Of a stretch of DNA of 64,000 nt, positions 1-64,000 are shown piece by piece. This DNA comes from Alphaproteobacteria bacterium (GTDB taxonomy: Bacteria > Pseudomonadota > Alphaproteobacteria > DATDPM01). Made by a program: the position numbers and the translations under genes. Location: positions 2,291-66,290 of the forward strand of contig JAZGAE010000155.1 of assembly GCA_036475545.1 (NCBI GenBank), read 5' to 3'. Numbering within the stretch: position 1 is the first letter of the stretch; the number at the start of each line of letters is the position of its first letter. The notes below the pieces were generated by a model. The model did no database searches, had not been told where the DNA came from, and saw nothing but the letters and a program-made list of their open reading frames with translations.

Positions 1-231
1 GGGCCGACGGTGGAGGCGATCGCACGCAACTGCATGAGCTGTCATGGAGAGGGCGGGGTCAGCCCCGGCAGCATGCCCACGATCTACGGCAAGTCGACGG
101 ACTGGACCATTGGGCGGCTCAAGGAATTCCGTTCGGGCAAGCGCGAGGCCACCATCATGGGCCGCATCATGAAGGCGTTCGCCGACGACGACATCGAGGC
201 CGTGGCCGAGTATTTCGCAGCCCGGAAATAG
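1..231 (+). CDS. fccA: cytochrome c subunit of flavocytochrome c sulfide dehydrogenase (C-terminal portion; 5' end lies outside the window)
   Basis: The frame is open from nt 1. It contains a CxxCH haem-binding motif (CMSCH) and sits directly upstream of a Tat-signal FccB-like flavoprotein gene. Confidence 0.5.
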   Translation, partial: GPTVEAIARNCMSCHGEGGVSPGSMPTIYGKSTDWTIGRLKEFRSGKREATIMGRIMKAFADDDIEAVAEYFAARK

Positions 232-253
232 GCGAACGAGGGGGGGCGAGAGG

Positions 254-1531
254 TTGAAGACGGGGTTCGCGCGCAGGGAGTTCCTGATGGCCATCGGCGC
301 CGCGGGGGCGGCGGTCTCGCTCAAGGGCTGCGCGCGGGCCGCGAAGCCGCGGGTGGTGGTGGTCGGCGGCGGATTCGGGGGCGCGAGCTGCGCCAAGTAC
401 ATCAACCGGATCGATCCCGGCATCGACGTGGTCGTGGTGGAGCGAAACCGCGAGTACGTGACCTGCCCCTTCAGCAACAACGTCATCGGCGGCCTGCGTA
501 CGCTCGGGTCCCTCACCCACGGCTACGAGGGGCTGGGCGCGCGCGACGGGATCACGGTGGTGATCGACACCGCCACCGCCGTCGACGCGCAAGCGCGCAC
601 GGTGAGCCTCGCCGGCGGCAACCGGCTCGCTTATGACCGGCTCGTGCTGTCGCCCGGCATCGCCATTCGCTGGGGCGCCCTCGATGGCTATGACGAGGCC
701 GCGGCCGAGGCCATGCCGCATGCGTGGAAGGCGGGCCCGCAGACCCTGCTGCTGAAGCGCCAGCTCGCGGCGATGGAGGACGGCGGCACCGTGGTCATCG
801 CGGCGCCCGAGTATCCCTACCGCTGTCCGCCGGCGCCCTACGAGCGCGCCTCGATGGTCGCGCACTACTTGAAGACGAACGGCAAGGCGAGATCCAAGAT
901 CGTCATCCTCGACGCCAAGGACACGATTCCCAAACAGGCGCTCTTCGAGCAGGGCTGGGGCCGGTTCTACGAGGGCATGATCGAATGGGTCCCGCGCGGG
1001 CAGGGCGGCACCGCCACCAGGGTCGATCCGGCGACGAAGACGGTCTACGCCGAGGCCGGAGAATTCAAGGCCGACGTCGCCTGCATCGTGCCGCCGCAGT
1101 CGGCCGGCGGCATCGCGATCTCGGCCGGCGCGGCGGACGAGGACGGCTGGTGCCCGATCGATCCCTGGACCTTGGAGTCCACGCTGCGGCCGGGCGTCCA
1201 CGTACTCGGCGATTCCTGCATCGCCGGCGCCATGCCCAAGTCGGGCTTCTCCGCCAACAGCCAGGCCAAGGTCTGCGCGGCGGCGATCGTGGCCTTGCTC
1301 AACGACAGCCAACCCCCCGAGCCCGTCTTCATGAACACCTGTTATTCCACCATCGCGCCGGACTACGGGATCTCGATCTATGGGGCATACCGGGCCACCG
1401 AGCACGCCATCGTCGCGGTCTTGGGAAGCGTGAGCCTGAGCCCGCTGGACGCTCCCGACGAGGTCCGGAAGGCCGAGTTCGAGTATGCCCAAGGCTGGCT
1501 CGCCAGCATGACCGGCGAGATGTTCGGGTAA
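254..1531 (+). CDS. fccB: flavocytochrome c sulfide dehydrogenase flavoprotein subunit (FccB/SoxF-like), Tat-exported
   Basis: 425 aa. Twin-arginine signal (RREFLMAIGAAGAAV). FAD fold (VVVVGGGFGGAS). Long blocks of similarity to Allochromatium FccB recalled from memory (HAWKAG, RCPPAPYERAS, GWCP, MPKSGFSANSQ). Confidence 0.75.
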   Translation: MKTGFARREFLMAIGAAGAAVSLKGCARAAKPRVVVVGGGFGGASCAKYINRIDPGIDVVVVERNREYVTCPFSNNVIGGLRTLGSLTHGYEGLGARDGITVVIDTATAVDAQARTVSLAGGNRLAYDRLVLSPGIAIRWGALDGYDEAAAEAMPHAWKAGPQTLLLKRQLAAMEDGGTVVIAAPEYPYRCPPAPYERASMVAHYLKTNGKARSKIVILDAKDTIPKQALFEQGWGRFYEGMIEWVPRGQGGTATRVDPATKTVYAEAGEFKADVACIVPPQSAGGIAISAGAADEDGWCPIDPWTLESTLRPGVHVLGDSCIAGAMPKSGFSANSQAKVCAAAIVALLNDSQPPEPVFMNTCYSTIAPDYGISIYGAYRATEHAIVAVLGSVSLSPLDAPDEVRKAEFEYAQGWLASMTGEMFG

Positions 1532-1681
1532 GGCGAGGGCCGCTGCGGGGGCTCAGATCGCCCTGGATGCCGGTTGAAAGAGGCCGCCGGCCTCGGTCAG
1601 GTCGACGGTTGCCGGGGCGGTGGCCCGCAATGGAATCGGGAGGGAGCGGGACGATCCCTCCCGTCGCCGGTCTGGGGAAGT

Positions 1682-2398
1682 TCAGGACGCCCGCACGACC
1701 TCGCCGTGGCGGCGGCAGGCGGGCGAGGCGAGCTCGACGAGCGCGTCGATCACCGTCTCCGGCGGCGGCAGGCTCTCGGGGTCCTCTCCCGGGAAGGCCT
1801 CGGCCCGCATGCGCGTGCGCGCCGCGCCGGGGTCGAACAGGTTGACCCGGATCCTGGTCTTCGCCACCTCGCCGGCGTAAACCCTCGTCAGCATCTCGAG
1901 CGCCGCCTTGCTGACGGCGTAGGGTCCCCAGTAGGGGAAGACGCCGGTCGCCACGCCGCTGGTGACGAAGATGACGCGGCCGCCGTCCGACTCCCTGAGC
2001 AAGGGGTCGAAGCTCCGGATCAACCGCCAGTTGACGGTGAGGTTGAGCGCCATCACCTGGTCCCAAACTTCCGCATCGATGTGGGCGAGGGGGCCGAGCA
2101 AGCCGAGCATGGCGGCGTTGCCGACGAGGATATCGAGGCGCCCGAACCGCTCGGCGACCGTCGCGCCCAGCTCGTCGATCCCCTGGAACCGGGTCAGGTC
2201 CAGGGGGACCAGCGTGGCGGTGCCGCCGAGCTCCCGGATCTTGTCGTCGACCTCCTCGAGGCCGCCGACGGTGCGGGCCACCAGGATCACGTGCGCGCCC
2301 TCGGCCGCGAACCTCGTGGCGGCCGCGCTTCCGATCCCTCGCGAGGCCCCGGTGATGAGGGCGATGCGGTCCGAGAGAAGCCCCTTGGCCTCGGGCAT
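1682..2398 (-). CDS. SDR family NAD(P)-dependent oxidoreductase
   Basis: 238 aa. Glycine-rich motif TGASRGIGSA, NAA(M) motif, and catalytic YxxxK (YAVSK). Confidence 0.7.
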   Translation of the reverse strand: MPEAKGLLSDRIALITGASRGIGSAAATRFAAEGAHVILVARTVGGLEEVDDKIRELGGTATLVPLDLTRFQGIDELGATVAERFGRLDILVGNAAMLGLLGPLAHIDAEVWDQVMALNLTVNWRLIRSFDPLLRESDGGRVIFVTSGVATGVFPYWGPYAVSKAALEMLTRVYAGEVAKTRIRVNLFDPGAARTRMRAEAFPGEDPESLPPPETVIDALVELASPACRRHGEVVRAS

Positions 2399-2405
2399 GG
2401 CGGAG

Positions 2406-3860
2406 TCAGGCGATCTCCGCCAACAGCGACAGCTGCGCGCTCACCGATCCGCCGTCGCGATCGGTGAGCGCGATCGGGTAGTCGCCCGTGAAACAGGCGT
2501 CGCAGAACTGGGGCCGTTCATTATCGCGGCCCTGCTCGCCCATGGCCCGGTAGAGCCCGTCGATGGAAAGGAACGCCAGGCTGTCCACGCCGATCAGCCG
2601 GCCCATCTCGTCGACGTCGTGAGAGGCGGCGAGCAACTCCTTCCTCTCCGGCGTGTCGATGCCGTAGAAGCAGGAATGGGCCGTCGGCGGGCTCGCGATG
2701 CGCATGTGGACCTCCGCCGCCCCGGCGTTGCGCACCATCTCGACGATCTTCTTCGAGGTGGTGCCGCGCACGATGCTGTCGTCCACCAGGATCACCCGCT
2801 TGCCCCGGATGTGGGCGCGATTGGCGTTGTGCTTGAGCTTCACGCCGAGGTGGCGGATCTGCTCGCTGGGCTCGATGAAGGTCCGGCCGACGTAATGGTT
2901 GCGGACGATGCCGAACTCGAAGGGGATGCCGGCCTCGGCCGCGTACCCGATCGCCGCCGGCACGCCCGAATCCGGGACCGGAATCACGACATCGGCCTCG
3001 ACGTGATTCTCGCGGGCGAGCTCGGCGCCGATGCGCTTGCGGGCCTCGTAGACGCTCGTTCCCTCGACCACCGAGTCCGGCCGCGAGAAATAGATGTACT
3101 CGAAGATGCAGAACCTCCGCGGCGCGGGGCGGAAGGGGCGCATGCTGTGGGTCCCCTTGTCGTCGATGACGATCATCTCGCCCGCTTCGATGTCGCGGAC
3201 GAAATCGGCGCCGATGATGTCCAGGGCACAGCTCTCGGAGGCGAGAACGTAGGCCCCGTCCAGCTGCCCCAATACCAGCGGCCGGACGCCGACCGGGTCG
3301 CGCACGCCTATCAGCGCGTCGGCGGTGAGCGCCACCAGCGAATAGGCTCCTTCCACCTGGTTCAGAGCGTCCACGACCCGATCGTGGACGGTCACGCCGG
3401 TGCTGGTGGCGATGAGATGAACGATGACCTCGGTGTCCGTCGTCGACTGAAACAGACAGCCCGAGTCCACCAGCCGCTTGCGTAGCTCGATGGCGTTGGT
3501 GAGGTTGCCGTTGTGGCCGATCGCGAGGCCGCCGAAGGCGAACTCCGCGAACAGCGGCTGCACGTTGCGGAGCACCGTCTCGCCGGTCGTGGAATAGCGC
3601 ACATGGCCGATGGCGCAGCTTCCCGGCAGGCGGCTGATGACCTCCTCCGAGCCGAAGCTGTCGCCGACGTGGCCCAGAGCGCGGTGGGTATGGAACTGGC
3701 TGCCCTCGTAGGTGACCACGCCCGCCGCTTCCTGGCCGCGGTGTTGCAGGGCGTGCAGGCCCAATGCCGTTAGCGCCGCCGCATCCGCGTGGCCGTAAAC
3801 CCCGAAGACGCCGCATTCCTCCCGGAACTTGTCGTTGTCGAAGGGATGCGTAGTCAGCAT
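2406..3860 (-). CDS. purF: amidophosphoribosyltransferase
   Basis: 484 aa. N-terminal propeptide followed by CGVFGV. PRTase motifs (VDDSIVRGTT). Cys-rich C-terminus. Conserved cvpA-purF arrangement. Confidence 0.9.
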   Translation of the reverse strand: MLTTHPFDNDKFREECGVFGVYGHADAAALTALGLHALQHRGQEAAGVVTYEGSQFHTHRALGHVGDSFGSEEVISRLPGSCAIGHVRYSTTGETVLRNVQPLFAEFAFGGLAIGHNGNLTNAIELRKRLVDSGCLFQSTTDTEVIVHLIATSTGVTVHDRVVDALNQVEGAYSLVALTADALIGVRDPVGVRPLVLGQLDGAYVLASESCALDIIGADFVRDIEAGEMIVIDDKGTHSMRPFRPAPRRFCIFEYIYFSRPDSVVEGTSVYEARKRIGAELARENHVEADVVIPVPDSGVPAAIGYAAEAGIPFEFGIVRNHYVGRTFIEPSEQIRHLGVKLKHNANRAHIRGKRVILVDDSIVRGTTSKKIVEMVRNAGAAEVHMRIASPPTAHSCFYGIDTPERKELLAASHDVDEMGRLIGVDSLAFLSIDGLYRAMGEQGRDNERPQFCDACFTGDYPIALTDRDGGSVSAQLSLLAEIA

Positions 3861-3872
3861 GCCACCCGCCTC

Positions 3873-4550
3873 CTAACGGTCCTGAGTGCTTTCGAAAAGC
3901 CTGTCCAAGTCCCGCCGTTCGCGGGTCTCATAGCCCGACTCGCTGCCCGATTCGGCGGCCTTGGGACGCGGATTCGAAAGCTCCTCGGCGGTCCGCTCGG
4001 CCTCGGCGCGGTCCTCTCCATCCCCGGTGGTGGCTGCCTCCTCCTCCTCTTCCTCGAGGAATCCCTCCGGCAAAATGGGCCGGACGATCTCGGCACCCCA
4101 CTCGATGACGGGGCGCAGCCGCGCCTCGTTGAACGACGCGAACTCGGTCAAGGGCGATCTCAACGGGATATAAACGAGCGAGACGAGGACTGCCGCGGCC
4201 GCAAGGCCGGCCACGAAGCCGAGGGAGCGGTCAAGAGCGTTGAGCCGGCTTCCCCGGATCCAGCCGCTGAGCAACGAGCTCACGGCGAACAGGAAGAGCA
4301 GCGAGATGAGGAAAACGCCCACGCCGATGCCGATGTTGGCCAGAGATTCGCCCAATACGCCCTCGACCACCCCCTGATCCCTCAGGATCTCGGCGGCCAC
4401 CGGCTGGATGAAGTCGTAGCCGTAAAGGGTCGCGAAAGCGGCGCCGACCCAGGAGACCAGCCACAGCCCCCCCTTGATGAACCCGACCGCCAGACCCAGC
4501 AGGCCCGAGACCAGGATGAAGCCGGCTATGCCAAGGTCGAATGCGTTAAT
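3873..4550 (-). CDS. cvpA: colicin V production protein CvpA (membrane protein); start codon uncertain
   Basis: The track ORF (3873..4400) starts at a GTG. The same frame stays open about 50 codons further upstream and encodes a canonical CvpA TM1 (INAFDLGIAGFILVSGLLGLAVGFIKGGLWLVSWVG) that aligns to E. coli CvpA residues ~4-40. That stretch contains no ATG, GTG or TTG. An ATT codon at 4548-4550 lies 6 nt downstream of an AGGAGG Shine-Dalgarno sequence. Confidence 0.6.
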   Translation of the reverse strand: MNAFDLGIAGFILVSGLLGLAVGFIKGGLWLVSWVGAAFATLYGYDFIQPVAAEILRDQGVVEGVLGESLANIGIGVGVFLISLLFLFAVSSLLSGWIRGSRLNALDRSLGFVAGLAAAAVLVSLVYIPLRSPLTEFASFNEARLRPVIEWGAEIVRPILPEGFLEEEEEEAATTGDGEDRAEAERTAEELSNPRPKAAESGSESGYETRERRDLDRLFESTQDR

Positions 4551-4566
4551 GACAGGCCTCCTCGGG

Positions 4567-6036
4567 TCAACGCGGGTTCACGGGGCTGCGCCGGGGCACC
4601 GGTTTTCCCGGAATCCGCGTCACGCGCGCCGCGCCCGCCACGCGCGCCGCGCCCGCGATGACGTCGATCAAATCCTGTAGATGGCCGATTTCCTGAATCT
4701 CCAAGGTCCTCGTCCGGCTTGGGCTCCGCGTCCGCCCCCGCGCGCCCTTGCGCGGCGGGATGAACGCCCGCGCGAAACCCAGCTTCGCCGCCTCCTTGAG
4801 CCGCGCCTCGGCCTGGCCCACCGTGCGGACCTCCCCCGCCAAGCCGATCTCGCCGAACACGACCGAGTCCGCCGGAACGGGAACGTCCATCCGCGACGAG
4901 ACCAGCGCCGCCGCGGCGGCGAGGTCTGCGGCCGGCTCGGTGATGCGTAGGCCTCCCGCGACGTTTAGGTAGACATCATCGCTCGCAAACGCAAGGCCGC
5001 AGCGCGACTCCAACACCGCGAGTACGACCGCCAGCCGGCTTGCCTCCCACCCCACCACGGCGCGCCGAGGCGCGGCGAAGGGCGAGGGGGCCACCAACGC
5101 CTGAATCTCCACCAGGACCGGACGTGTCCCCTCGAGCCCGGCGAAGACGGCCGCGCCGCTCACGTTGCCGCGCCGCTCCGCGAGGAAAAGCTCGGACGGG
5201 TTCGCCACCTCGATGAGGCCGCCGTCCGTCATCTCGAAGACGCCGATCTCGTCGGTCGGCCCGAACCGGTTCTTGACCGCACGCAGGATTCGGAACTGAT
5301 GGCCGCGCTCGCCCTCGAAATACAGCACCGTATCGACCATGTGCTCGAGCACCCGCGGGCCCGCGATGAGGCCCTCCTTGGTGACGTGGCCCACCAGCAG
5401 CACCGCGATCCCGCGGCGCTTGGCGAGGCGGATCAGCTCGCCGGCCGAGGCGCGCACCTGGGCCACGGTGCCGGGCGCGGAGTCGAGACTGTCCAGGTAC
5501 ATGGTCTGAATCGAGTCCACCACCACCACCTTGGGGCCGTCGCCGCGGTCGATCGCGGCGATGATGCCGCCCATGTTGGTGGCCGCGGCGAGCTCGACCG
5601 CGGCGTCCGCCAACCCCAGCCTGCGCGCGCGCATGCGCAGCTGCTCCACCGCCTCCTCGCCGGAGACGTAGGCGCACCCGGTCTCGCCGCCGAGCGCCGC
5701 CACCACCTGCAAGACCAGCGTCGACTTGCCGATCCCGGGATCGCCGGCCACCAGCACGGCCGATCCCGCAACCAGCCCGCCGCCGCAGACCCGGTCGAAC
5801 TCGGCGATGCCGGTGGTGAGCCGGCTTGGCGCGGCGGCGTCCCCGGCCAGCGGCGCGAAATCGATCTTCCGCGCGCGACCCCTTTTCAAGCTGCGCCCGC
5901 CGCCCAGCGGCGCGCTCTCGTACGGCGCCTCCTCGACGATGCTGTTCCAAGCGCCGCAGGCTTCGCAGCGACCGCTCCACTGATAAGTGCTCGCCCCGCA
6001 CTCCTGGCAAACGTACCGCGGCGCAGACTTGGCCAA
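4567..6036 (-). CDS. radA: DNA repair protein RadA/Sms
   Basis: N-terminal C4 zinc finger (YVCQECGA...CEACGAWN). Walker A motif GDPGIGKST. KNRFG motif. Lon-like C-terminal domain. The likely start is a TTG at 6034-6036 preceded by GGGAGG, giving MAKSAPRYVC. The track ORF extension to 6702 is antisense to mlaF. Confidence 0.85.
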   Translation of the reverse strand: MAKSAPRYVCQECGASTYQWSGRCEACGAWNSIVEEAPYESAPLGGGRSLKRGRARKIDFAPLAGDAAAPSRLTTGIAEFDRVCGGGLVAGSAVLVAGDPGIGKSTLVLQVVAALGGETGCAYVSGEEAVEQLRMRARRLGLADAAVELAAATNMGGIIAAIDRGDGPKVVVVDSIQTMYLDSLDSAPGTVAQVRASAGELIRLAKRRGIAVLLVGHVTKEGLIAGPRVLEHMVDTVLYFEGERGHQFRILRAVKNRFGPTDEIGVFEMTDGGLIEVANPSELFLAERRGNVSGAAVFAGLEGTRPVLVEIQALVAPSPFAAPRRAVVGWEASRLAVVLAVLESRCGLAFASDDVYLNVAGGLRITEPAADLAAAAALVSSRMDVPVPADSVVFGEIGLAGEVRTVGQAEARLKEAAKLGFARAFIPPRKGARGRTRSPSRTRTLEIQEIGHLQDLIDVIAGAARVAGAARVTRIPGKPVPRRSPVNPR

Positions 6037-6077
6037 CGCCTCAGCCTCCCTCGGTTTCGGGCCGAACCGGCGCCGCG

Positions 6078-6854
6078 TCAGTCGCGCAGCGCCATCTTGA
6101 TCGGCCCTTCGGCCTTGCCGTGAATGAACTGATCGACATACGGGTTTCCGGAGTCGTCGATTTCGGAGACGAGGCCGTCCCAAACGATCTCGCCGCCGTG
6201 GATCATGGCCACCCGGTCGGCGATCTTGCGGGTGCTGGCCATGTCGTGGGTGATGGAGAGCGTCGTCGCCCCGAGCTCGCGCACGCTCTTGACGATAAGG
6301 TCGTTGATGACGTCGCCCATGATCGGGTCGAGCCCCGTGGTGGGCTCGTCGAAAAAGATGACCTCGGGCTGAGTCGCGATGGCCCGGGCCAGTGCGACCC
6401 GCTTCTGCATTCCGCCGGAGAGCTCCGCCGGCCATAGCTCGCCCGCCCCGTGGCCGAGCCCCACGGTGGCGAGTGTCTTGAGGGCGATCTCCTTGGCCGC
6501 CGCGCGGTCCATGCCTCGCCCCTGGATCAGGCCGAAAGCGACATTCTCCCAAACCGGGAGGCTGTCGAAAAGGGCCGAACCTTGAAACAGCATGCCGAAC
6601 TTGCGCAACACTTGTTCGCGCGCCTTCGGCTTCATGCCCATCGTCTCCTCGCCGTCGACCTTGATGCTGCCCTTTTCGGCGATCAGGAGCCCCAGGATGC
6701 ACTTGACCAGGACCGACTTGCCGGTACCCGATCCCCCGATCACCACCAAGGATTCGCCGACGCGGACGTCCAGGTTCACGCCGGTGAGGACCTTCTTGGG
6801 CCCGAAGGACTTGTGCAGGCCGCGGATGCTGATCTTCGGGACGGCGTCGTTCAT
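6078..6854 (-). CDS. mlaF: ABC transporter ATP-binding protein, MlaF/Ttg2A-like
   Basis: Walker A motif GGSGTGKS, ABC signature LSGGMQKRVALARA, and Walker B motif IFFDEPT. The start (MNDAVPKISIRGLHK) is an ATG at 6854 that overlaps the mlaE stop in an ATGA. Confidence 0.8.
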   Translation of the reverse strand: MNDAVPKISIRGLHKSFGPKKVLTGVNLDVRVGESLVVIGGSGTGKSVLVKCILGLLIAEKGSIKVDGEETMGMKPKAREQVLRKFGMLFQGSALFDSLPVWENVAFGLIQGRGMDRAAAKEIALKTLATVGLGHGAGELWPAELSGGMQKRVALARAIATQPEVIFFDEPTTGLDPIMGDVINDLIVKSVRELGATTLSITHDMASTRKIADRVAMIHGGEIVWDGLVSEIDDSGNPYVDQFIHGKAEGPIKMALRD

Positions 6855-7657
6855 CTGGCGAAGAAGAGCTCGGTGATGACGTAGTTGAAGCAGAGGATCA
6901 GGATCGAGGCCGAGACCACGGCATAGGTGGTCGCCGCGCCGACGCCCTGGGCCCCTCCGCGCGAGTGGTAGCCGTGATAGCAACCCATCAGCGCGATGAT
7001 GAATCCGAAGACGGCGGCCTTGACGAGACCGGAGACGACGTCGATCGTCTCCAGGTACTCGAAGGTGTTCTTGAGGTACTGGGCCGGATTGAAGCCCAGC
7101 TTGTAGGTGCCGACGATGAAACCGCCGAAGACGCCGATGATGTCGGCGGTAATCACCAACAGCGGCAGCATGGCGAGCCCCGCGACCAGGCGCGGCACGA
7201 CCAGGTACTTGAAGGGATTGGTCGACAGCGTCGTCAGCGCATCGAGCTGCTCGGTCACCCGCATGGTGCCGATCTCCGCCGCCATCGCCGCGCCGATGCG
7301 CCCCGCCACCATGAGCCCCGAGAGCACCGGGCCCAGCTCGCGCGTCATCGACAGCACCACCACCGTCGCCACCGCCCCCTCCGCCTCGAAGCGGGCGAAG
7401 CCGGTGTAGCTCTGGAGCGCCAGCACCATGCCGGTGAAGGTGGCGGTGAGCCCGACCACGGGCAACGAGTAGTAGCCGATGTCCACCATCTGACGCGCGA
7501 TCAGCCGGGGGTAGAAGGGGGGGCGGACACAGTGGCTGACCGCCGAGAAGGTGAACAGGCTGAGGCGCCCGGTCGCTTCCAGGAACGCCAGGAAGCCGCG
7601 CCCCGTCGTCTGCAGGAAGGCCAAGGCGACGTGGCCGATGGTGACGACGACGGGCAT
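6851..7657 (-). CDS. mlaE: ABC transporter permease, MlaE-like
   Basis: 268 aa polytopic membrane protein with MlaE-like conserved blocks (SLPVVGLTATFTGMVLALQ, TEQLDALTTL). Confidence 0.75.
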   Translation of the reverse strand: MPVVVTIGHVALAFLQTTGRGFLAFLEATGRLSLFTFSAVSHCVRPPFYPRLIARQMVDIGYYSLPVVGLTATFTGMVLALQSYTGFARFEAEGAVATVVVLSMTRELGPVLSGLMVAGRIGAAMAAEIGTMRVTEQLDALTTLSTNPFKYLVVPRLVAGLAMLPLLVITADIIGVFGGFIVGTYKLGFNPAQYLKNTFEYLETIDVVSGLVKAAVFGFIIALMGCYHGYHSRGGAQGVGAATTYAVVSASILILCFNYVITELFFAR

Positions 7658-7660
7658 GCC

Positions 7661-8851
7661 CTAGTCGGTGCCCGGGCTCTCCGGCCCCTCGGGATAGCGC
7701 CGTGAGAAGCGGCGTCCGAGGCTCGTCAGGATCTCGTAGCCGATGGTGCCCGCGTCCGCCGCCAGGTCGTCCACCGTGTAATGCGGGCCGATGAGCTCCA
7801 CCCTCGCGCCGGGCCGCGCCAACGCCGCCGGAACATCGGACACGTCGAGCGTGATCAAGTCCATGGAAACGCGTCCTACGACCGGCACCCGGATGTCCCC
7901 TATGAAGGCGCTGCCCCGGTTGCTGAGCGACCGAAGATAGCCGTCGGCATACCCCACCGGGACGGTGGCTATGCGGCCTCGCCGGGGCACTTGGTAGGTG
8001 GCACCGTAGCCAACGGTCATAGGGCTGTCAACGTCGCGCACCTGCAGGATCGGGGCCTCCAGCCGGATGGCCGGAGCCAGCGGATTGGGCCGCTCCATGA
8101 CGGGCCGCAGGCCATAGAGCGCGGCCCCCGGGCGCGCCAGGTCGAAGTGGTATTCCGGGCCAAGGAATATGCCTGCCGAATTGGCGAGGCTCGCCGGCGC
8201 CGTAGGCAAGCCGGCGCGCGCCGCGCGGAAGGCGTCGAGCTGCCGCGCGTTCAGCGGGTGGTCGGGCTCGTCGGCGCAGGCGAGGTGGCTCATGACGCAC
8301 GCCAAATGCACGTCCGCGAGCCGCTCCGGCTCTCGGGCGAGCGTCGCCGCCTCTTGCGCCGGAAGGCCGAGGCGGGACATGCCCGTGTCCACGTGCAGCG
8401 CCGCGCTCAGCCCACCGCGCCCGCGCGCGTGCGCCGCCCACTCCGCGACCTGGGCGAGGTCGTTGAGCACCGGGAAGAGCCGGTGTTCCTCGAACTCGGC
8501 GGCCGTGCCGGCGGCCGGCCCGTTGAGGACGTAGATCGCCGCCTCGCCCAGGAGCCGCCTGAGCGCGATGCCCTCGTCGAGGTCGGCGATGAAGAAGTCC
8601 CGGCAGCCGGCGGCGGCGAGCGCGGGCGCGATCTCGGAGAGCCCCAGGCCGTAGGCGTCGGCCTTGACCACGGCGCCGCAGCGGGCACCCGCAAGCCTCG
8701 AGGCCAGCGACCGGAAGTTTGCGGCCACCGCCGCAAGATCGATGGTCAGCGTCGCCTTGCCGCGGGCGGCCGCGGGCGGCGGCGGATCGCCTCCGGGGTC
8801 GCTCCGGGGGTTGCGAGCGGCCCCGCGCGGGCCCCGGTCAGGCGAACGCAT
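7661..8851 (-). CDS. alr: alanine racemase
   Basis: PLP-lysine motif VVKADAYGLG and C-terminal GRVSMD motif. dnaB-alr synteny. The start is uncertain: the ATG at 8851 overlaps the dnaB stop by 14 nt. Confidence 0.8.
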   Translation of the reverse strand: MRSPDRGPRGAARNPRSDPGGDPPPPAAARGKATLTIDLAAVAANFRSLASRLAGARCGAVVKADAYGLGLSEIAPALAAAGCRDFFIADLDEGIALRRLLGEAAIYVLNGPAAGTAAEFEEHRLFPVLNDLAQVAEWAAHARGRGGLSAALHVDTGMSRLGLPAQEAATLAREPERLADVHLACVMSHLACADEPDHPLNARQLDAFRAARAGLPTAPASLANSAGIFLGPEYHFDLARPGAALYGLRPVMERPNPLAPAIRLEAPILQVRDVDSPMTVGYGATYQVPRRGRIATVPVGYADGYLRSLSNRGSAFIGDIRVPVVGRVSMDLITLDVSDVPAALARPGARVELIGPHYTVDDLAADAGTIGYEILTSLGRRFSRRYPEGPESPGTD

Positions 8852-10349
8852 CGGGGAGTTGGTCGGATTTCTCGTGATCGGAGAACTTGGTGGTCCGGCC
8901 CTCGAAGTGCAGCGTCACCTTGCCGGTGGGGCCGTGCCGCTGCTTGGCGGTGTGAATCTCTGCGAGGTTATAGACCTTGTCCATCGCCTGCGCCCATTCC
9001 TCGTGCTCCGCCGTGCCCTCTTTCGGCTGCTTGCGCTCGAGGTAATACTGCTCGCGGAAGATGAACATCACGACGTCGGCGTCCTGCTCGATGGAGCCCG
9101 ATTCGCGCAGGTCGGAGAGCTGCGGGCGATTGCCCTCGCGCTGCTCGACGGCTCGGCTGAGCTGCGAGAGCGCCAACACCGGCAGGTCGAGCTCCTTGGC
9201 GAGCGCCTTCAGGCCCCGCGTGATCTCGGAGATTTCCTGGACGCGGCTGTCGTAGCGCTTGCTGGCGGACGGCGTGATGAGTTGCAGATAGTCGACGACG
9301 ACGAGGCCGAGACCGTGCTGGCGCCTGAGCCGCCGCGCCCGGGTGCGGATGGCGGAAAGGGTGAGCGCGGGCGTGTCGTCGATGTAGAGGCGCAAGCTGC
9401 TGAGCTCCTGGCTCGCCCGGACCACCCTCTGGAAGTCGTCGTTGCTCAACTGCCCGCGACGGATCTTCTCCGACGGCAGCCCGGCTTCCTCCGAGAGAAT
9501 CCGGATCGTCAACTGCTCCGCCGACATCTCCAGCGAGAAGAATCCCACCACCGCACCGTCCACCGCGACCGGGTTTCCCAACTCGTCCCTTTCCTCGCGG
9601 TAGGCCTTGGCGGCGTTGAAGGCGATGTTGGTGGCGAGCGCGGTCTTTCCCATCGAGGGCCGCCCGGCGAGAATGACCAGGTCCGCGGCGTGCAGGCCGC
9701 CCAATTGATCGTCGAGGCCGCGCAAGCCGGTGGACACGCCGGTCAGCCGGCCCTCGCGCTTGTGGGCCGTCTCCGCCATCGTCACGGCGGAGGTGAGCGA
9801 GGCCTGGAAGGTCTGGAACCCGCCCTCGGTCTGGCCCGTGGTGGCGAGCTCGTAGAGGCCCCTCTCGGCCGTCTCGATCTGCTCGAGGGCGGTCGACTCG
9901 AGGTCGTGGATGTAGGCCGCGTTGACGATGTCCTCGCCGAGGCCGATGAGGTGCCGGCGCAGGAAGAGATCGTGAACCACGCGGGCGTAGTCGGTGGCGT
10001 TGATCACGGTCACGACCGAGCCGGCCAGCTGGGCGAGGTACTGGGTTCCGCCGATGTCGGCGAGCGTCCCGTCGGACTCGAAGAAGTTCTTGAGCGTCAC
10101 CAGGTCGGCGAGCTGGCCCTTGGCGATGAGCTTGCCGATGCCCTCGTAGATGCGGCCGTGCACGGGGTCGGCGAAGTGCTCGGAGCGCAGGAACTCCGAC
10201 ACCCTCTCGAAGGCCAGATTGTTCTCGAGGATGGCGCCGAGCAGGGCCTGCTCGGCCTCGTAGTTGCGCGGAGGCGGCTTGTAGCCGGGGGCGGCGCCCT
10301 CCTGGTCGCGCAGCGCCGTCACGTTCGTATCGGTCTGGTCCGGCTCCAT
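8838..10349 (-). CDS. dnaB: replicative DNA helicase
   Basis: 503 aa. N-terminal primase-interaction domain (EAEQALLGAIL). Walker A motif GRPSMGKTA. RecA-like C-terminal domain. Confidence 0.9.
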   Translation of the reverse strand: MEPDQTDTNVTALRDQEGAAPGYKPPPRNYEAEQALLGAILENNLAFERVSEFLRSEHFADPVHGRIYEGIGKLIAKGQLADLVTLKNFFESDGTLADIGGTQYLAQLAGSVVTVINATDYARVVHDLFLRRHLIGLGEDIVNAAYIHDLESTALEQIETAERGLYELATTGQTEGGFQTFQASLTSAVTMAETAHKREGRLTGVSTGLRGLDDQLGGLHAADLVILAGRPSMGKTALATNIAFNAAKAYREERDELGNPVAVDGAVVGFFSLEMSAEQLTIRILSEEAGLPSEKIRRGQLSNDDFQRVVRASQELSSLRLYIDDTPALTLSAIRTRARRLRRQHGLGLVVVDYLQLITPSASKRYDSRVQEISEITRGLKALAKELDLPVLALSQLSRAVEQREGNRPQLSDLRESGSIEQDADVVMFIFREQYYLERKQPKEGTAEHEEWAQAMDKVYNLAEIHTAKQRHGPTGKVTLHFEGRTTKFSDHEKSDQLPDAFA

Positions 10350-10445
10350 GGGGTGCAGACCATACCCAGACTACAGTGCGAAATTCACCATCTATTTTGC
10401 GGCCACCAAGCTTCTCCCCAGAAAATCTAGTCACAGCCTATTAAG
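10350..10445 (-). promoter_or_regulatory. putative dnaB promoter region: a lower-GC stretch downstream of a GC-rich hairpin (cfa terminator candidate near 10452-10478)
   Basis: There is a local GC drop (..cttaataggctgtgactagattttctgg.. on the minus strand) immediately upstream of the dnaB ATG. This is inferred from position only. Confidence 0.2.
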
Positions 10446-10503
10446 TTCGTGCATAAGCCGCCGCGCCCCCGCTACCGGGTGGGGCGGTTCCGGCGCCAAG
10501 CGG

Positions 10504-11736
10504 CTACTCCGCCGCCATGATCGCCTCGTCGGCCTGGGCGCGCTCGATGTCGGTGACGTAGTCGCGGGTCAGCGGCACCGCGTCCTGGCGCCGGGCGAGC
10601 TGCATCTGGAAGACCATGAGGCCCTCGTGCCGGAAGGCCATCTCGCTTGCCGCCAGATAGAACTCCCACATCCGGCAGAAGCGCTCGTCGTAGATCCTCT
10701 TTGCCTCGTCCCAGTGGGCGAGGAACCTTTGGCGCCACTGGCGCAACGTGTCCGCGTAATGGAGGCGGAGGATCTCGACGTCGGTGACCCACAGCCCCGA
10801 CGCCTCCACCGCCGCCATGACCTCCGAGAGCGCCGGGACGTACCCGCCGGGAAAGATGTACTTGCGGATCCAGGGGTTGGTGGCCCCCGGCTCGTCAGAG
10901 CGGCCGATGGAGTGGAGGAGCGCAACCCCGTCCGGGGCGAGGCGGTCGCGGAGTTGGCGGAAGAAGGTCCCGAATTGGGGCGCGCCGACATGCTCGAACA
11001 TGCCGACCGAGACGATCCGGTCGAAGACGCCCTCCTGCTCGCGGTAATCGCGGACGTGGAACCGCACCGTCTCGGACAGCCCGGCCTCGGCGGCGCGCCC
11101 GGCGGCGCGTTTGCACTGCTCCTCGGACAGCGTGATTCCGGTGACCTCGGCGCCCGTGGCCCGGGCAAGGTAGAGGGCCAGCCCGCCCCATCCCGATCCG
11201 ATGTCGAGGACCCGCATTCCGGGCTTCAGCAACAGCTTCGCCGCGATGTGGCGCATCTTGTTGGCCTGTGCCTTGTCGAGCCCCTCGTCCGGCTCGAGGA
11301 AGTAGGCGCAGGAGTACTGCCGCTCGGCATCCAGGAAGAGGGCGTACAAGCGTTCCGAGAGGTCGTAATGGTGCGCGACGTTGGACCGCGCCCGGCGCAC
11401 GGGGTTGAACTGATGCAGCCACCGCATGAGGCCTCTGGAGTCGGCGTACAACGCCGACAGGAGGTAGCGCGGCGCGGCGGCGAAATTCATTCCCGCGAGA
11501 GCGAGAAAGTCGTAGATGGTGGCGTCCTCCACCGTGAGCGTCCCGTCCATGTAGGCCTCGCCGGCGACGAGCCGCGGGTTGAGGAAGAGGCGGCGGTGAA
11601 GAGAGCGGTCGTGCAGCCGGATGGTGACGGCCGGCCCGGGTGTGCCCGAAAATTCGTGCAGCTTGCCGCGAGCGTCGATCACCCGCAGGGTGCCGATGCC
11701 GATAAGGTGCCTGAGAAAATACGAGAGCAAAAACAC
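10504..11736 (-). CDS. cfa: cyclopropane-fatty-acyl-phospholipid synthase
   Basis: 410 aa. SAM-binding motif VLDIGSGWGG. Full-length resemblance to Cfa/mycolic acid cyclopropane synthases. Confidence 0.8.
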   Translation of the reverse strand: MFLLSYFLRHLIGIGTLRVIDARGKLHEFSGTPGPAVTIRLHDRSLHRRLFLNPRLVAGEAYMDGTLTVEDATIYDFLALAGMNFAAAPRYLLSALYADSRGLMRWLHQFNPVRRARSNVAHHYDLSERLYALFLDAERQYSCAYFLEPDEGLDKAQANKMRHIAAKLLLKPGMRVLDIGSGWGGLALYLARATGAEVTGITLSEEQCKRAAGRAAEAGLSETVRFHVRDYREQEGVFDRIVSVGMFEHVGAPQFGTFFRQLRDRLAPDGVALLHSIGRSDEPGATNPWIRKYIFPGGYVPALSEVMAAVEASGLWVTDVEILRLHYADTLRQWRQRFLAHWDEAKRIYDERFCRMWEFYLAASEMAFRHEGLMVFQMQLARRQDAVPLTRDYVTDIERAQADEAIMAAE

Positions 11737-11962
11737 CCGCGTCCCTCTCCGTCCCTTCGGAACGGCCGGTCACGGGCACGGCGCGCCCGGTCGAGCCGGC
11801 CGCATGCTTAGGAGTGGGATTTTACCTCAATCCGCTCAGGTTTTCCATAATCGGACGGGGTGCGGGTCTCATCGGCAGGGTAGGACCGGGCGGCGGGCAA
11901 GGCATTCCGCGCCGTCCGGCCTCGGCGCGTGCCGCCGCATCCGGGGCGGGCAAAGGGCGCGC

Positions 11963-12643
11963 CTAATCCGCCTTTTGCTCCTTTTCGCCGGGAGGCTCGG
12001 CCGCGGCCTCCTCGCCCTCTGCGGTCTCGGCGCCCGCCTCGCCAGGCGCCTCGGCCTCTTCGGCGGGGCGTTTCGCCTTCGCCCGTTTCGCAGGGCCGGC
12101 CTTGCCCTTTGGGGCCTCGGCGGGCGGCGGCGCCTCCGCGGCCGCTTCCCCCTCGGCCGCCTTCTCGGCGGCTTCCTTGGCCTGGGCCTTGGCCTCCTCC
12201 TCGGTCTTGGCCACGTTGATGGTCACCGTGACGGTCACTTCCGGATGCAGGGAGATACGGACGTCGTAAAGGCCGAGGGCCTTTATCGGACTGTCCAGCT
12301 GGATCTGGTTGCGCGTGACCGTGAACCCGGTCTCGTCAAGCGCCGCGGCGAGATCGCGGGTCGTCACCGACCCGTAAAGCTGGCCGCTTTCGCCGGCCTG
12401 GCGGACCAACACCAGGCTCAGGCCGTCGAGCTTCCCGGCCACTGCCTCGGCCTCGCCGCGGTGCTCGAGATTCGTCGCTTCGAGTTGGCCCCGCTGGCTT
12501 TCGAAGTGGGCGAGGTTATCCGGTGTCGCCCGCATCGCCTTCTTCTGCGGCAGAAGGTAATTGCGGGCGAAGCCCGGTTTCACCCGTACCACGTCGCCCA
12601 TCTGGCCGAGCCTTTCGATGCGTTCCAACAGGATCACCTCCAT
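11963..12643 (-). CDS. rplI: 50S ribosomal protein L9 with a long acidic/Ala/Lys/Pro-rich C-terminal extension
   Basis: N-terminus [32 protein letters not shown]. The ATG at 12641-12643 overlaps the upstream gene's TGA. The C-terminal ~75 aa are low-complexity ([33 protein letters not shown]...). Confidence 0.85.
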
Positions 12644-13584
12644 CACTCATCCTCCTTCCCGGAGTCCTTGGCCCTCAAATATCGGCGGAATCCGGCCCAT
12701 TGATCGGTGAGGCCCAGGCCCGCCACCAGAACCACCGGCCACCCGAATACGATCAGGAACAGGTAGAACATTGCCAGGATCATCGGGCCGCCCTTAATCC
12801 TGCGCACCACGGCATGTACCACACCGAGGCCCGCGAAGAAAAACGGGACGGCCAGGATGATGACCATGTTCCAGCCGATGAACCCGAGGGCGCCGTCGCC
12901 GAACCAGGCGAGGAGCGCAGCCACCGCCAGCGCCACGGTCATCCATCGGGGGAGCTCCAGCGCGGCGATGTCCGGGCTTGGCCGGAGAGCCCGCCCGAAA
13001 CGCGCAAGAACCCCTTGGGCGAGGGCCCCGTTGACGGTCACGACGATCATCCAGGTCGCGACCACAACGCCTGGAACGTAGGGGGCGGCGGCCTCGGCGA
13101 AGGCCGCGATTCGGGCGGGGTCTTGGTCGATAGCCAGCTGCTCCAAGGCCTGCGCAACGGCCGCCCGGACGTACGCCTCGAGTCCGCCTTCGGCGCCTGA
13201 GAACAGAATCGCCGCCACGGCGAACAGGGCCGCGCCGAGCCCGGTGAGCCAGGCCACCAGCAAGCCCGGTGGATACCATTCCAGCCCGCCATCCGCCGTC
13301 GCCTTCGACAACAATGCCCGCCGGGTCACCAGCACCGCCGGGGCGGCGTTCACCAGGGCATAGATGACGGCGGCGAGGGAGCCGCCGATCAGCCCCGCCG
13401 CCACGGTCCCGGCGATGGCGGAGAAGGCGCTTGCCGTGGCCCCGAGGCCCAACCCCGCGAGGAACAGCGGGAGCTGGGCGAGATTGAAAAGGATTACGGC
13501 GCCCGGAAGTCCGGTCAGGGCCGAGAGATACATCAGGCCGCTCAAGAGGCCCGCGCCGAGGATGGCCAGCGTCTCCTTCGACAT
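12643..13584 (-). CDS. DUF2232-family polytopic membrane protein (conserved between rpsR and rplI in alphaproteobacteria)
   Basis: 313 aa, very hydrophobic, with multiple predicted TM helices. The family assignment rests on its position in the rpsF-rpsR-x-rplI cluster. Confidence 0.55.
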
Positions 13585-13612
13585 GGATTTCCCTTAGGCG
13601 CCCGGCGCCGGC

Positions 13613-13888
13613 CTACTTGAAGACGTACGGCAAGAGCGCCAGGAACCGGGCGCGCTTGATGGCTTTCGCGAGCTCACGCTGCTTCTTGCCGGAAACCGCC
13701 GTAATGCGGCTGGGCACGATCTTGCCCCGTTCGGAAAGGAAACGTTGCAGGAGCTTCAAGTCCTTGTAGTCGATCTTCGGCGCATGGGGCCCCGAAAACG
13801 GGCAGCTCTTGCGGCGCCGGAAGAATGGCCGCCGTGCCGCCGAGCCCCTCCGCTCACCCGGTCTTGCGGAACGCGGTCGGAATGCCAT
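13613..13888 (-). CDS. rpsR: 30S ribosomal protein S18
   Basis: 91 aa. Arg-rich N-terminus and the motif CPFSG...IDYKDLKLL...[12 protein letters not shown]. Confidence 0.9.
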
Positions 13889-14472
13889 TATGACTCGGCT
13901 CCTTCCGGTTCTTCCTGCTCGGTTGTGGCTTTGCCGACTTTTGTCTCTTCCGGTGTCTCTTTCGAGGGACCCGCTCCTTCCTTCTCTTCAACAGCGGTCC
14001 GCTTGCTCTTGTCGGTCGCTTCGCCGCGCTCCTCCTTGCTCTCGCGCCGTTCACGCTCTTCGCGGCCGTCGCGCCGTCCGCGTTCGTCGCGGCCATCGCG
14101 CCGTCCCCGTTCGTCGCGGCCGTCGCGCCGTCCCCGTTCGTCGCGGGACGCGCGGGACTGCATTACAACGGACGGACCGGTCTCGAGCTCGTCCACCCTG
14201 AGGGTGAGAAACCGCAGCACGTCCTCGTTGATCCGCATCTGGCGCTCCATCTCCTGGACCGCCGACCACGGAGCGTCGATGTTGAACAGGACGTAATGTC
14301 CCTTGCGGTTCTTCTTGATCCTGTAGGCGAGGCTCCTGAGCCCCCAGTGTTCCTTCTTGGTCACCTCGCCGCCGTTCTCCTTGACTACGGAGGCGAAGCG
14401 CTCCGCGAGGCCCTCGACCGCCGATGCCGAGATGTCCTGGCGCGCGATGAATACGTTTTCGTAATAAGCCAA
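13888..14472 (-). CDS. rpsF: 30S ribosomal protein S6 with a repetitive charged C-terminal tail
   Basis: N-terminus [13 protein letters not shown]. The TAA stop overlaps the rpsR ATG (TAATG). The C-terminus carries RDERGRRDG x3, encoded by a 27-nt tandem repeat. Confidence 0.9.
14054..14158 (-). repeat. In-frame 27-nt tandem repeat (about 3.9 copies) inside rpsF
   Basis: Units of cgttcgtcgcggcc(g/a)tcgcgccgtccc repeat head-to-tail from 14054 to 14158 and encode the RDERGRRDG repeats. Confidence 0.8.
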
Positions 14473-14705
14473 GCAACTGACTCCTTCTGGCTGTTACGCG
14501 GCCCGGCGCTCATCGAACCTGTCGAATACAGCCGCCCGGGCCTAGCCGGCCAAGCCGGCAAGGAGCTAAAGCCGGCCGCACTATACAGAATACCCGCATC
14601 CGCGCAAGACCGCGGGATGGGACGCCGGGCCGGCTTGACAGCCTGCGGCCAGTCGTGGTGACTGTTCGCCCCTTCGAATGCCCGCGATGGGGTGGCCGGT
14701 CAGGG

Positions 14706-15653
14706 ATGGCACGCGCGTTCGTATTTCCGGGGCAGGGGTCCCAGGCCGTCGGCATGGGGCGTGATCTGGCCGACGCCTTCCCCGCCGCAAGGCGAGTCTT
14801 CGGGGAGGTGGACGAGGCGCTCCACCAGAATCTCAGCCGGCTCATGTTCGAGGGGCCGGAGGACGAACTCACCCTCACCGAGAACGCCCAGCCGGCGCTG
14901 ATGGCCGTGAGCCTGGCGGTCGTGCGCACGCTCGCGGAGGGAGGCGCGGAGGTGGCCGCGGCGTGTCCCTTCGTGGCCGGCCATTCGCTGGGCGAATACT
15001 CGGCGCTCACCGCCGCCGGGGCGCTCAAGCTGGCCGACGCCGGGCGGCTCCTGAAGGTTCGCGGCCAAGCCATGCAGAGGGCGGTTCCCGTGGGCGAGGG
15101 GGCGATGGCGGCGCTCATTGGCCTCGACCTTGGCGACGTCATCGAAGTGGCCGCCGCCGCGGTGGCGGGGTCGCAAGACGAGGTCTGCGCGGCCGCCAAC
15201 GACAACGCGCCCGGCCAGGTGGTAGTGAGCGGGTCGCGGGCCGCCGTCGAGCGCGCCGTCGCCATCGCTGCCGAGCGAGGCGCCAAGCGCGGCGTCATGC
15301 TGCCGGTGAGCGCACCGTTCCATTGCGCGCTGATGGCGCCCGCGGCCGAGGTCATGGCCGAGTCGCTAAAGGCCGTCTCGCTCAAGGCTCCGGTCGTGCC
15401 GCTGATCGCCAACGTGACCGCCGAGCCCGTCCGGGACCCCGATGTCATCCGCCGCCTTTTGGTGGAACAGGTCACCACCATGGTGCGCTGGCGCGAGAGT
15501 GTGCTCTACATGGTCGATCACGGTATCGACACCCTGGTGGAGCTCGGCGCCGGACGCGTGCTGACGGGCCTCGCCCGGCGCATCAACCGGGATCTCACCG
15601 CAATGGCGATACAGACACCGGCGGATATCGAGTCGCTGTTCGCGACCCTGTGA
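14706..15653 (+). CDS. fabD: malonyl CoA-acyl carrier protein transacylase
   Basis: The start MARAFVFPGQGSQ is at 14706; the track ORF starts further upstream at 14655. Active-site motif GHSLGEYSAL. Sits at the head of the fabD-fabG-acpP-fabF cluster. Confidence 0.9.
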   Translation: MARAFVFPGQGSQAVGMGRDLADAFPAARRVFGEVDEALHQNLSRLMFEGPEDELTLTENAQPALMAVSLAVVRTLAEGGAEVAAACPFVAGHSLGEYSALTAAGALKLADAGRLLKVRGQAMQRAVPVGEGAMAALIGLDLGDVIEVAAAAVAGSQDEVCAAANDNAPGQVVVSGSRAAVERAVAIAAERGAKRGVMLPVSAPFHCALMAPAAEVMAESLKAVSLKAPVVPLIANVTAEPVRDPDVIRRLLVEQVTTMVRWRESVLYMVDHGIDTLVELGAGRVLTGLARRINRDLTAMAIQTPADIESLFATL

Positions 15654-15674
15654 TCGGGAAGGGGAGGGTTCATC

Positions 15675-16412
15675 ATGTTCGACCTCAGTGGAAAACGCGC
15701 CCTCGTGACCGGCGCCAGCGGCGGCATCGGCGGGGCCATGGCCCGGGCGTTCCACGCGCGGGGCGCGGACGTGACCCTATCGGGGACCCGTGTCGACGCG
15801 CTCGAGGCCCTCGCGGGCGACCTCGGGGAGCGCGCCTTCGCGGTTCCCGCGGACCTGGCCGATGCGGGAGCGGCCGAGCGACTTGCCGCGGAGGCCTGCA
15901 CCGCGATGGGCGGGGTCGATATCCTCGTCAACAATGCCGGGATCACCCGCGACGCCCTGGTGATGCGGATGAAGGACGAGGACTGGCAGGCCGTGCTCGA
16001 CGTCAACCTCACCGCCGGCTTCCGCCTCGCGCGCGCCTGCCTCAGGGACATGATCAAGCGGCGTTGGGGCCGGATCATCGGGATCACCTCGGTCGTCGGC
16101 GTCACCGGGAACCCGGGCCAGGCCAACTACGCCGCCGCCAAGGCCGGGATGATCGGCATGACCAAGTCGCTGGCCGCCGAGGTCGCCTCCCGCGGCATTA
16201 CGGTCAACTGCATCGCCCCCGGCTTCATCACCACCGCCATGACCGACAAGCTCCCGGACGAGCAAAAGCAGCGCCTGCTTGCGCGAATCCCCGCCGGCGC
16301 CTTCGGCACGCCTGGGGACGTGGCCGCCTGCGCCGTTTTCCTGGCCTCGGAGGAGGCCGCTTATCTCACCGGCCAAACCTTGCATGTCAATGGGGGAATG
16401 GCGATGATATAG
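15675..16412 (+). CDS. fabG: 3-oxoacyl-ACP reductase
   Basis: 245 aa SDR. Motifs TGASGGIG, NNAG and YAAAKAG. Position within the fab cluster. Confidence 0.9.
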   Translation: MFDLSGKRALVTGASGGIGGAMARAFHARGADVTLSGTRVDALEALAGDLGERAFAVPADLADAGAAERLAAEACTAMGGVDILVNNAGITRDALVMRMKDEDWQAVLDVNLTAGFRLARACLRDMIKRRWGRIIGITSVVGVTGNPGQANYAAAKAGMIGMTKSLAAEVASRGITVNCIAPGFITTAMTDKLPDEQKQRLLARIPAGAFGTPGDVAACAVFLASEEAAYLTGQTLHVNGGMAMI

Positions 16413-16585
16413 CGCCGTTTCGGGTAATCTCGGCGGGTGCTGGTCAATATCGAGAAAGTGTGATACGTAACCGCGCCTTCTGAGCCGAAGACGCCGGTCG
16501 GGGGCTAGTTCAGGGGAGGTGTTCCGGCCCACCCCGGGACCGGTTTCGTGTGTTTCAGTCATATCAAGTCCGAGGGATTGGATTC

Positions 16586-16822
16586 ATGGGTGATGATATC
16601 GCCGAACGCGTAAAGAAGATTGTCGTCGAGCATCTCGGCGTCGACGAGTCCAAGGTGACCGACGGCGCCAGCTTCATTGATGACCTGGGCGCCGACAGCC
16701 TTGACACGGTGGAGCTGGTGATGGCGTTCGAGGAGGAATTCGGCTGTGAGATTCCGGACGACGCCGCCGAGAAGATTCTGACCGTCAAGGACGCGATCAA
16801 TTACATCGGGAACAATGTCTGA
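16586..16822 (+). CDS. acpP: acyl carrier protein
   Basis: 78 aa starting [13 protein letters not shown]. Phosphopantetheine-attachment motif [15 protein letters not shown]. The track ORF begins 12 codons upstream at 16550. Confidence 0.9.
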
Positions 16823-16825
16823 TTC

Positions 16826-16862
16826 GACGGGCGCTTCCGCGCCCGGCCCGCCTCCGCCTTTC
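16826..16862 (+). terminator. GC hairpin after acpP (cgggcgc-ttcc-gcgcccg), a candidate terminator/attenuator before fabF
   Basis: A perfect 7-bp stem with a 4-nt loop at 16828-16845, followed by ..cctttctc. Confidence 0.35.
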
Positions 16863-16885
16863 TCACTAGACTTGCCACCATCTCC

Positions 16886-18148
16886 ATGAGACGGGTCGTC
16901 ATTACCGGCATGGGAATGGTGACCCCCTTGGCCTGCGGGGTCAAACATAACTGGGACCGCTTGATCGACGGCCAGTCCGGTATCCGGGCGATCACTTCCT
17001 TCGACGCCTCCGATCTCGCCTCGAAGATCGCCGGACAGGTTCCGCGCGGCGAAGGAGGCAACGGGCTCTTCAATCCCGACGATTGGGTCGAGCCCAAGGA
17101 ACAGCGCAAAATAGAGGAATTCATCCTCTTCGCGCTGACCGCCGCGGCCGAGGCGGTGGCGGACGCGGGCTGGACGCCGCAGGACGAGGACTCGCTTGAG
17201 CGAACCGGGGTCATGATCGGTTCCGGCATAGGGGGCCTGTCCGGCATCGCCGAGATGGCGATCACGCTTCACGAGAAAGGGCCGCGCCGCGTCAGCCCCT
17301 TCTTCATTCCCTCCTGCCTCATCAATCTGGCGTCCGGCCACGTCGCGATCAGGAACGGCTTCAAGGGGCCGACTCATTCCGTGGTCACGGCGTGCTCGTC
17401 GGGCGCGCACGCCATCGGCGACGCGGCGCGGCTCATCCAATGGGACGATGCCGATGTGATGGTGGCCGGCGGCACGGAGGGCGCCATCTGCCGGCTGGGC
17501 GTCGCAGGGTTCGCGGCGGCACGGGCGCTGTCGACCCATTTCAATGACACGCCCGCGCGCGCGTCCCGCCCCTGGGACAAGGATCGCGACGGCTTCGTCG
17601 TGGCCGAGGGTGCCGGCGTCGTCGTCCTCGAGGAGCTCGGGCACGCCAGGCGCCGCGGCGCTACGATTTACGGCGAAGTGATCGGCTACGGGCTTTCCGG
17701 CGACGCCTATCACATCACGGCGCCCGCCGCCGACGGCACCGGAGCGTTTCGGGCCATGGCCGGTGCGCTCAAGTCCGCCCGGCTCGACCCCGAGGATATC
17801 GATTACATCAACGCCCACGGCACCTCGACGCCGCTGGGCGACAAGATCGAGCTTGACGCCGTGAAACGGGTATTCGGGGAGGCCGCGCACAAGCTCTCCA
17901 TGTCGTCGACCAAGTCGGCCATGGGGCACCTGCTGGGCGGCGCCGGGAGCGTCGAGGCCATCTTCTGCATCCTCGCCATGGCCAACGGCGTCGTTCCCCC
18001 GACGCTCAACCTCGATAATCCCTCGGAGGGGTGCGATCTGGATCTGGTGCCGAACGGGGCCAAGGAACGCGTGGTCCGCAAAGCGCTCTCCAACTCCTTC
18101 GGTTTCGGCGGGACCAACGCCACCGTGGTGTTCGGCCCGCCGCCTTGA
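16886..18148 (+). CDS. fabF: 3-oxoacyl-ACP synthase II
   Basis: 420 aa. Active-site Cys in TACSSGAHAIGDA. His motifs (NAHGTSTP, GHLLGGAG). Confidence 0.9.
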   Translation: MRRVVITGMGMVTPLACGVKHNWDRLIDGQSGIRAITSFDASDLASKIAGQVPRGEGGNGLFNPDDWVEPKEQRKIEEFILFALTAAAEAVADAGWTPQDEDSLERTGVMIGSGIGGLSGIAEMAITLHEKGPRRVSPFFIPSCLINLASGHVAIRNGFKGPTHSVVTACSSGAHAIGDAARLIQWDDADVMVAGGTEGAICRLGVAGFAAARALSTHFNDTPARASRPWDKDRDGFVVAEGAGVVVLEELGHARRRGATIYGEVIGYGLSGDAYHITAPAADGTGAFRAMAGALKSARLDPEDIDYINAHGTSTPLGDKIELDAVKRVFGEAAHKLSMSSTKSAMGHLLGGAGSVEAIFCILAMANGVVPPTLNLDNPSEGCDLDLVPNGAKERVVRKALSNSFGFGGTNATVVFGPPP

Positions 18149-18154
18149 TGTGGC

Positions 18155-19213
18155 ATGGGGCGGGTCCTGGCGCGCTTGGGCATCGTTTTCACGGCCGCCG
18201 CGGCCGTCGTCGCGGGCGCCTTTCTTTGGGGCACCGCCCGCTTCGTCCAACCCGGTCCGCTCGCGGCTCCCACCACCGTGATCGTGCCTAGGGGCGCCGG
18301 GCTCGAGGAGATCGCCGCGCTGCTGGCGCGCGAAGGGGTGATCGACGAGCCGCTGCTGTTCACCATGGCGGTGCGATTCTCCGGCGGCGACAGGAGTCTC
18401 AAGGCCGGCGAGTACGCCGTGCCCGCGCGCATCGACGGGCGCCACGTCATGGGACTGCTCCAGAGTGGCAAGACGGTGGTGCGCCGTCTCACCGTGGTCG
18501 AGGGCCTCACGTCGCCGCAAGTGCTGGCCCGGATCGCGGCGACGGAGGGACTCGTCGGGCCTCTGCCCGAGTCTCCGGGCGACGGCCGGATGCTGCCGGA
18601 GACCTATCATTTTTCCTATGGCGACACGCGCCTCGACGTGGTCGCCCGCATGGTCCGCGCCATGGACGGGACCCTCGACGAACTCTGGACCAAGCGCGCC
18701 CCCGGCCTCCCGTTCGACACGGTGGAAGAGGCGCTCGTGCTCGCCTCCATCATCGAGAAGGAGACGGCTCGCCACGACGAACGCGCCCGCATCGCTGCGG
18801 TGTTCGTCAACCGCATGGAGAAGGGGATGCGGCTGCAATCCGACCCCACGGTGGCCTACGCGCTCGCCGGGGGCGCCGGCCCGCTGGACCGCCCCTTGAC
18901 GCGGGCCGATCTGGAGATCGAGCACCCTTACAACACCTATGTGATCGACGGCCTGCCGCCCGGCCCGATCACCAACCCGGGCCGCGCCTCGATCGCCGCC
19001 GCGCTCAACCCGGCGCCGACCAACGACCTCTATTTCGTCGCCGACGGCAGCGGCGGCCACGTCTTCGCGGAAACCCTGGAGGAGCACAACCGCAACGTCG
19101 TCCGCTGGCGCCAGATCCGCAGACGGTCGCGCGAGGCGGGCGGGACCGGCGCCGCCGAATCGCCTCCGGGGTCTAGCGGTTCCTCCCAAGACGGCGCATC
19201 AGCGAGTCCGTAA
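18155..19213 (+). CDS. mltG: endolytic murein transglycosylase MltG (YceG family)
   Basis: N-terminal TM segment and YceG-like domain (EYAVPARIDG...LTVVEGLT...FVADGSGGHVF). Conserved position after fabF. Confidence 0.8.
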   Translation: MGRVLARLGIVFTAAAAVVAGAFLWGTARFVQPGPLAAPTTVIVPRGAGLEEIAALLAREGVIDEPLLFTMAVRFSGGDRSLKAGEYAVPARIDGRHVMGLLQSGKTVVRRLTVVEGLTSPQVLARIAATEGLVGPLPESPGDGRMLPETYHFSYGDTRLDVVARMVRAMDGTLDELWTKRAPGLPFDTVEEALVLASIIEKETARHDERARIAAVFVNRMEKGMRLQSDPTVAYALAGGAGPLDRPLTRADLEIEHPYNTYVIDGLPPGPITNPGRASIAAALNPAPTNDLYFVADGSGGHVFAETLEEHNRNVVRWRQIRRRSREAGGTGAAESPPGSSGSSQDGASASP

Positions 19214-19943
19214 GCCCCGCGGGCAGTGCCGCCCCGAGCCAGACGAGGGCATACATCGGCCAGGGAAAGGCAATGCGCGGCCGATTGCGCCGAAGCCCGC
19301 GCTGGATGATCCGGGCGGCCCTGTCGGCGTCGATCGCCAACGGCATGTAGAAATCGTTGTTCTCGGTCAAGGGCGTGCGCACGAAGCCCGGACAGACGAC
19401 CGAGACCTCGATGCCGTCCTTGCCAAGCTCGCGTCTCAGCGCCTCGCCGTAGAGTCGCCCGGCGGCCTTGGTAGCGCAGTAGGCGGCGGCCCCGGGCGAG
19501 CCGACGAAGGCGGCCAGCGAGCTCATGATGGCGATCTGGCCGCGCCCGCGGGCGCGCATCACCGGGATGGCAGGCAAGACCGTGTTCAGCACGCCGTCGA
19601 CGTTGATGGCGAAGATGCGGCGCACGGTCTCGGCGGTTTCCCGGAAGAAGCCTTCGCCGCCGCTGGTGCCGGCCGAGACGCCGGCATTGGCTACGACGAG
19701 GTCGAGGGGCGCGATGGAGTCGGCGTCGTCGATCCAGCGGGCGCAGGCTTGCCCGTCGGTCACGTCGACGAGGGCGGCCTGCACCTTCGCGCCCCGCTCT
19801 TCGCAGGACAGGGCCACCGCGTCGAGCCGGGCGGCGTCGCGACCGCATAAAGCCAACGTTACACCGGGCGCCGCGTAAGCGCGCGCGAGCGCCGCGCCGA
19901 TGCCGCTGCTCGCGCCCGTAATCAGGATGGAGCGCGGGGTCCG
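19173..19943 (-). CDS. SDR family oxidoreductase
   Basis: The start is probably MRTPRSILITGASSGIGAALA at 19943. Catalytic YCATKAA motif. The 3' end overlaps mltG (convergent) by 41 nt. Confidence 0.65.
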   Translation of the reverse strand, partial: RTPRSILITGASSGIGAALARAYAAPGVTLALCGRDAARLDAVALSCEERGAKVQAALVDVTDGQACARWIDDADSIAPLDLVVANAGVSAGTSGGEGFFRETAETVRRIFAINVDGVLNTVLPAIPVMRARGRGQIAIMSSLAAFVGSPGAAAYCATKAAGRLYGEALRRELGKDGIEVSVVCPGFVRTPLTENNDFYMPLAIDADRAARIIQRGLRRNRPRIAFPWPMYALVWLGAALPAGLTDSLMRRLGRNR

Positions 19944-20168
19944 CATGGCCGCATCATGGGGCGGTGGTTGCCGCTTCACAAGCGCCGCCTCGGAGCTCAT
20001 CTGCGGCCTTCGGCCGGCCGTCCTCGCCGGCGGTCGGCGTCCCGGCGCCACCCGAGAACCTCAGAAATCGGCGGCGAAGGCGACTTGTTGGCGCCGGGGC
20101 CCGGGTATAGAGTGTGGCGGCGCTCGTGGGTCCCCCGAAATACAGAGGTTTCGTTGCCCCTTTGCAGC

Positions 20169-21041
20169 ATGACCGGCTTCGCCCGCGCCGACGGTCACGT
20201 CGACGGCTGGACCTGGACCTGGGAGCTCAAGAGCGTCAACGGCCGCGGCCTCGATGTGCGTTGCAAGCTGCCGCCCGACCTCGACGGCTTGGAGTCGATG
20301 GCGCGTTCCCACATCCAAGAACGTTTCAGCCGCGGGACCATCTCGGCGGCGCTGACGGTCACGCGGCCGCCCGGAGCGCTGAAGCTGCGGCTGAATGTGG
20401 AGGTCGCCGAGCAGCTGGAGCAGATCGTGAGGGAATTGGCGGCGCGGGTGAAGGCGCAGCCGCCGACCCTCGACGGGTTGCTCTCGGTGCGGGGCGTGAT
20501 CGAGACGGCCGAGGAGGACGAGGCGCCCGAGGCGCGCGCGAGCCGCGAGCAGGCCTTCGTGGTGGCTCTCGACGAAGCAATTGCCGCCCTGGCCGAGGCG
20601 CGAGCGCAAGAGGGCACGCGGCTCGGGGCCGTGCTCGCGAGCCAGCTCGACGAGCTGGAGGGCCTGGCCGACGACGCGGAAGCGTGCGCAACCGTGCGCC
20701 CCGAGGCGATTCGAGCGCGCCTCAAGGAGCAGGTCGCGGCCCTGCTGGAGGCTGCGCCAGCGCTGCCCGAGGAGCGACTGGCGCAGGAGGCGGCGCTGCT
20801 CGCCGCCAAGGCGGACCTGCGCGAAGAGCTGGACCGGTTGCGGGCGCACCTGGCGGCGGCGCGCGAGTTGCTCTCCGCCGGCGGGCCGGTGGGGCGACGG
20901 CTCGACTTCCTGTGTCAGGAGCTGAACCGCGAGGCCAACACCATTTGCTCCAAGTCGACCGACATCGAGCTGACCCGGATCGGCCTCGACCTCAAGGCCG
21001 GAATCGAGCAGTTTCGCGAGCAGATTCACAACATCGAGTAG
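20169..21041 (+). CDS. yicC: YicC-family stress-induced protein
   Basis: Begins MTGFARADG and ends with the conserved ELTRIGLDLKAGIEQFREQIHNIE. yicC-gmk synteny. The track ORF starts 71 codons upstream. Confidence 0.8.
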   Translation: MTGFARADGHVDGWTWTWELKSVNGRGLDVRCKLPPDLDGLESMARSHIQERFSRGTISAALTVTRPPGALKLRLNVEVAEQLEQIVRELAARVKAQPPTLDGLLSVRGVIETAEEDEAPEARASREQAFVVALDEAIAALAEARAQEGTRLGAVLASQLDELEGLADDAEACATVRPEAIRARLKEQVAALLEAAPALPEERLAQEAALLAAKADLREELDRLRAHLAAARELLSAGGPVGRRLDFLCQELNREANTICSKSTDIELTRIGLDLKAGIEQFREQIHNIE

Positions 21042-21047
21042 CGCAGC

Positions 21048-21692
21048 TTGCCCATGCCGTCCCCCGACATCACGCGCCGTGGCCTGATGCTCGTGCTTTC
21101 CTCGCCGTCGGGCGCCGGCAAGACGACGATCACGCGCGGGCTGCTGGAGCGCGACGAAGGCATTTCCATGTCGGTCTCCGTCACGACGCGGCCCAAACGC
21201 CCCGACGAGGTCGCCGGCGTCGACTACCACTTCGTCGACCCCACCGATTTCAACCTGATGATGAACCGGGACGAGCTCTTGGAGTACGCGAAGGTCTTCG
21301 GCCATTACTACGGCACGCCGCGCGGGCCGGTGGAACAAGCCCTGAGCGCGGGGCGCGACGTGCTCTTCGACATCGACTGGCAGGGAACCCAGCAGCTCGC
21401 CCAGAACGCGCCCAAGGACCTGGTGAGCGTGTTCATCCTGCCGCCCTCGACCGCCGAGCTGGAGCGGCGCCTCAGAACCCGCGCCCAGGACAGCGCCGAG
21501 GTGGTGGCCCAGCGCATGGCCCAGGCCGCGGACGAGATGAGCCACTGGCCGGAATACGACTACATCGTCGTCAACCGGGAGGTGGACGAGAGCGTCGCCG
21601 CCGTCGAGGCCATCCTGGTGGCCGAGCGGCTCCGGCGCGACCGCCGGGTCGGCCTCGCCGATTTCGTCAAGCGGCTGCGCGAGGGGCAGTAG
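21048..21692 (+). CDS. gmk: guanylate kinase
   Basis: P-loop SSPSGAGKTT. Motifs VSVTTRPKRPDEVAGVDYHFV and DIDWQG. Confidence 0.9.
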   Translation: MPMPSPDITRRGLMLVLSSPSGAGKTTITRGLLERDEGISMSVSVTTRPKRPDEVAGVDYHFVDPTDFNLMMNRDELLEYAKVFGHYYGTPRGPVEQALSAGRDVLFDIDWQGTQQLAQNAPKDLVSVFILPPSTAELERRLRTRAQDSAEVVAQRMAQAADEMSHWPEYDYIVVNREVDESVAAVEAILVAERLRRDRRVGLADFVKRLREGQ

Positions 21693-21741
21693 CCCAGCAA
21701 GGGCTTCCCGCCGGGGCGGCCGGGGGCGGGCGACGGCGGCG

Positions 21742-22584
21742 TCAGCCCAGCTCTAGCGTGGTGACCCCGAACACGCGCCGCAGCGGTATGTCGGGCTCCT
21801 TGCCCCTATACATGCGCGCGGTCTCGAACACGGCCTTCATGCCGTGGCCCCTGGCCAGCGCAACCGCGGCGGCATTGGGCTCGGGCACGTCGAGGACCAG
21901 TGGCTCGCCGGGGGCGGTGGCCGAGAGCGCCCGAAACAGCGCCTCGGCCTGGTCCGCGCCGTCGGCGAAAAGCGGGCCGATCTTGTGGCCGGTCCGGCAC
22001 CGGCGGATGACGCCGTACCCTGAGAGCCTGCCGGTCTCGAGGAGTCCCAGGGCCCTGCCGTCCGGCACGGCGATCCAGCGCTCGAGAAACCGCTCGCGCG
22101 GGGCCGGAAACAGCTCGCGGTCATATGCCGCGACCTGGGCGAAGGGGAGCGAGGCCAGATCGACCGCGGCGCTGGCCTCTTGCGCCCGCCCGGCGCCCTC
22201 GAAGCGGACGTTGCGGTAGGCGAGGCGGAAGCCGGACCTGTGGTAGCCGTCGGGTCGCGCCGGGTCGCCGTCGAGGCCCACGCTGCGGCCGCCCAGGCGG
22301 GCCAGGCCCGCGCGCCATAACCGCCGGCCGAAACCGCGGCCCCGGTGCTCGGGCGCGACGATGAACAGGCCGAGGAAGCCGAAGTCGGCGCCATAGGCGA
22401 CCGCGGAAATACCGGCAACGGCCTCGCCGGCGAGCTCGCCGACGAGAAAGCCCCCGGGATCGGTGGCCCAGAAACACTCGGCGTCATGAAGGCCCGGGTT
22501 CCAGCCTTCCATCGCCGCCCAGTCGAGCACGCGGTCCAGGTCGGCGCGACCCATGGGGCGAATCGCGAATGGCTCGCTTGTCAT
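21742..22584 (-). CDS. GNAT family N-acetyltransferase (about 280 aa, possibly two GNAT-like halves)
   Basis: Acetyl-CoA-binding-like motif in the N-terminal half (FIVAPEHRGRGFGRRLW), with a second acetyltransferase-like region after it. Confidence 0.55.
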   Translation of the reverse strand: MTSEPFAIRPMGRADLDRVLDWAAMEGWNPGLHDAECFWATDPGGFLVGELAGEAVAGISAVAYGADFGFLGLFIVAPEHRGRGFGRRLWRAGLARLGGRSVGLDGDPARPDGYHRSGFRLAYRNVRFEGAGRAQEASAAVDLASLPFAQVAAYDRELFPAPRERFLERWIAVPDGRALGLLETGRLSGYGVIRRCRTGHKIGPLFADGADQAEALFRALSATAPGEPLVLDVPEPNAAAVALARGHGMKAVFETARMYRGKEPDIPLRRVFGVTTLELG

Positions 22585-22653
22585 TGCACTTGCCGCTGGC
22601 CTCCGTTCCGCGCCGGCGAAGGCCGCCCTTCCGCTCCGCGCCCCCAGGAGCGC

Positions 22654-23550
22654 CTAGCCGGCGCCGCCGCCGGCGCTCTCCCGAGCGATCCCGGGCAGGG
22701 CGCGCGCGAGCGCGCAGAATTCCTGAACGGTAAGCTCCTCCGCCCGCGCCGTAGGGTCGAGGCCGACGGCGTCGATCAGCGCGGCGGCGTCGAGCCCGAG
22801 AGACTTCAGGCTCGTGCGCAGCATCTTGCGCCGCTGGCCGAATCCGGCCGCCACGACCCGCTCCAGCGCGCCGCGGTCGGCCTCCGCCAGCGGCCGCGGC
22901 CGGGGGATGAGCTGCACCACCGTGGAGGTGACCTTGGGCGGCGGCGTGAATGCGCTCGGCCGGACGTCGAACAGCGCGCGGGCCTCGCACAGCCACTGGA
23001 CCATCACCGACAGCCGGCCGTAGGCCTTGGTCCGCGGCACCGCGGTGATGCGGGCCGCCACCTCCTTCTGGAACATCAGCGTGAGCGACTCGAAGGCGGG
23101 CAGGTCACCGAGCCAGCGCAGGAGCAGGGGCACCGCGATGTTGTAGGGCAGATTGGCGACGATCTTGGCCGGACCTTGCGCCTCGCGCGCCAGCGCCGCG
23201 GCGTCGACCTCGAGGGCATCGGCGGCGACGATCTCGAGCCGCCCGGGGAAGGCGCGCATGAGGCTTTGGAGCGCCGCCACGCACCGCTCATCGCGTTCGA
23301 TGGCGATGACGCGGCGCGCGCCCTCGAGCAGCAGCGCGCGCGTCAGCCCCCCGGGCCCGGGCCCGACCTCGATCACCGTGACCTGGCGCAAGTCCCCCGC
23401 CGCGCGGGCGACGCGGCGGGTGAGGTTCATATCGAGCAGGAAGTGCTGGCCCAGCGCCCGCCGGGCGGTGATCCCGTGCGCGGCGATGACCTCGCGGAGC
23501 GGCGGAAGCTCGGGTCGCTCCGGGGCCACCCTAGTCCCCTCTGTCATCAT
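22654..23550 (-). CDS. rsmA: 16S rRNA (adenine1518-N6/adenine1519-N6)-dimethyltransferase RsmA/KsgA
   Basis: 298 aa from an ATGATG at 23545-23550. Motifs GQHFL, VIEVGPGPGGLT and NLPYNI. Conserved surA-pdxA-rsmA order. Confidence 0.9.
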   Translation of the reverse strand: MMTEGTRVAPERPELPPLREVIAAHGITARRALGQHFLLDMNLTRRVARAAGDLRQVTVIEVGPGPGGLTRALLLEGARRVIAIERDERCVAALQSLMRAFPGRLEIVAADALEVDAAALAREAQGPAKIVANLPYNIAVPLLLRWLGDLPAFESLTLMFQKEVAARITAVPRTKAYGRLSVMVQWLCEARALFDVRPSAFTPPPKVTSTVVQLIPRPRPLAEADRGALERVVAAGFGQRRKMLRTSLKSLGLDAAALIDAVGLDPTARAEELTVQEFCALARALPGIARESAGGGAG

Positions 23551-23580
23551 AGGACGGCACGTGTGATGGCCTTGGGTGAT

Positions 23581-23622
23581 CCTCCGGCGCAGTCCGTTCA
23601 ACTTGACCGGATTATGCTCTAG
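23581..23622. repeat. Copy 1 of a 42-nt dispersed repeat (cctccggcgcagtccgttcaacYtgaccggattatgctctaR); on the minus strand it begins at the pdxA TAG stop
   Basis: It matches 38944-38985 at 41 of 42 positions. It lies between pdxA and rsmA, about 30 nt upstream of the rsmA ATG. Confidence 0.8.
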
Positions 23623-24671
23623 GCGACCGAGGCGGACCTGTCGGCCGCGCTCCGGCGTCGGACCATGTCGGCGGCCATGGCGAGCGCCGCCACGAGGCTC
23701 GATTCGCGCGCTTCGCCGGAGCCGGCGATGTCGAGCGCCGTGCCGTGGTCCGGGGAGGTGCGAACGAACGGCAGCCCCAGGGTGATGTTGACGCCGTGAT
23801 CGAAGTCGATGGTCTTGAGCGGGATGAGCGCCTGGTCGTGGTGCATGCAGATCACCGCGTCGTGGGCGCGCCGCGCCGCCTCGTGGAAAAGGGTATCCGC
23901 GGGCGAGGGGCCGGCGACCTCGAGGCCGAGCGCGCGCAGCTCCGCGACCGCCGGCGCGATGACGTCGATCTCCTCCGAGCCGATATCTCCTTCTTCCCCG
24001 GCATGGGGGTTGAGCGCGGCCACGGCGAGCCGCGGGCGGGCGATAGCGAAATCGGTGACGAGGGACGCCGCCACGACCCGCCCGCAGGCCACGATCCGGC
24101 GCCGGTCGAGCGCGGCGACGGCCTCGGCCAGCGGCAGATGGACCGTGACGGGAGCCACCCTGAGCCCTGGGCAGGCAAGCATCATCACAGGCAAAACGGG
24201 CGCGCCCGTCTCGGCGGCGGCCAGCTTCGCGAGATACTCGGTGTGGCCAGGGTATTCGAACCCGGCCGCATGAAGGGTCTTCTTGTGGATCGGGTTGGTC
24301 ACGACCGCCGCCGCCTCGCCGGCATGGGCGAGCGCCACGGCCCGGTCGATCGAAGCGACGACGGCGGCCGCGTTCTTGGGGTCCGGCCGCCCGGGCGTCA
24401 CCCCTGCCGGCAAGGCCAGCGGCAGCACCGGGAGCGCGGCGGCGAAGGCCCGCGCCGCCTCGCGAGGCGAGCCGACCGCGCGCACGCGCACGGCGAGGCC
24501 GAGGGCGTGCGCCAGCCGCTCGAGCCGGGCCGGATCGTCGATCACGAAGAAGGGGGGCGCCAATCCGTTTCCGCCGCCGGTCCGCCGCAGCCACGCCCGC
24601 AGCGTGATTTCGCCGCCGATTCCGGCGGGCTCGCCCATGGTCAGCGCCAGCGGGACGGAAGCGGACGTCAT
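23619..24671 (-). CDS. pdxA: 4-hydroxythreonine-4-phosphate dehydrogenase
   Basis: 350 aa from the ATG at 24671 (MTSASVPLALTMGEPAGIGGEI). Its start overlaps the surA TGA in an ATGA. Metal-binding His motifs (HTEYL, NPHAGE). Confidence 0.85.
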   Translation of the reverse strand: MTSASVPLALTMGEPAGIGGEITLRAWLRRTGGGNGLAPPFFVIDDPARLERLAHALGLAVRVRAVGSPREAARAFAAALPVLPLALPAGVTPGRPDPKNAAAVVASIDRAVALAHAGEAAAVVTNPIHKKTLHAAGFEYPGHTEYLAKLAAAETGAPVLPVMMLACPGLRVAPVTVHLPLAEAVAALDRRRIVACGRVVAASLVTDFAIARPRLAVAALNPHAGEEGDIGSEEIDVIAPAVAELRALGLEVAGPSPADTLFHEAARRAHDAVICMHHDQALIPLKTIDFDHGVNITLGLPFVRTSPDHGTALDIAGSGEARESSLVAALAMAADMVRRRSAADRSASVA

Positions 24672-25921
24672 ATCCGCATTTCCACGGTCGCGGAACGGCG
24701 GAGGTCGCGCAGATAGCGCCGCGCCATCAGGTCCAGGCGTTGGCCAAAAATGGCTTTGCTGACCTCGTCCCGATCGGGCAACACCGATTCCGCCTCCTTG
24801 CGGTCGCAAACCATGAGAACCGAAATGGCCGCCTTCGTCTGCACCGGTTGGCTCACCTTCCTGACCTTCAGAGTCTCCACCACCTTCCGAAGATGCTCCG
24901 GCAGGTCGCCGACGTTGATCCAGCCAAGGTCGCCGGACAGTGGCGATCCCAGCTCGGCACCCAGTTTCTCCATATCGTCGCAGGATTTGATGTGCGGCCT
25001 CATCTCCTTGGCGAGCTTGATTTGGCTGGCGATTTCATCCTTCGTGGCGCCCGGCGGCAGGGGAAAATAAATCTGGCGCAGCCACACCCTGGCGGTTTGC
25101 GAGCCCGCCGGCACTTGGCGGTCGCGAAGGAGCAGAATGTGATAGCCGGTCACGGTGCGGATTGGAACCGAGATTGCGGGGGGCCTCATCTTGGCGAGGA
25201 CCGCTTCCAGCTCTTCGTCGAGCTCGCCCTCCCGCACCCAACCGATGTCGCCTCCGGCGAGGGCGGTTCCGCTTTGCGAGAACTGCCGGGCGAGCGCCGG
25301 GAAGTCCGCGCCCTTGCGGATTTGTGCGACCAACCGCTCGGCGGTCTCGCGGACCTGGGCATCCTGTTCGGGGTAATCGACGGCGAGAAAGATCTCGGCC
25401 ACGAGGTTCTGTGGCTTGTCCTTTATGGCCTCCATATGGGCGAGGGCTTCATCCACTTCGTCCTCGCCGATGTCGATGTCGGGCCGGATCCGTCGCCTGA
25501 TGACCTTGCTCCAGGCGATGGTGGCGCGGACCTGGGCGACGACGGTGTCCTTGCTGATTCCTTCCTCGGCGAAAAAGGTGTCCAGGCTGCCCTCGGCAAC
25601 CTCGTTCCGTTTTAAGATGCGGGCGAGGGCCGCCTCGATTTCGGCATCGGTGATCCTAGCGTTGATCCGCTCCGCTTCCTGGATCTGAAGCCGCTCGTCG
25701 ATCAGGGTGCGCAACACCGCGGGGAGCAGCCGCTGGCGGATCTCGGGCGAGTCCTCCAGGTTGGAGGAGAAGATCACCAGCTTCAGCCGCTCGGTAATGT
25801 CCAGGACCGAAATGATGTCGTCATTCACGACCGCGGCGATGCTCTGAACGTCGCGCACCTCGACCGGCCCGGCGGCGACGAGCGTCATCAGCATCACAAG
25901 GCACGGGAAGGCGCGTTTCAC
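24668..25921 (-). CDS. surA: periplasmic chaperone / peptidyl-prolyl isomerase SurA
   Basis: SurA N-terminal domain followed by parvulin domains. The start is uncertain: GTG at 25921 (VKRAFPCLVMLMTLVAAGPV signal peptide), an earlier GTG at 25948, or TTG at 26002. Confidence 0.75.
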   Translation of the reverse strand: MKRAFPCLVMLMTLVAAGPVEVRDVQSIAAVVNDDIISVLDITERLKLVIFSSNLEDSPEIRQRLLPAVLRTLIDERLQIQEAERINARITDAEIEAALARILKRNEVAEGSLDTFFAEEGISKDTVVAQVRATIAWSKVIRRRIRPDIDIGEDEVDEALAHMEAIKDKPQNLVAEIFLAVDYPEQDAQVRETAERLVAQIRKGADFPALARQFSQSGTALAGGDIGWVREGELDEELEAVLAKMRPPAISVPIRTVTGYHILLLRDRQVPAGSQTARVWLRQIYFPLPPGATKDEIASQIKLAKEMRPHIKSCDDMEKLGAELGSPLSGDLGWINVGDLPEHLRKVVETLKVRKVSQPVQTKAAISVLMVCDRKEAESVLPDRDEVSKAIFGQRLDLMARRYLRDLRRSATVEMRI

Positions 25922-26056
25922 CGGCGTCGTCGTTGTTATCGTTGACACGCTTGGTCCAAAAGCGACTGGGCCATATATAGGATCAATCGCGGCGGTCGAC
26001 AATTCTCGCCCGACTGCCGGCCGCCTCCGCGGTTTAGGGTTTTCCGGCGCCCGTCC

Positions 26057-28210
26057 TCATATCCGAACCTCGCCCAGGTGCTTGAAGACGACGCGGAACA
26101 GAACGGTGTCGGACGGCTCGATCTCCCGGTCTCTAGTGAACGAGCGGCGAATGTCTGCGGAGAGGAAGAAGCACTCGTCCTCGTAAATCAAGCCGAAACC
26201 GGTGGAGAGGGTGGCGCCGCCTTCGGTGAGGTCGCGCCTTCCGTAGGCGCGGGCCGCCCAGTACTCGTTGATTTGCGAGCGGGCGGAAACGGTAATCTCC
26301 TCGCGGTCGCCGAAGCCGGCGGTGCCGGCCGTCTCGTCGATGAAGATATAGTCCAGGTTCAGCCGGAGCGCCGGCGGGCCTGCGGCCATGGTTAATTCGT
26401 TGACCCTCGGCTCGAGGCCGTCTTTGTCGAAGCGAAAGCGGTAGAGAAGATCGAGGCCGCGCCCGGGCGACAGATGGACCCTGCCGACGAAGTCGGAGAG
26501 CCGGTCCCTCAGCCCCGATCCGACCGCGAAGTCGGTGTCCTCTCGGAAACGGAAGCTCTGGCCCAGGAAGGCGGTCAAGCTTCGACCACGATGGTCGTAG
26601 AGCCCTGTTATCAAACCGTAGTCCAGGCGCTGTCCGCTGTCGACCCGGTCGAGCCCGGGGAACCGGTTGAGGCTGAACAGGTCGGCGTCGTCGAACTCGA
26701 AGGCTTGGCTGTCCTCGTTGGGAATATCATCGGGATTGCCGCCGTTGGGTCCGACGATGAGGGCCGCAACGGGTTCGACGAGGTAGCGCGCGCCGCCGAT
26801 CTCACGCACCAGCGGATAGCGCCAATCGAGAGCCAGCTGAGGGAAGATCCGCCCCGTCACTCCGTCGAACGACCCGTCGGGACCGGCGGGATCGGCGACG
26901 TCGTTGACGAAGTAAAGGTCGGCCTGGGTTACGGCGGACAGGTTGAAGACGTTTCCCGATTTGCCGGTGTGGGAAAGATGCCACCCGCCCTTGAAGGAAA
27001 GGCGCCTGCTGTCGGCGCCTTCGTCGCGACTGAGTGACAGGATGTTCGTGTCGAGCGTCCAATATGCGCCGCGCCGGTTCGGAACGCTGACGAAATTGTA
27101 GTCGATCTGCGGCAGAATGAGGGGCGTCGTTTCGCTTTTGTCCCGGGCGCGAAGGCCCTGGAAGGCGTATCCGTTGACCGCCGCGTAGCTGCGCTGCCGG
27201 AAACCCTCCATGAAGGCCCGGGTCGTGAGTACGTCTTCGAAGCCGAAGCCGTATCTCTGGAGATAGGTATCGTCCGATGCGCGGGCGACGTTGAACCCCC
27301 AGCGCCAGGTGTCGTTGATGTCGAACCGGCCGCGGCCGCGGATGTGGCCCCTGAGCTGGTCTTCCTCGCGCATGCCGGTACTGTCGGTGCGGTCCGCTTT
27401 GGTAATGCTGCCGGAAAACTCGAACTCCCCGTCGGTGAGCCGCTGGCGGTATTCGCCGAAGAAGACGGGCCCCTGTTTGCCGGTGAGGATGGGCTCCAAG
27501 GTGGCGTCCTTGTCGGGCGCGATGTCGATGTAGTAGGGCGTGCCGACGATGAAGCCGAGCTGGCTGTTGCTGCCCAAGCGCGGGGCGAGGAGCCCGCTGC
27601 GCCGCTCCACCGTGGGATCGGGGTGCGAGAGGTAGGGCGTGTAGGCGACCGGGATGCCGAACATCTCCAGGAACGCGTCGTAATATTCTATGTTCCTGGC
27701 CTTCTCGTCGTGGACGACCTTGATCGCCTTGATCTGCCATAGGGGCGGACGCCCGGGCTTGTCCTCGCACAGTTTACAGGGAGAGAAGACCGCCCGCTTC
27801 ATCTCCGACCTGACCCCGGCAATGCGCGATGCCTGGTTGGCCGCCAGCCGCGACTCGTCCGGGAAAAGCATGCGCAGGTTGCGGAGGAAACCCTTTTTCA
27901 TCCCGTCCTGGAGCTCGACGTAGTCGGCGAAATAGACCTCGCCGGTCGGCTCGAGCAAGCTGACGTTGCCCGAGGCCGTGACCACGTTGGTTCTCTGGTT
28001 GAGGGTTACGGTGTCGGCCAGCAGTACGCGCGCATCCTGGGAGATCTCGACGTTGCCCGAGGCGATGACCAGGCTCCGCTCCCGGTCATGTCGGACGTTG
28101 TCGGCGCTCACCAGGACGGGCAACTCCCGTGTGGGTCGTTCCTGGCCGACCGCCGGCCCCGTCACCGTCAGCGCGAGCGCCACAATTCCGCACGCAGTCC
28201 CCTTCCGCAT
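26057..28210 (-). CDS. lptD: LPS-assembly protein LptD
   Basis: 717 aa from the ATG at 28210, with a signal peptide (MRKGTACGIVALALTVTGPAVGQ). OstA-like N-terminal domain and a large beta-barrel. Conserved lptFG-lptD-surA order. Confidence 0.85.
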   Translation of the reverse strand: MRKGTACGIVALALTVTGPAVGQERPTRELPVLVSADNVRHDRERSLVIASGNVEISQDARVLLADTVTLNQRTNVVTASGNVSLLEPTGEVYFADYVELQDGMKKGFLRNLRMLFPDESRLAANQASRIAGVRSEMKRAVFSPCKLCEDKPGRPPLWQIKAIKVVHDEKARNIEYYDAFLEMFGIPVAYTPYLSHPDPTVERRSGLLAPRLGSNSQLGFIVGTPYYIDIAPDKDATLEPILTGKQGPVFFGEYRQRLTDGEFEFSGSITKADRTDSTGMREEDQLRGHIRGRGRFDINDTWRWGFNVARASDDTYLQRYGFGFEDVLTTRAFMEGFRQRSYAAVNGYAFQGLRARDKSETTPLILPQIDYNFVSVPNRRGAYWTLDTNILSLSRDEGADSRRLSFKGGWHLSHTGKSGNVFNLSAVTQADLYFVNDVADPAGPDGSFDGVTGRIFPQLALDWRYPLVREIGGARYLVEPVAALIVGPNGGNPDDIPNEDSQAFEFDDADLFSLNRFPGLDRVDSGQRLDYGLITGLYDHRGRSLTAFLGQSFRFREDTDFAVGSGLRDRLSDFVGRVHLSPGRGLDLLYRFRFDKDGLEPRVNELTMAAGPPALRLNLDYIFIDETAGTAGFGDREEITVSARSQINEYWAARAYGRRDLTEGGATLSTGFGLIYEDECFFLSADIRRSFTRDREIEPSDTVLFRVVFKHLGEVRI

Positions 28211-28215
28211 GGGGC

Positions 28216-29310
28216 CTAACCATCTTCGAGATGAAACAGCATGGCAAGGCCAAGAAGGGTGCTCACGCCCGCCGGCGTCCACGCCGCGAGCGCCACCGGG
28301 ATTTCAGCCGAGAGTCCGAGTGCGAACACGACGTCCGAAAGAAAGTAGAGAGAGAAGCCCGCGATCACGCCGCCCGCGATGATCATGGTGTTGCCGCCGC
28401 GCCGCTTCAAACGCAGGGTGAACGTTGCGGCAATCAGGACCATGGCGCACAGCAAAAGCGGCGACGCGAGAAGCGAATGCCAGTAGAGGCGGTGCTTGAG
28501 GGCGGAAAATCCCGCCGACTCCAGCACCTCAATGAAGCCGGGCAAGTCCCAGAACGACATCGTTTCCGGCGAGGCGAAGCTGTCCTGGATATCCTCTTTG
28601 GTCAGGCTCGTCTCCACCCTGTGCTGCGCGGCAAAGCGGGGCGGCGTGTCCGGGGCCGTGAGCCAGGCGTCCCGCAGTTCCCAGTAGCCGTCCGCGAGAC
28701 GCGCCTCGGCGGCGTCGATGCGCCCGACGAAACGGTCGGGGCCCTCGAACAGGAAAATGATCACGTCCTGCATGTCCATGCTGTTGGGGAGCACCCGCAG
28801 GGCGTGCACCACCGATTGGCCCGTCTCGTCCCCCTGGCGCAGCCAAAGCCCCGATTTGGAAACCTTGAGCAGGCTGGTGCGCCCCCGCAGGTAACGGCTC
28901 TCCATCTGCTCGAACCTGGATGTCATGACCGAGGCGATCGGGTTGAAGACGCTGATGTTGAAGACGCCGATGGCAAGGGCCATCGCGAGCGCCGGCAGGA
29001 GAAACTGCCACACCGACACGCCCGCCGAACGGGCGACGACAAGTTCGCGGCTTCGGGTAAGCCGTGCGAAGACGAACATGCCGGCGAAGAGGATCGCGAA
29101 GGGGAGAAGCTCCTGCGCCATCAGCGGGAGCTTCAAGAGCGACATCGCCAGGACGACATCCAGCGTGGCGTGCGCTTTCGCGGCGGCGCGGCGCATCAGC
29201 TCGACGGTATCGAGCAAGAGGGTCACGCCGAGGAGCGCCAGGTACACGGTGCCGAACCAGAGAATGAACTGGCGTCCGATGTACAGCGACAGGGTCGCGG
29301 ACAGGCGCAT
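28216..29310 (-). CDS. lptG: LPS export ABC transporter permease LptG
   Basis: The start MRLSATLSLYIGRQF is at 29310 with AAGGAG 9 nt upstream. YjgP/YjgQ permease topology. Confidence 0.85.
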   Translation of the reverse strand: MRLSATLSLYIGRQFILWFGTVYLALLGVTLLLDTVELMRRAAAKAHATLDVVLAMSLLKLPLMAQELLPFAILFAGMFVFARLTRSRELVVARSAGVSVWQFLLPALAMALAIGVFNISVFNPIASVMTSRFEQMESRYLRGRTSLLKVSKSGLWLRQGDETGQSVVHALRVLPNSMDMQDVIIFLFEGPDRFVGRIDAAEARLADGYWELRDAWLTAPDTPPRFAAQHRVETSLTKEDIQDSFASPETMSFWDLPGFIEVLESAGFSALKHRLYWHSLLASPLLLCAMVLIAATFTLRLKRRGGNTMIIAGGVIAGFSLYFLSDVVFALGLSAEIPVALAAWTPAGVSTLLGLAMLFHLEDG

Positions 29311-29327
29311 CGCGCGTGACTCCTTCG

Positions 29328-30449
29328 TCACGCGGCCGAGGTCTGCGCCGGCACCGGAGGGGGATGCCGCCACCGGGCTCGGAACAGGACGATGCCCCCG
29401 GCAATGATGGGGACGATGGCGTTGGCGTATAGCAAGGGCACGAGAGAGGGCACCTTGGCCGCGACGTTTTGGAGACCCAGCCCGGCCATCTGCACGAGAA
29501 TCATCAGCCCCGTGGCGAGAAGGATGCGGAGGGCCTGGCCACGCCGGGCGAAGTCGCCCGACAGCAGGATAGCCAAGGCGATAAAGGTGAAGGCAAGCGC
29601 CAACAGGGGGGACACCAGCCGCTGGTGTCCCTCGGCCCTCAGCTTGTAGTAGTTGTTGACGTCGTCCGGGGAGTTCGAGGGCCAGAACAGCTCGCTCAGG
29701 AACCGCTCACGTGGCTCACGCCACCGGGTCTTCCCGGTCTCCTTATCGCCGCTGACGTCCAGGTCGTACCGGTCGAAGTACAGTAACGAGAGCTCACCGT
29801 CCTCCTTCTCGACCTGTTGACGGTTGCCGTTGATCAAAACGACGCGCGGACCAGACTCGGTTTCAACCAGGATGCCGGACTCCGCTATCATCGTGACCGG
29901 CTTGCCGGGGATGCGGCTGTCGTGGATCAGAATACCCTGGAGTTCCCCGCTCGCCCGCCGGGCGCGCACATACACCGTGATGCCATCCGACAGCGTGTTG
30001 AACACGCCCTCCTGGAGCAACACCAAGGAATGGTCGTTGCGGATCTGGAACTGCAAGTCCTTGAACTCCCGGAAGGACGCCGGGAGGAGATAGATCGTGA
30101 AGCCGTAACACAGCACCATCACGGCGGTGGCCACCAGCAGGGCGGATTTCGCGAGGCCCGTCTGGCTGACGCCCGCCGCCCGCATCACCACCAGCTCGCT
30201 GTCCATCGTGAGCCTGTTGTAGACGAACGCGACCGCCGTGAATAAAGCGATCGGCAGGATGATCGCCAAGAAGGTGGGAAGCATCAGCAGCGACAGGTGC
30301 AGGAAGGTTGCGAAAGAGACGCCCCGGTTGACGATGAGGTCGATGAGGCGCAGCGATTGGCTCAGCCAAATGGCGCAGGTCAAGGCGACGGCGATGAACA
30401 GCGTGGACGCCAGAACCTGGCGCAGGATGTATCGGGTGATCCCGTTCAT
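29328..30449 (-). CDS. lptF: LPS export ABC transporter permease LptF
   Basis: N-terminus MNGITRYILRQVLASTLFIAVALTCAIWLSQSLRLIDLIVNRG. YjgP/YjgQ family. Confidence 0.85.
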   Translation of the reverse strand: MNGITRYILRQVLASTLFIAVALTCAIWLSQSLRLIDLIVNRGVSFATFLHLSLLMLPTFLAIILPIALFTAVAFVYNRLTMDSELVVMRAAGVSQTGLAKSALLVATAVMVLCYGFTIYLLPASFREFKDLQFQIRNDHSLVLLQEGVFNTLSDGITVYVRARRASGELQGILIHDSRIPGKPVTMIAESGILVETESGPRVVLINGNRQQVEKEDGELSLLYFDRYDLDVSGDKETGKTRWREPRERFLSELFWPSNSPDDVNNYYKLRAEGHQRLVSPLLALAFTFIALAILLSGDFARRGQALRILLATGLMILVQMAGLGLQNVAAKVPSLVPLLYANAIVPIIAGGIVLFRARWRHPPPVPAQTSAA

Positions 30450-30508
30450 GCTCGGAGTTTACAAACTCGGAATGAAATAGCGAGCAAACAAATAATGCGG
30501 CGGCGACC

Positions 30509-31348
30509 TCATGCCCTCGTCATCCAGAACGAAGTGTTGGCGACATCCGATGCCGGCAGCGCCTCGAAATACCCCTTCGTGTCCAAGTAGTGCACCGGGA
30601 GCAGCGGCCGCCATTCCCTCGAGTTCAGAAGGACGCAGGCCAGCAGATACTGCTCGTTGTACATGCGTTCGGTGAAGAGCTCGCTGTACTCGTAAGGAAG
30701 ACAGATGTCGTGTACGTGAACGAGGACTCCGGGCGGCGTCAGCGGCAGGATCTCAAGGAAAAACCGGGTCGTGTCCGTCCCGTTGAAGGCGTAGTGGCTC
30801 CCGTCGAGGAACAGGACGTCGTTGCGTTTCAACACCAGGAAAAGATCGAGGTCCACGTCGAGAAGGTTGTCGCGGATGACGCGGTCCGAGATCCCGTCGA
30901 TGTCCGCTCTGGGGCTCGGGTCTATGCTCGTGATCTCGCAGGCGATGCCGAAGTCATCGAGCGCCTTGCGGAAAAACTTGGTGCTGTTGCCGCTGCCGAT
31001 CTCGATGATCCGGGACGGGCGCCTCGCGGCGGTGAGCGCATAGGCGACCCGGGCGTCCACGAAGCTGAAGTAGCCGTTGTCCCAATAAGGCGTCCTCGGG
31101 TCGTCGCTGTTCCGGGGCACGGCCTCGATCTCGGGACACGCGAGATAGGGACGCAGTTCCTCCAAAGTGGCGGCGAACGTCTCCGAGTTCTCCAGGAGGA
31201 TGCCCTCGAGCGAAGCGTAGAGGTAGGACGACGGACGCGGGTTTATCGCCGTGCGTTCCTTGTCGTAGATGACGTGGACGCGGTCCGGCTTGGTCACGAG
31301 ACGGCGGATGTTCTTGATTACGCTCCCGAGACGGGCGTTTCGCTGCAT
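30509..31348 (-). CDS. class I SAM-dependent O-methyltransferase, CmcI/TylF(macrocin O-MT)-like
   Basis: SAM motif IIEIGSGNSTKFF. Acidic/metal motif VLFLDGSHY...VLVHVHDI, typical of the CmcI/TylF sugar O-methyltransferase fold. Local GC is about 58%, against about 68% in the flanks. Confidence 0.6.
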   Translation of the reverse strand: MQRNARLGSVIKNIRRLVTKPDRVHVIYDKERTAINPRPSSYLYASLEGILLENSETFAATLEELRPYLACPEIEAVPRNSDDPRTPYWDNGYFSFVDARVAYALTAARRPSRIIEIGSGNSTKFFRKALDDFGIACEITSIDPSPRADIDGISDRVIRDNLLDVDLDLFLVLKRNDVLFLDGSHYAFNGTDTTRFFLEILPLTPPGVLVHVHDICLPYEYSELFTERMYNEQYLLACVLLNSREWRPLLPVHYLDTKGYFEALPASDVANTSFWMTRA

Positions 31349-31593
31349 GTGAAGGTCCCTCGATCGTGACGGTCCCGTCGTCGCCGGCGCTCGAGGCAGC
31401 TTGACCCCGGGTTCCTTGCGAAGTCAACACGTCGGCGAGTGACGGGTCGGCGGGCCGGAGATTCTGGCGCCCGGACCGGTCCGTCGCCACGCCCCCGGGG
31501 CATGACGGCGTTATTCGGTGGCCTTTGACGGGAAGTATTTGGTAAGCAGGGAAGCCTGCTCGTCGAGCGCGGGATGGTGGCGGGCACGCTCGG

Positions 31594-32283
31594 GTGGAGA
31601 GGACGCGAGGACCGGTGTTCGGGGTATCGAGACTTCGGCGACTTCGCCGGATCGGCGGAAGGAGACGGGGCTTTGGGCTTGGATGCGCCGCCGCCGTGGC
31701 GCTGGTGGTCGCCGTGGCGCCGGCTTGGCCGGCCCCTCCTGCGGGGCGCGGCGCGGGCCCGGCGGGCGAGCAGATGGCATCTGGAACGGCGGGTCCTGAC
31801 GGCGGGGCGGTTCAAGCCCGCGACCGGACGGCCGGCCCGCGCCCACAGGCGGGGGAGGGGGAAAGTGTCCCGCAGACGGCGCCGCGAGAGGAGCGTGACG
31901 AGGAAGCGAGGAACGAATTGACGCCCGCGCCTGGGGCGGCCGCGACCGGAGAGGACGCCCCCGCGCTCGCGGAGGAAGAGGAGCCGTCGCACCTCGACCT
32001 CGACGGCATGAAAGCACGGCTGCGCGAGACAGAGGCCATCGGTTACTTTACCAAGCTCGAGCTCAGGATCGAGGTCAACGACCTGCTCGACGCGTTCCGC
32101 GTCTATCACGAAAGCGAGGGGCGGGGGACCATCGCGCAGTTGCACGAGCGGTACGACCTGCTTCTGTTGAAAATGCGTACCCTGCTCCAGGACAGCGACC
32201 CTAAACTAGCCCATGCCATTTCCGCCTCGCGCGAGAGCGTCTGGGTCCTGCTGTCCGATCCGGAGAAGTTCGTCAATTTGTGA
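31594..32283 (+). CDS. hypothetical secreted protein (Arg-rich n-region signal, Pro/Ala/Glu-rich linker, about 90-aa helical C-terminal domain)
   Basis: N-terminus with hydrophobic core CAAAVALVVAVAPAWPA. GC3 is high from about codon 30 onward. The C-terminal domain (GMKARLRETEAIGYFTKLELRIEVNDLLDAFRVYHESEG...) matches no family I recognise. The start is uncertain. Confidence 0.4.
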   Translation: MERTRGPVFGVSRLRRLRRIGGRRRGFGLGCAAAVALVVAVAPAWPAPPAGRGAGPAGEQMASGTAGPDGGAVQARDRTAGPRPQAGEGESVPQTAPREERDEEARNELTPAPGAAATGEDAPALAEEEEPSHLDLDGMKARLRETEAIGYFTKLELRIEVNDLLDAFRVYHESEGRGTIAQLHERYDLLLLKMRTLLQDSDPKLAHAISASRESVWVLLSDPEKFVNL

Positions 32284-32289
32284 GTCCGA

Positions 32290-32565
32290 ATGAGGAAGCA
32301 CCCCATGGCCATAGCCCGAAGGATCGCGCTCGGAACAACCGTGGTTGCCGTTCTCACGGCCCCCTTTTCCATTGCCGCCCAGGAGGACGTCGAAAAGGTC
32401 AAGAAGGACCTCTTTGCGGTGATCACCCTCAGAGGGAACCCCTGCGGCGCGGTCATAAGCTTCGAGCGTCTCGGCGAAAACGACTACAACGCCATTTGCC
32501 AGACCGGCGACCGCTACCACATCTTTGTTTCTTCCGAGGACCGGGTGGGCGTTGAGAAATACTAA
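32290..32565 (+). CDS. small secreted protein (about 65-aa mature, two Cys); hypothetical
   Basis: Sec signal (MAIARRIALGTTVVAVLTAPFSIAAQ). GC about 57%. It starts 7 nt after the upstream gene. A PepSY-like beta-rich fold is a loose guess only. Confidence 0.45.
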   Translation: MRKHPMAIARRIALGTTVVAVLTAPFSIAAQEDVEKVKKDLFAVITLRGNPCGAVISFERLGENDYNAICQTGDRYHIFVSSEDRVGVEKY

Positions 32566-32771
32566 CGTCCGTCCGCCGAAGCGCGGTGAGCCATGCTGCC
32601 GTCAGGCGCGAGCAGCGAAGCCGAGTCGGCCGACGCCCAGTGCGCCGCGCCGTGTTAGCCGGGGAGAGTGACGAGCGCGGGATCGTGGCGAGCGGGCCTC
32701 GCGCGTCTCGACCGCCCGCCTCGGGACCGCCGTCCGCACCTTGCCCGCCCGCCGGGTCTCGATCGAACGAG

Positions 32772-33461
32772 GTGACCTTGGAAACGGAAGGACAGTTCAA
32801 GCCGGCCAGCGCGATCAGCCCTGAAGAGCGGAAGCAAGAGTGGATGCGCTACTACTCTTACAAGCGCATCCACGAGCAGCTGATGCAGGTACAGATGCTC
32901 AAGGGCCTTTCCATCAACACCGTTCTGGAGATCGGGCCGTACTACGGGCTGGTGACTGCCATGCTCGACAACGCGGGCTACGAGGTCACCACCATGGACC
33001 TGAGCCCGCGAAGCTTCGAGAGACCCGACCGGCCCCACGTCGTGATGGACCTGACCGCGATCGAGGCCGGGAAGCTGAACGGATTCGACTGCATCATGTG
33101 CTGCGCGACGCTGGAGCACATCACCTTCGAGCAGGCCACGGCGGCGCTGCGCGCCTTTCGCGCCGCGAGTCCCCGCTACGTTGTGATTTCCGTGCCCTAC
33201 CAGGGAACCCAGCTGTTCTTCCAGACCTATCTGAACCGCCACAAGGCGAGCGAGCACTTTGCGATCAAGAAGCTGCGGTTCCTACGCGAATTCAGATTCG
33301 ACGCCGAGGCCGACCCCTACGGCCATAAGTGGGAGATCGGCTACCGCGGGTGGTCGCTCGGGCGGTTCGAGCGCGTGCTGCGCGGCGTCGGCTTCGAGAT
33401 ATTGAGGCGGGACTTCTCCTACCCGTCTTACTCCGTGTTCCACGTGCTGGAGCCCGTTTGA
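32772..33461 (+). CDS. class I SAM-dependent methyltransferase (Methyltransf_11/23-like)
   Basis: Motifs LEIGPYYG...VTTMDLSP and CATLEHI. The N-terminal ~60 codons of the track ORF from 32586 are an Arg/Pro-rich high-GC stretch and probably not coding. Alternative start: ATG at 32844. Confidence 0.6.
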   Translation: MTLETEGQFKPASAISPEERKQEWMRYYSYKRIHEQLMQVQMLKGLSINTVLEIGPYYGLVTAMLDNAGYEVTTMDLSPRSFERPDRPHVVMDLTAIEAGKLNGFDCIMCCATLEHITFEQATAALRAFRAASPRYVVISVPYQGTQLFFQTYLNRHKASEHFAIKKLRFLREFRFDAEADPYGHKWEIGYRGWSLGRFERVLRGVGFEILRRDFSYPSYSVFHVLEPV

Positions 33462-33527
33462 CGCGCGGCGCGCGGTCGCCGACAGGGCCTCTTTGCCGGC
33501 CTCGCCGAGCGCGGCCCCTCGCGAAGC

Positions 33528-34193
33528 CTAGACGATGATGGTGTTCACGAAGTAGAAGCTGCCGTTGATCCACAGCCCGGTAAGCGCATCGGGATTGTGC
33601 GCATAATCGACGATCCTGAGGACCATTTGAAGGTTGGAGGGGCCCGCCCGGGCCGGGTCGTGAACGAAGACCTCGAGGGTGCCGTCGTCTTGCACCAGCG
33701 CAAACACTTCGGCCTTCGGCCCGCAGCCCACGAGACGGGCGTTGCCGCCCGCGAGGCGCTCCACGCTTACCGCGACGGTTCGCCCTGCGTCCCGGACCCC
33801 ATCGCGCCCTGGTTCCGCGTTCGACGACGCGGGTGGGAGCGCGCCGCCCAGGAGACGTCCGCCCGCGGGCCCTGCCGCAGGGGCGGTCTGGGGGAGCGCG
33901 TCGGAACCGTGCGCGGCCATTGGCCTGGCGGCGGCGGCGTCGAGTTCCGCGGCGGCGACGGCGACCGGCGCGGGCGTCCCGCCGGGCGTCTCCGGAACGC
34001 GGCACACCGGGGCGCCCTCGATGATCCGGAGCATCGCGCAGTCCCTCCCTGCCATCGCCGAAACGGTATGGTCCGACACGCTCTTTCCGGTAAAGGCGTA
34101 GCTCAGCCCGGAAGCGGCCAGCGACGCTATGGTGATCGGGTCGCAAGCGGCAAGCAAGACGGGCAGCACCAGTATCGAAAGCACCTTCGTCAT
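33528..34193 (-). CDS. hypothetical lipoprotein
   Basis: Lipobox in MTKVLSILVLPVLLAAC-D. The 221-aa Ala/Pro/Gly-rich mature part matches no family I recognise. Confidence 0.5.
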   Translation of the reverse strand: MTKVLSILVLPVLLAACDPITIASLAASGLSYAFTGKSVSDHTVSAMAGRDCAMLRIIEGAPVCRVPETPGGTPAPVAVAAAELDAAAARPMAAHGSDALPQTAPAAGPAGGRLLGGALPPASSNAEPGRDGVRDAGRTVAVSVERLAGGNARLVGCGPKAEVFALVQDDGTLEVFVHDPARAGPSNLQMVLRIVDYAHNPDALTGLWINGSFYFVNTIIV

Positions 34194-34533
34194 GGGGCCT
34201 GTCTGTTACCAGATGAAGGATTTACCCTGTCAGAAAGTGCCTAATGAACCCTTAATAACCGGTTGTAATTAAGACAAAAAGCTACGTGGAAATGAGCCGC
34301 GCCCTCGTCCCGCCTGTATCAAGGATATCACCGGTCGAGGTTGGCCGACGGTGCGGCCTGGCGCCGCGTTGCCCGCGCCGCGGGCGGCGCGCCGGCTCAG
34401 CCGTGGCAGCGGCAAAGTTGCGCTTCCCTTTGCCGCCGGTATCGGTAGAGTCGGGTGGCCCGAACCGTCTGGGCGTTCGGCACGAACCGCCTGAATCCTC
34501 GGGCCGCCCCCTCGATCAGCGCAAGAGACTCTC

Positions 34534-36036
34534 ATGCAAATCACTTTCTCGACCCCGAAACTGCCGCGGACAGGGACCATCGCCGTGGGCGTCCTGGAAG
34601 GGAAGAAACTCACGCCAACCGCCGCTGCTCTGGACAGACGCACGGGCGGAGCGGTGGCCAAGGCGCTTTCTGCGAGCCGTTTCACCGGAAAGGTGGGGGA
34701 GATCCTTCCCATCCTCTCGCCGGCGGGGCTCGCCGTCAGGCGCGTCGTCCTCTATGGAATGGGGAAGGCGGGCGAGGTCGACGATTTGAGGATGCAGGCC
34801 GCGGGCGGCCACATCGTCGCTCACCTGGCCGGCACCGGGGAAAGCGCCGCCGCGGTTGCCGTGGACGCGGTGAAGGGCGCCAAGGCCAAGCCCGCCGCGA
34901 TGGCCGCGAACCTGGGATACGGCGCCAGTCTCAGGTCGTATCGCTTCGCTCGGTACCGCACCCGGGAGAAGAGGCAGGAGAAACCGAGCCTCAGGTCCAT
35001 GACCGTGATGGTGAGGGATCCACTGCCCGCGAGGAAGGCTTACGCCGTCCTCGATAAGGTCGCCGACGGCGTCTTCTTCACCCGCGACCTGGTATCGGAG
35101 CCCGCCAACGTCCTCTATCCGGAGACCCTGGCCCAGCAGGCCAGGAGCCTGACCAAGCTCGGCGTCAAGGTCGAGATCCTGGACGAGAAGAAATTGAGGA
35201 GGCTGGGCATGGGCGCGTTGCTCGGCGTTGCCCAGGGAAGCGTCCGCCCGCCCCGGGTCGTGGTCATGCAGTGGACAGGCGCGCGCAAGGCCAGGAACAA
35301 GCGCCCCGTGGCCTTCGTCGGCAAGGGAGTGACGTTCGATACCGGCGGCATTTCCATCAAGCCCTCGGAGGGCATGCACGACATGAAATGGGACATGGCC
35401 GGAGCCGGCGTGGTCATGGGCCTGATGAAGGCCCTGGCCAGGCGCAAGGCCAAGGTCAACGCGGTCGGCGTGGTCGGGCTGGTCGAGAACATGCCGTCCG
35501 GCTCGGCCCAGCGGCCCGGGGACATCGTCACCTCGATGTCGGGACAGACCATCGAGGTTCTCAACACCGACGCCGAGGGCCGCCTGGTGCTCGCCGACGC
35601 CCTTTGGTACTGCCAGAACCGCTTCAAGCCCAGGGCGATGGTGGACCTCGCCACGCTGACCGGCGCCATCATCGTCGCCCTCGGCAGCGAGTACGCGGGG
35701 CTGTTTGCGAACAACGACAAACTGGCCGAGGGCCTCGTGGCCGCCGGCAAGGCGACGGGCGAAAAGGTTTGGCGGCTGCCGCTGGCGGAGGCGTACGACA
35801 AGCTGGTCGACTGCGACGTCGCCGACATGAAGAACATCACCGGCGTCCGCGGGGCGGGCAGCATCACGGCGGCCCAGTTCCTTCAGCGCTTCGTCAACAA
35901 GGTCCCTTGGGCCCATCTCGACATCGCCGGAGTCGCGTGGGGGAAGAAGGACGCACCCACCGTGCCCAAAGGCGGGACCGGATTCGGCGTGCGCCTTCTC
36001 GACCGCTTCGTGCACGACAACTACGAGGAAAGATAG
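34534..36036 (+). CDS. pepA: leucyl aminopeptidase
   Basis: 500 aa. M17 signature NTDAEGRLVLADAL. Metal ligands (VGKGVTFDTGG). Conserved pepA-holC order. Confidence 0.9.
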   Translation: MQITFSTPKLPRTGTIAVGVLEGKKLTPTAAALDRRTGGAVAKALSASRFTGKVGEILPILSPAGLAVRRVVLYGMGKAGEVDDLRMQAAGGHIVAHLAGTGESAAAVAVDAVKGAKAKPAAMAANLGYGASLRSYRFARYRTREKRQEKPSLRSMTVMVRDPLPARKAYAVLDKVADGVFFTRDLVSEPANVLYPETLAQQARSLTKLGVKVEILDEKKLRRLGMGALLGVAQGSVRPPRVVVMQWTGARKARNKRPVAFVGKGVTFDTGGISIKPSEGMHDMKWDMAGAGVVMGLMKALARRKAKVNAVGVVGLVENMPSGSAQRPGDIVTSMSGQTIEVLNTDAEGRLVLADALWYCQNRFKPRAMVDLATLTGAIIVALGSEYAGLFANNDKLAEGLVAAGKATGEKVWRLPLAEAYDKLVDCDVADMKNITGVRGAGSITAAQFLQRFVNKVPWAHLDIAGVAWGKKDAPTVPKGGTGFGVRLLDRFVHDNYEER

Positions 36037-36083
36037 GCAAGCGGACAGAATCGCGGCGCCGTCATCCCGTGGCTGGACGCGCA

Positions 36084-36533
36084 ATGACCGACATCGGCTT
36101 CTACCACCTCCTGACGACGCCGCTCGAACGGGCGCTCCCCAAACTGCTCGAGAGAGTGCTGGAGAAAGGCGGCCGCGCCGTCGTGCTGGCCGGCTCGGAC
36201 GAACGGGTGGAGGCCCTCAGTGCGGCGCTCTGGACCTATGACCCCAACGCCTTCCTGCCCCATGGCGATCCCCGCGACGGGCGGCCGGAGGAGCAACCGA
36301 TCTGGCTCACGGTGGTGGACGAGAACCCCAACGGGGCGAACGTGCTGATTCTGACCGACGGCGCTGAATCCTCCCACGTCGGCGGCTTCGAGAAGTGCCT
36401 GGACGTCTTCGACGGCAGCGACGCGGAAGCGGTCGCCGCCGGCCGCGAGCGGTGGCGCAGGCACCAGGGCGCGGGCCACAGGCTCACCTACTGGCAGCAG
36501 GACGCCCAGGGCCGCTGGGAAAAGAAAGCGTGA
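36084..36533 (+). CDS. holC: DNA polymerase III subunit chi
   Basis: 149 aa from the ATG at 36084 (MTDIGFYHLLTTPLERALPKLLERVLEKGGRAVVL). The 5' portion of track ORF 35271..36533 is a shadow of pepA. Confidence 0.8.
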   Translation: MTDIGFYHLLTTPLERALPKLLERVLEKGGRAVVLAGSDERVEALSAALWTYDPNAFLPHGDPRDGRPEEQPIWLTVVDENPNGANVLILTDGAESSHVGGFEKCLDVFDGSDAEAVAAGRERWRRHQGAGHRLTYWQQDAQGRWEKKA

Positions 36534-36564
36534 CGGCCGTGCGCGGGCCGGGCGCGCCGCGGTC

Positions 36565-38325
36565 ATGAAGATCCTCTCCTGCCATGCCGGTTACCACGAC
36601 TCGGCCGCCGCGGTCTTCGACGAATACCGTCTGTTGGCCGCGGTTCAGCAGGAGAGGCTGACCCGCAAGAAAAGCGATGGCAACGGCGTCCCCTTCGCGT
36701 GCATCGACGAGTGCCTGGCGATCACCGGGATATCGCGGCAAGACATCGACGTGGTGGTGGTGACCCGCGGGGCTCTGCCCTGGCGCTACTACACTCACTT
36801 CGCGGGAGGCCGGTTCGTCGAGGGCAAGGTGCGGCAGTGGCTGGGCAAGGAGAAGCTCAAGAGCATGGCTCTCGAGCTGCGGCGTTCCGGCGGCACCCAG
36901 GCAGAGGGGATCTTCAATGGCCGGGGCTTCCTCGTCGATCTCGGGTTTGGCGCCGACGTCAAGCTCGGGTTTTGCAACCACCATATGTCCCATGCCTTGC
37001 CGGCCCTGTTCTACACGGATTGGGATGACGCGCTGTTGGTCACTTCGGACGGGGGCGGCGACAACGTTCAGTACAGCCACCGTGTGTTCCGCGATGGGAG
37101 GATCGAGACCCTCTACGGCGGCGACGAGTACCTGCTGGCGCCGACGCGGATAGACAGCCTTGGCCTCGCCTATGGTTACGCGACGCAGGCGCTGGGCTAC
37201 CGAATCAACCGTCACGAGGGAAAGCTCACCGGGCTCTCGGCCTATGGGAGCCCGGCGCTTTTCGATGACCTCGCCCCGCATTTCACGTTGCACCGGAACG
37301 GCCAGATCGAGAGCGACTTCGAGAGCTACCCGGCGATGCGCCGATTCATCTTCGAGCTGGCGGAAGGAGCGGCGCCGGAAGACGTGGCGGCCTCGATCCA
37401 GAAACTCCTGGAAGAATTCATGTTGGGCTCGGTGCGGCGCCTCCTCGAGCTGCACCCCGTCCGCCACCTGGGCCTCGCGGGCGGGGTGTTTGCGAATGTT
37501 AAACTCAACCGGCTCTTGGCCGAGCACACGGCCGCCGAGGAGGTATTCATATTTCCCGCCATGGGGGACGAGGGCCTCGCCGTGGGCGGCGCGCTTCAGT
37601 TCCTGTTGAAGCGCGACGGGCTGGAGCGGTGGCTGTCCGAGCGCCACCGGCTCGACGACGTTTATCTGGGCAGAGCCTACGACGACAGCATCGATGCGGT
37701 GCTCTGCGAATGTCCCGGGGTGGCCCGAGTCGCGGAGGAGCCCGTGAAAGAGAGCGTGGCGCTACTTGCCTCGGGGCGGATCGGAGCGATTTACACCGGG
37801 CGCATGGAATTCGGGCCGAGGGCGCTGGGCGCCCGGAGCATCCTCGCCAGCCCGCTCGACAGGACGATCAACGCAACCTTGAACGCCCGGCTCGGGCGCA
37901 CCGAGTTCATGCCTTTTGCGCCGGTGGTGGCCGAGGAGGACGCGGAGGCGGTGTTCGAGATCGGTCCGCTTAACCGTTACGCCGGGCGTTTCATGACCAT
38001 GACCTGCGCCGTGCGCGCAGCGTGGCGGGACAAGATCCCGGCGGTCATTCACGTCGACGGGACGGCCCGTCCGCAGATCGTCGCGCGCCACCAGAACCCG
38101 CTCTATTTCGATATCCTCGAGCTCTTCAAGGCGGCGACCGGCCTGCCGGTTCTGATCAACACCAGTTTCAACGTGCACGAGGAGCCGATCGTCAACCGGC
38201 CCGAGGAATGCTTGCAGGCGCTCGTCGATCGTCGTATCGACTTCGTTGTGACCTCGAGGGGGGTCTACGCGATGGCGGACGAGCCGCTTGATGGCCGCCG
38301 AATGGAACCGCCGGAGCACCCGTAG
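36565..38325 (+). CDS. carbamoyltransferase, NodU/CmcH/TobZ family
   Basis: 586 aa. N-terminal ASKHA-like domain (MKILSCHAGYHDSAAAV...QQERLTRKKSD). HHMSHA motif. C-terminal YrdC-like carbamoyltransferase domain. Confidence 0.8.
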   Translation: MKILSCHAGYHDSAAAVFDEYRLLAAVQQERLTRKKSDGNGVPFACIDECLAITGISRQDIDVVVVTRGALPWRYYTHFAGGRFVEGKVRQWLGKEKLKSMALELRRSGGTQAEGIFNGRGFLVDLGFGADVKLGFCNHHMSHALPALFYTDWDDALLVTSDGGGDNVQYSHRVFRDGRIETLYGGDEYLLAPTRIDSLGLAYGYATQALGYRINRHEGKLTGLSAYGSPALFDDLAPHFTLHRNGQIESDFESYPAMRRFIFELAEGAAPEDVAASIQKLLEEFMLGSVRRLLELHPVRHLGLAGGVFANVKLNRLLAEHTAAEEVFIFPAMGDEGLAVGGALQFLLKRDGLERWLSERHRLDDVYLGRAYDDSIDAVLCECPGVARVAEEPVKESVALLASGRIGAIYTGRMEFGPRALGARSILASPLDRTINATLNARLGRTEFMPFAPVVAEEDAEAVFEIGPLNRYAGRFMTMTCAVRAAWRDKIPAVIHVDGTARPQIVARHQNPLYFDILELFKAATGLPVLINTSFNVHEEPIVNRPEECLQALVDRRIDFVVTSRGVYAMADEPLDGRRMEPPEHP

Positions 38326-38466
38326 GCACGTAGGCCCCGCCCACGATGTGGTTGCCTCGCCCGCCCGATCCGGATATTAAGGCCGCGATTCTCGCGGAGG
38401 CGCGTTTCAGGGGAATTCTCGGCCTCCACCGTTTCTCTCCTTAAGCGATTTAGGGTCTTTGTCGTC

Positions 38467-38889
38467 ATGGCCGTCGAACGAACGCTTTCAATCCTCAAGC
38501 CCGACGTCACGCGCCGCAATCTCACCGGCGAGGTCAACGCGCGTCTGGAGCGGGCAGGCTTGCGCATCGTGGCGCAGAAGCGCATGTGTCTAACCCGCGA
38601 GCAGGCGGAAAAGTTCTACGCCGTGCACGCCAGCCGCTCTTTCTTCAAGGACCTGTGCGAGTTCATGATTTCCGGCCCGGTGGTGGTCCAGGTCCTCGAA
38701 GCCGAGAACGCGATCGCGCTCAACCGCGACGTCATGGGCGCCACCAATCCGGCTAATGCCGCGGAGGGGACGATCCGCAAGGACTTCGGCGAGTCGGTCG
38801 AAGCGAACTCGGTCCACGGATCGGATTCGCCCGAGACCGCTGGATGGGAGGTCGCTTTCTTCTTCGCCGAAATGGAGATCGTCGGCTGA
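38467..38889 (+). CDS. ndk: nucleoside-diphosphate kinase
   Basis: 140 aa. Motifs [10 protein letters not shown] and NSVHGSDS (active-site His). Confidence 0.95.
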
Positions 38890-38943
38890 GCTCTCGCTCC
38901 GGACCGGCGCTTCGCGCCCCGCTCCGGCCCGCGGCACAAAATT

Positions 38944-38985
38944 CCTCCGGCGCAGTCCGTTCAACCTGACCGGATTATGCTCTAA
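38944..38985. repeat. Copy 2 of the 42-nt dispersed repeat; on the minus strand it begins at the TAG stop of the 40-aa CoxIV-like gene
   Basis: 41 of 42 positions identical to 23581-23622. Confidence 0.8.
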
Positions 38986-39104
38986 GTGAGGAAGAGGGCC
39001 ATCAGCGCCAGAATCGCGGCGATACCAGCGGTGCTGATGTTGAGCAGTCTGATGAAGCCTTTCCAGTCATGCTGGTGCCGCTGCAATTCGCTGTCCACGG
39101 ACAT
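38982..39104 (-). CDS. small membrane protein resembling aa3-type cytochrome oxidase subunit IV (COX4_pro_2-like), 40 aa; absent from the ORF track
   Basis: The start is an ATG at 39102-39104 preceded by AAGGGGGAAG, and the stop is a TAG at 38982-38984. The translation is MSVDSELQRHQHDWKGFIRLLNISTAGIAAILALMALFLT. This has a His-rich N-terminus, a KGF(I/V)RL motif and a single TM helix ending in LMA(L/I)FLT, matching my recollection of alphaproteobacterial CoxIV peptides. Confidence 0.45.
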   Translation of the reverse strand: MSVDSELQRHQHDWKGFIRLLNISTAGIAAILALMALFLT

Positions 39105-39245
39105 CACTTCCCCCTTTTTCGTTGTTCGAGCAAGAACCGGCCTCCCACCATTGGCCTCGACGTATAGCCCAGAGAGACTCCTCGGTGGAAGGGGTTAACC
39201 GCGTCTCGGCCTTCGCGGTCCGGCGTCGAGGTTGCGAGGCGGCGC

Positions 39246-39905
39246 CTATAGCTGTTCCTCGGCCGGATTGATGAGAACCCCTTCGGGGACGTCCGCGCCG
39301 TCCACCAACACCACCTCGCCCGTGACCCGCACCCGGTCCTCCGCGATAAGGCGCACCGCCAGCGGATAGATACGGTGCTCGGCGGCAAGTACGCGGTCGG
39401 CCAACGTGTTGACCGTATCGCCCGGGCGGACCGGGACGGCGGCCTGGATGATGACGGGGCCCGAATCCATGTCCGGGCGAACGAAGTGAACCGTGCAGCC
39501 GGTGAAGCGCACCCCCGATTCAAGGACCCGCTGGTGGGTGTTGAGGCCCTTGAAGGCCGGCAGCAACGACGGGTGAATGTTGATCACCCGGTCCCGCCAC
39601 TTGGCGATGAAATCCTCGTCCAAGAGCCGCATGAATCCCGCTAGGCAGATGAGCCTCACCCCGCTTGCCGAGAGCACCCGGTCGAGGGCGGCGTCGAACT
39701 CGTTGCGGTTCGGGAAGTCGCGATGGTTGATGGCCGTGGTCGGGAGTCCGGCGGCCTCGGCGCGGGCGAGCCCCCGCGCCTTCGGTTCGTTGGAGAGCAC
39801 GATGGCGATCTCCGCCGGGAAGTCGGGGCGGGCGCAGGCGTCGATGATGGCTTGCAGATTGGTGCCCCGCCCCGAGATGAGGACCGCGATCTTCACCCCT
39901 GCCAT
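39246..39905 (-). CDS. purN: phosphoribosylglycinamide formyltransferase
   Basis: Begins [17 protein letters not shown] at the ATG at 39905. Motifs NIHPSLLP and active-site [11 protein letters not shown]. Confidence 0.9.
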
Positions 39906-40969
39906 GCCTGTTCGGTGTTGCGAAGGACGACCCCCGGCCCCGCGCTGAGGCGCTTCACGACCCGGCCGACCCGCCACACCGTCTCGCCCTCCGCCTGGAG
40001 CGTCTTCTCCACGTCCGGCGCCCTCGCCGCGTTCGTGATCACCACCATGCCGAGGCCGCAGTTGAAGGTGCGGGCCATTTCCTGGGTCGCGATGCCGCCG
40101 GTCTCCATCAGCCAGCGAAAGACTTCGGGAAAGGGCCACTGCGCGGCGTCCAACTCGGCGCCGAGATGGTCGGGAAGGACCCTGGGGATGTTGTCGATGA
40201 GCCCGCCGCCGGTGATGTGGGCAAGCGCGGTGACCCCGCCGCCCCGGACCGCCTGGAGGCAGCTTTTCACGTAGATGCGGGTCGGCTCCAGCAGGGCCTC
40301 TCCCAGGCCCTTGTCCGGCGCGAACGGAGCCGGCGCGCGGAGGTCCATCCCGGTCTCGGACACGATCTCGCGGACCAGCGAGAAACCATTGGCGTGGACC
40401 CCGCTGGAAGACAGCCCGAGCACGACGTCCCCGACCTCGACCCCGGCAGGAAGCAGCCGGTCGCGCTCGACGGCGCCGACCGCGAACCCCGCAAGGTCGT
40501 ACTCGTCCGCGGCATAGATGCCGGGCATTTCCGCCGTTTCACCGCCGATGAGGGCGCAGTTCGCTTGGCGGCAGCCGGTCGCGATCCCGGCGACGACCTG
40601 TGCCGCAGTGTCCAGGTCCAAGCGCCCGGTAGCGAGATAATCGAGCAAGAAAAGGGGTTCCGCGCCCTGCACCACGAGGTCGTTGACGCACATGGCGACC
40701 AGGTCGAGCCCCACCGTATCGTGCTTGCCCACGGCGAAAGCGATTTTGAGCTTGGTCCCCACCCCGTCGGTGGTGGCGACCAGGACGGGATCCCGGAATC
40801 CGGCGGCCGCTACGTCGAAGAGCCCGGCAAAGCCCCCGAGCTTGCCGATCGCGCCCGGCCGCCCGGTCGACTCCGCCAAGGCCTTGATCGACTCCACGAA
40901 GTCTGCGGCGGCATCGACATCCACGCCCGCTGCCTTGTATCGGTGGCTGCTTATGGCTTCCTCGTCCAC
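39893..40969 (-). CDS. purM: phosphoribosylformylglycinamidine cyclo-ligase
   Basis: Motifs [17 protein letters not shown] and GGETAEMPG. The likely start is a GTG at 40969; the track gives 41077. It overlaps the purN start by 13 nt. Confidence 0.85.
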
Positions 40970-41034
40970 GATGAAGTATAAGGCTCGTCGGCCGCTTGGC
41001 CCAATCGATCCTACTTTAGCCGGGACGGTTCGCA

Positions 41035-42189
41035 ATGGTCCATAGACGCGGATGCCGCCGCAGCGCCGCCGGTCCATTCGCTTGCACCGCCGCGCTCGCC
41101 GGCATCCTCTTGGCCGTGGTCACCGTCTCCTCCGCCTCGGCCCAGCTCGGGGACGTGTTCACGGTGAGGGGCGTGGCGGTCGACGTCACCGCCGAGGCCG
41201 CTGCGGCGGCGCGGGAGGCCGCGCTCGTGGATGGGCAGCGGGTCGCCTTCGGCCGGTTGCTCCGGCGCCTCACTCTGCGTCAGGATCACAGCTTACTGCC
41301 GGCCCTGGCCGACGACGAAATCGTCGAGTACGTTCGGGGCTTTGAAGTCGAGAAAGAGAAAGCATCCACGGTACGTTATCTTGCGGAGTTGACAGTCCGC
41401 TTTAAGTCGCGAGCCATTCGCCGACTGCTGCGCTCGGCAGGCATTCCCTTCGCCGAGACCGTCAGCAAGCCGGTCGTCGTGCTTCCGGTTTTCCAGGCGG
41501 CCGGTACCTCGATGTTGTGGGACGAGCCCAATCCCTGGCGCCAAGCCTGGCTCGAGCTTCCCACGGGAGACGCGCTGGTGCCGCTGGTGGTGCCGGCAGG
41601 CGATCTTGCGGACATGGCCGACATCAGCGCGGACCAGGCGACGCGCGCCGAGCGTGACAGGCTCGACGCCATCTCGCGGAGGTACGGCGCCGCCGATGCG
41701 CTCGTGACCGTGGCCTCGCTCACCATGGATCTCACCGCCAACCGGCACGTCCTCGACGTGGCCGTCAGCCGATTCGGACCGGTGATCCGAGAACACATGG
41801 TGGTTCTGAGCTTCTCCGGGACCTTGGGAGAAACGGTGGAGGATATGTTGCGCCGCGCAGCCGCCGAGGTTGCGGGCTATGTCGAGGAGGACTGGAAGCG
41901 CGACAACCTGTTGCGGTTCGACCACGAAGAGACCCTTTCGGTTACAGTTTCGCTGAACGGTCTCGCCGACTGGCTGGAGATCCGCAAGCGCTTGCGCGGC
42001 GTCCCGTTCATCCGCGACGCCGAGCTCATGTCGCTTTCGCGAAGCACGGCGGTCGTGCGGCTTAGATTCATCGGCGACATCGATCAGATGACGCTGGCCT
42101 TCGCGCAGAGCGATCTCGATCTCTTCAAGGGCGCAACCAGCTGGGTCCTGCGGCTTCAAAACGGCAGCGCGCGGAATGCGGCCCGCTGA
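41035..42189 (+). CDS. DUF2066 domain-containing protein (periplasmic; conserved divergent from purM)
   Basis: 384 aa with an N-terminal signal-like hydrophobic segment. The family call rests on the recalled conserved neighbourhood purM / DUF2066 / CDP-alcohol phosphatidyltransferase. Confidence 0.5.
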
Positions 42190-42216
42190 GGCTCTGCCGG
42201 TCGCTGGGGGACGCCG

Positions 42217-42762
42217 GTGAATTTGCCCAACCTCATCACGCTGGCGCGGCTCCTCTCGGTGCCGATCACCGTTTGGCTCATCCTCACCGGCCAGATGACG
42301 GCCGCGTTCTGGCTGTTCGTTGCGGCAGGCGTCTCGGACGCGGTGGACGGGTTCATCGCCAAGCGCCTCAGCCTCACGACCAGCCTCGGGCGCTACCTCG
42401 ACCCGGTGGCGGACAAGGCGCTTTTGATGAGCGTTTACATCGCGCTGGGCGTGGACGCGCATTTGCCCGACTGGCTCGTCATACTGGTCGTCTTCCGCGA
42501 CATCCTGATCCTCGGCGGGGCGCTGTTGATCCGCCTCTTCACGGAACAGGCGATGCGGCTCGAGCCGCTGAAGATCAGCAAGGTCAACACGGCGATGCAG
42601 ATCACGCTCGCCGCCGTCGTGCTGGCCCGTCTCGGCATCGGGGTAGGCGATGGTGGGCTCTCGGAGGCCCTGATTTACCTGGTGGCGGCGACGACGTTCC
42701 TCTCCGGCGCCGCCTACCTGGTGCGCTGGTTCCGCGGCACCGCGCAAGCGGAGGGCCAGTGA
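42217..42762 (+). CDS. CDP-alcohol phosphatidyltransferase family protein
   Basis: 181 aa. Motif DAVDGFIAKR...G...DPVADK, plus four TM segments. Confidence 0.75.
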   Translation: MNLPNLITLARLLSVPITVWLILTGQMTAAFWLFVAAGVSDAVDGFIAKRLSLTTSLGRYLDPVADKALLMSVYIALGVDAHLPDWLVILVVFRDILILGGALLIRLFTEQAMRLEPLKISKVNTAMQITLAAVVLARLGIGVGDGGLSEALIYLVAATTFLSGAAYLVRWFRGTAQAEGQ

Positions 42763-43865
42763 TGACGGCCGCCAGGCAGGCGCTCTTCTGGCTTTGGGGC
42801 GTCGCCGCGCTGGTGGCCGCGCTTTACCTCTTCCGTGGAATCCTGCTGCCTTTCGTGGTCGGCATGGCGGTGGCCTATTTCTTCGATCCGGCCGTCGACC
42901 GGCTGGAGCGCTGGCGGCTTCCACGGGGGATCGCCACCGCCCTGGTGCTGGCCCTCTTCTTCGCGGCGGGCCTGATGGCGATGGTTCTTCTGGTTCCGCT
43001 CATACAGGCGCAGCTCGTGAACTTCATCGAAAGCGTTCCCGATTACGTGGCGTGGTTCCGCGAAAAGGTGCTCCCCCATCTGCAAGCGCTGTACGCCCGC
43101 CTGCCGGTTGAGGACGTCGAAGACCTGCGCGGCCCCGCCGGCAACTATGCCGCGGACGTGATCGCCTGGATGGGGCGCGTCGCGCGCGGCCTGTGGAGCG
43201 AGGGGCTCGCCCTTCTCAACCTGCTTTCGCTCCTCTTCGTCACGCCGATCGTGGCCTTCTACCTCTTGCGCGACTGGGACCGGATCGTTGCCCGGATCGA
43301 CGGCTGGCTGCCCCGGGCGCACGCCGGCGTGATCCGCGAGCAGCTTCGACTCATCGACACCACGCTCGCCGGCTTCGTCCGGGGCGTAGGGCTGACGTGC
43401 CTGGCGCTCGCCGTCTTCTACGGGGTCGCGTTGACCTTGATCGGGCTCGACTACGGCCTCGTGGTGGGGATCGCGGCGGGGCTGATATCCTTCATCCCCT
43501 ACTTCGGCGCGCTCGCGGGGCTGATCGTGGCGACCGCGCTCGCGTTCTTCCAGTTCTCCGAGTGGCTGCCCATCGCGCTCGTGGTCGCCACGTTCGTCGT
43601 CGGCCAAGCCGTCGAGGGCAATTTCTTGACGCCACGGCTGGTCGGCAAGCGGATCGGGCTGCATCCCGTGTGGGTGCTGTTCGCGCTGTTCGCCGGCGGA
43701 GCGCTGTTCGGCTTCGTCGGCGTGCTTCTGGCGGTGCCGGTGGCGGCCGTGATCGGGGTGCTCAGCCGCTTCGCCGTCGGGCGCTACCTCGAGAGCCCGC
43801 TCTACCTCGACAAGGGGAAGGCGGCCGGCGAGGGCCCGGGCGCGGGCGGACCGGCGAACCCGTGA
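42762..43865 (+). CDS. AI-2E family transporter (PerM-like)
   Basis: 367-aa polytopic protein with the conserved GQAVEGNFLTPRLVG block. Its ATG overlaps the upstream TGA (TGATG). Confidence 0.75.
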   Translation: MTAARQALFWLWGVAALVAALYLFRGILLPFVVGMAVAYFFDPAVDRLERWRLPRGIATALVLALFFAAGLMAMVLLVPLIQAQLVNFIESVPDYVAWFREKVLPHLQALYARLPVEDVEDLRGPAGNYAADVIAWMGRVARGLWSEGLALLNLLSLLFVTPIVAFYLLRDWDRIVARIDGWLPRAHAGVIREQLRLIDTTLAGFVRGVGLTCLALAVFYGVALTLIGLDYGLVVGIAAGLISFIPYFGALAGLIVATALAFFQFSEWLPIALVVATFVVGQAVEGNFLTPRLVGKRIGLHPVWVLFALFAGGALFGFVGVLLAVPVAAVIGVLSRFAVGRYLESPLYLDKGKAAGEGPGAGGPANP

Positions 43866-44545
43866 CCGGCGTCAAGCAACTGGCGCTGGACCTCCGGCAC
43901 CGCCCGGCGCTCGGCATGGAGGACTTCCTCGTGGCCGAGTGCAATCGCGAGGCGGTCGCCTGGATCGACCGCTGGCCCCACTGGCCGGCGCCGGCGCTCA
44001 CCGTCTTCGGCCCGGCGGGTTGCGGCAAGACCCACCTCGCCCACGTCTGGCAGGCGTGCAGCCGTGCCGTGATCGTGGCGCCGGACGCGCTCGCCGGGGC
44101 CGAGCCTCCCGCGCTGCTCGCAGGGGCGCGCTGCTGTGTGGTCGAGGAATTGGACATGGGCCTCGACCCCGCGAGCGAGCGCGCCATGCTCCACCTTTAC
44201 AACACCGTCGCCGAGCGCGGCGGGCACGTGCTGCTCACGGCCCGGCGCCCGCCGTCGCGCTGGAACGTCGCCCTCGCGGACCTGGCGTCGCGCCTCGGCG
44301 CCGCCCCCGCGGTGGCCGTGGGGCGGCCGGACGACGCCCTCATCGCGGCCTTGCTCGTGAAGCTCTTCGCCGACCGCCAGCTGGCCGTGAGCGAGGAGGT
44401 CATCGCCTATCTCTTGCCGCGCATGGAGCGCTCCTTCGACGGTGCCCGGCGGTTGGTGGCCGGGATCGACCGCGCGGCGCTGGCGTCGCGCCGCAGAGTC
44501 ACCGTGGCGCTGATCCGCGAGGTGCTGGCGGGGGAGGGGACATAG
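43862..44545 (+). CDS. hdaA: DnaA regulatory inactivator HdaA (DnaA-family AAA+ domain)
   Basis: GTG start overlapping the upstream stop (GTGA). Motifs LTVFGPAGCGKTHLAHVW (Walker A) and VVEELD (Walker B), with a short Hda-like C-terminus. Confidence 0.7.
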   Translation: MTGVKQLALDLRHRPALGMEDFLVAECNREAVAWIDRWPHWPAPALTVFGPAGCGKTHLAHVWQACSRAVIVAPDALAGAEPPALLAGARCCVVEELDMGLDPASERAMLHLYNTVAERGGHVLLTARRPPSRWNVALADLASRLGAAPAVAVGRPDDALIAALLVKLFADRQLAVSEEVIAYLLPRMERSFDGARRLVAGIDRAALASRRRVTVALIREVLAGEGT

Positions 44546-44547
44546 GG

Positions 44548-45711
44548 TCAAGGCCCGCCGTCGGCGGCGGGCGCCAGCATGACGCGGTTGTCCCTCACCG
44601 TGAGCGCGAGGCGCCCGTGCTTGAGCGTCAGGGCGTCCTCGCCGAAGACCTCGCGCCGCCAGCCGTGAAGCGCCGCGACCGGGGCGTCGTCGCGGGCCAC
44701 GAGCATCTCCAGGTCGGCCGTACTGGCGACCAGCTTCTGGGCCACCCCAAAGTCCTCGCACTTCATCTTCAAGAGCACCTTCAGGAGCTCGACGACGGGT
44801 TTCAGCCCGGCCGGCAACTCGGCGCGCGGCGGCGGCTCGGGACGCTCGCGCTCGGGGACCGCCGCGCCTCGCGCCACCGCCTCGAGGATCGCGGCGCCCA
44901 TGGGCCCCTCGGCGACGCCCCGGGAGACGCTGCGGCAGCGCGCGAGCTCTGCCCTCGTGCTCGGCGTGTGGCCGGCGATCTCGAGCAGCGCCTCGTCCCG
45001 GAGCACGCGGTTGCGCGGCACGTCGCGGGTCTGGGCTTCCGCTTCGCGCCAGGCGGCAAGCTCGCGGAGAAGGGCCAACAGGCGGCGATTGTGGCTGCGC
45101 GTCTTGACGCGCCGCCAGGCCGCCCACGGCTCCAGCTTGTAAGTCTCGGGATCGGTGAGCGTTGCCATTTCCTCGTCCAACCAGCCTGCGCGCCCGCTTT
45201 CGTCCAGGCGGCGATGGAGTTTCTCGTAGACGGTGCGCAGGTGCACGACGTCGGACAGCGCATAGTCGGTCTGGCGCTTGGTCAGGGGCCGGTGCGCCCA
45301 GTCCGTGAAGCGGGCGGTCTTGTCGATGTGCGCCTTGGCGAGCTTGGCCACCAGGGTCTCGTAGGCGACCGCCTCGCCGAAGCCGCAGACCATGCCGGCG
45401 ACCTGGGTGTCGAAGAGCGGCAGAGGGATCCGGCCGGAGAGATGGTAGAAGATCTCGATGTCCTGGCGCGCGGCGTGGAAGACCTTGAGCACGTCGCGGT
45501 TTTCCAGGAGCGCGAGAACCGGGGAAAGGTCCATGCCCGGCGCCAGGGTATCGATGGCGGCGGCCTCCTCGGGCCCGGCCATCTGCAGGAGGCAGAGCTT
45601 CGGCCAGTAGGTGCGGTCGCGGATGAACTCGGTGTCGACGGTAACGTAGGGGGCTTTCATGAGCCGCCGGCAGAACGCGGCGGCGGACTCGGGGTCGGCG
45701 AGCAACGTCAT
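44548..45711 (-). CDS. rnd: ribonuclease D
   Basis: DEDDy 3'-5' exonuclease motifs (VTVDTEF, KVFHAARQD, YALSDV), followed by HRDC-like repeats. Confidence 0.85.
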   Translation of the reverse strand: MTLLADPESAAAFCRRLMKAPYVTVDTEFIRDRTYWPKLCLLQMAGPEEAAAIDTLAPGMDLSPVLALLENRDVLKVFHAARQDIEIFYHLSGRIPLPLFDTQVAGMVCGFGEAVAYETLVAKLAKAHIDKTARFTDWAHRPLTKRQTDYALSDVVHLRTVYEKLHRRLDESGRAGWLDEEMATLTDPETYKLEPWAAWRRVKTRSHNRRLLALLRELAAWREAEAQTRDVPRNRVLRDEALLEIAGHTPSTRAELARCRSVSRGVAEGPMGAAILEAVARGAAVPERERPEPPPRAELPAGLKPVVELLKVLLKMKCEDFGVAQKLVASTADLEMLVARDDAPVAALHGWRREVFGEDALTLKHGRLALTVRDNRVMLAPAADGGP

Positions 45712-45917
45712 GGGGGCCCGTATACACGCTTTCTGGGTGGGGGCAAAGCGTGGGCGTTCGTGGCGCCGAGTCCGGCCTGGTTCCCGCTTGGAGCGGCGCG
45801 CTGCGGGGACGGCGTGCCGGCGCCGCGCCCGGGCGCCGCGTACCTTGACAATGGGGTCTCATCCATGCGCTTTTGCGCGGGCCGAGTGGCCGATTTGCGT
45901 CCGCGCGAGATCCGTTC

Positions 45918-47750
45918 ATGCACCCCTACCGAACCCACACCTGCGGTGAGCTCAGGTTGGATCACACCGGCAGCAGGGCGCGGCTGTCGGGGTGGATTCA
46001 CCGCAAGCGCGACCACGGCCACCTGCTGTTCATCGACCTCCGCGACCACCACGGCCTTACCCAGTGCGTGATCGACGTCGGCAGCCCGCTGTTCGAGGAG
46101 GCCGAGGCGGCGCGTTCCGAAAGCGTGATCACGGTCACCGGCCCGGTGGTGGCGCGCGAGCCGGACACGGTCAATCCGCAGCTTCCGACGGGCGAAGTGG
46201 AGGTCCGGATCGAGGAGTTCACGATGATCTCGGCCGCCGATCAGCTGCCCCTTCAGGTCAGCGCCGAGGCGGAGACCAACGAGGAGCTTCGCCACCGCTA
46301 CCGTTACCTGGACCTCAGGCGCGAGAAGCTCCACAGGAATATCGTGCTGCGCTCCCGCGTCATCGCCGACATCCGCCGGCGCATGATCGAGGCCGGCTTT
46401 ACCGAGATCCAGACGCCGATCCTGACGGCCAGCTCGCCCGAGGGGGCGCGCGACTTCCTGGTTCCGAGCCGGATGCATCCGGGAAAGTTCTACGCCCTTC
46501 CCCAGGCCCCTCAGCAGTTCAAGCAGCTGCTCATGATCGCCGGGTTCGACCGCTATTTCCAGATCGCGCCGTGCTTCCGCGACGAGGCCAGCCGGGCCGA
46601 CCGCAGCCCGGGCGAGTTCTACCAGCTCGACGTGGAGATGTCGTTCGTGACGCAAGAGGACGTTTTCGCCGCGGTGGAGCCCGTGCTCGCCGGCGTGTTC
46701 GAGGAGTTCGGCGGGGGCCGCACGGTGAGCGCGCCGCCGTTTCCGCGCATTCCTTTCGCGGAGGCGATGCTGAAGTTTGGCAACGACAAGCCGGACCTGC
46801 GCAACCCGCTCTTGATCGCCGATGTGAGCGAGGCCTTTCGCGAGTCCAACTTCGCCATTTTCTCGCGGGCGATCGACGGGGGCGCGATGGTGCTCGCCGT
46901 ACCCGGCCCGGGCGCCGCGGCACGGCCGCGCAGCTATTTCGACAAGCTCAACGGGTGGGCGCGCGAGGAGGGCGCGCCCGGCCTTGGCTACATCACCTTC
47001 GCCGAGGGCGAGGCCAAGGGCCCCATCGCGAAGAACCTGGAGAAGCACCGCATCGAGGCCATCAAGAAGGCCGCCGAGGTTGCGGACGGCGACGCCGTGT
47101 TCTTCGTCTGCGACCATCCCCGAGTAGCCGCCAAGTTCAGCGCGGTGGTGCGGACCCGCATCTGCGAGGACCTGGATTTGCTGGAAAAGGACGTCTTCCG
47201 GTTCTGCTGGATCGTGGACTATCCGATGTACGAGCGCGACGAGACGACGGGGGAAATCAAGTTTAGCCACAACCCGTTCTCCATGCCCCAAGGGGGGCTC
47301 GAGGCGCTGGAGACCCAAGACCCTCTCGCGGTCAAGGCCTGGCAGTACGACATCGTCTGCAACGGGGTGGAGCTGTCGAGCGGCGCCATCCGCAATCACT
47401 CGCCCGAGGTGATGTACAAGGCTTTCGCGATCGCGGGCTACGGCAAGGAACAAGTGGAGGAACAGTTTGGCGGCCTGCTCAGCGCCCTGAAGTTCGGGGC
47501 CCCGCCGCACGGGGGAACCGCTCCGGGGATCGACCGCATGGTGATGCTGCTGGCGGACGAGCCCAACATCCGCGAGGTCATCGCCTTTCCGATGAACCAG
47601 CAGGCCCAGGACCTATTGATGCAGGCGCCCGCGCCGGTGAGTCCGGAACGGCTGCGGGAACTCCATATCCGAGTCCACTTGCCACCTCGCGCGGAAACCG
47701 GAGAGGCGGCCGAGTCCGAGACAGCGGAAGAGGCGCCTGCCGGCGAGTAA
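45918..47750 (+). CDS. aspS: aspartate--tRNA ligase
   Basis: The start [13 protein letters not shown] is at 45918. Class II motifs ([24 protein letters not shown]), and a GAD insertion domain is present. Confidence 0.9.
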
Positions 47751-47794
47751 GGGGCACGCCGGCCGGCGGCGATCAGGTCAGGAGAACACATGTC

Positions 47795-48682
47795 ATGACG
47801 TTAGGGCCACGCAAGCGCCAACCGCTCGGTTCCGTCGCGGGTGCGGAAAAAACAGCGGCGGAGCCCGTCCGCCGGCTGCTTTGCGCCGCGCTCGCCGCCG
47901 TCACCGGCCTGGGTTTCCTGTTCGCGGCTTCCAACGGGTCCGCCGCGCCCGTGGGATTCATTCCTCATCGGGCCTATTACGGCTTGACCATGCATTCGGT
48001 TGCGCCGGGGAGCACGATCACAGACATCCGCGGCGCCTTGTTCGTCGAATGGATAGAGGGCTGCGAGGGCTGGAGTTCTTCCCAACGGCTGAAGCTACGG
48101 CTGTTCGACACGACCAGGCCCATGATCGAAGCAGAGACCCGGTTCGCGAGCTGGGAGTCCAATGACGGGCTCACATACAATTTCAATTTGCAGAACCTGC
48201 GCCAGGGCATTGTCAACAAGGAACTCGGCGGGCGGGCGTCGCTGCGGGGCGAGGGGATGCCGGGAACGGCGGAGTTCGTCGCGCCCAGGGGGCTGCGCTT
48301 CGAGCTGCCGGCCGGGACGATCTTTCCGATGGTTCACCTCAAGGAGCTGATCGAGGCCGGGGGCGCCGGTGAGAAGGTGGTCTCCCGCATCATCTTCGAC
48401 GGCACCACCGAGGAGGGGCCGTTCGAGATCAACGCCGTGATCGGGCCGCGCCGGCCGCCGGAGACGGGCGCGGTTAGCTTGCCGGCCCCGGCGCGCGGCC
48501 CGTCCTGGCTCATGCGACTCGCTTTCTTCCGTCTCGAGACCAACGAAGTCCTGCCGTTTTACGAGATGAGCGTGCAGCTTCTGGAAAACGGCATTGGCGC
48601 CGGGTTCTTTCTCGATTACGGGGACTCGGTCATCCGGGCCGAGCTGCAGCGGATCGAGCTCCTGCCAAGGGCCTCCTGCTGA
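47795..48682 (+). CDS. DUF1849 family periplasmic protein (EipB-like)
   Basis: 295 aa with a signal peptide (LLCAALAAVTGLGFLFAASNGSAAP). Family assignment is by recollection only. Confidence 0.4.
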   Translation: MTLGPRKRQPLGSVAGAEKTAAEPVRRLLCAALAAVTGLGFLFAASNGSAAPVGFIPHRAYYGLTMHSVAPGSTITDIRGALFVEWIEGCEGWSSSQRLKLRLFDTTRPMIEAETRFASWESNDGLTYNFNLQNLRQGIVNKELGGRASLRGEGMPGTAEFVAPRGLRFELPAGTIFPMVHLKELIEAGGAGEKVVSRIIFDGTTEEGPFEINAVIGPRRPPETGAVSLPAPARGPSWLMRLAFFRLETNEVLPFYEMSVQLLENGIGAGFFLDYGDSVIRAELQRIELLPRASC

Positions 48683-49097
48683 GGCCGTGCCGCCGCGCCA
48701 GACTGCCCGCCCCCGGCGGGCAACCGCGGCTCGGGAGAATCGGACCCGGTGTCCGGCAAGACGGGCACGACTCCCCCTATCCTTACGGACAGGATTGGTG
48801 GGTGCGTGGCCGGGAGCCGTCCCCAACAACCGCATGAGAGACTGGCGATCCACGCGGTTCATGCTATTTTCCGGTCCGCGGAGCGCCGCAAGGACCGCCG
48901 GACAGGGGCCGGTGGCGCCAAGATGCGGCTTACGAATAATTAACCGCTAGGGGCTACAAGGGGAATGGTCGCACATTGGTCAGGGGTCCGCTTTGTGCCG
49001 ACGGTCCCGAGGGGTCATGGTCTGTCGCCGGCTAAATCCTGCCCGCCGCCGGAAGCCCCCTTTCACACGGCGCTATGACCGTAGCTAGGAAGGACGG

Positions 49098-49463
49098 ATG
49101 CCGAAAACTGTTCTCATCGTCGAAGACAACGACCTCAACATGAAGCTGTTCAACGACCTGCTTGAGGCCCACGGTTACAAGACGCTTCAAACGAAGGACG
49201 GACGGGAGGCGTTGGAACTGGCGCGCAAGCATCACCCCGATCTCATCCTCATGGACATCCAGCTTCCCGAGGTTTCCGGTCTGGAGGTGACCAAGTGGAT
49301 AAAGGAGGATGAGACCCTGAAATCGATACCGATCATCGCGGTGACGGCATTCGCCATGAAGGGGGACGAGGAGAAGATCCGCGAAGGTGGCTGCGAGGCC
49401 TATATGGCGAAACCGATTTCCGTCGTGGGCTTTCTCGAGACCATAGAAAAATTCGTGGGTTGA
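49098..49463 (+). CDS. divK: single-domain response regulator DivK
   Basis: 121 aa. Motif [12 protein letters not shown] with the phospho-acceptor Asp in ILMDIQLP. It sits immediately upstream of a PleD-type gene. Confidence 0.8.
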
Positions 49464-49469
49464 TCATCG

Positions 49470-50912
49470 ATGTCGGCACGGGTTCTGGTTGTTGACGACG
49501 TTCCGGCGAACGTCAAGCTGCTGGAAGCGAAGCTGACGGCCGAATATTTCGACGTCATAACGGCCCCCGACGGCCCGTCCGCACTGGCAGCCGCCGAGAG
49601 CGAGTTGCCCGACATCATATTGCTCGACGTGATGATGCCCGAGATGGACGGCTTCGAGGTCTGCCGGCGCCTGCGGGAAAACCCCCGGACCGCGCACATT
49701 CCCGTCGTCATGGTCACGGCGCTCAGCGAGGTTTCCGACCGCGTCCAGGGGCTCGAGGCGGGGGCCGACGATTTCCTCACCAAGCCGGTCAACAACATGG
49801 CGTTGTTTGCCCGCATCAAATCCCTGGTGCGGTTGAAGATGACCATGGACGAATGGCGCCGGCGCGAGGAGACGTGCGACCGGTTCGGCGTTCTTTCCGA
49901 CGGACGCCTGCCGGCCCGGGAAGACGCTTCGGAGGCCCGTGTGCTCGTGGTGGAGACTGGCGAGTCGCGCGGCGATTGGATCGCCAAGGCCTTGGCGCAG
50001 GACGGGGACGAACTCACGACCGCCCCGGGGGCCGAGGCCGGAATCGAGTTGGCGCGAGACGGGGCTTTCGATCTCATCATCACCGATGCGACCGCTTCGG
50101 GCGAGGCGGACGGCGATCCGCTGCGCCTTTGCTCGTCGCTCCGTTCGATGGAGGAATGCCGATCGGTTCCCATCCTCATCATGGTGGAGGCGAACGAGGT
50201 GGAACGCCTGGCCAAGGGGCTGGACCTGGGCGTCAACGATTACATCGTGAAGCCGATGGATCCCCACGAATTATTGGCGCGGGTGCGCACCCAGGTTCGC
50301 GGCAAGCGCTACCAGGATCGGCTTCGCGCCAATTTCGAGCGCAGCCTGTCAATGGCGCTCACCGATAACCTGACCGGCCTCTACAACCGGCGCTACATGG
50401 ACGTCCATCTCGGCACCATGATGCAACGCATGGTCGAAGAGGGCCGGCCCTTGGGCCTGCTCATGATCGATATCGATTTCTTCAAGTCCGTGAACGACCG
50501 ATACGGCCACGGGGTGGGCGACGAGGTCTTGTTCCAGATGGCGAAACGCATCTGCGGCTGCGTCCGCGGCTTCGACATGGTCGCTCGACACGGCGGCGAA
50601 GAGTTCGTCGTCGTGCTCCCCGGAGCGCCCCCCGAGGTTATCCACGGAGTCGCCGAACGTCTTCGGCACGCCATCGCCGAGGAGCCATTCCCTGTTTCCG
50701 ACGCCGTCGGAAAGATCGAGGTCTCGGTCAGCGTCGGCGCCGCCATGGTGGAAGGCCCCGGCGACGCGCCCAAGTCGCTCCTCAAGCGGGCCGACATGGC
50801 GATGTATCAGGCCAAGCGCCAAGGCCGCAATCGTGTGATTGCCGACTTCGATTACGACGAAGACGTAACCTCTGAATCGGCCACGCCGCAGAAACTCTCG
50901 GCCGTTTCCTAA
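49470..50912 (+). CDS. pleD: response regulator / diguanylate cyclase PleD (REC-REC-GGDEF)
   Basis: Two receiver domains followed by a GGDEF domain with a GGEEF active site (RHGGEEFVV) and an I-site RxxD. Confidence 0.85.
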   Translation: MSARVLVVDDVPANVKLLEAKLTAEYFDVITAPDGPSALAAAESELPDIILLDVMMPEMDGFEVCRRLRENPRTAHIPVVMVTALSEVSDRVQGLEAGADDFLTKPVNNMALFARIKSLVRLKMTMDEWRRREETCDRFGVLSDGRLPAREDASEARVLVVETGESRGDWIAKALAQDGDELTTAPGAEAGIELARDGAFDLIITDATASGEADGDPLRLCSSLRSMEECRSVPILIMVEANEVERLAKGLDLGVNDYIVKPMDPHELLARVRTQVRGKRYQDRLRANFERSLSMALTDNLTGLYNRRYMDVHLGTMMQRMVEEGRPLGLLMIDIDFFKSVNDRYGHGVGDEVLFQMAKRICGCVRGFDMVARHGGEEFVVVLPGAPPEVIHGVAERLRHAIAEEPFPVSDAVGKIEVSVSVGAAMVEGPGDAPKSLLKRADMAMYQAKRQGRNRVIADFDYDEDVTSESATPQKLSAVS

Positions 50913-51002
50913 ACCGATGCATTAAGACGGGCGACCCCTCGGGCGCGGTCGAGCTTACCGCTGCCCAGCGGTGCCGGGGCCGTCGAGAGGCACGCCCCGG
51001 CC

Positions 51003-51170
51003 CTATTTGATCCTGGATTCCTTGAAAAGAACGTGCTTGCGCGCGACCGGGTCGTACTTGCGGAGCTGCAGCTTGTCGGTGAGCGTCCGCGGGTTCTTCT
51101 TGGTCACGTAAAAGTAGCCGGTGTCGGCGGTACTGACCATCTTGATGAGGATGGTGGTGGGTTTGGCCAT
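51003..51170 (-). CDS. rpmG: 50S ribosomal protein L33; absent from the ORF track (55 aa)
   Basis: Hand translation: [58 protein letters not shown] at 51168-51170 and TAG at 51003-51005. Confidence 0.9.
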
Positions 51171-51217
51171 CGCGCGTTCCAGCCTCGCACAGAAGAGAAT
51201 TTCAGGGCGCAGAAGAT

Positions 51218-51330
51218 ACCCGCCGGAGGGGACCTGTCAACCCCGCCGGAGGGGACCTGTCAACCCCGCCGGAGAGGACCTGTCAACCCCGCCGGGGGGA
51301 ACCTGTCAACCACGGCGGGGATGGACGCCT
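51218..51330. repeat. Tandem array of about 4.5 copies of a 23-nt unit (ACCCCGCCGGAGGGGACCTGTCA) between ctpA and rpmG
   Basis: Copies at 51218-51239, 51240-51262, 51263-51285 and 51286-51308, plus a degenerate fifth. Each unit contains the near-palindrome CCCCGCCGGAGGGG. Confidence 0.85.
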
Positions 51331-51377
51331 GGCGCGGCCAGCGGAGCCTTCGCGCGCTCGCGGCCGGCCGCGCCGCC

Positions 51378-52988
51378 TCAACGTGTGGCCACGGCCGGGA
51401 AAGAGAGCTGCAAGGCGCGGGCGTAGAGTTCCGCGTCGCCAAGCAGCTTCCGCGTCACCTCCAGGTCGGCCTCCGGCATGCTGTGACGGGACGGGCAGAC
51501 CCGCCGCAGCTCCTCGCTCGTCTCCCGGTCGCGCCCCTGATCGCCGCGCGAGAGGGCGAGGGTGGATCCCGGCTCGGCCGCGCCGCGAAGCAGGTCGTCC
51601 ACCGCGCCGGGCGCCGAGGTCTGCGGGTTGCTGGTGCAGATCGTCGGTGCCACGCCCAGCTCGTGGAGCACCTGGCCGGAGGGCGCATGCATGCGAGACC
51701 AGGTCAAGATCAACTCCCCGTTGTTGGGGAGCCGGATGACGTTCTGCACCGTTCCCTTGCCGAACGAGGTGCTGCCGATCACCAACGCGCGGCCGTGGTC
51801 TTGAAGGGCCGCGGCGACGATCTCTGCGGCCGAGGCGGATTGCCCGTTGATGAGGACGGCCATCGGCAGACCGTTGGCAATATCATCGTCCGTGGCGTCG
51901 AATTCCTGGTTGCTGTCGGGATGGCGGCCGATGGTCGAAAGAATCCGCCCGCGGGAAAGGAAGAGGTCGGCGACGGCCACCGCCTGGTCGAGCAGGCCGC
52001 CAGGGTTGTCCCGCAAATCCAGGACCACTCCCGCGATCTCCGCCTCCTGCTTCAGCTGCGAGAACGCATCGGAGACTTGGGTGGTCGTGCGCTGATTGAA
52101 GCCGATGACGCGAAGGTATGCGAGGTCCCCTTCGAGGCGGGCCTCTACCGTAGTGGGGATGATGAGTTTGCGCGCGAGGGTTAGCTTCAGCGACCCTTCG
52201 AGGCCGGTGCGGGCGAGGGTGAGCTCCACGCGCGAGTCCACCCGCCCGCGCAGGCGCCGTGCGACCGCGCGGTGGTCGAGGCCGGCGACCGGGGCGCCGT
52301 CCACATGGGTAATCAGATCGTCGGCCTGGATGTCCGCCCGCGCCGCCGGCGAGTCCGGAAGGACTGCCGTGACTTGCACGCCATCCCCCGCCAACGCGAA
52401 GCGGATGCCGATCCCGCCGAACCCCTCGCGGGCGGCGCGCTGCTCGAGCGCCTCCTCGGCGCCGGTGTACCGCGAAAACCCGTCCAGCCGGGAGAGAGCC
52501 CCCTCGAACACCACCTGATAAAGCCTTTCCGTGGAGGCATATTCGAGGTGAGGAGAACCCGCCCGACCGGCATCCAAGGCTATCGCGGTGAGCTTCGCCC
52601 ACCCGGCCGCGTCCGCATCGTCGGGCGCGTCGAGCTTGGCGAGGACCCCGTCGGGGCCACGAAGCTCCACCAGGTCGCCGTTGCGCGCGACGGAGATCCC
52701 CGAATCCAGCGTAGACAGTCCCGAAAGTCCCTCGAACGCCACGGTTCCGATGTCAACGGGGTCGACGTAGCGCTCGGTGATGGATTGGTATCCCACCGCA
52801 AACACCCGCCCTACCTCGCCGGCCGGGAATGCGTCGCCGGACCGTTGGCCGGGCGTGGCGCAGGACACCAATGCGGCCGGGACCAGCAGGGCAAGGGAAA
52901 GCCGTTTGAGCGCGGCCACCGGCGCCCCAGTGGATCGGCGGAAACGGCCCCGGATCTTCGCGCCACGGGCTATCTGGGCCCCCATCAT
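51378..52988 (-). CDS. ctpA: S41 family C-terminal processing peptidase
   Basis: PDZ domain followed by an S41 domain (DLRDNPGG, GQSASAAEIVAAAL, FGKGTVQ). The likely start is the ATGATG at 52985-52988; the track extends to 53222. Confidence 0.75.
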   Translation of the reverse strand: MMGAQIARGAKIRGRFRRSTGAPVAALKRLSLALLVPAALVSCATPGQRSGDAFPAGEVGRVFAVGYQSITERYVDPVDIGTVAFEGLSGLSTLDSGISVARNGDLVELRGPDGVLAKLDAPDDADAAGWAKLTAIALDAGRAGSPHLEYASTERLYQVVFEGALSRLDGFSRYTGAEEALEQRAAREGFGGIGIRFALAGDGVQVTAVLPDSPAARADIQADDLITHVDGAPVAGLDHRAVARRLRGRVDSRVELTLARTGLEGSLKLTLARKLIIPTTVEARLEGDLAYLRVIGFNQRTTTQVSDAFSQLKQEAEIAGVVLDLRDNPGGLLDQAVAVADLFLSRGRILSTIGRHPDSNQEFDATDDDIANGLPMAVLINGQSASAAEIVAAALQDHGRALVIGSTSFGKGTVQNVIRLPNNGELILTWSRMHAPSGQVLHELGVAPTICTSNPQTSAPGAVDDLLRGAAEPGSTLALSRGDQGRDRETSEELRRVCPSRHSMPEADLEVTRKLLGDAELYARALQLSFPAVATR

Positions 52989-53254
52989 GGCTCGATCAAA
53001 CCACCGCTTCGTCGTGATTCCGCTGCGCGTGAGGGCCGCCACCCGTCCCCGCCTCATCCGGCCGGCGGCCCCGCAAACGCGGATCGTTGCATCCTTCACC
53101 CGAGGCATCAAGGCGCGCGTGATACTGGGCAACGCAAAGCGCTCCTTGGCGCCACGCCACGGCGGCGAAACGCGCTCTCTCGAAGGCAAGGAACCGTGTG
53201 AGTCATGGGTCGCTGGGAGCATCTCAGCTTCGCTGGGGCTGATTCTTGTAACCG

Positions 53255-53305
53255 CTATGCCATGAATTCATCAAATTATTTTTAATTTTGTGTTACCAGC
53301 CGGGC
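53255..53305. promoter_or_regulatory. the lowest-GC stretch in the window (ccatgaattcatcaaattatttttaattttgtgttaccagcc); a candidate divergent promoter region between ctpA and the hydrolase gene
   Basis: Composition only. Confidence 0.2.
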
Positions 53306-53432
53306 CGCCGACACTGATACTTGCGATATACCTGGGCATGGGACTCAAACTGCCGCGATGCGCTCGCCCGCCGGGGCGGCGGCCGCGGCCCCCTGGCCCT
53401 GGTGCCTTGGTATAGGCCGCGGCACGACCTCG

Positions 53433-54344
53433 ATGACGACAGCGACTCCGCAAGAAGCAAGCGAACAAGGGCGCCCGGCGTGGCTGCCGGAGCGTCTCTT
53501 CCCGTTTGAGAGCCGTTTCCTGGCGATAGACGGCGGGCGCCTGCACTATATCGACGAAGGCGCGGGGCCGGTGCTGTTGCTGTTGCATGGCAACCCCACC
53601 TGGTCCTTCCTCTACAGGGACATCGTCCGCGGCCTCTGCCGCAGCTTCCGTTGCGTCGCGCCCGATTATCCCGGGTTCGGGCTGTCGCGGCCGCCCGGAG
53701 GCTACCGATTCACACCGGCGGAGCATGCCGCGGTCGTGGAGCGGCTCGTGGTCGAGCTCGACCTCAAAGGGGCAATCCTGATGGTGCAGGACTGGGGCGG
53801 TCCCATCGGGCTGGGCGTGGCCGGCCGCCATCCGGCGAGGTTCCGCGGCCTGGTGATCGGGAACACCTGGGCGTGGCCGGTGAACGGCGACCCCCACTTC
53901 GAGTGGTTTTCGCGGCTCATGGGCGGGCCGCTCGGGCGGTTCGCGATTCTGAATTTCAACGCGTTCGTGAACGTGCTGCTGCCAGCCGGAGTGCGGCGCA
54001 CGAAGCTCGCCCCCGAAGTCATGGCCGCATACCGGGGTCCGTTTCCGGACAGGGGCTCTCGACGTCCGACCCACGTGTTCCCGCGCGAGATCATCCAGAG
54101 CCGGGCCTTCCTGGAGGAAGTGGAGGAGGGGCTCCCGAGGCTGCGGCACTTGCCGGCCCTCATACTCTGGGGTGACAGGGACTTCGCCTTCCAGGAGAAG
54201 GAGCGTCGCCGGTTCGAAACGCTCTTCCCGGATCACCGCACCCATATCTTGCGCGGCGCCGGCCATTTCATTCAAGAGGACGCGGCGGACGAAATCTGCG
54301 CCGAGATCGGGGCCTGGTGGAAGGACCGCTTCGGCGCCGGGTGA
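53433..54344 (+). CDS. alpha/beta hydrolase, haloalkane dehalogenase-like
   Basis: Motifs HGNPTWSFLYR, nucleophile elbow VQDWGGPIG, and a C-terminal His (GAGHFIQED). Alternative start: ATG at 53358. Confidence 0.7.
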   Translation: MTTATPQEASEQGRPAWLPERLFPFESRFLAIDGGRLHYIDEGAGPVLLLLHGNPTWSFLYRDIVRGLCRSFRCVAPDYPGFGLSRPPGGYRFTPAEHAAVVERLVVELDLKGAILMVQDWGGPIGLGVAGRHPARFRGLVIGNTWAWPVNGDPHFEWFSRLMGGPLGRFAILNFNAFVNVLLPAGVRRTKLAPEVMAAYRGPFPDRGSRRPTHVFPREIIQSRAFLEEVEEGLPRLRHLPALILWGDRDFAFQEKERRRFETLFPDHRTHILRGAGHFIQEDAADEICAEIGAWWKDRFGAG

Positions 54345-54480
54345 CAGGCGAAAGCATCCGCCGGCCGCCGCGGATCGCGCGAGCCGGCGCCGCGCCTCAT
54401 GGCTCCCTTGGCTCTTGGCGGGAAGGACGGCAAGCAGTGGGCGGCGGGTGCGGCCCCTGGCCCCCGCCCCACGGGCGGGG

Positions 54481-56745
54481 CTATCGCCGACCCCTTATCC
54501 GGGTGGCGCGCTTTTTTCGGGCGGGCGTCCCGCGGCGTCCTGGCGGCTTGGGCGCTCCCTTGCGGCGCGCGGTCTCGGCGGGGCCGGCGAGGTGGCCCAC
54601 GATCTCGAACACGAGGCCGCCGGTGACCGCGTCGGCCTCGATCAGCTCCACCTCCGTCGCGTCACCGAGGGTGAACGTTCGTCCCGAGCGGCGGCCGATG
54701 AGCGAATGGCGGCCTTCGTCGTGGACGTAGTAGTCATCCTGGAGCGACCGGATGGGCACCAGCCCGTCGGCCCCCGTCTCGTCGAGGGTGACGAAGAGGC
54801 CGAACCGGGTGACGCCGGCGATGCGGCCCCAAAAGGTGGCGCCGACGCGATCCTCGAGATAGGCGACGGTGTAGCGGTCGAGCGCGTCGCGTTCGGCGGC
54901 GACGGCACGCCGCTCGGAAGCGGAGACGCGCTCGCCGATCTCGGCGAAACGGGCGCCCTCGTCGGGGCCGAGCCCGCCCCGACCCAGGCCAAGCCCCGCG
55001 ATCAGCGCGCGGTGGACGAGGATGTCGGCATAACGCCGGATCGGCGAGGTGAAATGGCAGTAGCGCCTGAGCGCGAGCCCGAAATGGCCGATGTTCACCG
55101 GCGAATAGACGGCCTGGGCCTGGGCCCTCAGGATCAGCCCGCTCACCAGGTGCTCGTGCCCCAACGCCTCCGCCTGGCGCATGATCCGCGTGAAATGGCG
55201 GGCCCGGATCACCTGGCCCCTGGCGAGCCGGTAGCCCAGTCCTTCGAGGAATTCGCGCAAGGCCTCCACCTTGGCCGGGTCGGGCGTGTCGTGAACGCGG
55301 TACATGCAGGGCTGGCGCACGGCTTCCACGCTTTCCGCCGCGGCCACGTTGGCCGAGATCATGAACTCCTCGATGAGGCGGTGGCTGTCGAGGCGGGGCT
55401 CGGGAGAGAGCCTCGCGATTTTCCCGTCGGGCGCGAAGACCACGCGGCGCTCGGGAAGATCCAGTTCCAGGATGCCGCGCCGGCGCCGCGCCTCGAGAAG
55501 GGCGGAGAAGACGCCAAACAACGGCACGATCACGGGCCCCACCAGGGGCCCGGTGAGATCGTCGGGGCGCCCGTCGTGGGCGGCCTGCACCTGCTCGTAG
55601 GTCAAACGCGCCGCCGAGCGCATGAGGCCGCGCTCGAACCGGTGGCGCAGCTTGTTGCCGTCGGCATCGATCCAGATGTGCACGGCCAGGCACGCCCGGT
55701 CCTCGCCGGGGCGCAGCGAGCATAGTCCGGCCGACAGGGCGTCGGGCAGCATGGGCACCACCCGGTCGGGGAAATAGACCGAGTTGCCGGGCTCGTAGGC
55801 GCACTCGTCGAGGGCGTCGCCGGGCCGTACGTAATGGGCGACGTCGGCAATGGCGACGAGGACGTGCCAGCCTCCGGGGTTGTCGGACTCGGTGTCGGAT
55901 TCCGCCCATACCGCGTCGTCGAAATCGCGGGCGTCGGGCCCATCGATGGTGACCAGCGGAACCCGGCGAAGGTCGGTGCGCCCCCTTGGCCCACAGGGCC
56001 GGGCGGCATCGGCCTGGGCGATGGCCTCGTCCGGGAACTCGACGGGGATGTCGTGACTGTGGATGGCGATGAGGCTTATGGCGCCGGGCTCGTCGGCATG
56101 CCCGACCCGCTTGAGCACCTTCGCGCGCCGCTGGCCGAAGCGGCGGCGGCCGGGCAGGATCTCGGCCTCCACAAGCTCGCCCGAACGGGCCCCGCGCGTG
56201 TCCGCCGGGGCGATGAAAAAGTCGCTCTTGTGGCGGCGGTCGGTGGAGCGCAGCTGCCCGCCCTCGGGCAGGGGGCCGAAGACGCCCAGGATCCGCTGCG
56301 GGCGGCCCGCGATGAGGCGGATGACGCGGCCCTCGTAGACACCGTCCGGGCCGCGCCTGAGCCGCGCCAGCACCCGGTCGCCGAGGCCGATCGCAGGCGC
56401 CCCTCGCCGCTCCGGCGCCAAGTAGATGGTCGGCGGCGGCGCCTCCGCGCGCCAAACCACGGGGCGGGCGAGAAGCTCCCCGTCGGCGTCGATGGCGGAA
56501 ACCTCGATCACCGCCACTTCGGGCATCTCGCCCGGCCGCCTCAGCTTGCGGCCGCGGCCGCGGTCCACCAGCCCCTCGTCCGCCAATTCCTTCAAGAGCC
56601 GCTTGATCTCGGCCCGGTCCGCGCCCCGGAGGCGGAAGGCCCGGGCGATCTCGCGCTTGCCCACCGGACCCGGGCTTTCGCGGATGAAAGCGAGAATCTC
56701 CTCCTTCGTCGGTAAAGAGGGGCGGGCCGTGGGGCGCTTGGGCAA
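54481..56745 (-). CDS. rnr: ribonuclease R
   Basis: 754 aa. Cold-shock domains, RNB catalytic domain (DGPDARDFDDAVW), S1 domain, and a basic C-terminal tail. Confidence 0.9.
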   Translation of the reverse strand: MPKRPTARPSLPTKEEILAFIRESPGPVGKREIARAFRLRGADRAEIKRLLKELADEGLVDRGRGRKLRRPGEMPEVAVIEVSAIDADGELLARPVVWRAEAPPPTIYLAPERRGAPAIGLGDRVLARLRRGPDGVYEGRVIRLIAGRPQRILGVFGPLPEGGQLRSTDRRHKSDFFIAPADTRGARSGELVEAEILPGRRRFGQRRAKVLKRVGHADEPGAISLIAIHSHDIPVEFPDEAIAQADAARPCGPRGRTDLRRVPLVTIDGPDARDFDDAVWAESDTESDNPGGWHVLVAIADVAHYVRPGDALDECAYEPGNSVYFPDRVVPMLPDALSAGLCSLRPGEDRACLAVHIWIDADGNKLRHRFERGLMRSAARLTYEQVQAAHDGRPDDLTGPLVGPVIVPLFGVFSALLEARRRRGILELDLPERRVVFAPDGKIARLSPEPRLDSHRLIEEFMISANVAAAESVEAVRQPCMYRVHDTPDPAKVEALREFLEGLGYRLARGQVIRARHFTRIMRQAEALGHEHLVSGLILRAQAQAVYSPVNIGHFGLALRRYCHFTSPIRRYADILVHRALIAGLGLGRGGLGPDEGARFAEIGERVSASERRAVAAERDALDRYTVAYLEDRVGATFWGRIAGVTRFGLFVTLDETGADGLVPIRSLQDDYYVHDEGRHSLIGRRSGRTFTLGDATEVELIEADAVTGGLVFEIVGHLAGPAETARRKGAPKPPGRRGTPARKKRATRIRGRR

Positions 56746-56762
56746 GACGGCGGCGGGCGGGT

Positions 56763-59348
56763 TCAGTCGGTGGACGAGCGGGCCGCGCTCCGCCGCTTCC
56801 TCGAGGTCGCCGCGGCGGCCGACTTAGGCTTGCCGCGGGCCGGCTTGCCCGCCGCCTTCGCCGCGAGGAGGGGCGCGGCCTCTTCGAGCGTCAGCTCGTC
56901 CGCCGATTTGTCCTTGGGCAAACTGGCCCGCACGCGGCCGTGGCTGACGTAGGGCCCGTAGCGGCCGGTGTGAACCGTCACCGGCTTTCCGTCCTTTGGA
57001 TGCGGACCGAGCACCCGGCCGGGTGGACGGTGCCGGGGCTTGGCCTCCTTGAGCAGCACCACGGCGCGGTTGAGGCCGATGGCCAGCACGTCTTCGTCGC
57101 GCCCGAGCGAGACATAGGCGCCGTCATGCTTCAGGTAGGGACCGAACCGGCCGATGCCCGCGGTGATCACATGGCCGGTTTCGGGGTGGGGGCCGACCTC
57201 ACGGGGCAGGCTCAGGAAGCCGAGTGCGGTCTCCAGGCCTACCTCCTCGGGCACCACCCACTTGGGAAGCGAGGCCCGCTTCGGCTTGACCTCCTTGGTT
57301 GTCGCGCCGAGTTGGACATAGTGGCCATAGGGTCCCTTGCGGACCGAGACGGCCTCGCCCGAGTCCGGATCGACGCCAAGCTCCCGTGGGAAGACCGCTT
57401 CGCCCTCGCCCGCGCCGTTTCCCTCGCCGGCGACGACGAGGCGGCGCGTGTACGTGCACTCGGGGTAGTTGGAGCAGCCGATGAAGGCGCCGAATTTGCC
57501 GAGCCTCAGGCCCAGATGCCCGTTTTCGCACGCGGGACAGGCGCGCGGGTTCTTGCCCGGTTCGACCTCGGGGAAGAAATGCGGTCCCAGCTCTTCGTCG
57601 AGCGCGTCCAGAACCTGGCGAATGGTCAGGTCCTTCGTCTCATCCACGGCCGTGATGAAGTCGTCCCAGAAACCCCGCAGCACGTTTTTCCAGTCTCTGC
57701 GGCCGTTGGAGATGGCGTCGAGCCGGTCCTCCATTTCGGCGGTGAAGTCGTACTGTACGTAGCGCTTGAAGAAGCTCGTCAGGAACGCCGTGACCAACCG
57801 GCCAAGGTCCTCCGGGACGAACCGCCTCTTCTCCATACGCGCATATTTGCGGGCGCGGAGCACCTCGAGGATGTTGGCATAGGTGGACGGCCGGCCGATG
57901 CCCAGTTCCTCCAGCCGCTTGACCAGGCTGGCTTCGGTGTAGCGGGGCGGCGGCTGGGTCTCGTGGCGTTCCGGCCGCACCGCCTCCAGCTCCAGGGCCT
58001 CCCCTTCCTTGAGCGGGGGCAGACGGCGCTCGCTCTCGTCTTCCTCGCCGACATCATCCCGGCCCTCCCGGTAGAGCCGAAGGAACCCCTCGAACACGAC
58101 GACGGAACCGGTCGCGCGCAGGACCACGCCTCGATCCTCGGACTCGATGTCGATGGCCACCTGCTCCAGGGCGGCGCTTGCCATCTGGCTGGCCACGGCA
58201 CGCTTCCAGACGAGCTCGTAGAGACGAAGCTGGTCGTCCTTTAGATAGGGGGCCATGTCGGCGGGTTTCCGGGCCACGTCCGTGGGGCGGATCGCCTCGT
58301 GGGCCTCCTGCGCGTTCTTGGCCGTCGTCTTGAAGACCCGCGGCGATTCGGGCAGATAGTTCGCACCGAACGCGGCGCCGATGTGCCTGCGGCAGGCGGC
58401 GAGGGCCTCGTTGGAAAGGTGAACGCTGTCGGTCCGCATGTAGGTGATGAGGCCGAGCGTTTCGCCGCCGATGTCGATCCCCTCGTAAAGCCTCTGCGCC
58501 GTTCGCATCGTGTTGGCCGCGCTCATTCGCAGCTTGCGAGATGCTTCCTGTTGCAGGGTCGAGGTGGTGAAGGGGGGTTGCGGGTTGCGCCGGGTCTTCT
58601 TGCGCTCGATCATGGCCACCCGGAAGTGGCGGGCCGAAATCTTATCCTTGGCGGCCTCGGCCGCCTCCGTATCGGCGAGGGTGAACTTGTCGAGCTTTTC
58701 GCCGTCGAGATGGGTAAGGCGGGCGCTCAGCGCCGCCCCGGTCGCACTGCGCAGGTCGGCATCGACGGTCCAGTATTCCCTGCGGCGGAAGACCTCGATC
58801 TCGGCCTCTCGCTCGCAAATGAGACGCAACGCCACCGACTGAACCCGCCCCGCCGAGCGGGAGCCCGGAAGCTTGCGCCACAGCACCGGCGAGAGCGTGA
58901 AGCCGACCAGGTAGTCGAGGGCGCGCCGCGCGAGATAGGCCTCGACGAGCTCCTTGTTCAGCTCCCGCGGGTTGTGCAGGGCCTCGAGCACCGCGTGGCG
59001 GGTGACCTCGTTGAACACGATTCGCGACACCGGCACGCCGTCGAGGGCCTTGCGCTGCCTGAGCACCTCCTGGACATGCCAGGATATGGCCTCGCCCTCG
59101 CGGTCCGGATCGGTGGCGAGGTAGAGGTGCTCGGCACCTTTCAACGCCTTTGCGATCTCCTTGATGTGCCGCTCCGCCTTGGGATCGGTCTCCCAGATCA
59201 TGGCGAAGTCTTCGTCCGGCTTCACGGAGCCATCCTTGGCGGGCAGGTCGCGGATATGGCCGTAGCTCGCCAGGACGTGGTAATCGCTGCCGAGATACTT
59301 GTTGATTGCCTTGGCCTTGGCCGGGGATTCGACGACGACTACGTGCAT
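56763..59348 (-). CDS. topA: DNA topoisomerase I
   Basis: The start MHVVVVESPAKAKAINKYLG is at 59348. TOPRIM domain. Active-site Tyr region. C-terminal zinc ribbon (CPACENGHLG...CSNYPEC) and a Lys-rich tail. Confidence 0.9.
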   Translation of the reverse strand: MHVVVVESPAKAKAINKYLGSDYHVLASYGHIRDLPAKDGSVKPDEDFAMIWETDPKAERHIKEIAKALKGAEHLYLATDPDREGEAISWHVQEVLRQRKALDGVPVSRIVFNEVTRHAVLEALHNPRELNKELVEAYLARRALDYLVGFTLSPVLWRKLPGSRSAGRVQSVALRLICEREAEIEVFRRREYWTVDADLRSATGAALSARLTHLDGEKLDKFTLADTEAAEAAKDKISARHFRVAMIERKKTRRNPQPPFTTSTLQQEASRKLRMSAANTMRTAQRLYEGIDIGGETLGLITYMRTDSVHLSNEALAACRRHIGAAFGANYLPESPRVFKTTAKNAQEAHEAIRPTDVARKPADMAPYLKDDQLRLYELVWKRAVASQMASAALEQVAIDIESEDRGVVLRATGSVVVFEGFLRLYREGRDDVGEEDESERRLPPLKEGEALELEAVRPERHETQPPPRYTEASLVKRLEELGIGRPSTYANILEVLRARKYARMEKRRFVPEDLGRLVTAFLTSFFKRYVQYDFTAEMEDRLDAISNGRRDWKNVLRGFWDDFITAVDETKDLTIRQVLDALDEELGPHFFPEVEPGKNPRACPACENGHLGLRLGKFGAFIGCSNYPECTYTRRLVVAGEGNGAGEGEAVFPRELGVDPDSGEAVSVRKGPYGHYVQLGATTKEVKPKRASLPKWVVPEEVGLETALGFLSLPREVGPHPETGHVITAGIGRFGPYLKHDGAYVSLGRDEDVLAIGLNRAVVLLKEAKPRHRPPGRVLGPHPKDGKPVTVHTGRYGPYVSHGRVRASLPKDKSADELTLEEAAPLLAAKAAGKPARGKPKSAAAATSRKRRSAARSSTD

Positions 59349-59413
59349 GAAGGCTGCTTTCCGCTCAGTGGCTCCGCGGGGAGAATGGCTCCCGGCCCGC
59401 GGCCTCCGGCGCC

Positions 59414-60553
59414 CTAGATGCTCTCGGACGCGCCCAGGGAGACCTTGTTGCCAGGATGTCGATCGAGACGGCCGGCCAACTCCAGTTCGAGGAGGACGGT
59501 CGACACGATTGCCGGTGACAATTGGCACTGGCGAATGATTTCGTCAACCGTCACCGGCGTCGGCCCGAGCATTTCAATGATTTCCGGCCGCGCCGCGGCG
59601 ACGTCTTCGTCGTCCAAGGCGGGCGCCGGACCGGCGGCAAAAGCAGGCCTGCGGCGCTCGGCGACCGGGGGCCGCAGGAGCCCTTGGAGCGCTTCGAGCA
59701 CGTCCGCGGCCGACTCGGTGAGCATCGCGCCGCGGCGGATAAGGTCGTTGGTCCCGCGGCAGCGCGGGTCGAGCGGCGAGCCCGGCACGGCGAACACCTC
59801 GCGCCCCTGCTCGAGGGCCAAGCGGGCGGTAATGAGCGAGCCTGAGCGGGGCGCCGCCTCGACCACGAGCACCCCGAGCGACAATCCCGATATCATCCGG
59901 TTTCGACGCGGGAAGTGCCGCGCCTGCGGGACCGTGCCGAGGCGCTCTTCGGCAAGCGCCGCCCCCTCCGCCACGATCCGATCGTAGAGGCCCGAGTTCT
60001 CGGGCGGGTAGGCGACGTCGACGCCGCCGGCGCACACCGCCACGGTGCCCGTCTGAAGCGCGCCCTCGTGCGCCGCCCCATCGATGCCGCGGGCAAGGCC
60101 GGAGGCAATCACCAGCTCGGCGCGGCCCAGTTCGCCAGCGATCGCGCGCGCGAATCGCCGGCCGCTGGCGGAGGCGTTGCGGGCCCCCACGATCGCGACG
60201 ACGGGGCGCTGCAACAGATGCGGATGCCCGCGCACGGCAATCACCGGCGGCGGATCGTAAATCGCCGCCAGCAGCTCCGGATACTCGGCCTCGCACAAGG
60301 CAATCAGCCGCGCGCCGATGCGTTCCACCTCCTCGACCTCCCGTTCGGCGGCGGCCTTGGCGCAGATGCCGATCGGGCGGCTGCGTCCGCCCCGGCGCGC
60401 CAGCTCCGGCAGGGCGGCGAGCGCCGCCCCGGCCGATCCGAACCTCTCCAACAGCCCGAAGAAGGTGACCGGCCCCACGTTTTCGCTGCGGGTGAGCCGG
60501 AGCCAGTCGAGCCGTTCGGCCGCAGGCAAAGGCCGGGGTGTGGAAGCGGTCAT
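59414..60553 (-). CDS. dprA: DNA-processing protein DprA (Smf)
   Basis: Starts MTASTPRPLPAAERLDWLRL at the ATG at 60553; an alternative ATG is at 60634. Rossmann-like DprA domain (VAIVGARNASASG). Conserved plsY-dprA-topA-rnr order. Confidence 0.8.
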   Translation of the reverse strand: MTASTPRPLPAAERLDWLRLTRSENVGPVTFFGLLERFGSAGAALAALPELARRGGRSRPIGICAKAAAEREVEEVERIGARLIALCEAEYPELLAAIYDPPPVIAVRGHPHLLQRPVVAIVGARNASASGRRFARAIAGELGRAELVIASGLARGIDGAAHEGALQTGTVAVCAGGVDVAYPPENSGLYDRIVAEGAALAEERLGTVPQARHFPRRNRMISGLSLGVLVVEAAPRSGSLITARLALEQGREVFAVPGSPLDPRCRGTNDLIRRGAMLTESAADVLEALQGLLRPPVAERRRPAFAAGPAPALDDEDVAAARPEIIEMLGPTPVTVDEIIRQCQLSPAIVSTVLLELELAGRLDRHPGNKVSLGASESI

Positions 60554-60705
60554 CGGGCGAAAATGGGGCAGACCCCGCGGCGGCGTCAAGCCGGCGCGGT
60601 TTGCGGCGCCGGACAGCAGCCGTGTGGCGGCCATCGCAACAGTAGATGAGAATTCGACTGGTGCTATTTTTTGCGAGTACCGCGTACCCGCGTAAAGGGG
60701 TGGGA

Positions 60706-61320
60706 TCAGGTCCTCTCGCCGAGGCGTGGCTCGGTGCCTGCAAGCAGGCGGCGGATGTTGGTGGCGTGGCGCAGAATCACGACCAGCGCCAGGCCGGCGA
60801 TGAATCCGGCTCGCGGGGCGTCCGCAACCCACCAGGCGTAGAGCGGCGCCGCTGCCGATGCCGCCACCGACGCGAGCGAGACGTAGCGAAACAGGCCGGC
60901 GACCACGAGCCACGTCGCGAAGCAAAGCAGCGCCACCGGCCAGGCGAGGGCCGCCATCACCCCCAGCGACGTCGCCACGCCCTTGCCGCCCCTGAGCCCC
61001 AGCCATGCCGGGAACACATGCCCGAGCACGGCGCCGCCCCCGGCCACCAGCGCCATCGCCAGGCCCCACTGGCTCGCCACCAGCGGCGGAATGGCGCCCT
61101 TCGCGATATCCAGAAAAAGCGTCAATAACGCCAGCGGCTTGCTCCCTGTTCTTAAGACGTTGGTTGCACCGATGTTCCCGGATCCGATGGCGCGGATGTC
61201 GCCCAGGCCCGCGAGTCTCGTGAGGATCAAGCCGAAAGGAACGGAGCCCACGAGGTAGCCGCAGAGCGCGGCCGCGACATAGGGCCAGAGATCCGCGAAG
61301 CCGGGGATCGGCGCCATCAC
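60706..61320 (-). CDS. plsY: glycerol-3-phosphate acyltransferase PlsY
   Basis: 204 aa. Motifs GSGNIGATNVLRTG and KGVATSLG. Confidence 0.9.
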   Translation of the reverse strand: MMAPIPGFADLWPYVAAALCGYLVGSVPFGLILTRLAGLGDIRAIGSGNIGATNVLRTGSKPLALLTLFLDIAKGAIPPLVASQWGLAMALVAGGGAVLGHVFPAWLGLRGGKGVATSLGVMAALAWPVALLCFATWLVVAGLFRYVSLASVAASAAAPLYAWWVADAPRAGFIAGLALVVILRHATNIRRLLAGTEPRLGERT

Positions 61321-61321
61321 G

Positions 61322-62653
61322 CTATTGCTCCAGCGCGAACACGGTGCGCCCGCCGACCACGGTGCGCACGACGCGGCCCTGGGCCGTTCGCCCGTCGAAG
61401 GGCGAGTTCTTCGACTTGCTGCGGAATTCGTCGGCCTCGATCCGCCACGGCCGGTCGAGCTCGATGAGCACGAGGTCCGCCGGCGCGCCGACCTTCAAGC
61501 GCCCCGACGGCAAGCCGAGAATGTCCGCGGGGCGGAAGGTCAGGGCCCCGATCGCGTCGAGAAGCCCAAGATGGCCGTTGTGGTAAAGCTCCAGCGAAAC
61601 CGGCAGCAAGGTTTCCAGCCCGACGGCCCCGGCTTCGGCCTGGGCGAAGGGAAGGCGCTTGCTGTCCTGGTCGTGGGGCGCATGGTCGCTGGCGACGGCG
61701 TCGATGGTCCCGTCCTTGAGCCCGCCTATGATGGCGCGGCGATCGGCCTCGCTTCTCAACGGCGGCGAGAGCTTGGCGAAGGTGCGGTAGTCCCCGACGG
61801 CGATCTCGTTGAGGGCGAAATAGGGCGGCGCGGTATCGCAGGTGACCTCCAAGCCGCGCTCCTTGGCCCGACGGATGACCTCGACGCCTTGCCGCGTCGA
61901 GAGATGGGCCGCGTGATACCGGCCCCCGGTGAGCTCCACCAGCCGGACGTCGCGTTCGAGCATGATGCTTTCGGCCTCGGCGGGGATTCCCGGAAGACCG
62001 AGGCGCGTGCTCATTTCGCCTTCGTTCATGACCCCGCCCGCCGCCAGCGACGGTTCCTCGGCGTGCTGGACGATGACGAGGTCGAAGGCGCAGGCGTAAC
62101 TCAAGGCGCGGCGCATCACCAGGGCGTCGACCACCGACCTGGTCGCGTCGGTGAAGGCGAGCGCGCCCGCCGCCGAAAGCAGGCCCATCTCGGTGAGGTC
62201 TTTGCCGTTGAACCCCTTGGTGACGGCGCCGTAGGGATGGATATTGACGGTCCCGGTCTCGCGGGCGTGCCGCTCGATGAACTCGATCAGCGAAACCTCG
62301 TCCAAGGCCGGGTTGGTGTTGGGAAGGCAGACCATGGTGGTGACGCCCCCGGCGGCGGCGGCGGCGCTTGCCGTCGCCATGGTCTCCTTATGCTCCTGGC
62401 CCGGCTCGCGCAGCTGCACCCGCATGTCGACGAGCCCCGGCGCCAGGCACAGGCCGGTGCAGTCCACCGTCTCGATCGCCTCGGGCACCCCGTCCGCGAA
62501 CAAGTCCGGACCGAGATCGGCGATCGCGTCCCCTTCGACGAGGAGAGCGCCCTCGACGTCGAGCCCGCTCGCCGGGTCGAGAAGCCGCGCGTTGGTGAAG
62601 GCGACGCGCCGGGAGGCGCGCGCGTCGTCGTTTTGGCGACGCTTCGCCATCAT
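61322..62653 (-). CDS. pyrC: dihydroorotase (multimeric DHOase/allantoinase-type)
   Basis: 443 aa amidohydrolase. Metal His/Asp motifs ([17 protein letters not shown]). The adjacent pyrB overlaps by 4 nt. Confidence 0.8.
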
Positions 62654-63612
62654 GCCGCCCCGGTCTTGGGAAGGACCCGGGTGAGCATGTCGAGACAGGC
62701 CATGCGCACCGCCACGCCCATTTCCACCTGCTCGCGGATCACGCTGCGGTCGATGTCGTCGGCGAGCTCGCTGTCGATCTCGACGCCGCGGTTCATCGGC
62801 CCCGGATGCATGATCAGCGCGTCCGGCTTGGCCACCGCGAGCTTTTCATAGTCGAGGCCGAAGAAACGGAAGTACTCGCGGGTGGAGGGGAAGAAGCTGC
62901 CGCGAAAGCGCTCCAGCTGGAGGCGCAGCATCATCACGATGTCGCAGTCCCTGAGACCGCTTCCCATGTGGTGGAAGACCTCGACGCCCATGCGCTCGAT
63001 CTCGGCGGGCAACAGGGTCGGCGGGGCGACGACGCGCACCCGCGCGCCCATGGTGTTGAGGAGATGGATGTTCGAGCGCGCCACGCGCGAGTGCAGGATA
63101 TCGCCGCACAGCGCCACCGTCAGCCCGCCGAGGCGCCCCTTGCGCCGCCGGATGGTGAGCGCGTCCAAGAGCGCCTGAGTCGGGTGCTCGTGGCTGCCGT
63201 CGCCAGCGTTGATGACGACGCAGTCGACCTTCTCCGCCAGCAGCATGACCGCGCCCGAGTCAGGGTGGCGCACCACCAGCACGTCCGGGCGCATGGCGGT
63301 CAGCGTCATGGCCGTGTCGATCAGCGTCTCGCCCTTTTTTATCGAGCTGGTCGCCACGGCCATGGTGATGACATCGGCCCCGAGCCTTTTACCGGCGAGC
63401 TCGAAGGACGTGCGCGTGCGCGTCGAGTCCTCGAAGAACAGGTTGATGATGGTGCGCCCGCGCAGGCTGGCGAGCTTCTTGTCGGTCCGCCGGTTCTGCT
63501 CGACATAGGAGTCCGCGAGGTCGAGCAACAGCGTGATCTCGTCCGGCGATAATCCCTCGATGCCGAGAAGGTGGCGGTGGGGAAACTGGATGTTGGGGCG
63601 ACCCGTGGTCAT
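62650..63612 (-). CDS. pyrB: aspartate carbamoyltransferase catalytic subunit
   Basis: Motifs STRTR, HPTQ and HPGP. Confidence 0.9.
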
Positions 63613-63700
63613 TAAAGCGGCATATTACGCCCGCGGGCTGGTCCCCGGCAAGGTGCGGGAAGGGACTCAGGGGCTTAAGGCCCGGAACGGGGCGTCGGCG

Positions 63701-64000
63701 CTAGACCACCCCGCGCGCCCGGAGCCCCGCGATCTCGTCCTCGTCCAAACGCACGAGCTCGCGCAACACCTCCTCGGTGTGCTGGCCCAAGGTCGGCGGC
63801 GGGTGGCGGTAGGAGACCGGCGAGCGCGACATCCTGATCGGGCTGGCGACCAGCGGCACGGGCTCGTCGCCCGTCAAGGGGTGGGCCATCTCGATCCTCA
63901 TGCCGCGGGCCTGGACCTGCGGATCGGCGAAGACCTGGTCCACGGCGTTGACCGGGCCGCAGGGGACGCCCGCCTCCAGGAGCCCCTCGACCCAGTGCCG
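63701..64000 (-). CDS. CoA-transferase family III (CaiB/BaiF) protein, C-terminal part (5' end lies outside the window)
   Basis: The frame is open to the window edge. The C-terminal motif GPVNAVDQVFADPQVQARG...GQHTEEVL matches the family. Confidence 0.55.
   Translation of the reverse strand, partial: RHWVEGLLEAGVPCGPVNAVDQVFADPQVQARGMRIEMAHPLTGDEPVPLVASPIRMSRSPVSYRHPPPTLGQHTEEVLRELVRLDEDEIAGLRARGVV

Follow-up and report, generated by a model that had tools for sequence, protein, structure and literature searches.

A probable AUU start for cvpA in a clade of uncultured Alphaproteobacteria

The CvpA protein encoded in a 64 kb stretch of alphaproteobacterial DNA (the window; GC content 68%) has a conserved N-terminus that lies upstream of the first in-frame canonical start codon. 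Where is its translation initiated? Three answers had been proposed in the initial annotation: initiation at an AUU codon, a frameshift or sequencing error, and initiation at an internal GTG. The data reported here argue for the first. The Pfam match, the constraint acting on the DNA and the comparison of related lineages all support the view that cvpA translation very probably initiates at the AUU located at 4550-4548 on the minus strand.

Organization of the locus

The order radA, cvpA, purF on the minus strand was established by combining the window ORFs with profile matches. The features of interest are listed below; codon positions are counted from the proposed start, denominated position 0.

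4567..6036, minus strand: radA (TIGR00416 RadA, 527 bits), stop TGA at 4569-4567
4578..4580, minus strand: in-frame TGA closing the cvpA frame, 9 codons upstream of the ATT
4557..4563, minus strand: Shine-Dalgarno (SD) sequence GAGGAGG, with AGGAGG core at 4562-4557 and a 6-nt spacer, CCTGTC, at 4551-4556
4548..4550, minus strand: ATT (AUU), the proposed cvpA start (position 0), from the sequence and its alignment to clade members
4546..4548, minus strand: latent TAA in the radA frame, made of the T of ATT and the AA of AAC; it is the radA stop in 12 related lineages
4401..4547, minus strand: start-less stretch of 49 codons, encoding the conserved N-terminal hydrophobic segments of CvpA (presumably TM1-TM2)
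4398..4400, minus strand: GTG, first canonical in-frame start and the choice of gene callers (175-aa product)
3873..4550, minus strand: cvpA as re-annotated, 225 codons from the ATT plus the stop TAG at 3875-3873
2406..3860, minus strand: purF (TIGR01134 purF, 528 bits), ATG at 3860-3858

The radA start is a TTG (6036-6034) found 8 nt after a GGGAGG; the mechanical ORF list features also a spurious 711-aa radA ORF, which begins at a far-upstream GTG. The radA stop is separated by 16 nt from the cvpA ATT. At the other end, cvpA lies directly upstream of purF, a gene order repeated in relatives, and purF starts 12 nt past the cvpA stop; a cvpA-purF gap of 12 nt was also found in several relatives. 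The purF SD (AGGAGG, 3874-3869, with a spacer of 8 nt to the purF ATG) overlaps the cvpA stop, the TAG being the first part of a TAGGAGG tract (3869-3875, minus strand). A larger neighbourhood, made of mlaE, an ABC ATPase, radA, cvpA, purF and a short-chain dehydrogenase, is common to the window and to the 54%-identical lineage L166 (1-5716).

The cvpA frame is open from 4577 down to the TAG at 3875-3873. The nine codons preceding the ATT (ACC CGC GTT GAC CCG AGG AGG CCT GTC, 4577-4551) include no ATG, GTG or TTG, and the same holds for the 49 codons separating the ATT from the GTG (4547-4401), as the initial annotation had noticed. Its placement of the ATT 6 nt after a perfect AGGAGG is likewise correct on the minus strand, and translation confirmed that the peptide it had assigned to the first transmembrane helix, INAFDLGIAGFILVSGLLGLAVGFIKGGLWLVSWVG, is in frame with the ORF. 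What it called the annotated ORF is simply the ORF counted from the GTG, the window having come with no supplied annotation. The ATT at 4550-4548 is the sole AUN near-cognate correctly spaced from the SD. Scanning all 64 kb against Rfam at gathering thresholds gave no match, i.e. no tRNA, rRNA or riboswitch, and hence no known RNA element explains the start region.

In the flanking purF and radA genes ATG, GTG and TTG together occur at a rate of 0.074 per codon. At that rate 49 codons devoid of canonical starts are expected with P ~0.02. The gap is by itself only mildly unusual, suggestive rather than decisive, and the strong part of the evidence is comparative.

Coding nature of the start-less stretch

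The protein translated from the ATT matches the Pfam Colicin_V family (PF02674; gathering cut-off 29.3 bits) with 60.7 bits, over profile positions 1-140 of 144 and residues 4-150. This full-length match identifies the gene product as a member of the CvpA / Colicin V production family. The protein translated from the GTG scores 34.9 bits and covers profile positions 53-140 only. The 49 codons between the ATT and the GTG supply positions 1-52 of the profile, and about 26 bits.

Selective constraint has been measured by a pooled Nei-Gojobori pN/pS on a codon alignment of 16 distinct relatives. Codons 1-49 gave ~0.33-0.34, codons 50-149 gave 0.49 and the C-terminal tail reached 0.71; constraint on the first 49 codons is therefore no weaker than in the remainder of cvpA. 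When the same 48 codons were read in the other two frames, pN/pS rose to 1.32 and 2.22. Variability by codon position downstream of the ATT (0.152, 0.069 and 0.263) has the periodicity of coding DNA, while no such pattern is seen over the 36 nt upstream (0.44, 0.42 and 0.43). Constraint limited to one frame, and periodicity beginning at position 0, indicate that translation covers the stretch and starts at, or very near, the ATT.

Usage of GTG among valine codons varies along the gene. In the 20 clade loci described below GTG makes up 16% of the valine codons in codons 1-49, vs 40% in later ones; in the window the corresponding figures are 0/4 and 5/13. In the outgroups the share is 33% in both parts. 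The low early usage gives a hint, and only a hint, that internal canonical starts could be avoided behind a weak true start, a reading weakened by the shared ancestry of the lineages and contradicted by an ATG conserved at codon +17 in one subclade (see below).

Alphaproteobacterial CvpA proteins feature also a tail of ~70 residues past the Pfam domain (3876-4100 in the window, minus strand). A conserved motif, P-x-P ... G-Y-x-x-x-E-R-x-D-[ML]-[DE]-R-L, closes the tail. All 26 sequences compared share Y207, R212 and L218, and six consecutive glutamates precede the tail in the window.

Proposed start codon and Shine-Dalgarno sequence in related lineages

Related loci have been retrieved from a genome collection, a metagenome collection and contigs encoding individual proteins. 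The clade to which the window belongs comprises 20 distinct lineages, the window and 19 others, sharing 43-61% amino acid identity in CvpA. The organisms are uncultured, and the relatives are labelled 'Alphaproteobacteria bacterium' MAGs. A strain 98% identical to the window is represented in two independent assemblies obtained from different read sets (L161 and L162), and both are 100% identical to the window in the start region, from -45 to +60.

The codon aligned to position 0 is ATT in 16 of the 20 lineages, ATC in three (L164, L166, L168) and ATA in one (L004); ATG was never found (0/20). ATH alone is undiagnostic, as isoleucine is also an ordinary internal residue at this place in some outgroups. 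All 20 lineages carry an SD-like purine stretch of 4-7 nt ending 6-10 nt upstream of position 0, though part of this conservation could reflect protein-coding constraint, as in 12 lineages the SD is located inside radA coding DNA. The element has the form AGGAGG, AAGGAGG or AGGAG in most lineages, and is weaker in four, reading AGGA in L081 and GGAG or GGGAG in L085, L170 and L172.

Canonical starts are missing where they would be expected. Upstream of the conserved N-terminus the open frame has no ATG, GTG or TTG in the window or in 14 of the other 19 lineages. In L081-L085 an upstream ATG or GTG is present (-16 to -34), but it lies inside radA and is unconserved between close relatives. In-frame stops located 6-9 codons upstream limit the start region in several lineages. 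In L165 and L166 only codons -6 to 0 are available for the start, owing to an in-frame stop at the seventh codon upstream, and four lineages added later have no canonical start between the in-frame stop and position 0. In L168 and L087 the first 76-84 codons all lack canonical starts. The first canonical codon shifts from lineage to lineage, standing at +11, +13, +16, +17, +21, +31, +41, +50, +77 or +85. In subclade A an ATG is conserved at codon +17, and this codon could yield an additional, shorter isoform.

Loci outside the clade behave differently. The 149 outgroup loci used for comparison, 30-40% identical and mostly labelled Rhodospirillales or Rhodospirillaceae, all have an ATG, GTG or TTG between -10 and +2 of the aligned codon, mostly an ATG at -5, vs none of the 21 clade loci counted. 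In the initial annotation, orthologues starting at the residue equivalent to the GTG had been indicated as the finding that would speak against an upstream start; the aligned outgroup loci start instead at the ATT position or a few codons upstream of it. The presence of the feature throughout the clade, the interchange of ATT, ATC and ATA, and a start that overlaps or abuts the radA stop all go beyond what had been noticed in the window.

Likely origin of the proposed ATT start

In a neighbour-joining tree, which included the 17 distinct clade sequences then at hand, the clade is monophyletic and no sequence with a canonical start is nested within it; this monophyly supports a single origin. 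The nearest outgroup in the tree is L005, with a GTG at -1; the nearest by identity to the window is L006, which reads GTG GAG at -5 and ATC at 0. Outgroup proteins typically start with the pattern M-[E/D]-x-x-x-[F/V/I]-[N/S/T]-x-x-D. Outgroup L074 reads ATG GAG ATC GCG GGC TTC where clade member L084 reads CAG GAG ATC GCC GCC ATT; L166 and L168 read AAG GAG GAC ... ATC.

Nucleotide alignments of this kind make it likely that an ancestral start codon was turned into a ribosome-binding site. An ATG-GAG or GTG-GAG, located five codons upstream of the present start, would have mutated to CAG-GAG or AAG-GAG, a change destroying the start codon and creating at once an AGGAG sequence, and an isoleucine codon already in place five codons downstream would have taken over as start. 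The third position of this codon has since changed at least three times in the clade, never to G.

The junction with radA

Twelve lineages close radA with a TAA that overlaps the cvpA start (AT-TAA-C), the following AAC codon being invariant, and independent gene calls end radA exactly at this TAA. Outside these 12 the stop lies some 10-22 nt upstream of position 0. In the seven lineages which, apart from the window, have such a gap, the first base of the stop is 13-22 nt before position 0; L004 departs from this, its longest detected upstream ORF ending 72 nt before position 0. In L163 and L164 a TAGGAGG provides the stop, its TAG closing radA. In the window, radA terminates at the TGA, and the ancestral TAA persists seven codons further on in the radA frame. 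Offsets of 0, 1 and 2 between the radA and cvpA frames were all found among the lineages.

No promoter or terminator was detected between radA and cvpA when the 3700-6300 region was scanned, and the terminator-like matches found were within radA only, at chance frequency. With a gap of just 16 nt, cvpA is most likely read from the radA transcript. The translation-initiation region does not fold more stably than shuffled sequences (z = +0.88), and for this reason no structural switch is proposed. Co-transcription of radA and cvpA is likely on these grounds, and may be accompanied by some coupling through termination-reinitiation. Stops embedded in SD sequences, together with the short gaps, suggest that radA, cvpA and purF form a tightly coupled translational unit.

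Alternative explanations

Translation might start at the first canonical codon, the GTG at 4400-4398 in the window, to give a CvpA deprived of its first one or two helices, the 49 codons then being an untranslated leader. Gene callers selected such codons in protein clusters P0001-P0003, P0006-P0021, P0023 and P0028, and the product of the GTG ORF is still above the Pfam threshold (34.9 vs 29.3 bits). The supposed leader, however, matches positions 1-52 of the profile and is under purifying selection in the cvpA frame only, and the scattering of the first canonical codon from +11 to +85 implies a variability in truncation which a functional family would not tolerate; the GTG start is thus very unlikely. 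Starting at another non-canonical codon upstream of the ATT, or resuming translation after radA termination with no need for either SD or start codon, are conceivable in that ribosomes which have terminated are able to re-initiate close to the stop (PMC2268962, PMC3592434) and codons -9 to -1 are open in the window. Yet none of these nine codons is an AUN or NUG near-cognate, and a single mismatch is found only in the two AGGs, which make up the SD. Codons above position 0 have neither coding periodicity nor conserved length, and ATH is the only invariant near-cognate, all of which leaves to this explanation just a slight probability.

The lack of a start codon, taken alone, could also mean that the real start was lost through an error of sequencing or assembly, through a true frameshift, or in a pseudogene undergoing decay. 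The identity of the start region in L161 and L162, derived from different read sets, the recurrence of the same architecture in 19 other lineages known from independent metagenomes and MAGs, and an uninterrupted ORF of 225 codons subject to purifying selection all stand against it, and the 16 nt from the radA stop to the ATT offer no room for a lost start. A systematic error shared by short- and long-read projects is implausible, and the probability of this group of explanations, one of which had been the second option of the initial annotation, is close to nil. CvpA might finally be made by recoding from radA, through readthrough or a programmed frameshift, as a RadA-CvpA fusion or by a handover lacking separate initiation. 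The two genes do abut or overlap, and in L166 the radA stop sits in the cvpA frame. The frame relation, though, takes all three values, which excludes a conserved readthrough or frameshift fusion; in several lineages in-frame stops are interposed between radA and position 0; a strong SD conserved at initiation distance would be needless for recoding; and slippery sites or structures are not evident. Recoding is, on the whole, extremely unlikely.

Probable initiation at AUU and its possible role

Initiation at the AUU remains the best explanation of the locus. The 7-nt SD GAGGAGG, 6 nt upstream, would place the ribosome on the AUU, and initiator fMet-tRNA would read it as a near-cognate codon, by analogy with other bacterial non-AUG starts. 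The protein would begin with Met-Asn-Ala-Phe-Asp and retain the first conserved hydrophobic segment.

Codons of this type are poor starts. In E. coli, AUU, AUC and AUA support initiation at ~1-2% of the AUG level (bioRxiv 10.1101/063800), AUU was 6-8-fold below AUG in another reporter (PMC3592434), and IF3 discriminates against AUU-type start codons (PMC2268962). Little CvpA may suffice to the cell, as leaky, uninduced cvpA complements an E. coli cvpA deletion (PMC6705877); pairing a strong SD with a weak codon fits a protein of which the cell requires little. Ribosomes newly released at the radA stop may contribute part of cvpA initiation, and a weak and/or IF3-sensitive start may have been kept to hold CvpA low relative to RadA and PurF. 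This rationale, based on coupling and low expression, has at most about an even chance of being correct.

The exchange of AUU, AUC and AUA, but never AUG, which is one mutation away, suggests selection for a weak start. The AUH codon might accordingly be a regulatory device, kept by selection against reversion to AUG throughout the history of the clade, through which CvpA synthesis would be restrained and made dependent on IF3 activity, on ribosomes completing radA, or on both. This is put forward tentatively, and the odds are rather against it: the notion of selection against ATG draws on 20 lineages that share ancestry and on no fewer than three third-position changes. Conservation of AUH across ~20 divergent lineages offers comparative evidence that a weak start can be maintained, not merely tolerated. 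If the codon does work as a regulatory device, cvpA of this clade would join infC as one of the rare genes whose AUN start is deeply conserved, and would provide a natural system for studying the conversion of a start codon into an SD.

Consequences for annotation

A protein search identified 23 clusters of close relatives (P0001-P0021, P0023 and P0028), all mis-called at the 5' end in public records, being either truncated by about 8-78 residues or extended. Truncated calls begin at assorted internal ATG, GTG or TTG codons; P0001, the 98%-identical relative, is called from the GTG equivalent to that at 4400-4398. P0004 and P0005 are extended by 16-17 residues into the 3' end of radA, and still read I-N-A-F-D at the aligned position. 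Truncated calls lose conserved membrane segments, and calls of both kinds would corrupt predictions of topology and structure, as well as family alignments. In the window cvpA should be re-annotated as 4550..3873 (minus strand), with an ATT start.

Other genes of the window have been surveyed by a stop-to-stop ORF scan, noisy at 68% GC, in which high-GC3 ORFs of at least 200 codons with a long start-less 5' stretch were sought. In the other ORFs of this kind either the start-less stretch has low GC3 (0.36-0.6), or the domain follows the first canonical start; the latter was the case for all five candidates having 26-70 start-less 5' codons (5/5), as judged from the Pfam domain. In the 64-kb window cvpA is the only gene of this type, and ATH initiation is not visibly a genome-wide habit.

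Comparison with known systems

The initial annotation had cited infC as the known AUU case. Other cases exist: in E. coli only infC and pcnB are confirmed to start with AUU, AUC or AUA (10.1101/063800), and precedents in bacteria comprise, along with these two, Deinococcus dnaA and Enterococcus faecalis ebpA (PMC2830850, PMC4447247). A literature search for a non-canonical cvpA start returned nothing relevant.

The infC gene, encoding IF3, resembles cvpA in two respects. Its AUU or AUA start is an AUN codon conserved across many species, and it closely follows the upstream gene, the gap being 3 nt in E. coli (PMC3592434). The weak infC codon is a substrate of IF3 discrimination (PMC2268962, PMC2830850). 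In infC the codon closes an autoregulatory loop, the product being IF3 itself, whereas any sensitivity of cvpA to IF3 would be a passive input. CvpA is a membrane protein not known to be linked to translation.

The AUU start of E. coli pcnB, encoding poly(A) polymerase, is thought to limit the amount of product (10.1101/063800, PMC2830850). Across phyla pcnB starts alternate among AUG, GUG and UUG (10.1101/063800), whereas the AUN start of cvpA is fixed in all 20 clade lineages sampled. Deinococcus dnaA (ATC) and rpsL (CTG), and E. faecalis ebpA (ATT), are similar to cvpA in that conserved N-termini had been missed by annotation, and came to light from N-terminal conservation combined with alignment of the nucleotides (PMC2830850, PMC4447247). 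They differ in that proteomic or genetic data confirmed their starts, while that of cvpA is predicted from sequence, and in that they were reported within a genus or family, while the cvpA case spans lineages 43-61% identical.

Canonical CvpA, as encoded by the E. coli cvpA-purF operon, belongs to the same family (PF02674) and has the same place upstream of purF (PMC6705877). E. coli cvpA and the 149 alphaproteobacterial outgroup loci have a canonical start, which the clade has lost. Short overlaps and gaps are a hallmark of termination-reinitiation (PMC10666635, PMC3592434). As in the well-known ATGA and TAATG junctions, in 12 clade lineages stop and start overlap, here by one base, the clade version being AT-TAA; the shared codon is ATT, not ATG, and standard overlap scans would miss the radA-cvpA junction.

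The cvpA start thus appears to represent a known kind of rarity. New are cvpA as an example, the uncommon depth of conservation and an origin still legible in the alignments, along which a start codon seems to have become a ribosome-binding site and initiation to have shifted five codons downstream. The case carries a lesson for annotation and, with no new principle involved, adds to infC, pcnB and the other precedents a clean example extending over a whole clade.

Follow-up and report, generated by a model that had tools for sequence, protein, structure and literature searches.

A 42-nt repeat at two TAG stop codons in an alphaproteobacterial genome and its probable origin in IS630-family mobile elements

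The repeat and the insertions that contain it

The window considered here is a 64-kb stretch of DNA with a G+C content of 68%, and its source is an uncultured alphaproteobacterium whose PdxA shares no more than about 69% identity with named proteins of Stellaceae and Azospirillum. Two near-identical strains, one from a metagenome assembly (L001, GCA_044240385.1, 99.8%) and one from a JGI metagenome (L006, 3300037247, 99.1%), carry whichever copies of the repeat they cover. The repeat is found at two loci. Copy 1 lies within surA-pdxA-rsmA, where it follows pdxA (product 350 aa; homologues PF04166), and copy 2 lies between ndk and a convergent 40-aa open reading frame (ORF), the ATG version of which has a weak match to PF07835 (COX4_pro_2).

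In a preliminary description, positions 23581-23622 were said to recur at 38944-38985 with a single transition. The recurrence stands, but the count does not, as there are two mismatches at those coordinates (T/C at 23603/38966 and G/A at 23622/38985) and a shift of one base is needed to leave one. In this best register, 23580-23621 matches 38943-38984 over 42 nt save for the T/C transition. Such a match is indeed beyond chance, since none of 100 dinucleotide-preserving shuffles gave one, and a word-7 blastn search of the 64-kb window confirmed that there is no third copy. As described, the first three bases of each copy on the minus strand are a TAG stop, that of pdxA (23621-23619) or of the 40-aa ORF (38984-38982), and identity ends there, with the copies diverging one base 5' of the TAG (C vs T). 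The placing of copy 1 within the operon was also correct; the repeat stops 30 nt short of the first in-frame rsmA ATG (23550). Both copies are non-coding, and tblastn with an IS630 transposase returns nothing in either. No T-tract is present inside the repeat, although an AATTTTG sits just outside copy 2, after it, and the internal stem is as weak as reported (-12.9 kcal/mol, z about -1.9). Folding of the 101-nt contexts of both copies, a check asked for in the same description, gives structures no better than those of shuffles. What has to be given up is the 42 nt as a unit. This segment is the conserved end of elements of 86 bp and 95 bp whose remaining parts are different (Table 1), and these larger insertions were invisible to a reader who saw one end of them.

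Table 1. Positions of the two copies and of neighbouring features in the window
Feature	Position	Strand	Basis or remark
Copy 1, MITE-like non-coding insertion, 86 bp	23534..23619	-	One 88-column MAFFT gap in L002, L004 and L005; minus-strand reading GAGCATAATCC...GAGGGGAC
Copy 1 TIR and subterminal region, common to copy 2	23580..23619	-	40 nt match IS ends
16-nt core of copy 1, GAGCATAATCCGGTCA	23604-23619	-	16/16 identical to the L013 IS end
TA target duplication, pdxA side	23620..23621	.	Within CTAG 23619-23622
TA target duplication, rsmA side	23532..23533	.	Within CTAG 23531-23534
Putative new rsmA translation-initiation region	23527..23550	-	Mostly in the insertion's unique tail; comparison with relatives and L006 gene call
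In-frame ATG ATG	23550-23545	-	rsmA initiation region
SD-like GAGGGG	23541-23536	-	rsmA initiation region; 5 nt upstream of the GTG
GTG	23529-23527	-	rsmA start in the JGI gene call of L006
Copy 2, 95-bp remnant	38888..38982	-	Homology to the L007 copy and to the putative longer element's right end across the full 95 nt
Copy 2 TIR and subterminal region	38943..38982	-	Shared with copy 1
Copy 2 flanking TA	38983..38984	.	TA and the element's G form the stop TAG (38984-38982, minus)
40-aa COX4_pro_2-like ORF	38982-39104	-	Stop TAG made by the TA and the copy 2 G
ndk stop TGA	38887..38889	+	GA is the first two bases of the degenerate end of copy 2
Window head, GAGCATAATCCGGTCARGTTGAACGGACTGCGCCGGAGG			Head of the repeat in the window

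The insertion at copy 1 is clearly seen in comparison with relatives L002/L003, L004, and L005, whose PdxA is 75-79% identical to that of the window. These have an empty site at which the pdxA stop adjoins or overlaps rsmA, by 8 nt in L002 and L005, while the 99%-identical strain L006 has the insertion. With a slash marking the junction, the site reads GTTGCCTAG/AACGGC (GCCTAG/AACGGC) in L005, and in the window it reads GTCGCCTAG, then the inserted DNA, then CTAG/GGTGGC. The clean 88-column gap in the relatives means that the window lineage gained 86 bp and a duplicated TA, and the repeat noticed earlier covers just the left 40 nt of the inserted 86 bp. On both sides the TA lies within CTAG, where three relatives have a single site, and the TA on the pdxA side forms the pdxA stop together with the first G of the element. 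The right end of copy 1 (GTCCCCTCTG...) is no TIR, and the 46-nt tail has no match to IS ends, to the longer MITE of relatives, to the window, or to the loci compared. Copy 1 thus has a single recognisable TIR yet a clean TA duplication, a combination that counts against the transposition reading. An IS5-type 4-bp YTAR duplication would be indistinguishable from a TA duplication at this site, but the ISs found belong to the IS630 family.

Copy 2 makes up the entire spacer of the convergent ndk and COX4-like genes. Its TIR is intact on the COX4 side, and a degenerate GAGCTCTCGCTCCGG end (GAGCTC...) overlaps the ndk TGA, so that its flanks are TA on one side and T alone, not TA, on the ndk side. 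The right end, GAGCtctcgcTCCGG, is weakly similar to the TIR and does not provide a good second one. Homology between copy 2 and its counterpart in L007 past the GAGCTC and into the 3' end of ndk is not significant (p=0.42). The L007 copy is about 90% identical to copy 2 over 97-100 nt and lies 1.7 kb away in the same syntenic block, in the opposite orientation and inside the 5' end of an ORF, 10 nt upstream of its ATG; no element follows the COX4-like ORF of L007. The ORF entered by the L007 element (L007 137-146 vs L008 1254-1330) is a conserved 179-aa frame that apparently restarts at an internal ATG preceded by GAGGAG, and it is 24 codons shorter than the L008 ORF.

Further copies suggest that a longer element exists in these relatives. 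The L008 copy adjoins the TAG stop of ndk, and L029, which extends the L008 contig, has another at the TAG stop of a 202-aa ORF. Over 127 nt the latter shares 97.7% identity with the copy next to ndk, and it runs on into a segment that matches the start of contig L007 at 97.6% identity. When these pieces from two organisms are joined, the result is a hypothetical MITE that measures about 270 nt and is bounded by imperfect TIRs of 32 nt. The full 95 nt of copy 2 can be aligned with the right end of this MITE, and for this reason a truncated derivative is the best reading of copy 2. The contigs themselves break within the element, with L008/L029 ending about 127 nt into it and L007/L030 starting at about element position 137. 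That two independent assemblies break inside the repeat suggests that the longer MITE is multi-copy in those relatives, and copy density is 2 in the 64-kb window and 1-2 per 4-10 kb in relatives. The holC-ndk region also differs in gene content. A 586-aa carbamoyltransferase gene (36565-38325, plus strand) lies between holC (DNA polymerase III chi) and ndk in the window and is absent from the relatives, and a 154/179-aa ORF between pepA and holC in the relatives is absent from the window, the stretches compared being L007 146-1163 and L008 1254-2349. Synteny is otherwise kept in this block, and the difference amounts to a lineage-specific gain or loss of genes.

IS630-family ends and related copies elsewhere

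A match to the head of the repeat comes from Komagataeibacter saccharivorans (L013), in which a complete IS with two facing heads occupies positions 1865-2921 and measures 1,052 bp from one flanking TA to the other. The termini of this IS are TA/GAGCATAATCCGGTCA... and ...GATCGGATTATGCTC/TA. The product of orfA is an HTH_Tnp_IS630 protein, also matched by PF01710, that corresponds to the N-terminal part of the IS630 model. The product of orfB matches DDE_3 (PF13358, 2e-28) and the curated model NF033545, 'IS630 family transposase', with 119 bits against a cut-off of 100. A DDE_3 transposase, an N-terminal HTH, and a match to the curated family model together place this reference IS in the IS630 family. 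An A8 run at about 2478-2485 (T8 on the plus strand) separates orfA and orfB and is probably a programmed -1 frameshift site for making the full transposase.

Elements of this kind are widespread. A tblastn search with the L013 transposase found 538 plasmids, mainly alphaproteobacterial, many of them with genes annotated 'IS630 family transposase'. Four ISs from Roseomonas, Sphingobium, Rhizobium, and Mesorhizobium have lengths of 1,042-1,053 bp, a GAGC start, a GCTC end, and TA flanks. Across 27 compiled ends, drawn from ISs, mini-palindromes, and copies from the window clade, TA is the flank at 25, and C precedes the TA in 18 of these 25, so that the junction is typically CTA/G. The left 40 nt of both window copies match the IS ends significantly (p<0.005 against shuffles), while the right parts of both copies have no significant match to IS ends. 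The window copies have several of the properties of a MITE, namely an IS630-like TIR, a small size without transposase coding, and signs of mobility in the form of empty orthologous sites and different positions in L007 and L029. No IS630 transposase was found in the 64-kb window by tblastn, and a cognate transposase elsewhere in the genome would have to mobilise the elements in trans.

The head is also found in other genomes apart from complete ISs. The first pattern used, the 22-nt GTTCAACYTGACCGGATTATGC, had 0 matches in genome contigs and 0 in metagenome contigs, the latter collection being without L006, which carries the pattern. The pattern covered the less conserved inner half of the repeat. 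Comparison of the orthologous ndk loci of relatives shows that the conserved part is the head, (C)TAGAGCATAATCCGGTCA. A scan with an 18-mer of the head gave 7 matches each in genome contigs and in a set of metagenome contigs that is without some known carriers. Some of these matches, which fall in coding DNA of unrelated taxa of lower G+C, are due to chance. Small TIR-loop-TIR elements with (C)TA...TA(G) flanks are present in L009, L017, L019, and the Sphingobium plasmid L023, and these four, along with the reconstructed element of about 270 nt, have two good TIRs. L020 has a copy of the head after the TAG stop of a Yip1-like gene. Searching a plasmid collection with the 42-mer (blastn) returned two Sphingobium palindromes and nothing else, a scan of viral contigs gave one chance match in a contig of 35% GC, and a full-text literature search for the sequence found unrelated primer matches alone.

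Several of these loci have features of their own. On the Sphingobium plasmid (L023, AP027325), convergent genes are separated by a 40-bp TIR-TIR palindrome (1501-1540) and the T-rich tail after it, and a related hairpin at about 640-672 on the minus strand also has a T-rich tail; both mini-palindromes resemble intrinsic terminators. The 44-bp TIR-TIR element of L017 (2151-2198) is bordered by CTAG at either end, and the two TAGs, on opposite strands, close open frames of 89 and 368 codons, so that two convergent genes may each take a junction TAG as their stop. L009 and L010, two alphaproteobacterial MAGs with different flanking genes at these sites, share the 12-mer CTATACGCCCGA (L009 3768-3779, L010 2935-2946) exactly 12 nt upstream of a TA/GAGC head. 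It may be part of a longer conserved module or of a common insertion context.

Target choice, stop codons and competing readings

Both copies are very probably non-autonomous derivatives of the IS630/Tc1-mariner family, one of them a MITE and the other a MITE remnant, and the repeat is an ordinary mobile-element relic and no new signal. Points that speak against this reading are the single TIR of copy 1, the one-sided TA and weak second TIR of copy 2, the lack of an IS630 transposase in the window, and the small number of contigs matched by exact-pattern scans with the head. The suggestion of a small MITE-like element with TAG/TA preference was thus essentially right, given that the head is an IS630-family TIR and that copy 1 is absent from relatives. 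The shared 40-42 nt would be the TIR, where the transposase binds, plus a little subterminal sequence. Insertion would proceed by cut-and-paste at TA, by preference a TA inside 5'-CTAG-3', with duplication of the TA. This agrees with the passage of PMC2170065 in which, with reference to Tenzen & Ohtsubo 1991, IS630 and ISY100 duplicate TA and IS630 prefers a TA in CTAG.

The association with stop codons can be understood from this target. All ends of this IS630 subgroup begin with G, which means that the junction is always TA/G. When the element enters the TA of a TAG or TAA stop, a TAG in the same frame is therefore restored and the gene stays whole. Insertions that disrupt genes would be purged by selection. 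The window has 20 CTAG sites where about 189 are expected from base composition, an approximately ten-fold depletion, and about 6 of the 20 close coding-like frames. With a target that is scarce and often at stops, a terminal G in the element, and selection acting within genes, surviving copies would collect at stop codons. In five of the six copies in the window clade, an in-frame TAG immediately precedes the head, which lies in the sense orientation, and in qualitative terms target choice and selection appear to be enough for this number. The finding matters chiefly for annotation, in which the repeat should be described as IS630-family MITE/TIR remnants rather than a regulatory motif. More widely, the two copies offer a worked example of how a TA/CTAG-targeting transposon with G-first ends lands on stops without gene damage, and they show that in high-GC genomes target choice and CTAG scarcity can together give rise to apparent 'stop-codon-associated motifs'. 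We regard it as unlikely that the one-TIR derivatives of this subgroup are anything beyond decaying relics, whether through exaptation of the TIR at the TA/G stop junction, where it may act as a 3'-end or processing hairpin, or through one-ended mobilisation with foreign tails.

An RNA element selected for its position after stops, such as a 3'-UTR stabiliser, an RNase site, a terminator, or a protein or sRNA site, would make the likeness to transposons secondary. The five of six sense copies at TAG stops, the modest hairpin of the head, and the sole substitution between the copies, which turns an A-U pair into G-U, can be read in this way, as can the AAUUUUG after the copy 2 hairpin and the T-rich tails after the Sphingobium TIR-TIR palindromes. 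Against this, ISs that carry a transposase have the first 16-18 nt of the head at each of their two ends, and other sites of the head are a divergent promoter region in L009, positions 5' of genes in L010, and, in reverse, the inside of an ORF's 5' end in L007. In the L008 and L020 copies the hairpin lacks its 3' half, the 101-nt contexts fold like shuffles, neither copy has a terminator or promoter consensus, and 0 matches to Rfam 15 at the gathering threshold were found in the window and five related loci. An RNA element is for these reasons quite improbable as the general explanation, and the two versions of it in the preliminary description, a conserved 3'-UTR or processing signal and an RNA-binding-protein or sRNA site, find no support in the same evidence, with the head present at IS termini, in divergent promoter regions, and within an ORF 5' end, and with a hairpin that is not conserved in L008 and L020. 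It is possible that individual copies have been exapted as RNA signals. A UAG read-through or PYLIS-like signal was rejected on account of the same head at IS ends and non-stop positions, and a sigma-70 promoter because CATAAT and TTGACC are in the wrong order or spacing.

Local duplication or gene conversion between loci 15 kb apart would fit with only two copies in 64 kb that are nearly identical over 42 nt and have different tails; this is largely refuted, and very hard to uphold, given the TA/CTAG duplication and the precise empty site in three relatives at copy 1, the head in unrelated genomes and at IS ends, and copies at other positions in relatives. A REP/REPIN moved by a RAYT (Y1) transposase, or an element of the IS200/IS605 type with insertion 3' of a target that contains TAG, would likewise be short, extragenic, hairpin-forming, and located at gene ends, and the tetranucleotide-like (C)TAG conserved 5' of the hairpin and the missing second TIR of copy 1 could be taken for its marks. 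We give this almost no credence, as the head is the TIR of DDE (DDE_3) IS630-family elements, complete small copies have two inverted TIRs with TA on both sides, and no GTAG head, hundreds of copies, or RAYT link is seen here. No RAYT gene is present among the window ORFs inspected, and the 'REP-like' wording used earlier should be dropped, since the head (C)TA/GAGC is a DDE-IS end and the hairpin is not conserved among copies. Barely conceivable, too, is a palindromic operator (CCGnTCAAnTTGAnCGG) or a dif/Xer-like recombination site, a notion that comes from reading an imperfect 17-bp palindrome and a GCATAA that recalls XerC arms. The copy 2 substitution weakens the palindrome, both copies follow a stop codon on the coding strand of the gene, copy 1 lies between two genes of one operon and copy 2 between convergent genes, and conservation across genomes covers the first 16-18 nt, not the palindrome. 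The identity of the head with IS ends also refutes an operator or dif/Xer-like site.

Among known systems, the closest analogue of the proposed IS630-family derivatives is RUP (repeat unit of pneumococcus), a MITE of roughly 107 bp with IS630-Spn1-like TIRs and TA targets (PMC2229807) that is thought to be mobilised by IS630-Spn1. The window copies are similarly short (86 and 95 bp), non-coding, and TA-flanked, with an IS630-type TIR. RUP, however, carries a TIR at both ends and reaches about 100 near-identical copies in a genome, whereas the window copies have one good TIR each and different tails, a high-GC alphaproteobacterial host, and insertion sites at CTAG/TAG stop codons. The IS630-family ISs themselves (IS630, ISY100, and IS870) have termini of the same type as the window elements, TA/GAGCATAATCCG..., and members of the IS630 subgroup are annotated in Komagataeibacter, Acetobacter, Roseomonas, Sphingobium, and rhizobia. 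Compared with these ISs, the window elements lack a transposase and are more than ten-fold shorter. For the stop of its ORF to be complete, IS870 depends on a CTAG target (Fournier 1993, cited within PMC13630536). The junction TAG of IS870 thus ends its own ORF, while that of the window elements ends a host gene. The Correia/NEMIS elements of Neisseria are TA-flanked MITEs that are found in intergenic positions and in operons and can alter the expression of neighbours (PMC2229807). The window elements resemble them in flanks and location but have no sequence similarity to them. Correia elements, for their part, have a 24-bp TIR at either end as well as IHF sites, and promoters and RNase III sites are documented for them. 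REPs are described in PMC2817692 by a GTAG head, hundreds of copies, and a link to a RAYT gene. Like the window copies, REP/BIME sequences are short extragenic hairpin repeats near gene ends; they depend on a Y1 enzyme, have a GTAG head, and show no TA duplication, in contrast to the DDE-type end and TA duplication seen here.

The rsmA start

In relatives, rsmA begins at a TTG that overlaps the end of pdxA, and the same codon is GTC in the window. Judging from the alignment and the candidate signals listed in Table 1, the tail of copy 1 now appears to supply the ribosome-binding site and start codon of rsmA, the ancestral pdxA/rsmA overlap having been broken. If true, an 8-nt coupled overlap has given way to independent initiation, and copy 1 would be a small, tidy example of MITE-mediated operon remodelling in which the pdxA/rsmA overlap was swapped for a new initiation region. 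The same type of transposon that settles on stops can in this way split overlapping coupled genes, regenerate the upstream stop, and supply the downstream start. At the other end of pdxA, surA and pdxA overlap by 4 nt (24668-24671). Taken with the pdxA/rsmA overlap of the relatives, this indicates a chain of translational coupling in which the insertion severed one link.

Follow-up and report, generated by a model that had tools for sequence, protein, structure and literature searches.

Sugar O-methyltransferases are usually encoded in a glycan locus or in a natural-product sugar locus. Two such enzymes, the spinosyn rhamnose 4'-O-methyltransferase SpnH and the mycobacterial sugar O-methyltransferase MeT1, are the closest structural neighbours of MT1, a protein encoded next to the LPS transport genes lptFG in an uncultured Rhodospirillales-like alphaproteobacterium. 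MT1 and four further genes lie at 30450–34533 of the analysed 64,000-nucleotide stretch of DNA (hereafter the window), which is the exact gap between the starts of lptF and pepA (Table 1). An initial annotation, which had placed the block correctly, described it as a lower-GC insertion that could be one horizontally acquired module. The site resembles the intergenic hotspots with variable cargo known between core genes, since the pepA–lptF spacer is filled by different genes elsewhere, but it differs from them in lacking an integrase, a tRNA and att-like boundaries and in its small cargo with host-like GC3. Our analysis indicates that MT1 with MT2, P2 with P3, and Lipo are distributed independently of one another, and therefore the five genes do not constitute a single acquired module. 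We consider it likely that the spacer was filled stepwise by these three accessory units rather than by one recent island. Presence and absence, linkage, folds and composition are reported as observed, whereas all biochemical roles given below are ones that we infer.

Table 1 Features of the pepA–lptF interval and its flanks (positions in the window).
Feature	Positions	Strand	Remarks
lptF (left flank)	29328..30449	-	Pfam LptF_LptG, E 3.9e-72
MT1	30509..31348	-	279 aa, Methyltransf_24
Repeat copy A	31564..31585	+	22 nt, 8 nt in front of the P2 ORF
P2	31594..32283	+	Exported, 229 aa (GTG start); 195 aa from 31696 in the public assembly
P3	32290..32565	+	Small periplasmic, 91 aa (86 aa from 32305); homology to the gene downstream of P2 homologues
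Repeat copy B	32672..32693	+	20/22 identical to copy A; inside the 212-bp spacer upstream of MT2
MT2	32778..33461	+	227 aa, Methyltransf_23/11-like; Pfam PF13489, PF08241
Lipo	33528..34193	-	221-aa lipoprotein, lipobox LAAC, Cys17
pepA (right flank)	34534..36036	+	Pfam Peptidase_M17, E 2.5e-130; holC next

The interval between lptF and pepA

The neighbouring gene order (lptF-lptG-lptD-surA-pdxA-rsmA on the left, pepA-holC on the right) was found as previously described. Five ORFs occupy the interval, and they are real genes, because each of the five shows a coding-type pattern with GC3 well above GC2 and has homologues elsewhere. They are indeed extra relative to the usual arrangement: a short pepA–lptF spacer is common to E. 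coli (266 bp in K-12) and most of the Alphaproteobacteria sampled, and it stays below 450 bp, at 42–402 bp, in 26 of the 33 relatives having both genes. An HMM scan for all five families within 10 kb of lptF, run with a positive control, gave no match in 61 species representatives. Stellaceae-like genomes hold unrelated cargo in this spacer, in the form of a single polytopic membrane protein or two (508–622 aa).

The comparison of the interval across relatives that the initial annotation had proposed revealed patchy presence at a conserved site, one of the features by which genomic islands are recognized. All five genes are present in the window and in two further assemblies (L062 and L163), and with 98–99.6% identity the three represent one species. 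The closest reference genome has none of the block's genes, and L001 (LptF 64% identical) has an empty spacer of 376 bp. L063 (LptF 76%) contains only the divergent pair MT2–MT1, separated by a spacer of 380 bp, and L074 (LptF 71%) carries MT1 directly upstream of lptF. Along this series, which is ordered by LptF identity alone and in which the order of gain depends on few contigs, P2–P3 would have inserted into the MT1–MT2 spacer in the lineage of the window, although P2–P3 and Lipo may instead have been lost in L063 rather than gained later. The occurrence of the complete set in three assemblies and the retention of MT1 beside lptF in L063 and L074 could also be taken to mean that this site ancestrally contained the genes and that relatives later lost them, with no insertion at all. 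We regard this as very improbable, as the three assemblies amount to one species, E. coli has the short spacer in common with most of the sampled Alphaproteobacteria, and the cargo of the Stellaceae-like genomes is unrelated.

Base composition did not bear out the proposed low-GC island. For 30509–33461, where about 57–60% GC had been stated against about 68% in the flanks, we measured 64.6%, and the flanking genes are themselves mostly in this range (lptF 63.3%, lptG 65.1%, lptD 64.2%, pepA 66.9%). Values of 58–60% are reached in short stretches only (30200–30999 and 32000–32599), and GC climbs to 69–76% over 31400–32199 and 33600–34199. The whole interval has 65.3% GC compared with 67.8% for the window, corresponding to the 12th–15th percentile among windows of the same size. 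The codon-usage scan that had been suggested as a check returned host-like GC3 values for MT1 (0.85), MT2 (0.87), Lipo (0.83), P2 (0.78) and P3 (0.77), as judged from 49 coding-like ORFs of the window (0.84 ± 0.06; 5–95% range 0.73–0.94). With GC at the 15th percentile and GC3 inside the host range, neither measure deviates in the manner expected of a genomic island. Only the dinucleotide signature stands out, being moderately raised and among the top 3% of 4-kb windows, because of which some part of the interval may be of foreign origin.

Signals of mobility were similarly scarce. No tRNA or Rfam element was found in the interval, Pfam returned no integrase or transposase domain, no repeat flanks the entire 30450–34533, and copies of MT2, P2 and Lipo were absent from the 72,556 plasmids searched. 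The earlier statement that nothing marks the block as mobile is correct for these elements but missed a 22-nt direct repeat, which flanks the P2–P3 sub-unit only.

Several observations are nevertheless in line with one horizontally acquired, lower-GC module of five cooperating genes for envelope or glycan modification: the block adjoins the LPS transport genes, its families were not detected near lptF in the 61 representatives, three of its products carry export signals as the initial annotation had noted, Gloeothece has a distant homologue of MT1 (32% identical) within a glycosyltransferase/GtrA/ABC-transporter locus, and the dinucleotide signature is raised. Against this stand the GC content of 64.6–65.3%, which the flanking lpt genes equal, the host-like GC3, the presence of only the methyltransferases in L063, the separation of P2–P3 from methyltransferase and lpt genes in all 86 loci inspected, and the lack of mobility genes, tRNAs, block-flanking repeats and plasmid copies. 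This explanation is improbable and, as far as a single module is concerned, already largely refuted. The main value of the present analysis lies in a correction: the block is neither a low-GC island nor a single module, and it should accordingly be dropped as a candidate 'LPS methylation island'. The locus is ordinary and offers three modest leads, namely MT1 ahead of lptFG, the P2–P3 pair, and the variability of Lipo.

The methyltransferases MT1 and MT2

MT1 is a cytoplasmic class I SAM-dependent methyltransferase, which matches Pfam Methyltransf_24 (PF13578; 41.4 bits vs a threshold of 26.3) with residues 115–215 over the full 105-position model and combines a Rossmann-like fold with the motif I loop (acidic-x-G-x-G-x-G/S). 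The fold is of the cation-dependent O-methyltransferase type. These enzymes are defined by a metal-binding acidic triad and metal-dependent activity, and conserved acidic and His residues of MT1, as putative metal ligands, fall at their metal-binding positions. The previous assignment of MT1 as a CmcI/TylF-type O-methyltransferase is not backed by Pfam, in which no match to CmcI (PF04989) or TylF (PF05711) was obtained, nor one to Methyltransf_3. Identity to the CCoAOMT/Methyltransf_3-like group, mycobacterial MeT1, SpnH, TrmR and CmcI amounts to only 12–19%. MT1 differs further by about 90 additional residues at its N-terminus and by a conserved extension at its C-terminus (EQYLL...SFW), features that no solved structure matches.

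MT2 is likewise a cytoplasmic class I SAM-dependent methyltransferase and belongs to a small, mainly alphaproteobacterial family (117 homologues, each of about 210–270 aa). The earlier Methyltransf_11-like label was confirmed: within its Pfam matches (Methyltransf_23/11/12/25), both PF13489 (32.8 bits vs 27) and PF08241 (26.6 vs 21.2) exceed their thresholds. As in generic Methyltransf_23/11 enzymes, the SAM-binding half is reached by profile searches, with the generic B. cereus methyltransferase 3CC8 as top PDB match (E 9e-6) and UbiG at E 2e-3; unlike them, MT2 belongs to a tight 117-member family marked by invariant motifs not shared with others (W22, Y25, K29, R30, ..., H183, W185, E186). 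No NCBIfam equivalog model matched MT2 at cutoff (MftM 22 bits vs 200). While the ORF opens at 32586, the start was set at 32778 because of the family alignment and the non-coding codon statistics across 32586–32777. The spacer upstream of MT2 gave no Rfam match and showed no excess of RNA structure.

Both genes recur as a pair in L063, L064, L070 and L073, the last three of which are unrelated contexts, yet the pairing is not obligate, with MT2 occurring without MT1 in L069 and L071 and MT1 without MT2 in L066. No glycosyltransferase, sugar-nucleotide or O-antigen gene lies beside MT1–MT2 in any context seen. As the first of the three units, the two divergently transcribed genes would most likely encode enzymes that O-methylate a single cytoplasmic substrate in succession, possibly an envelope-bound sugar or glycolipid precursor.

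MT1 is probably transcribed together with lptFG, because a gap of only 59 bp separates it from lptF and no terminator-like site was found between them; this operon is deduced from spacing, and a simple scan detected no promoter-like site. In three related lineages, with LptF 71–76% identical to that of the window, MT1 precedes lptF in the same orientation at a distance of 54–107 bp. Together with the cation-dependent O-methyltransferase fold and with MeT1 and SpnH as top neighbours, this arrangement could point to a lineage-specific LPS-modifying methyltransferase (MT1 with or without MT2) that is coupled to lptFG and methylates a sugar or phosphate of lipid A, core or O-antigen prior to export, with the remaining genes as bystanders. 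However, the structural lead over non-sugar O-methyltransferases is less than one Z unit, no LPS biosynthesis gene is linked, and MT1 orthologues of 55–66% identity reside in unrelated, non-envelope contexts, namely beside a two-component system with phasin genes, beside amino-acid catabolic genes, or beside an ABC transporter for branched-chain amino acids. MT2 is also found in non-envelope contexts elsewhere, and P2–P3 never occurs with lpt genes. Methylation of glycans or LPS is a conceivable role, while the specific coupling to LPS export appears rather unlikely to us. Having become the leading gene in front of lptFG in a single uncultured clade of Alphaproteobacteria, MT1 provides a testable connection of LPS export to a new step of methylation.

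The P2–P3 cassette

The N-terminus of P2 is rich in Arg and includes a hydrophobic segment. A disordered linker rich in Pro, Ala and Glu connects it to a helical C-terminal domain, which is conserved and spans about 95 aa. Its 68 database homologues have the C-terminal domain alone in common (50–59% identity), most carry a lipobox signal, and more than 527 matches were obtained in JGI metagenomes. AF2 modelled residues 160–229 with pLDDT values of 86–94 and the linker with values below 55, and a fold search against the PDB returned no match (best E 1.6). In agreement with the earlier remark that the three non-methyltransferases have no obvious family, no Pfam or NCBIfam model matched P2, P3 or Lipo.

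P3 has a signal peptide and a mature part of about 60 aa with two invariant Cys residues, its invariant positions being D40, L41, L47, G49, C52, C70, R75, Y76, V86 and K90. It is 37–40% identical to the products of the genes directly 3' of P2 homologues, and in 81 of 86 loci P2 is followed by a P3 gene, with the contigs of the other five stopping too early. P3 is an obligate partner of P2. No conserved third gene was found next to P2–P3, and within 6 kb none of the 86 loci contains MT1, MT2, Lipo, lptF or pepA. The closest described proteins are those of the PepSY_2 family (PF13670), which P3 resembles in its length of about 85 aa, signal peptide and beta-rich C-terminus (G-x-RY-x-V-x-V...GRV). 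Five of 22 P3 homologues match this model over its full length, though weakly and below threshold (best 18.8 bits vs 24.3, E 1.6e-3), whereas P3 of the window itself does not match it. Only the P3 family has the conserved pair of Cys residues and is obligately paired with P2. P2–P3 is a widespread, strictly paired, uncharacterised two-gene periplasmic cassette that merits a family description. In this second, self-contained unit, the helical-domain protein P2, either exported or tethered, and its small, disulfide-bonded periplasmic partner would presumably form a complex in the periplasm.

The 22-nt repeat around this cassette occurs in two copies in 64 kb, compared with 0.01 expected by chance, and the similarity of copy A stretches to about 45 nt. 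Deleting the DNA between copies A and B would leave a spacer of 321 bp, which is near the 380 bp of L063, and we read the repeat as a putative insertion scar. P2–P3 of locus L107 is also flanked by a repeat, the upstream copy of which takes in the stop codon of the gene next to it. It would be a long shot to regard P2–P3, with its more than 500 copies in soil metagenomes and its constant set of two genes, as a recombinase-less mobile envelope cassette that inserts intergenically and duplicates about 20–45 nt of its target; if true, this would represent an undescribed route for moving a periplasmic two-protein system.

The lipoprotein Lipo

The third unit is formed by Lipo, which starts with MTKVLSILVLPVLLAAC-DP and carries the LAAC lipobox at residues 14–17, in accordance with the pattern [LVI][ASTVI][GAS]C; the lipobox Cys is kept in its homologues (835 at E ≤ 1e-3). 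Its N-terminal module (GKSVSDH...DC...R...C) and its C-terminal domain are conserved, and a linker of low complexity lies between them. Proteobacterial SPOR-domain lipoproteins have the same lipobox and the same N-terminal module, which measures about 50 aa (GKS-x-SDH...DC...R...C), and the module occurs fused to SPOR domains in other, longer proteins. In contrast to those, Lipo ends in another conserved domain (FAL-QDDGTLEVF-H...INGxFY), about 80 aa long, that has no Pfam model, and neither SPOR (PF05036) nor any other Pfam domain was matched by Lipo or its full-length homologues. An association of Lipo with the envelope or the cell wall is probable, because its N-terminal module is common to SPOR-domain lipoproteins. 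Between strains it is hypervariable, with about 20-fold more variation than the neighbouring sequence, suggesting that it is exposed to selection or that its alleles are frequently exchanged.

Gene content and composition of the lptF–pepA interval

The interval at 30450–34533, exactly delimited by the start codons of lptF and pepA, is an accessory locus of an ordinary kind, occupying a conserved intergenic site and containing further members of known enzyme classes and two uncharacterised, widespread envelope protein families. Gene order, linkage statistics, folds and composition were established directly, whereas we infer roles and transcription. The surrounding gene order assigned at the outset (lptF-lptG-lptD-surA-pdxA-rsmA on one side, pepA-holC on the other) is confirmed by the gene calls and Pfam assignments of a near-identical public contig. 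With 99.57% identity to contig JAZHCD011531039.1 (NCBI GCA_044240385.1), the window represents a strain variant of the same organism. The 89 differences from public contig L062 are concentrated at 31992–32071 (P2 linker) and 33996–34112 (Lipo), both low-complexity regions of exported proteins, and the protein sequences of MT1, P3 and MT2 are 100% identical.

The proposal of five genes was borne out, as all five show the genome-typical coding pattern (GC3>>GC2) and have homologues elsewhere: the cytoplasmic SAM methyltransferases MT1 and MT2, the exported P2, the small periplasmic P3 and the lipoprotein Lipo. Alternative ORFs at 30590–31369 (+), 31318–32145 (−), 33597–34244 (+) and 33292–34146 (−) lack GC3>GC2, and public annotation and homologues favour the five chosen frames. 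A longer MT2 ORF from 32586 was rejected, because codon statistics over its first 64 codons are of the non-coding type and the homologues begin at the position of 32778. Searches of the spacers for riboswitches or other RNA elements gave no Rfam match, the P3–MT2 spacer folds worse than shuffled sequence, and a sigma-70 promoter scan of the interval, uninformative in an alphaproteobacterium at 65% GC, returned nothing.

Coordinates of genes, direct repeats and spacer cargo
Feature	Sequence	Position	Strand	Remarks
lptF	window	29328–30449	−	
MT1	window	30509–31348	−	279 aa
Repeat copy, upstream	window	31564–31585		8 nt before P2 ORF
P2	window	31594–32283	+	229 aa; 195 aa if start 31696
P3	window	32290–32565	+	91 aa; 86 aa if start 32305
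Repeat copy, downstream	window	32672–32693		spacer before MT2
MT2	window	32778–33461	+	227 aa
Lipo	window	33528–34193	−	221 aa
pepA	window	34534–36036	+	
Repeat copies	L107	5642–5664 and 6640–6662		
Stellaceae-like cargo	L009	6405–9902		also L003, L005, L008, L011, L059
Stellaceae-like cargo	L026	3262–4788		

While the initial annotation was right about genes and position, its GC figures were not reproduced: the stretch 30509–33461, given as 57–60% GC, measures 64.6%. The whole interval has 65.3% GC compared to 67.8% for the window (12th–15th percentile among equal-sized windows), and instead of flanks at about 68%, the adjoining core genes are equally low (lptF 63.3%, lptG 65.1%, lptD 64.2%). 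GC inside the interval ranges from 58% to 76%, a swing that follows from amino-acid composition, with lower values in the methyltransferase and P3 stretches and higher ones in the Pro/Ala-rich linkers. GC3, the codon position most sensitive to foreign origin, amounts to 0.85 for MT1, 0.87 for MT2, 0.83 for Lipo, 0.78 for P2 (conserved domain 0.83) and 0.77 for P3; the mean of the window's 49 coding-like ORFs is 0.84 ± 0.06. Direct measurement of GC and GC3 thus ruled out a low-GC island, and the block is not compositionally foreign. Only the dinucleotide signature is mildly anomalous (62.8 versus 42.3 ± 11.3; top 3% of 4-kb windows), a deviation for which the roughly one quarter of the interval that is non-coding or low-complexity may be a sufficient explanation.

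The pepA–lptF spacer in relatives and the units of the block

With LptF as query, 61 loci were collected from species-representative genomes; the best match, from an uncultured alphaproteobacterium, was only 64% identical, followed by Stellaceae, Rhodovibrionaceae and other Rhodospirillales. The pepA–lptF spacer spans 42–402 bp in 26 of the 33 loci containing both genes, and this divergent arrangement recurs in Escherichia coli K-12 with a spacer of 266 bp; the empty site is therefore ancestral. Within 10 kb of lptF, none of the five proteins was found in the 61 loci by tblastn and family HMMs, for which a positive control worked. In seven Stellaceae-like loci the same spacer holds other cargo, 1.7–3.7 kb long, that codes for a single polytopic membrane protein or a pair of them (508–622 aa, no Pfam family), so envelope-type genes have landed repeatedly at this site. 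As stated initially, tRNA, integrase and transposase genes are absent, and no repeat brackets the whole block. In L163, a 98.2% identical contig of the same species, all five genes occur in the same order, showing that the full block is stable within the species. Plasmid copies of MT2, P2 or Lipo were not found, and literature searches on lptF/pepA with a methyltransferase and on Methyltransf_24 returned nothing relevant.

The five genes had been read as one module, but metagenomic contigs with close homologues show the block to be a mosaic of three units, namely MT1+MT2, P2+P3 and Lipo. What stands of the proposed horizontally acquired insertion is that the genes are extra, at a cargo-accepting site, and that an envelope link is plausible; neither a single module nor a foreign composition was found. 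Contig L063 (LptF 76%, MT1 71% and MT2 79% identical to the window) has no genes other than MT2 and MT1 in its pepA–lptF spacer; the two are separated by 380 bp, and MT1 lies 54 bp upstream of lptF. In L074 and L075, MT1 (68% identical) lies directly upstream of lptF-lptG-lptD. The two methyltransferase genes also occur together in three unrelated contexts: adjacent and convergent beside two-component system and phasin genes (L064) or a branched-chain amino-acid ABC transporter (L073), and separated by one gene amid amino-acid catabolic genes (L070). MT1 was found without MT2 in L066, and MT2 without MT1 in L069 and L071.

Methyltransferases MT1 and MT2

MT1 passes Pfam Methyltransf_24 and has a confident predicted structure (pLDDT 92). 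Only a core of about 160 residues aligns, at 12–19% identity. The previous label "CmcI/TylF-type" is adequate at superfamily level, as the MT1 family profile matches CmcI weakly (E 9e-4), but not at family level, as the Pfam CmcI and TylF models gave no match. Invariant residues E115, G117 and G119 (SAM loop), D181, G182, H184 and H212, together with the near-invariant H210 and D213, would fit a metal-dependent O-methyltransferase, and sugar O-methylation by MT1 is a lead. MT2 passes both Methyltransf_23 and Methyltransf_11, in agreement with its original Methyltransf_11-like assignment, and its compact family (117 members) has only generic solved relatives. Single-sequence searches for solved structures with MT1 and MT2 as queries yielded nothing useful.

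MT1 is probably co-transcribed with lptFG, given the same-strand gap of 59 bp, the lack of a terminator-like site and an arrangement conserved in three lineages. As neither methyltransferase has an export signal, both probably work on a shared substrate in the cytoplasm. The most attractive guess, favoured by lptF adjacency and fold neighbours, is that they methylate an envelope glycan or LPS precursor; we consider it doubtful, since the same pair occurs in non-envelope contexts elsewhere. The envelope link suggested initially is plausible; glycan tailoring is at most a candidate function.

MT1 orthologues with 55–58% identity in L066 (1–10131) and L070 (8689–14634) lie beside the same amino-acid-metabolism gene set, comprising Creatinase_N/Peptidase_M24, PALP and Amidohydro_3 genes, with proline racemase and TauD in addition in L066. 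This neighbourhood could mean that this methyltransferase clade acts on something other than a glycan. Plasmid homologues of MT1 are distant (28–45% identity), with uninformative or unannotated contexts except for one cyanobacterial glycan locus. On this Gloeothece verrucosa plasmid (NC_014533.1; L166, 4537–9705), a 32% identical homologue is divergent to a second methyltransferase gene and adjoins glycosyltransferase, GtrA and ABC-transporter genes; no other member of the wider MT1 family was seen in a glycan-type setting.

The P2–P3 cassette and Lipo

What P2 homologues have in common is limited to a C-terminal domain (about 95 aa, 50–59% identity), ahead of which lie a lipoprotein-type signal and a Pro/Ala-rich linker that varies in length. 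A P3 homologue follows on the same strand within about 30–230 bp in 81 of 86 P2 loci, the other five contigs ending too early, while MT1, MT2, Lipo, lptF and pepA are absent within 6 kb of the cassette in all 86. No third gene conserved beside the pair was found, and JGI metagenomes contain more than 527 copies. The conserved P2 domain is a predicted helical bundle (pLDDT 86–94) without a match in the PDB (best E 1.6). P3 has a signal peptide, two invariant cysteines and a weak, below-threshold likeness to PepSY_2; its family profile retrieved nothing useful among solved structures. P2 and P3 probably assemble as a periplasmic complex. At the P2 N-terminus (31594–31720), where homologues have a canonical lipobox, the aligned Cys31 of the window's protein is preceded by an Arg-rich stretch without a hydrophobic core and followed by a hydrophobic segment, so that this P2 may instead use a Sec/Tat-like signal or a membrane anchor.

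The cassette is bracketed by a 22-nt direct repeat (20/22 identical, similarity extending to about 45 nt), present in just these two copies in 64 kb against a chance expectation of 0.01. Removing one copy with the intervening DNA would leave an MT1–MT2 spacer of 321 bp, similar to that of L063 (380 bp). One further case was detected among 48 cassette loci with enough flank: in the unrelated locus L107, a 23-nt repeat of different sequence (about 42 nt extended) brackets the cassette, its upstream copy covering the neighbouring ORF's 3' end with the stop codon. In a control, 0 of 240 mismatched pairs reached 21 nt. These repeats fit a cassette insertion with a long duplication of the target, although two cases do not suffice to establish a mechanism. 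That P2–P3 is a mobile cassette generating such duplications, the only reading of the locus with real novelty, seems to us quite improbable.

No sign of a functional tie of P2/P3 or Lipo to the methyltransferases was seen at this locus or in the loci compared. Lipo, with 835 homologues and a canonical LAAC lipobox, is a lipoprotein probably associated with the envelope or cell wall. It shares its lipobox and a GKSxSDH...DC...R...C module with longer lipoproteins ending in a SPOR domain, but has another conserved domain, about 80 aa long, at its own C-terminus. Comparison of the window with L163 revealed 81–90% identity over 33600–34100, in contrast to at least 99% in the flanks. Of the 62 substitutions, 44 are non-synonymous and the other 18 (over 177 sites) synonymous. 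dN/dS is about 1.3–1.8 across the N-terminal module and linker but 0.22 for the C-terminal domain, a pattern that looks like allelic replacement or diversifying selection on the lipoprotein. Residue 18 of Lipo, following the lipidated Cys, is Asp (C-D-P), where homologues have Ala or Gly. Asp at this position is an inner-membrane retention signal in E. coli, and the localisation of Lipo in this species may thus differ from that of its homologues.

Follow-up and report, generated by a model that had tools for sequence, protein, structure and literature searches.

Two copies of a 42-nt repeat on alphaproteobacterial stop codons: very probable remnants of an IS630-type MITE

The window, as we call the whole 64-kb stretch of DNA analysed here, holds two copies of a 42-nt repeat, each beginning exactly on the TAG stop codon of a gene. 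Both copies are very probably right-truncated remnants of a non-autonomous transposon (MITE) of the IS630/Tc1-mariner type, about 274 bp in length. The window has a G+C content of 67.8%, and its nearest named protein relatives come from metagenome-assembled genomes (MAGs) of uncultured Alphaproteobacteria, Rhodospirillales and Stellaceae.

Results

Two copies of the repeat and the genes that they touch

An exact pattern search of the window found two plus-strand matches (Table 1), identical to each other at 41 of 42 positions, with a chance expectation of 0 in 100 shuffles. The initial annotation had treated the two loci as copies of one element, which the identity and the shuffles bear out; the element it described is there, but the coordinates it gave (38944-38985 and 23581-23622) are one base too high. 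Neither BLAST with short words nor a repeat finder detected a third copy in the 64-kb window, and the flanks of the two copies are unrelated outside the 42 nt. The plus strand reads TCCTCCGGCGCAGTCCGTTCAAC[C/T]TGACCGGATTATGCTCTA and the minus strand TAGAGCATAATCCGGTCA[G/A]GTTGAACGGACTGCGCCGGAGGA, with a right border of ...CCGGAGGA. At each copy the last three plus-strand bases are the stop codon, TAG, of a gene.

Table 1. Positions of the repeat copies, their parts and the neighbouring genes in the window
Feature	Coordinates	Strand	Remarks
Copy 2, 42-nt repeat	38943..38984	-	Exact match; aligned to the full L051 MITE
Copy 2, target TA	38983-38984	-	Duplicated target of the IS630-type MITE
Copy 2, left terminal inverted repeat GAGCATAATCCGGTCAGGT	38964-38982	-	Followed by subterminal MITE sequence
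Copy 2, full MITE-homologous stretch	38915..38984	-	First 70 nt of the MITE, 67/70 identical to L051
Spacer remainder up to ndk stop	38890..38914	-	Holds most of the GC hairpin
Copy 1, 42-nt repeat	23580..23621	-	Left end of the MITE up to nt 42; agrees with L051 at 39/42 positions
40-aa small membrane protein gene, COX4_pro_2-like	38982..39104	-	TAG formed by target TA and the element's first base, G
ndk	38467..38889	+	Convergent with the small gene; stop 38887-38889
pdxA, 350 aa	23619..24671	-	Ends in the TAG that opens copy 1
ksgA/rsmA (RrnaAD)	22654..23529	-	Downstream of copy 1, same strand

Copy 2 lies on the stop of the small gene, where CTA at 38982-38984 is the TAG of the minus-strand ORF. 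This ORF is also called as a gene in external assemblies and has been kept beside purN in L006-L010, L045, L046 and L049. Its 40-aa product passes the curated cut-off of Pfam PF07835 (COX4_pro_2), 22 bits, with a score of 26.8 bits; the initial annotation rightly placed the repeat on the stop of a CoxIV-like gene. Copy 1 sits in the 89-nt spacer between pdxA and ksgA in an lptD-surA-pdxA-ksgA cluster, on the CTA at 23619-23621 that ends pdxA (PF04166, E = 6e-102). The in-frame TAG that the initial annotation saw at the start of both copies therefore ends the small gene in the case of copy 2 and pdxA in the case of copy 1.

Two further gene features near the repeats were considered and rejected. 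The C-terminus of ndk, ...EIVG*, is kept in orthologues with or without the element, and because it is conserved in element-free orthologues neither the ndk stop nor its C-terminus is MITE-derived. The GGAGGA at the end of the 42-mer is not the ksgA Shine-Dalgarno sequence, being 50 nt away from the start codon annotated for that gene and part of the MITE interior.

Other features of the window were seen in passing. A 586-aa carbamoyltransferase gene (36565-38325) between holC and ndk is absent from L045 and L046-L048, a difference in gene content at a locus that is syntenic in other respects. The spacer that separates ORF 49470..50912 (+) from the convergent ORF 51378..53222 (-) has, at 51219-51333, a 23-nt unit, CCCGCCGGAGGGGACCTGTCAAC, repeated in tandem about five times with 93-98% identity; the repeat length is not divisible by 3. 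A second tandem repeat at 14024-14158, with a 27-nt period and about five units that are 63-80% identical, may be a coding repeat of 9 aa.

The full-length element and the truncation of the window copies

Translated peptides of the element, concatenated as a protein query, matched two proteins, P0123 and P0124, the latter encoded on the metagenome contig L051 (JGI). Positions 1290-1565 of L051 hold a complete element, ggc-TA-GAGCATAATCCGGTCAGGT...ACCTGACCGGATTATGCTC-TA-ggcg, of about 274 bp including both TAs, with perfect terminal inverted repeats of 19-20 nt and inserted in CTAG. It is the one complete copy of the window's exact subfamily that we recovered. By blastn, identity to this MITE is 95.7% for copy 2 over nt 1-70 (E = 8e-27) and 92.9% for copy 1 over nt 1-42. 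L045, from a related organism whose PurN is 78% identical, carries a copy elsewhere, directly upstream of a 154-aa gene and with a different left flank; it matches the L051 MITE at 98.6% over nt 1-139, as far as the end of the contig. L045 and window copy 2 have in common both the 42 nt and the next 28 nt. After its 42-mer copy 2 continues into the tract ATTTTGTG, inside the 70-nt MITE-homologous stretch.

Beyond these points the likeness to the MITE stops. The 47 nt that follow copy 1, past nt 42, show no similarity to it (p = 0.96), and copy 2 past nt 70 gives a weak, ambiguous match to MITE positions ~170-185 (shuffle p = 0.008). The 25 nt between copy 2 and the ndk stop may be decayed or internally deleted MITE sequence or the original spacer. 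Within the window neither copy has a second terminal repeat at ≤1 mismatch, and each has its left TA and lacks a right-hand TA. The pair of terminal repeats that defines an IS630-derived MITE is thus present in L051 and absent from the window copies, which are fragments of a member of a MITE family, not intact members. Since both are without a right end, they are truncated fossils.

This bears on the initial annotation's view of a self-contained 42-nt element, which did not hold: of two truncated remnants of the ~274-bp MITE, the shorter one happens to measure 42 nt. We considered it very unlikely that the 42 nt are a complete tiny unit, a nano-MITE or a REP-like sequence with a degenerate right end, that spread as such. 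The window copies do have exactly 42 nt in common with sharp borders, the repeat holds an imperfect inverted repeat (TCCGGTCAG...CTGCGCCGGA), and the 36-bp palindromes of Nitrobacter described below are made of two terminal repeats of the same family. However, the match to the MITE runs on for another 28 nt in copy 2 and another 97 nt in L045, and because of these longer matches the 42-nt border exists at copy 1 alone. The right end of the supposed unit has neither TA nor a terminal GAGC, and no third copy with the border was present in the 347 kb of loci scanned. The apparently sharp-bordered repeat is the overlap of two independently truncated left ends, which does away with the question of how a 42-mer with a single end could have multiplied.

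A terminal-repeat family shared with an IS630-family insertion sequence

The exact mid-element 24-mer CCGTTCAACNTGACCGGATTATGC had no match in the genome or metagenome contig collections, and BLAST of an 82-nt element region against plasmids gave chance matches alone. In L010, where the small protein is 69% identical, conservation is limited to the first 16 nt of the element, and for that reason we searched with the degenerate pattern TAGAGCATRATCCGRTYARGT. It matched 32 genome loci, all in Alphaproteobacteria (Nitrobacter, Bradyrhizobium, Virgifigura, Xanthobacteraceae, Stellaceae, Rhodospirillaceae and unclassified MAGs), against a chance expectation of about 4 calculated from the size of the collection and the degeneracy of the pattern. 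A narrower pattern for the subfamily, TAGAGCATAATCCGGTYARGT, matched one metagenome contig (L044). Among the 32 relatives, 22 have C before TA(G), which gives CTAG, 7 have T, 2 have A and 1 has G.

One alphaproteobacterial MAG (MFD00822.bin.1.152; L014, L027 and L043) has three copies of a 1.05-1.08-kb element headed by the motif, starting TA-GAGCATGATCCGGTTAGGTTGAAG and ending ...GGATCATGCTC-TA, identical inside and unrelated outside. Its protein, read across an A8 run, scores 218.5 bits against NCBIfam NF033545 'IS630 family transposase' (cut-off 100) and also matches Pfam DDE_3 and HTH_Tnp_IS630. As the element bounded by the motif encodes an IS630-family transposase, the motif is an IS630-family terminal inverted repeat together with the duplicated TA. 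The window's terminal repeat, GAGCATAATCCGGTCAGGTTGAAC, is identical to that of the insertion sequence in L014 and L027 at 22 of 24 positions. Within the insertion sequence the A8 run lies between the HTH and DDE parts and is a likely site of frameshifting or slippage; the L027 copy has a 23-nt internal deletion, and L043 has a copy with a truncated or rearranged far end.

The same left terminal repeat heads non-coding elements of 132-189 bp in L016, L023, L028, L031, L034 and L037, which have a degenerate inverted copy of the repeat at the far end and are MITEs. TA flanks both ends in all of these except L031, which has no TA at its provisional right end, and likewise in the L051 MITE and the insertion-sequence copies of L014 and L027. 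These elements define an alphaproteobacterial family of IS630-type MITEs by the terminal repeat TA|GAGCAT(A/G)ATCCG(A/G)T(C/T)A(A/G)GT, a motif for which we found no paper giving a name. The mosaic repeats of Nitrobacter include a palindrome of 36 bp that is made of two adjoining, oppositely oriented terminal repeats.

Elements of this family also leave traces in assemblies and annotations. Draft contigs end inside the terminal repeat or the MITE in L017, L024, L026 (Nitrobacter winogradskyi), L044, L045 and L051, and from these repeated ends it follows that the family breaks short-read assemblies. Logan contigs also end in the element (L002-L004, L006-L010). We rejected these ends as a sign of high copy number, as a strain SNP bubble fits equally well; the breaks converge from both sides on one variable position, nt 27-29. 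Translations of the element, such as ...DRIML* and ...FNLTGLCS, occur in database 'hypothetical proteins'. In L051 the CTAG occupied by the MITE is close to the 3' end of a gene for a DDE_Tnp_1_4 transposase, and the ORF called there runs 25 aa into the MITE (...RPRLEHNPVRLNWLRRRNFVPRAGAGRSM). The family is thus a source both of assembly breaks and of spurious ORFs.

Stop codons as targets

The initial annotation had offered two explanations of the stop codons, that the element supplies them or that it inserts preferentially next to them. Orthologues of the small gene decide against the first, with an outcome of the kind that the initial annotation itself had named as refuting. The small gene ends ...GTT TAG TCTCCC in L045 and ...GTC TAG ACCG in L049, both without the element, with TAG at the same codon, and the protein there has 40 aa as in the window. 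These two loci are empty sites with a single TA for copy 2. In a more distant group the small protein is longer and ends with TGA. The stop of the small gene is older than the insertion, which merely regenerates it.

The suggestion that the genes were once longer and were shortened by the element draws on the fact that both end with the element's first three bases and that, on that strand, two of the element's three reading frames contain a stop (TAG at 1 and TAA at 8). Against it stand the 40-aa proteins of L045 and L049 with their element-free TAG, and the Pfam PdxA domain, which is complete before the tail of the protein; we regard its chances as negligible.

A third lineage appears to have been hit at the same place. 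After the same stop, L010 matches the right end of the MITE at 29 of 31 positions, as against 26 of 31 for the left end, which over these 31 nt suggests an independent insertion into the same TA in the opposite orientation. As element-free orthologues have the TAG and another lineage was apparently hit there too, the element targets the TA of the stop and is not the supplier of the stop. The same stop codon hit independently in different lineages would be a natural example of target-site reuse. In L049 (3413-3578) the small-gene TAG is followed by a different long palindrome (…CCCGCCCGGCCACCC…GGGTGGCCGGGCGGG…) with TAGA...CTAGA-like flanks, possibly a repeat element of a different, unrelated kind at this same stop.

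The second explanation fared better. As the repeat starts with G after TA, the junction is always TAG on the outward-facing strand at each end, and as insertion is into TA dinucleotides, often within CTAG or TTAG, the element is often found exactly on TAG stops. In 11 of 33 relatives sampled in other genomes, the TAG at the junction terminates, in frame, a gene whose product has a Pfam domain (glutaredoxin, RHH_4, HutD, ABM, ABC/TOBE, EEP, SAICAR synthetase, F420 oxidoreductase, Fer4/CCG, CBS and Yip1), and these domains extend towards the C-terminus. TA targeting, a repeat that begins with G and these 11 junctions all support preferential insertion at or next to stops. A rough census of the window counted about 20 genes with TAG or TAA stops and about 218 TA dinucleotides outside long ORFs. 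Uniform use of TA would put ~8-18% of tolerated insertions on stops, for which 11/33 gives p of 3e-5 to 0.03; the null is rough, and with the chance rate set to values of 8-25% the binomial p varies between 3e-5 and 0.18. We regard the association with stop codons as real and as expected from TA/CTAG targeting together with selection against insertions that disrupt genes, with no special stop-seeking mechanism.

A 137-bp MITE of the family in L028 (~950-1086, minus strand) lies with TA/TA flanks between two convergent genes, and the TAG at each of its junctions ends one of those genes in frame. The stops must therefore have overlapped in one CTAG before the insertion.

Hairpins and a possible role after the stop

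Between the element and the ndk stop there is a GC hairpin, ggcgcttcgcgcc. Its presence was correctly noted in the initial annotation; its position is 38906-38918 and not about 38909-38921. The element itself can fold into a hairpin of -13 kcal/mol, with z-scores of -1.75 to -2.8 that are unremarkable. We saw no evidence of a host function for the element. No Rfam family reached its gathering threshold across the window, with chance-level matches alone at E <= 10 around the element, and a consensus terminator scan of 38400-39400 found no terminators. Copy 1 has no U-run at all and does not qualify as a rho-independent terminator.

Some features could nevertheless be read as those of a selected cis-acting RNA signal after stops, such as a terminator, a 3'-end stabiliser or a site for an sRNA or protein, the transposon likeness then being secondary or a matter of domestication. 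The element's hairpin begins 10 nt past the stop on the transcribed strand, the single difference between the copies turns a G-U into an A-U pair and so preserves the pairing, the long form has UUUU 3 nt past the stem, and both remnants retain exactly the hairpin part. Yet the folding scores, the lack of a relevant Rfam match and the empty terminator scan speak against such a signal; copy 1 lies within an operon, where termination would be harmful; orthologues manage without the element; and the conserved part is the transposase-recognition repeat that it has in common with an insertion sequence. On balance we think a selected signal highly unlikely.

A related idea, that the left end of the MITE (stop-compatible TA-G junction, terminal repeat and hairpin, to which the long form adds UUUU) has been retained by the host after stops as a module of transcript 3' ends, has a slim chance of being correct. 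If true, it would explain why both remnants keep exactly that part, and why about a third of the family is on stops, sometimes those of two convergent genes (L028).

Discussion

The picture that best fits these results is that of a MITE moved by a transposase encoded outside the window. Encoded at another place in the genome, or by another member of the community, an IS630-family transposase would have bound the terminal repeats of the MITE, excised it and pasted it into a TA, which was duplicated. The terminal repeat starts with G, and each junction would then read TA-G on its own strand, so that insertion at the TA of a TAG or TAA stop leaves the upstream protein intact. In a genome of 68% GC there would be few harmless TA sites, many of them stop codons. 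Surviving copies would concentrate on stops because of the target preference and of purifying selection where harmless TA sites are scarce. Later deletions probably took the right part, past nt 42 at pdxA and past about nt 70 at the small gene, leaving copies that would now be immobile. Present effects, such as a modest hairpin directly after a stop, would be incidental. We infer transposition into both window sites from homology, neither site having a complete footprint.

This behaviour is that of the IS630-family insertion sequences (IS630, ISY100), the bacterial branch of Tc1/mariner. Members of the family insert into TA and duplicate it (PMC2170065), and IS630 itself prefers CTAG according to Tenzen & Ohtsubo (1991) as cited in that paper. 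The family described here resembles them in the TA duplications that flank its intact members, in CTAG context and in cut-and-paste insertion into TA, and a ~1.05-kb NF033545-type member has almost the same terminal repeat. The window elements differ in being non-coding and in consisting of 42 and ~70 nt of one end, with no IS630-family transposase found by tblastn within the 64 kb.

There is a precedent for an IS630-mobilised MITE in RUP, the repeat unit of pneumococcus (PMC2229807). Like the elements here, RUP is short and non-coding, has IS630-like terminal repeats, inserts into TA and is dispersed through intergenic space (PMC2229807). The two have no sequence similarity, their hosts are a member of the Firmicutes and an alphaproteobacterium of 68% GC, and RUP has 107 bp, as against about 274 bp for the full element here. 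The window copies also differ from RUP in being truncated and in their prominent association with stop codons.

Other short intergenic repeats are less close. The Nitrobacter and Bradyrhizobium loci contain TAGAGCATGATCCGATCAAGTTGAATCGGAyCATGCTCTAG, built from the same terminal repeat, in composite repeats that may be akin to the RIME-like mosaic intergenic repeats of Bradyrhizobiaceae/Rhizobiales. In those mosaic repeats the two terminal repeats stand back to back in 36 bp, whereas the element in the window represents a single end of a MITE of 274 bp. REP and BIME sequences have a conserved GTAG head and a Y1 (RAYT) transposase, and do not duplicate their target. The window repeat is like them in being short, imperfectly palindromic and just 3' of genes. 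It differs in its TA-GAGCAT head, in its DDE transposase partner of the IS630 type and in the TA duplications of its relatives, and the base before TAG in the window is C or T and never the G of a GTAG head.

The window repeat is an ordinary mobile-element fossil and not a new device, and it does not open a new biological question. A repeat that seems to start with the stop codons of two unrelated genes is the expected signature of a TA-targeting transposon that begins with G in a GC-rich genome, and the result cautions against over-reading such repeats as regulatory devices.

Follow-up and report, generated by a model that had tools for sequence, protein, structure and literature searches.

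A 40-codon gene downstream of purN in an alphaproteobacterial contig encodes a PF07835-family peptide, a probable subunit IV of aa3-type cytochrome c oxidase

The window, meaning here the whole 64,000-nt stretch of alphaproteobacterial DNA that was analyzed (68% GC), contains a short minus-strand gene in the interval between purN and a convergently oriented ndk (Table 1). The purN stop codon lies 141 nt 5′ of the ATG of the small gene, and purM is located further upstream, also on the minus strand. A preliminary description of this DNA had placed a 40-residue gene between ndk and purN; the open reading frame was found there with an identical translation, and both flanking genes were confirmed by Pfam. 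Pfam searches with approximately 30 further ORFs of the window detected housekeeping genes only, including purF, radA, dnaB, fab genes, gmk, ksgA, surA, lptD, pepA, holC, aspS, topA, dprA and pyrB/C-like genes. Between holC and ndk is a plus-strand gene (36565-38325) for a 586-aa carbamoyltransferase (Carbam_trans_N/C, NodU/CmcH-like), which is absent from the otherwise syntenic locus L010, where holC directly follows ndk; it interrupts a conserved block as a lineage-specific insertion. The window opens with a plus-strand gene (173-1531) for a homologue of the flavocytochrome c sulfide dehydrogenase flavoprotein (FCSD), which hints that the source organism may possess a capacity for sulfide oxidation.

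Table 1. Coordinates of the small gene, its associated sequence elements and its neighbors in the window.
Feature	Position	Strand	Remarks
40-codon CDS and TAG stop	38982..39104	-	Encodes MSVDSELQRHQHDWKGFIRLLNISTAGIAAILALMALFLT, 4.48 kDa; PF07835 / aa3 oxidase subunit IV family
Predicted transmembrane helix segment, residues ~17-39	38988..39056	-	Kyte-Doolittle and AlphaFold2
Shine-Dalgarno-like AAGGGGGAAG	39107..39116	-	From sequence; AGGGGG core 5 nt 5′ of the ATG
Candidate promoter block CCCTTCCACCGAGGAGTCTCTCTGGGCTATACGTCGAGGCC in the purN-coxIV spacer	39153..39193	-	TTCCAC-N17-CTATAC; from alignment to L001
Dispersed repeat copy (family D6), TAG followed by AGCATAATCCGGTCAGGTTGAACGGACTGCGCCGGAGGA	38943..38989	-	Begins at the stop codon of the small gene
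purN (phosphoribosylglycinamide formyltransferase)	39246..39899	-	PF00551, E 8e-60; same-strand upstream neighbor
ndk (nucleoside diphosphate kinase)	38467..38889	+	PF00334, E 5e-54; convergent downstream neighbor

The ATG of the small gene occupies 39104-39102 and its TAG stop codon 38984-38982. The purine-rich Shine-Dalgarno-like box ends 2 nt (TG) before the ATG and is kept as AAGGGG[G/C]AA in the related loci L001, L002, L004 and L010. The strong ribosome-binding site reported previously is indeed present, although at a spacing of N2 and not N3. A GTG codon 3 nt further up, at 39107, from which the ORF list reads a 41-aa product, was rejected as the start, the relatives having GCC or ACC in its place; the ATG, which is conserved together with the purine-rich box, is taken as the start of the gene. 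Between 50 and 90 nt 5′ of the ATG is a block (CCCTTCCACCGAGGAGTCTCTCTGGGCTATACGTCGAGGCC) that is largely invariant when the window is aligned with L001, a relative of 68% identity, the surrounding spacer having diverged, and the TTCCAC-N17-CTATAC arrangement that it contains is a candidate for the gene's own promoter. A consensus scan for promoters (including sigma-70) and terminators around the small gene returned no site. Transcription could start at a promoter within the 141-nt spacer or continue through from purMN.

The gene was missed by the ORF track that accompanied the sequence because 40 aa falls under the 60-aa cut-off applied, and what was displayed instead is a longer, 70-aa ORF on the plus strand (38986..39198). 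One reading of the region is that the 40 codons stay open by chance in GC-rich intergenic DNA, and that either the 70-aa ORF is the real gene or the region is non-coding (a terminator, repeat element or 3′ UTR). Short ORFs occur often at 68% GC, and a 40-codon open frame would by itself be within chance expectation; a dispersed repeat abuts the stop codon, no model was matched when the 40-aa peptide was scanned against NCBIfam, and no canonical promoter or terminator is present. The composition and conservation of the two frames nevertheless point the other way. GC content by codon position is 0.54/0.37/0.80 in the 40-aa ORF, a coding-like pattern resembling that of the long genes of the window, and 0.45/0.59/0.68, which is non-coding-like, in the 70-aa ORF. 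When all six frames were compared across 10 orthologues the sense frame alone was open in 10/10, whereas the antisense frame corresponding to the 70-aa ORF is broken by stops in the orthologous loci L008, L011 and L019. A Pfam scan of the 70-aa ORF gave no match, and its dismissal as spurious in the preliminary description is correct on all three of these grounds.

Constraint at the protein level is evident from pairwise comparisons of seven orthologous genes, in which the 40 codons are retained even though synonymous sites are saturated (pS 0.6-0.8). The dN/dS of the small gene is 0.2-0.7 in most of these pairs; the two nearest-neighbor pairs fall outside this range and each differs by a handful of substitutions. 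Reading frame, length (~40 aa) and the purM-purN-coxIV/ndk position are retained in many loci down to ~45% identity, and public assemblies contain the exact protein together with relatives at 95, 72, and 69% identity, all of 40 aa and all 3′ of purN. The exact protein has already been called on contig JAZHCD011531039.1 of a metagenome assembly (GCA_044240385.1), a contig of which the window forms part, where it carries a precomputed PF07835 match; the gene can thus be described as unannotated, as it had been, with respect to the 60-aa ORF track but not with respect to public gene calls. An Rfam scan at the small gene found no family at threshold, the one sub-threshold match, to a eukaryotic snoRNA, being dismissed. 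Added to these data are a Pfam score above the curated cut-off and 124 significant relatives of the same length (see below), and while the open frame taken alone would be unremarkable, the Pfam and profile matches and the conservation are beyond chance. The comparisons indicate that the 40-codon ORF is a genuine gene, and the chance-frame interpretation, which they contradict, can be regarded as refuted and retains practically no probability.

The dispersed repeat that adjoins the gene has the consensus TAG-AGCATAATCCGGTCA(A/G)GTTGAACGGACTGCGCCGGAGGA(ATTTTGTGCCGCGGGC.GGAGCGGGGCG) and a length of ~47-75 nt. A second copy, 94% identical to the first (38943-38989), is found in the window at 23580-23626, at the TAG stop codon of a minus-strand gene upstream of ksgA, and the 23-nt repeat core has two matches in the window against zero expected. 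The repeat also follows the small gene directly in loci L001-L005. In L010 it is missing after the small gene, which is itself retained, and a copy sharing ~75 nt with that of the window is instead located 1.8 kb away (7885-7960). That the repeat starts no earlier than the stop codon and is dispensable in this way is a further argument against the coding frame being part of a repeat. Because the repeat sits elsewhere in L010, a small mobile or recombining element is suggested, possibly of the REP/MITE type and targeting TA(G); a partner inverted repeat was not detected. The repeat seems to have no part in the function of the small gene. Two tandem arrays were also recorded in the window. At 51219-51333, between a GGDEF response-regulator gene (49464-50912, plus strand) and a peptidase S41 gene (51378-53267, minus strand), are four 23-nt units (CCCGCCGGAGGGGACCTGTCAAC), and at 14024-14158, upstream of the fabD-fabG-fabF cluster, are four 27-nt units with ~63-80% identity that may lie within a repetitive coding region.

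The preliminary description had proposed looking for the frame downstream of purN in related genomes, and it is kept there in related sequences. purN is located 5′ of the small gene in L001-L005, in L008-L012 and in 10 metagenome loci, and the convergent ndk is conserved in most loci of this purN type. The arrangement of DUF2066, purM-purN-coxIV and convergent ndk recurs in three more contexts, namely in Pelagibius sp., in the 72% relative and in a 46% relative. In the last of these, insertion of an IS element with a DDE transposase (L011 6237-7362; L012 6237-7343) has separated the small gene from ndk and left the purN-coxIV pair intact. The position immediately after purN and on the same strand, conserved at ~45% identity even where an IS separates ndk, could be taken as a sign that the peptide has a regulatory link to the purMN operon, for instance through translation of a 3′ element that affects purMN or ndk expression, and that its similarity to subunit IV is incidental. 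Such a role is highly improbable, given that constraint acts on the amino acid sequence of a hydrophobic helix with family motifs and not on RNA structure, that the RNA fold of the 3′ flank of the gene is unremarkable (z-score -1.0), and that the same protein family is found in two other unrelated contexts.

HMMER comparison of the peptide with PF07835 (COX4_pro_2), which had been put forward as a check on the proposed family, gave a positive result of 26.8 bits (gathering score 22; E 6e-6) and aligned residues 9-39 with positions 16-46 of the 46-position profile. No family besides PF07835 was reported by Pfam for the peptide at E <= 1, neither PF12270 (Cyt_c_ox_IV/CtaF) nor FixQ/CcoQ being matched. 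The score is modest, the lowest for PF07835 among the family members scanned, and the match is dominated by the hydrophobic helix; homology was tested beyond Pfam because a match of this kind in a 40-aa hydrophobic peptide could be fortuitous. An exhaustive HMMER search with a 3-sequence profile against 1.84 billion representatives (E <= 1e-3) returned 124 proteins, nearly all of 38-60 aa and aligned end to end, and PF07835 was matched independently by 116/122 short relatives (E <= 0.01), for which the modal length is 40-43 aa.

The profile built from 122 sequences detected solved subunit IV chains of the aa3 oxidase in the PDB, those of Rhodobacter sphaeroides (1M56_D, E 7.9e-7; 5WEH_D, E 1e-6) and of Paracoccus denitrificans (9FKS_j, E 3.1e-5; 7ATE_D, 4.8e-5; 1QLE_D, 5.9e-5), and besides subunit IV chains nothing under E 0.8. 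Alignment of the clade containing the window gene (A6) with the Rhodobacterales clade (A7) by hhalign gave a probability of 96.4% and an E-value of 1.2e-9 over 33 columns with ~30% identity. Shallower queries were less informative: with the 3-sequence profile the R. sphaeroides subunit IV chain was non-significant (E 0.4) and ranked behind a chance match to a reductase, and single-sequence phmmer found no oxidase chain in the PDB, returning only a chance match to a necrosis-inducing protein. A Foldseek search of the PDB with the modeled single helix likewise gave no match, a lone helix being an uninformative query. During a contig scan with the 3-sequence alignment, a match to LQRHQHDW inside ruvC/ruvA of Yoonia ponticola was rejected as off-frame and due to chance. 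The assignment to the aa3 oxidase subunit IV family made in the preliminary description is thereby borne out, both by the PF07835 match and by the profile matches to solved subunit IV chains.

Positions conserved across the 122 relatives are H10, W14, G16, F17, R/K19, L32, L34, M35, A36, F38, and L39 of the peptide. They include an aromatic-x-G-F-x-(R/K) motif at the start of the helix, represented in the peptide by W14-K-G16-F17-I-R19, in which, among the 122 relatives, F17 is shared by 121, W14 by 101 and G16 by 83. The KGF(I/V)RL motif and the LMAxFLT helix end, both given in the preliminary description as features of the family, coincide with family-conserved positions, whereas the N-terminus called His-rich there contains two His residues in this peptide. 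Kyte-Doolittle hydropathy, calculated in steps of 19 residues at a time, reaches its maximum of 2.15 across residues 20-39, within a C-terminal hydrophobic stretch of ~23 residues, and AlphaFold2 predicts one continuous helix from residue 3 to residue 39 with a mean pLDDT of 92.7.

No cox or cta genes are present in the 64-kb window, which extends 25-39 kb to either side of the small gene. The GHPEVY signature and the CuA motif, which we take to identify oxidase subunits I and II, respectively, and which were applied without a positive control, were found in 0/68 loci totaling 426 kb, 12 of these loci having at least 5 kb on both sides. The verified genes are similarly placed, since in P. denitrificans PD1222 and the sphaeroides group coxIV is preceded by genes for an acyl-CoA dehydrogenase and an MBL-fold hydrolase and followed by one for a 215-aa protein of unknown function, with no cox genes nearby. 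The neighborhoods of the window gene and of the verified ctaH genes differ and positional orthology between them was rejected. The earlier statement that such genes are orphaned from the cox operon consequently holds for the window, for the P. denitrificans and sphaeroides genes and for the 68 loci, and an orphan location is normal for the PF07835 family, being typical of it though not strictly defining.

The contexts in which other members of the family occur were surveyed in a metagenome scan seeded with 12 closer sequences and one peptide pattern, so that the proportions given here are those among the first 600 matches and are biased, not a census. A relative was present at 62 loci among the matches listed, to which neighbor classes were assigned by tblastn with reference neighbors. 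On this basis 16/62 are linked to purN/ndk, 35/62 have a peptidase M3 gene on one side and pntAA-pntAB-pntB on the other, and 11/62, mostly on very short contigs, have neither class of neighbor. Immediate proximity to the transhydrogenase genes, on their upstream side, is thus the position of most sampled PF07835 clades other than that of the window. The pntAB-linked loci, in which the genes are on the same strand, include L015, L026, L028, L029, L034, L036, L048, L052-L054, L060, L063, L067, and L071-L076. In a marine clade with a 36-aa PF07835 protein the stop codon is 9-15 nt from the start of pntAA, a spacing that looks operon-like.

These observations bear on a further interpretation, in which the product is a real PF07835 membrane peptide that does not serve the aa3 oxidase in this lineage, or does not serve it exclusively, and acts in other membrane complexes or alone. 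Consistent with it are the absence of any family member beside cox genes in the 68 loci (426 kb), the conserved and clade-specific neighborhoods (purN/ndk in 16 and peptidase M3-x-pntAA-pntAB-pntB in 35 of the 62 loci among the matches listed), the short gap to pntAA in the marine clade and the fact that an association with the oxidase has been demonstrated experimentally for two Rhodobacterales species only. However, the homology to crystallographically observed subunit IV is significant at the profile level, and a non-cox context is no argument against an oxidase role because the verified Paracoccus and sphaeroides genes also sit in unrelated neighborhoods. Small genes, moreover, often hold their position through synteny alone, and a literature search for the PF07835 family or its linkage to pnt or purine genes found no paper. 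A departure from the oxidase in this lineage is consequently considered unlikely. A narrower proposal starts from the conserved, clade-specific adjacency to pntAB and, in the clade of the window, to purN/ndk: the PF07835 helix would work in a second membrane complex as well, possibly the proton-translocating transhydrogenase, or independently, and the oxidase label would have been carried over from two Rhodobacterales species to other lineages. This is rated as very unlikely.

The small gene thus very probably encodes a 40-residue, single-pass inner-membrane peptide corresponding to the bacterial aa3-type cytochrome c oxidase subunit IV (CtaH/CoxIV type). Its membership in the oxidase complex of the source organism is something that we infer from homology; its neighbors, which belong to purine and nucleotide metabolism, give it no functional support. 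By analogy with what is known of the enzymes from P. denitrificans and R. sphaeroides, the short polar N-terminus would be cytoplasmic, with K15 and R19 flanking the helix, and the C-terminus would be at the periplasmic face. The helix would dock at the periphery of the catalytic core (subunits I and III) of a presumed aa3 oxidase whose genes would lie outside the window, and the peptide would bind no cofactor and be a non-catalytic subunit with a structural, lipid-packing or assembly-stabilizing role. The subunit IV chain has been physically observed in the oxidase structures of P. denitrificans and R. sphaeroides only (PDB entries). We know of no demonstrated function for subunit IV even in Paracoccus, where its deletion reportedly gave no detectable phenotype.

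The gene is an ordinary and already known member of a described family, whose relatives are routinely named by NCBI and whose own sequence has already been called, and it adds one member to a family that lacks a defined function even in model organisms. It also illustrates how an ORF threshold of 60 aa leaves genuine, conserved genes for membrane proteins out of view and puts a longer but spurious antisense ORF in their place. The survey of contexts, in which the family is encoded away from oxidase genes and in a few clade-specific neighborhoods, could help in tests of the role of subunit IV.

The best characterized members of the family are P. denitrificans CtaH (1QLE_D, 7ATE_D, 9FKS_j) and the subunit IV of R. 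(Cereibacter) sphaeroides (1M56_D, 5WEH_D), which belong to the same Pfam family as the window peptide and share profile-level homology with it over a segment that starts at the aromatic-x-G-F-x-(R/K) motif and takes in the entire transmembrane helix. In each case there is a single long helix and the protein ends within a few residues of it. The window peptide is shorter, at 40 aa compared with ~50 aa for the mature reference chains, and is without their His-rich N-terminal extension of ~10 residues (MASHHEITEHKHGEMD...). It has W-K-G-F where the references have F-A-G-F, within T-F-A-G-F-(I/V)-(K/R), and terminates in ...LMALFLT in place of ...FLALANS/A. Both gene types are located away from cta/cox, beside purN and ndk in the window and beside genes for an acyl-CoA dehydrogenase and an MBL hydrolase in the reference species. 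The gene models for the reference proteins in P. denitrificans PD1222 (L013 6001-6201, 66 aa) and the sphaeroides group (L014 6001-6186, 61 aa) are longer than the ~50-aa PDB chains, and for this reason their annotated starts are probably too far upstream.

Closer to the window peptide is a protein that NCBI lists for Pelagibius sp. (Rhodospirillales, Rhodovibrionaceae) as 'aa3-type cytochrome c oxidase subunit IV'; it is also of 40 aa, is 49% identical and is encoded in the same DUF2066/purM-purN-x/ndk arrangement, so that the two differ by sequence divergence only. The pntAB-linked clades of PF07835, represented by a 50-aa protein (MADHSEVAYTTADGNDY...YEGF..., 81.7 bits) and a 36-aa protein (MDNQNHKNTWNNF..., 45.1 bits), score above the window peptide against the Pfam model and have in common with it the C-terminal ...ILxLMAIFL(T/L) ending. 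Unlike the window gene, which follows purN, their genes are located between a peptidase M3 gene and pntAA-pntAB-pntB.

Small hydrophobic supernumerary subunits packed against the catalytic core are also known from other terminal oxidases, namely CtaF/Cyt_c_ox_IV (PF12270) of the Bacillus and actinobacterial caa3/aa3 enzymes and CcoQ and CcoM of the cbb3 type. None has a sequence relationship with the window peptide, for which PF07835 was the sole Pfam report at E <= 1. CtaF additionally has more than one helix and is encoded within the cta operon (PMC4013037). In the account given in PMC4742706, which cites Witt and Ludwig (1997), the Paracoccus subunit IV was recognized in the crystal structure, and cloning and deletion of its gene followed. 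CcoM, like the Paracoccus subunit, was discovered through its electron density, and its gene lies apart from the operon of its oxidase (PMC4742706).
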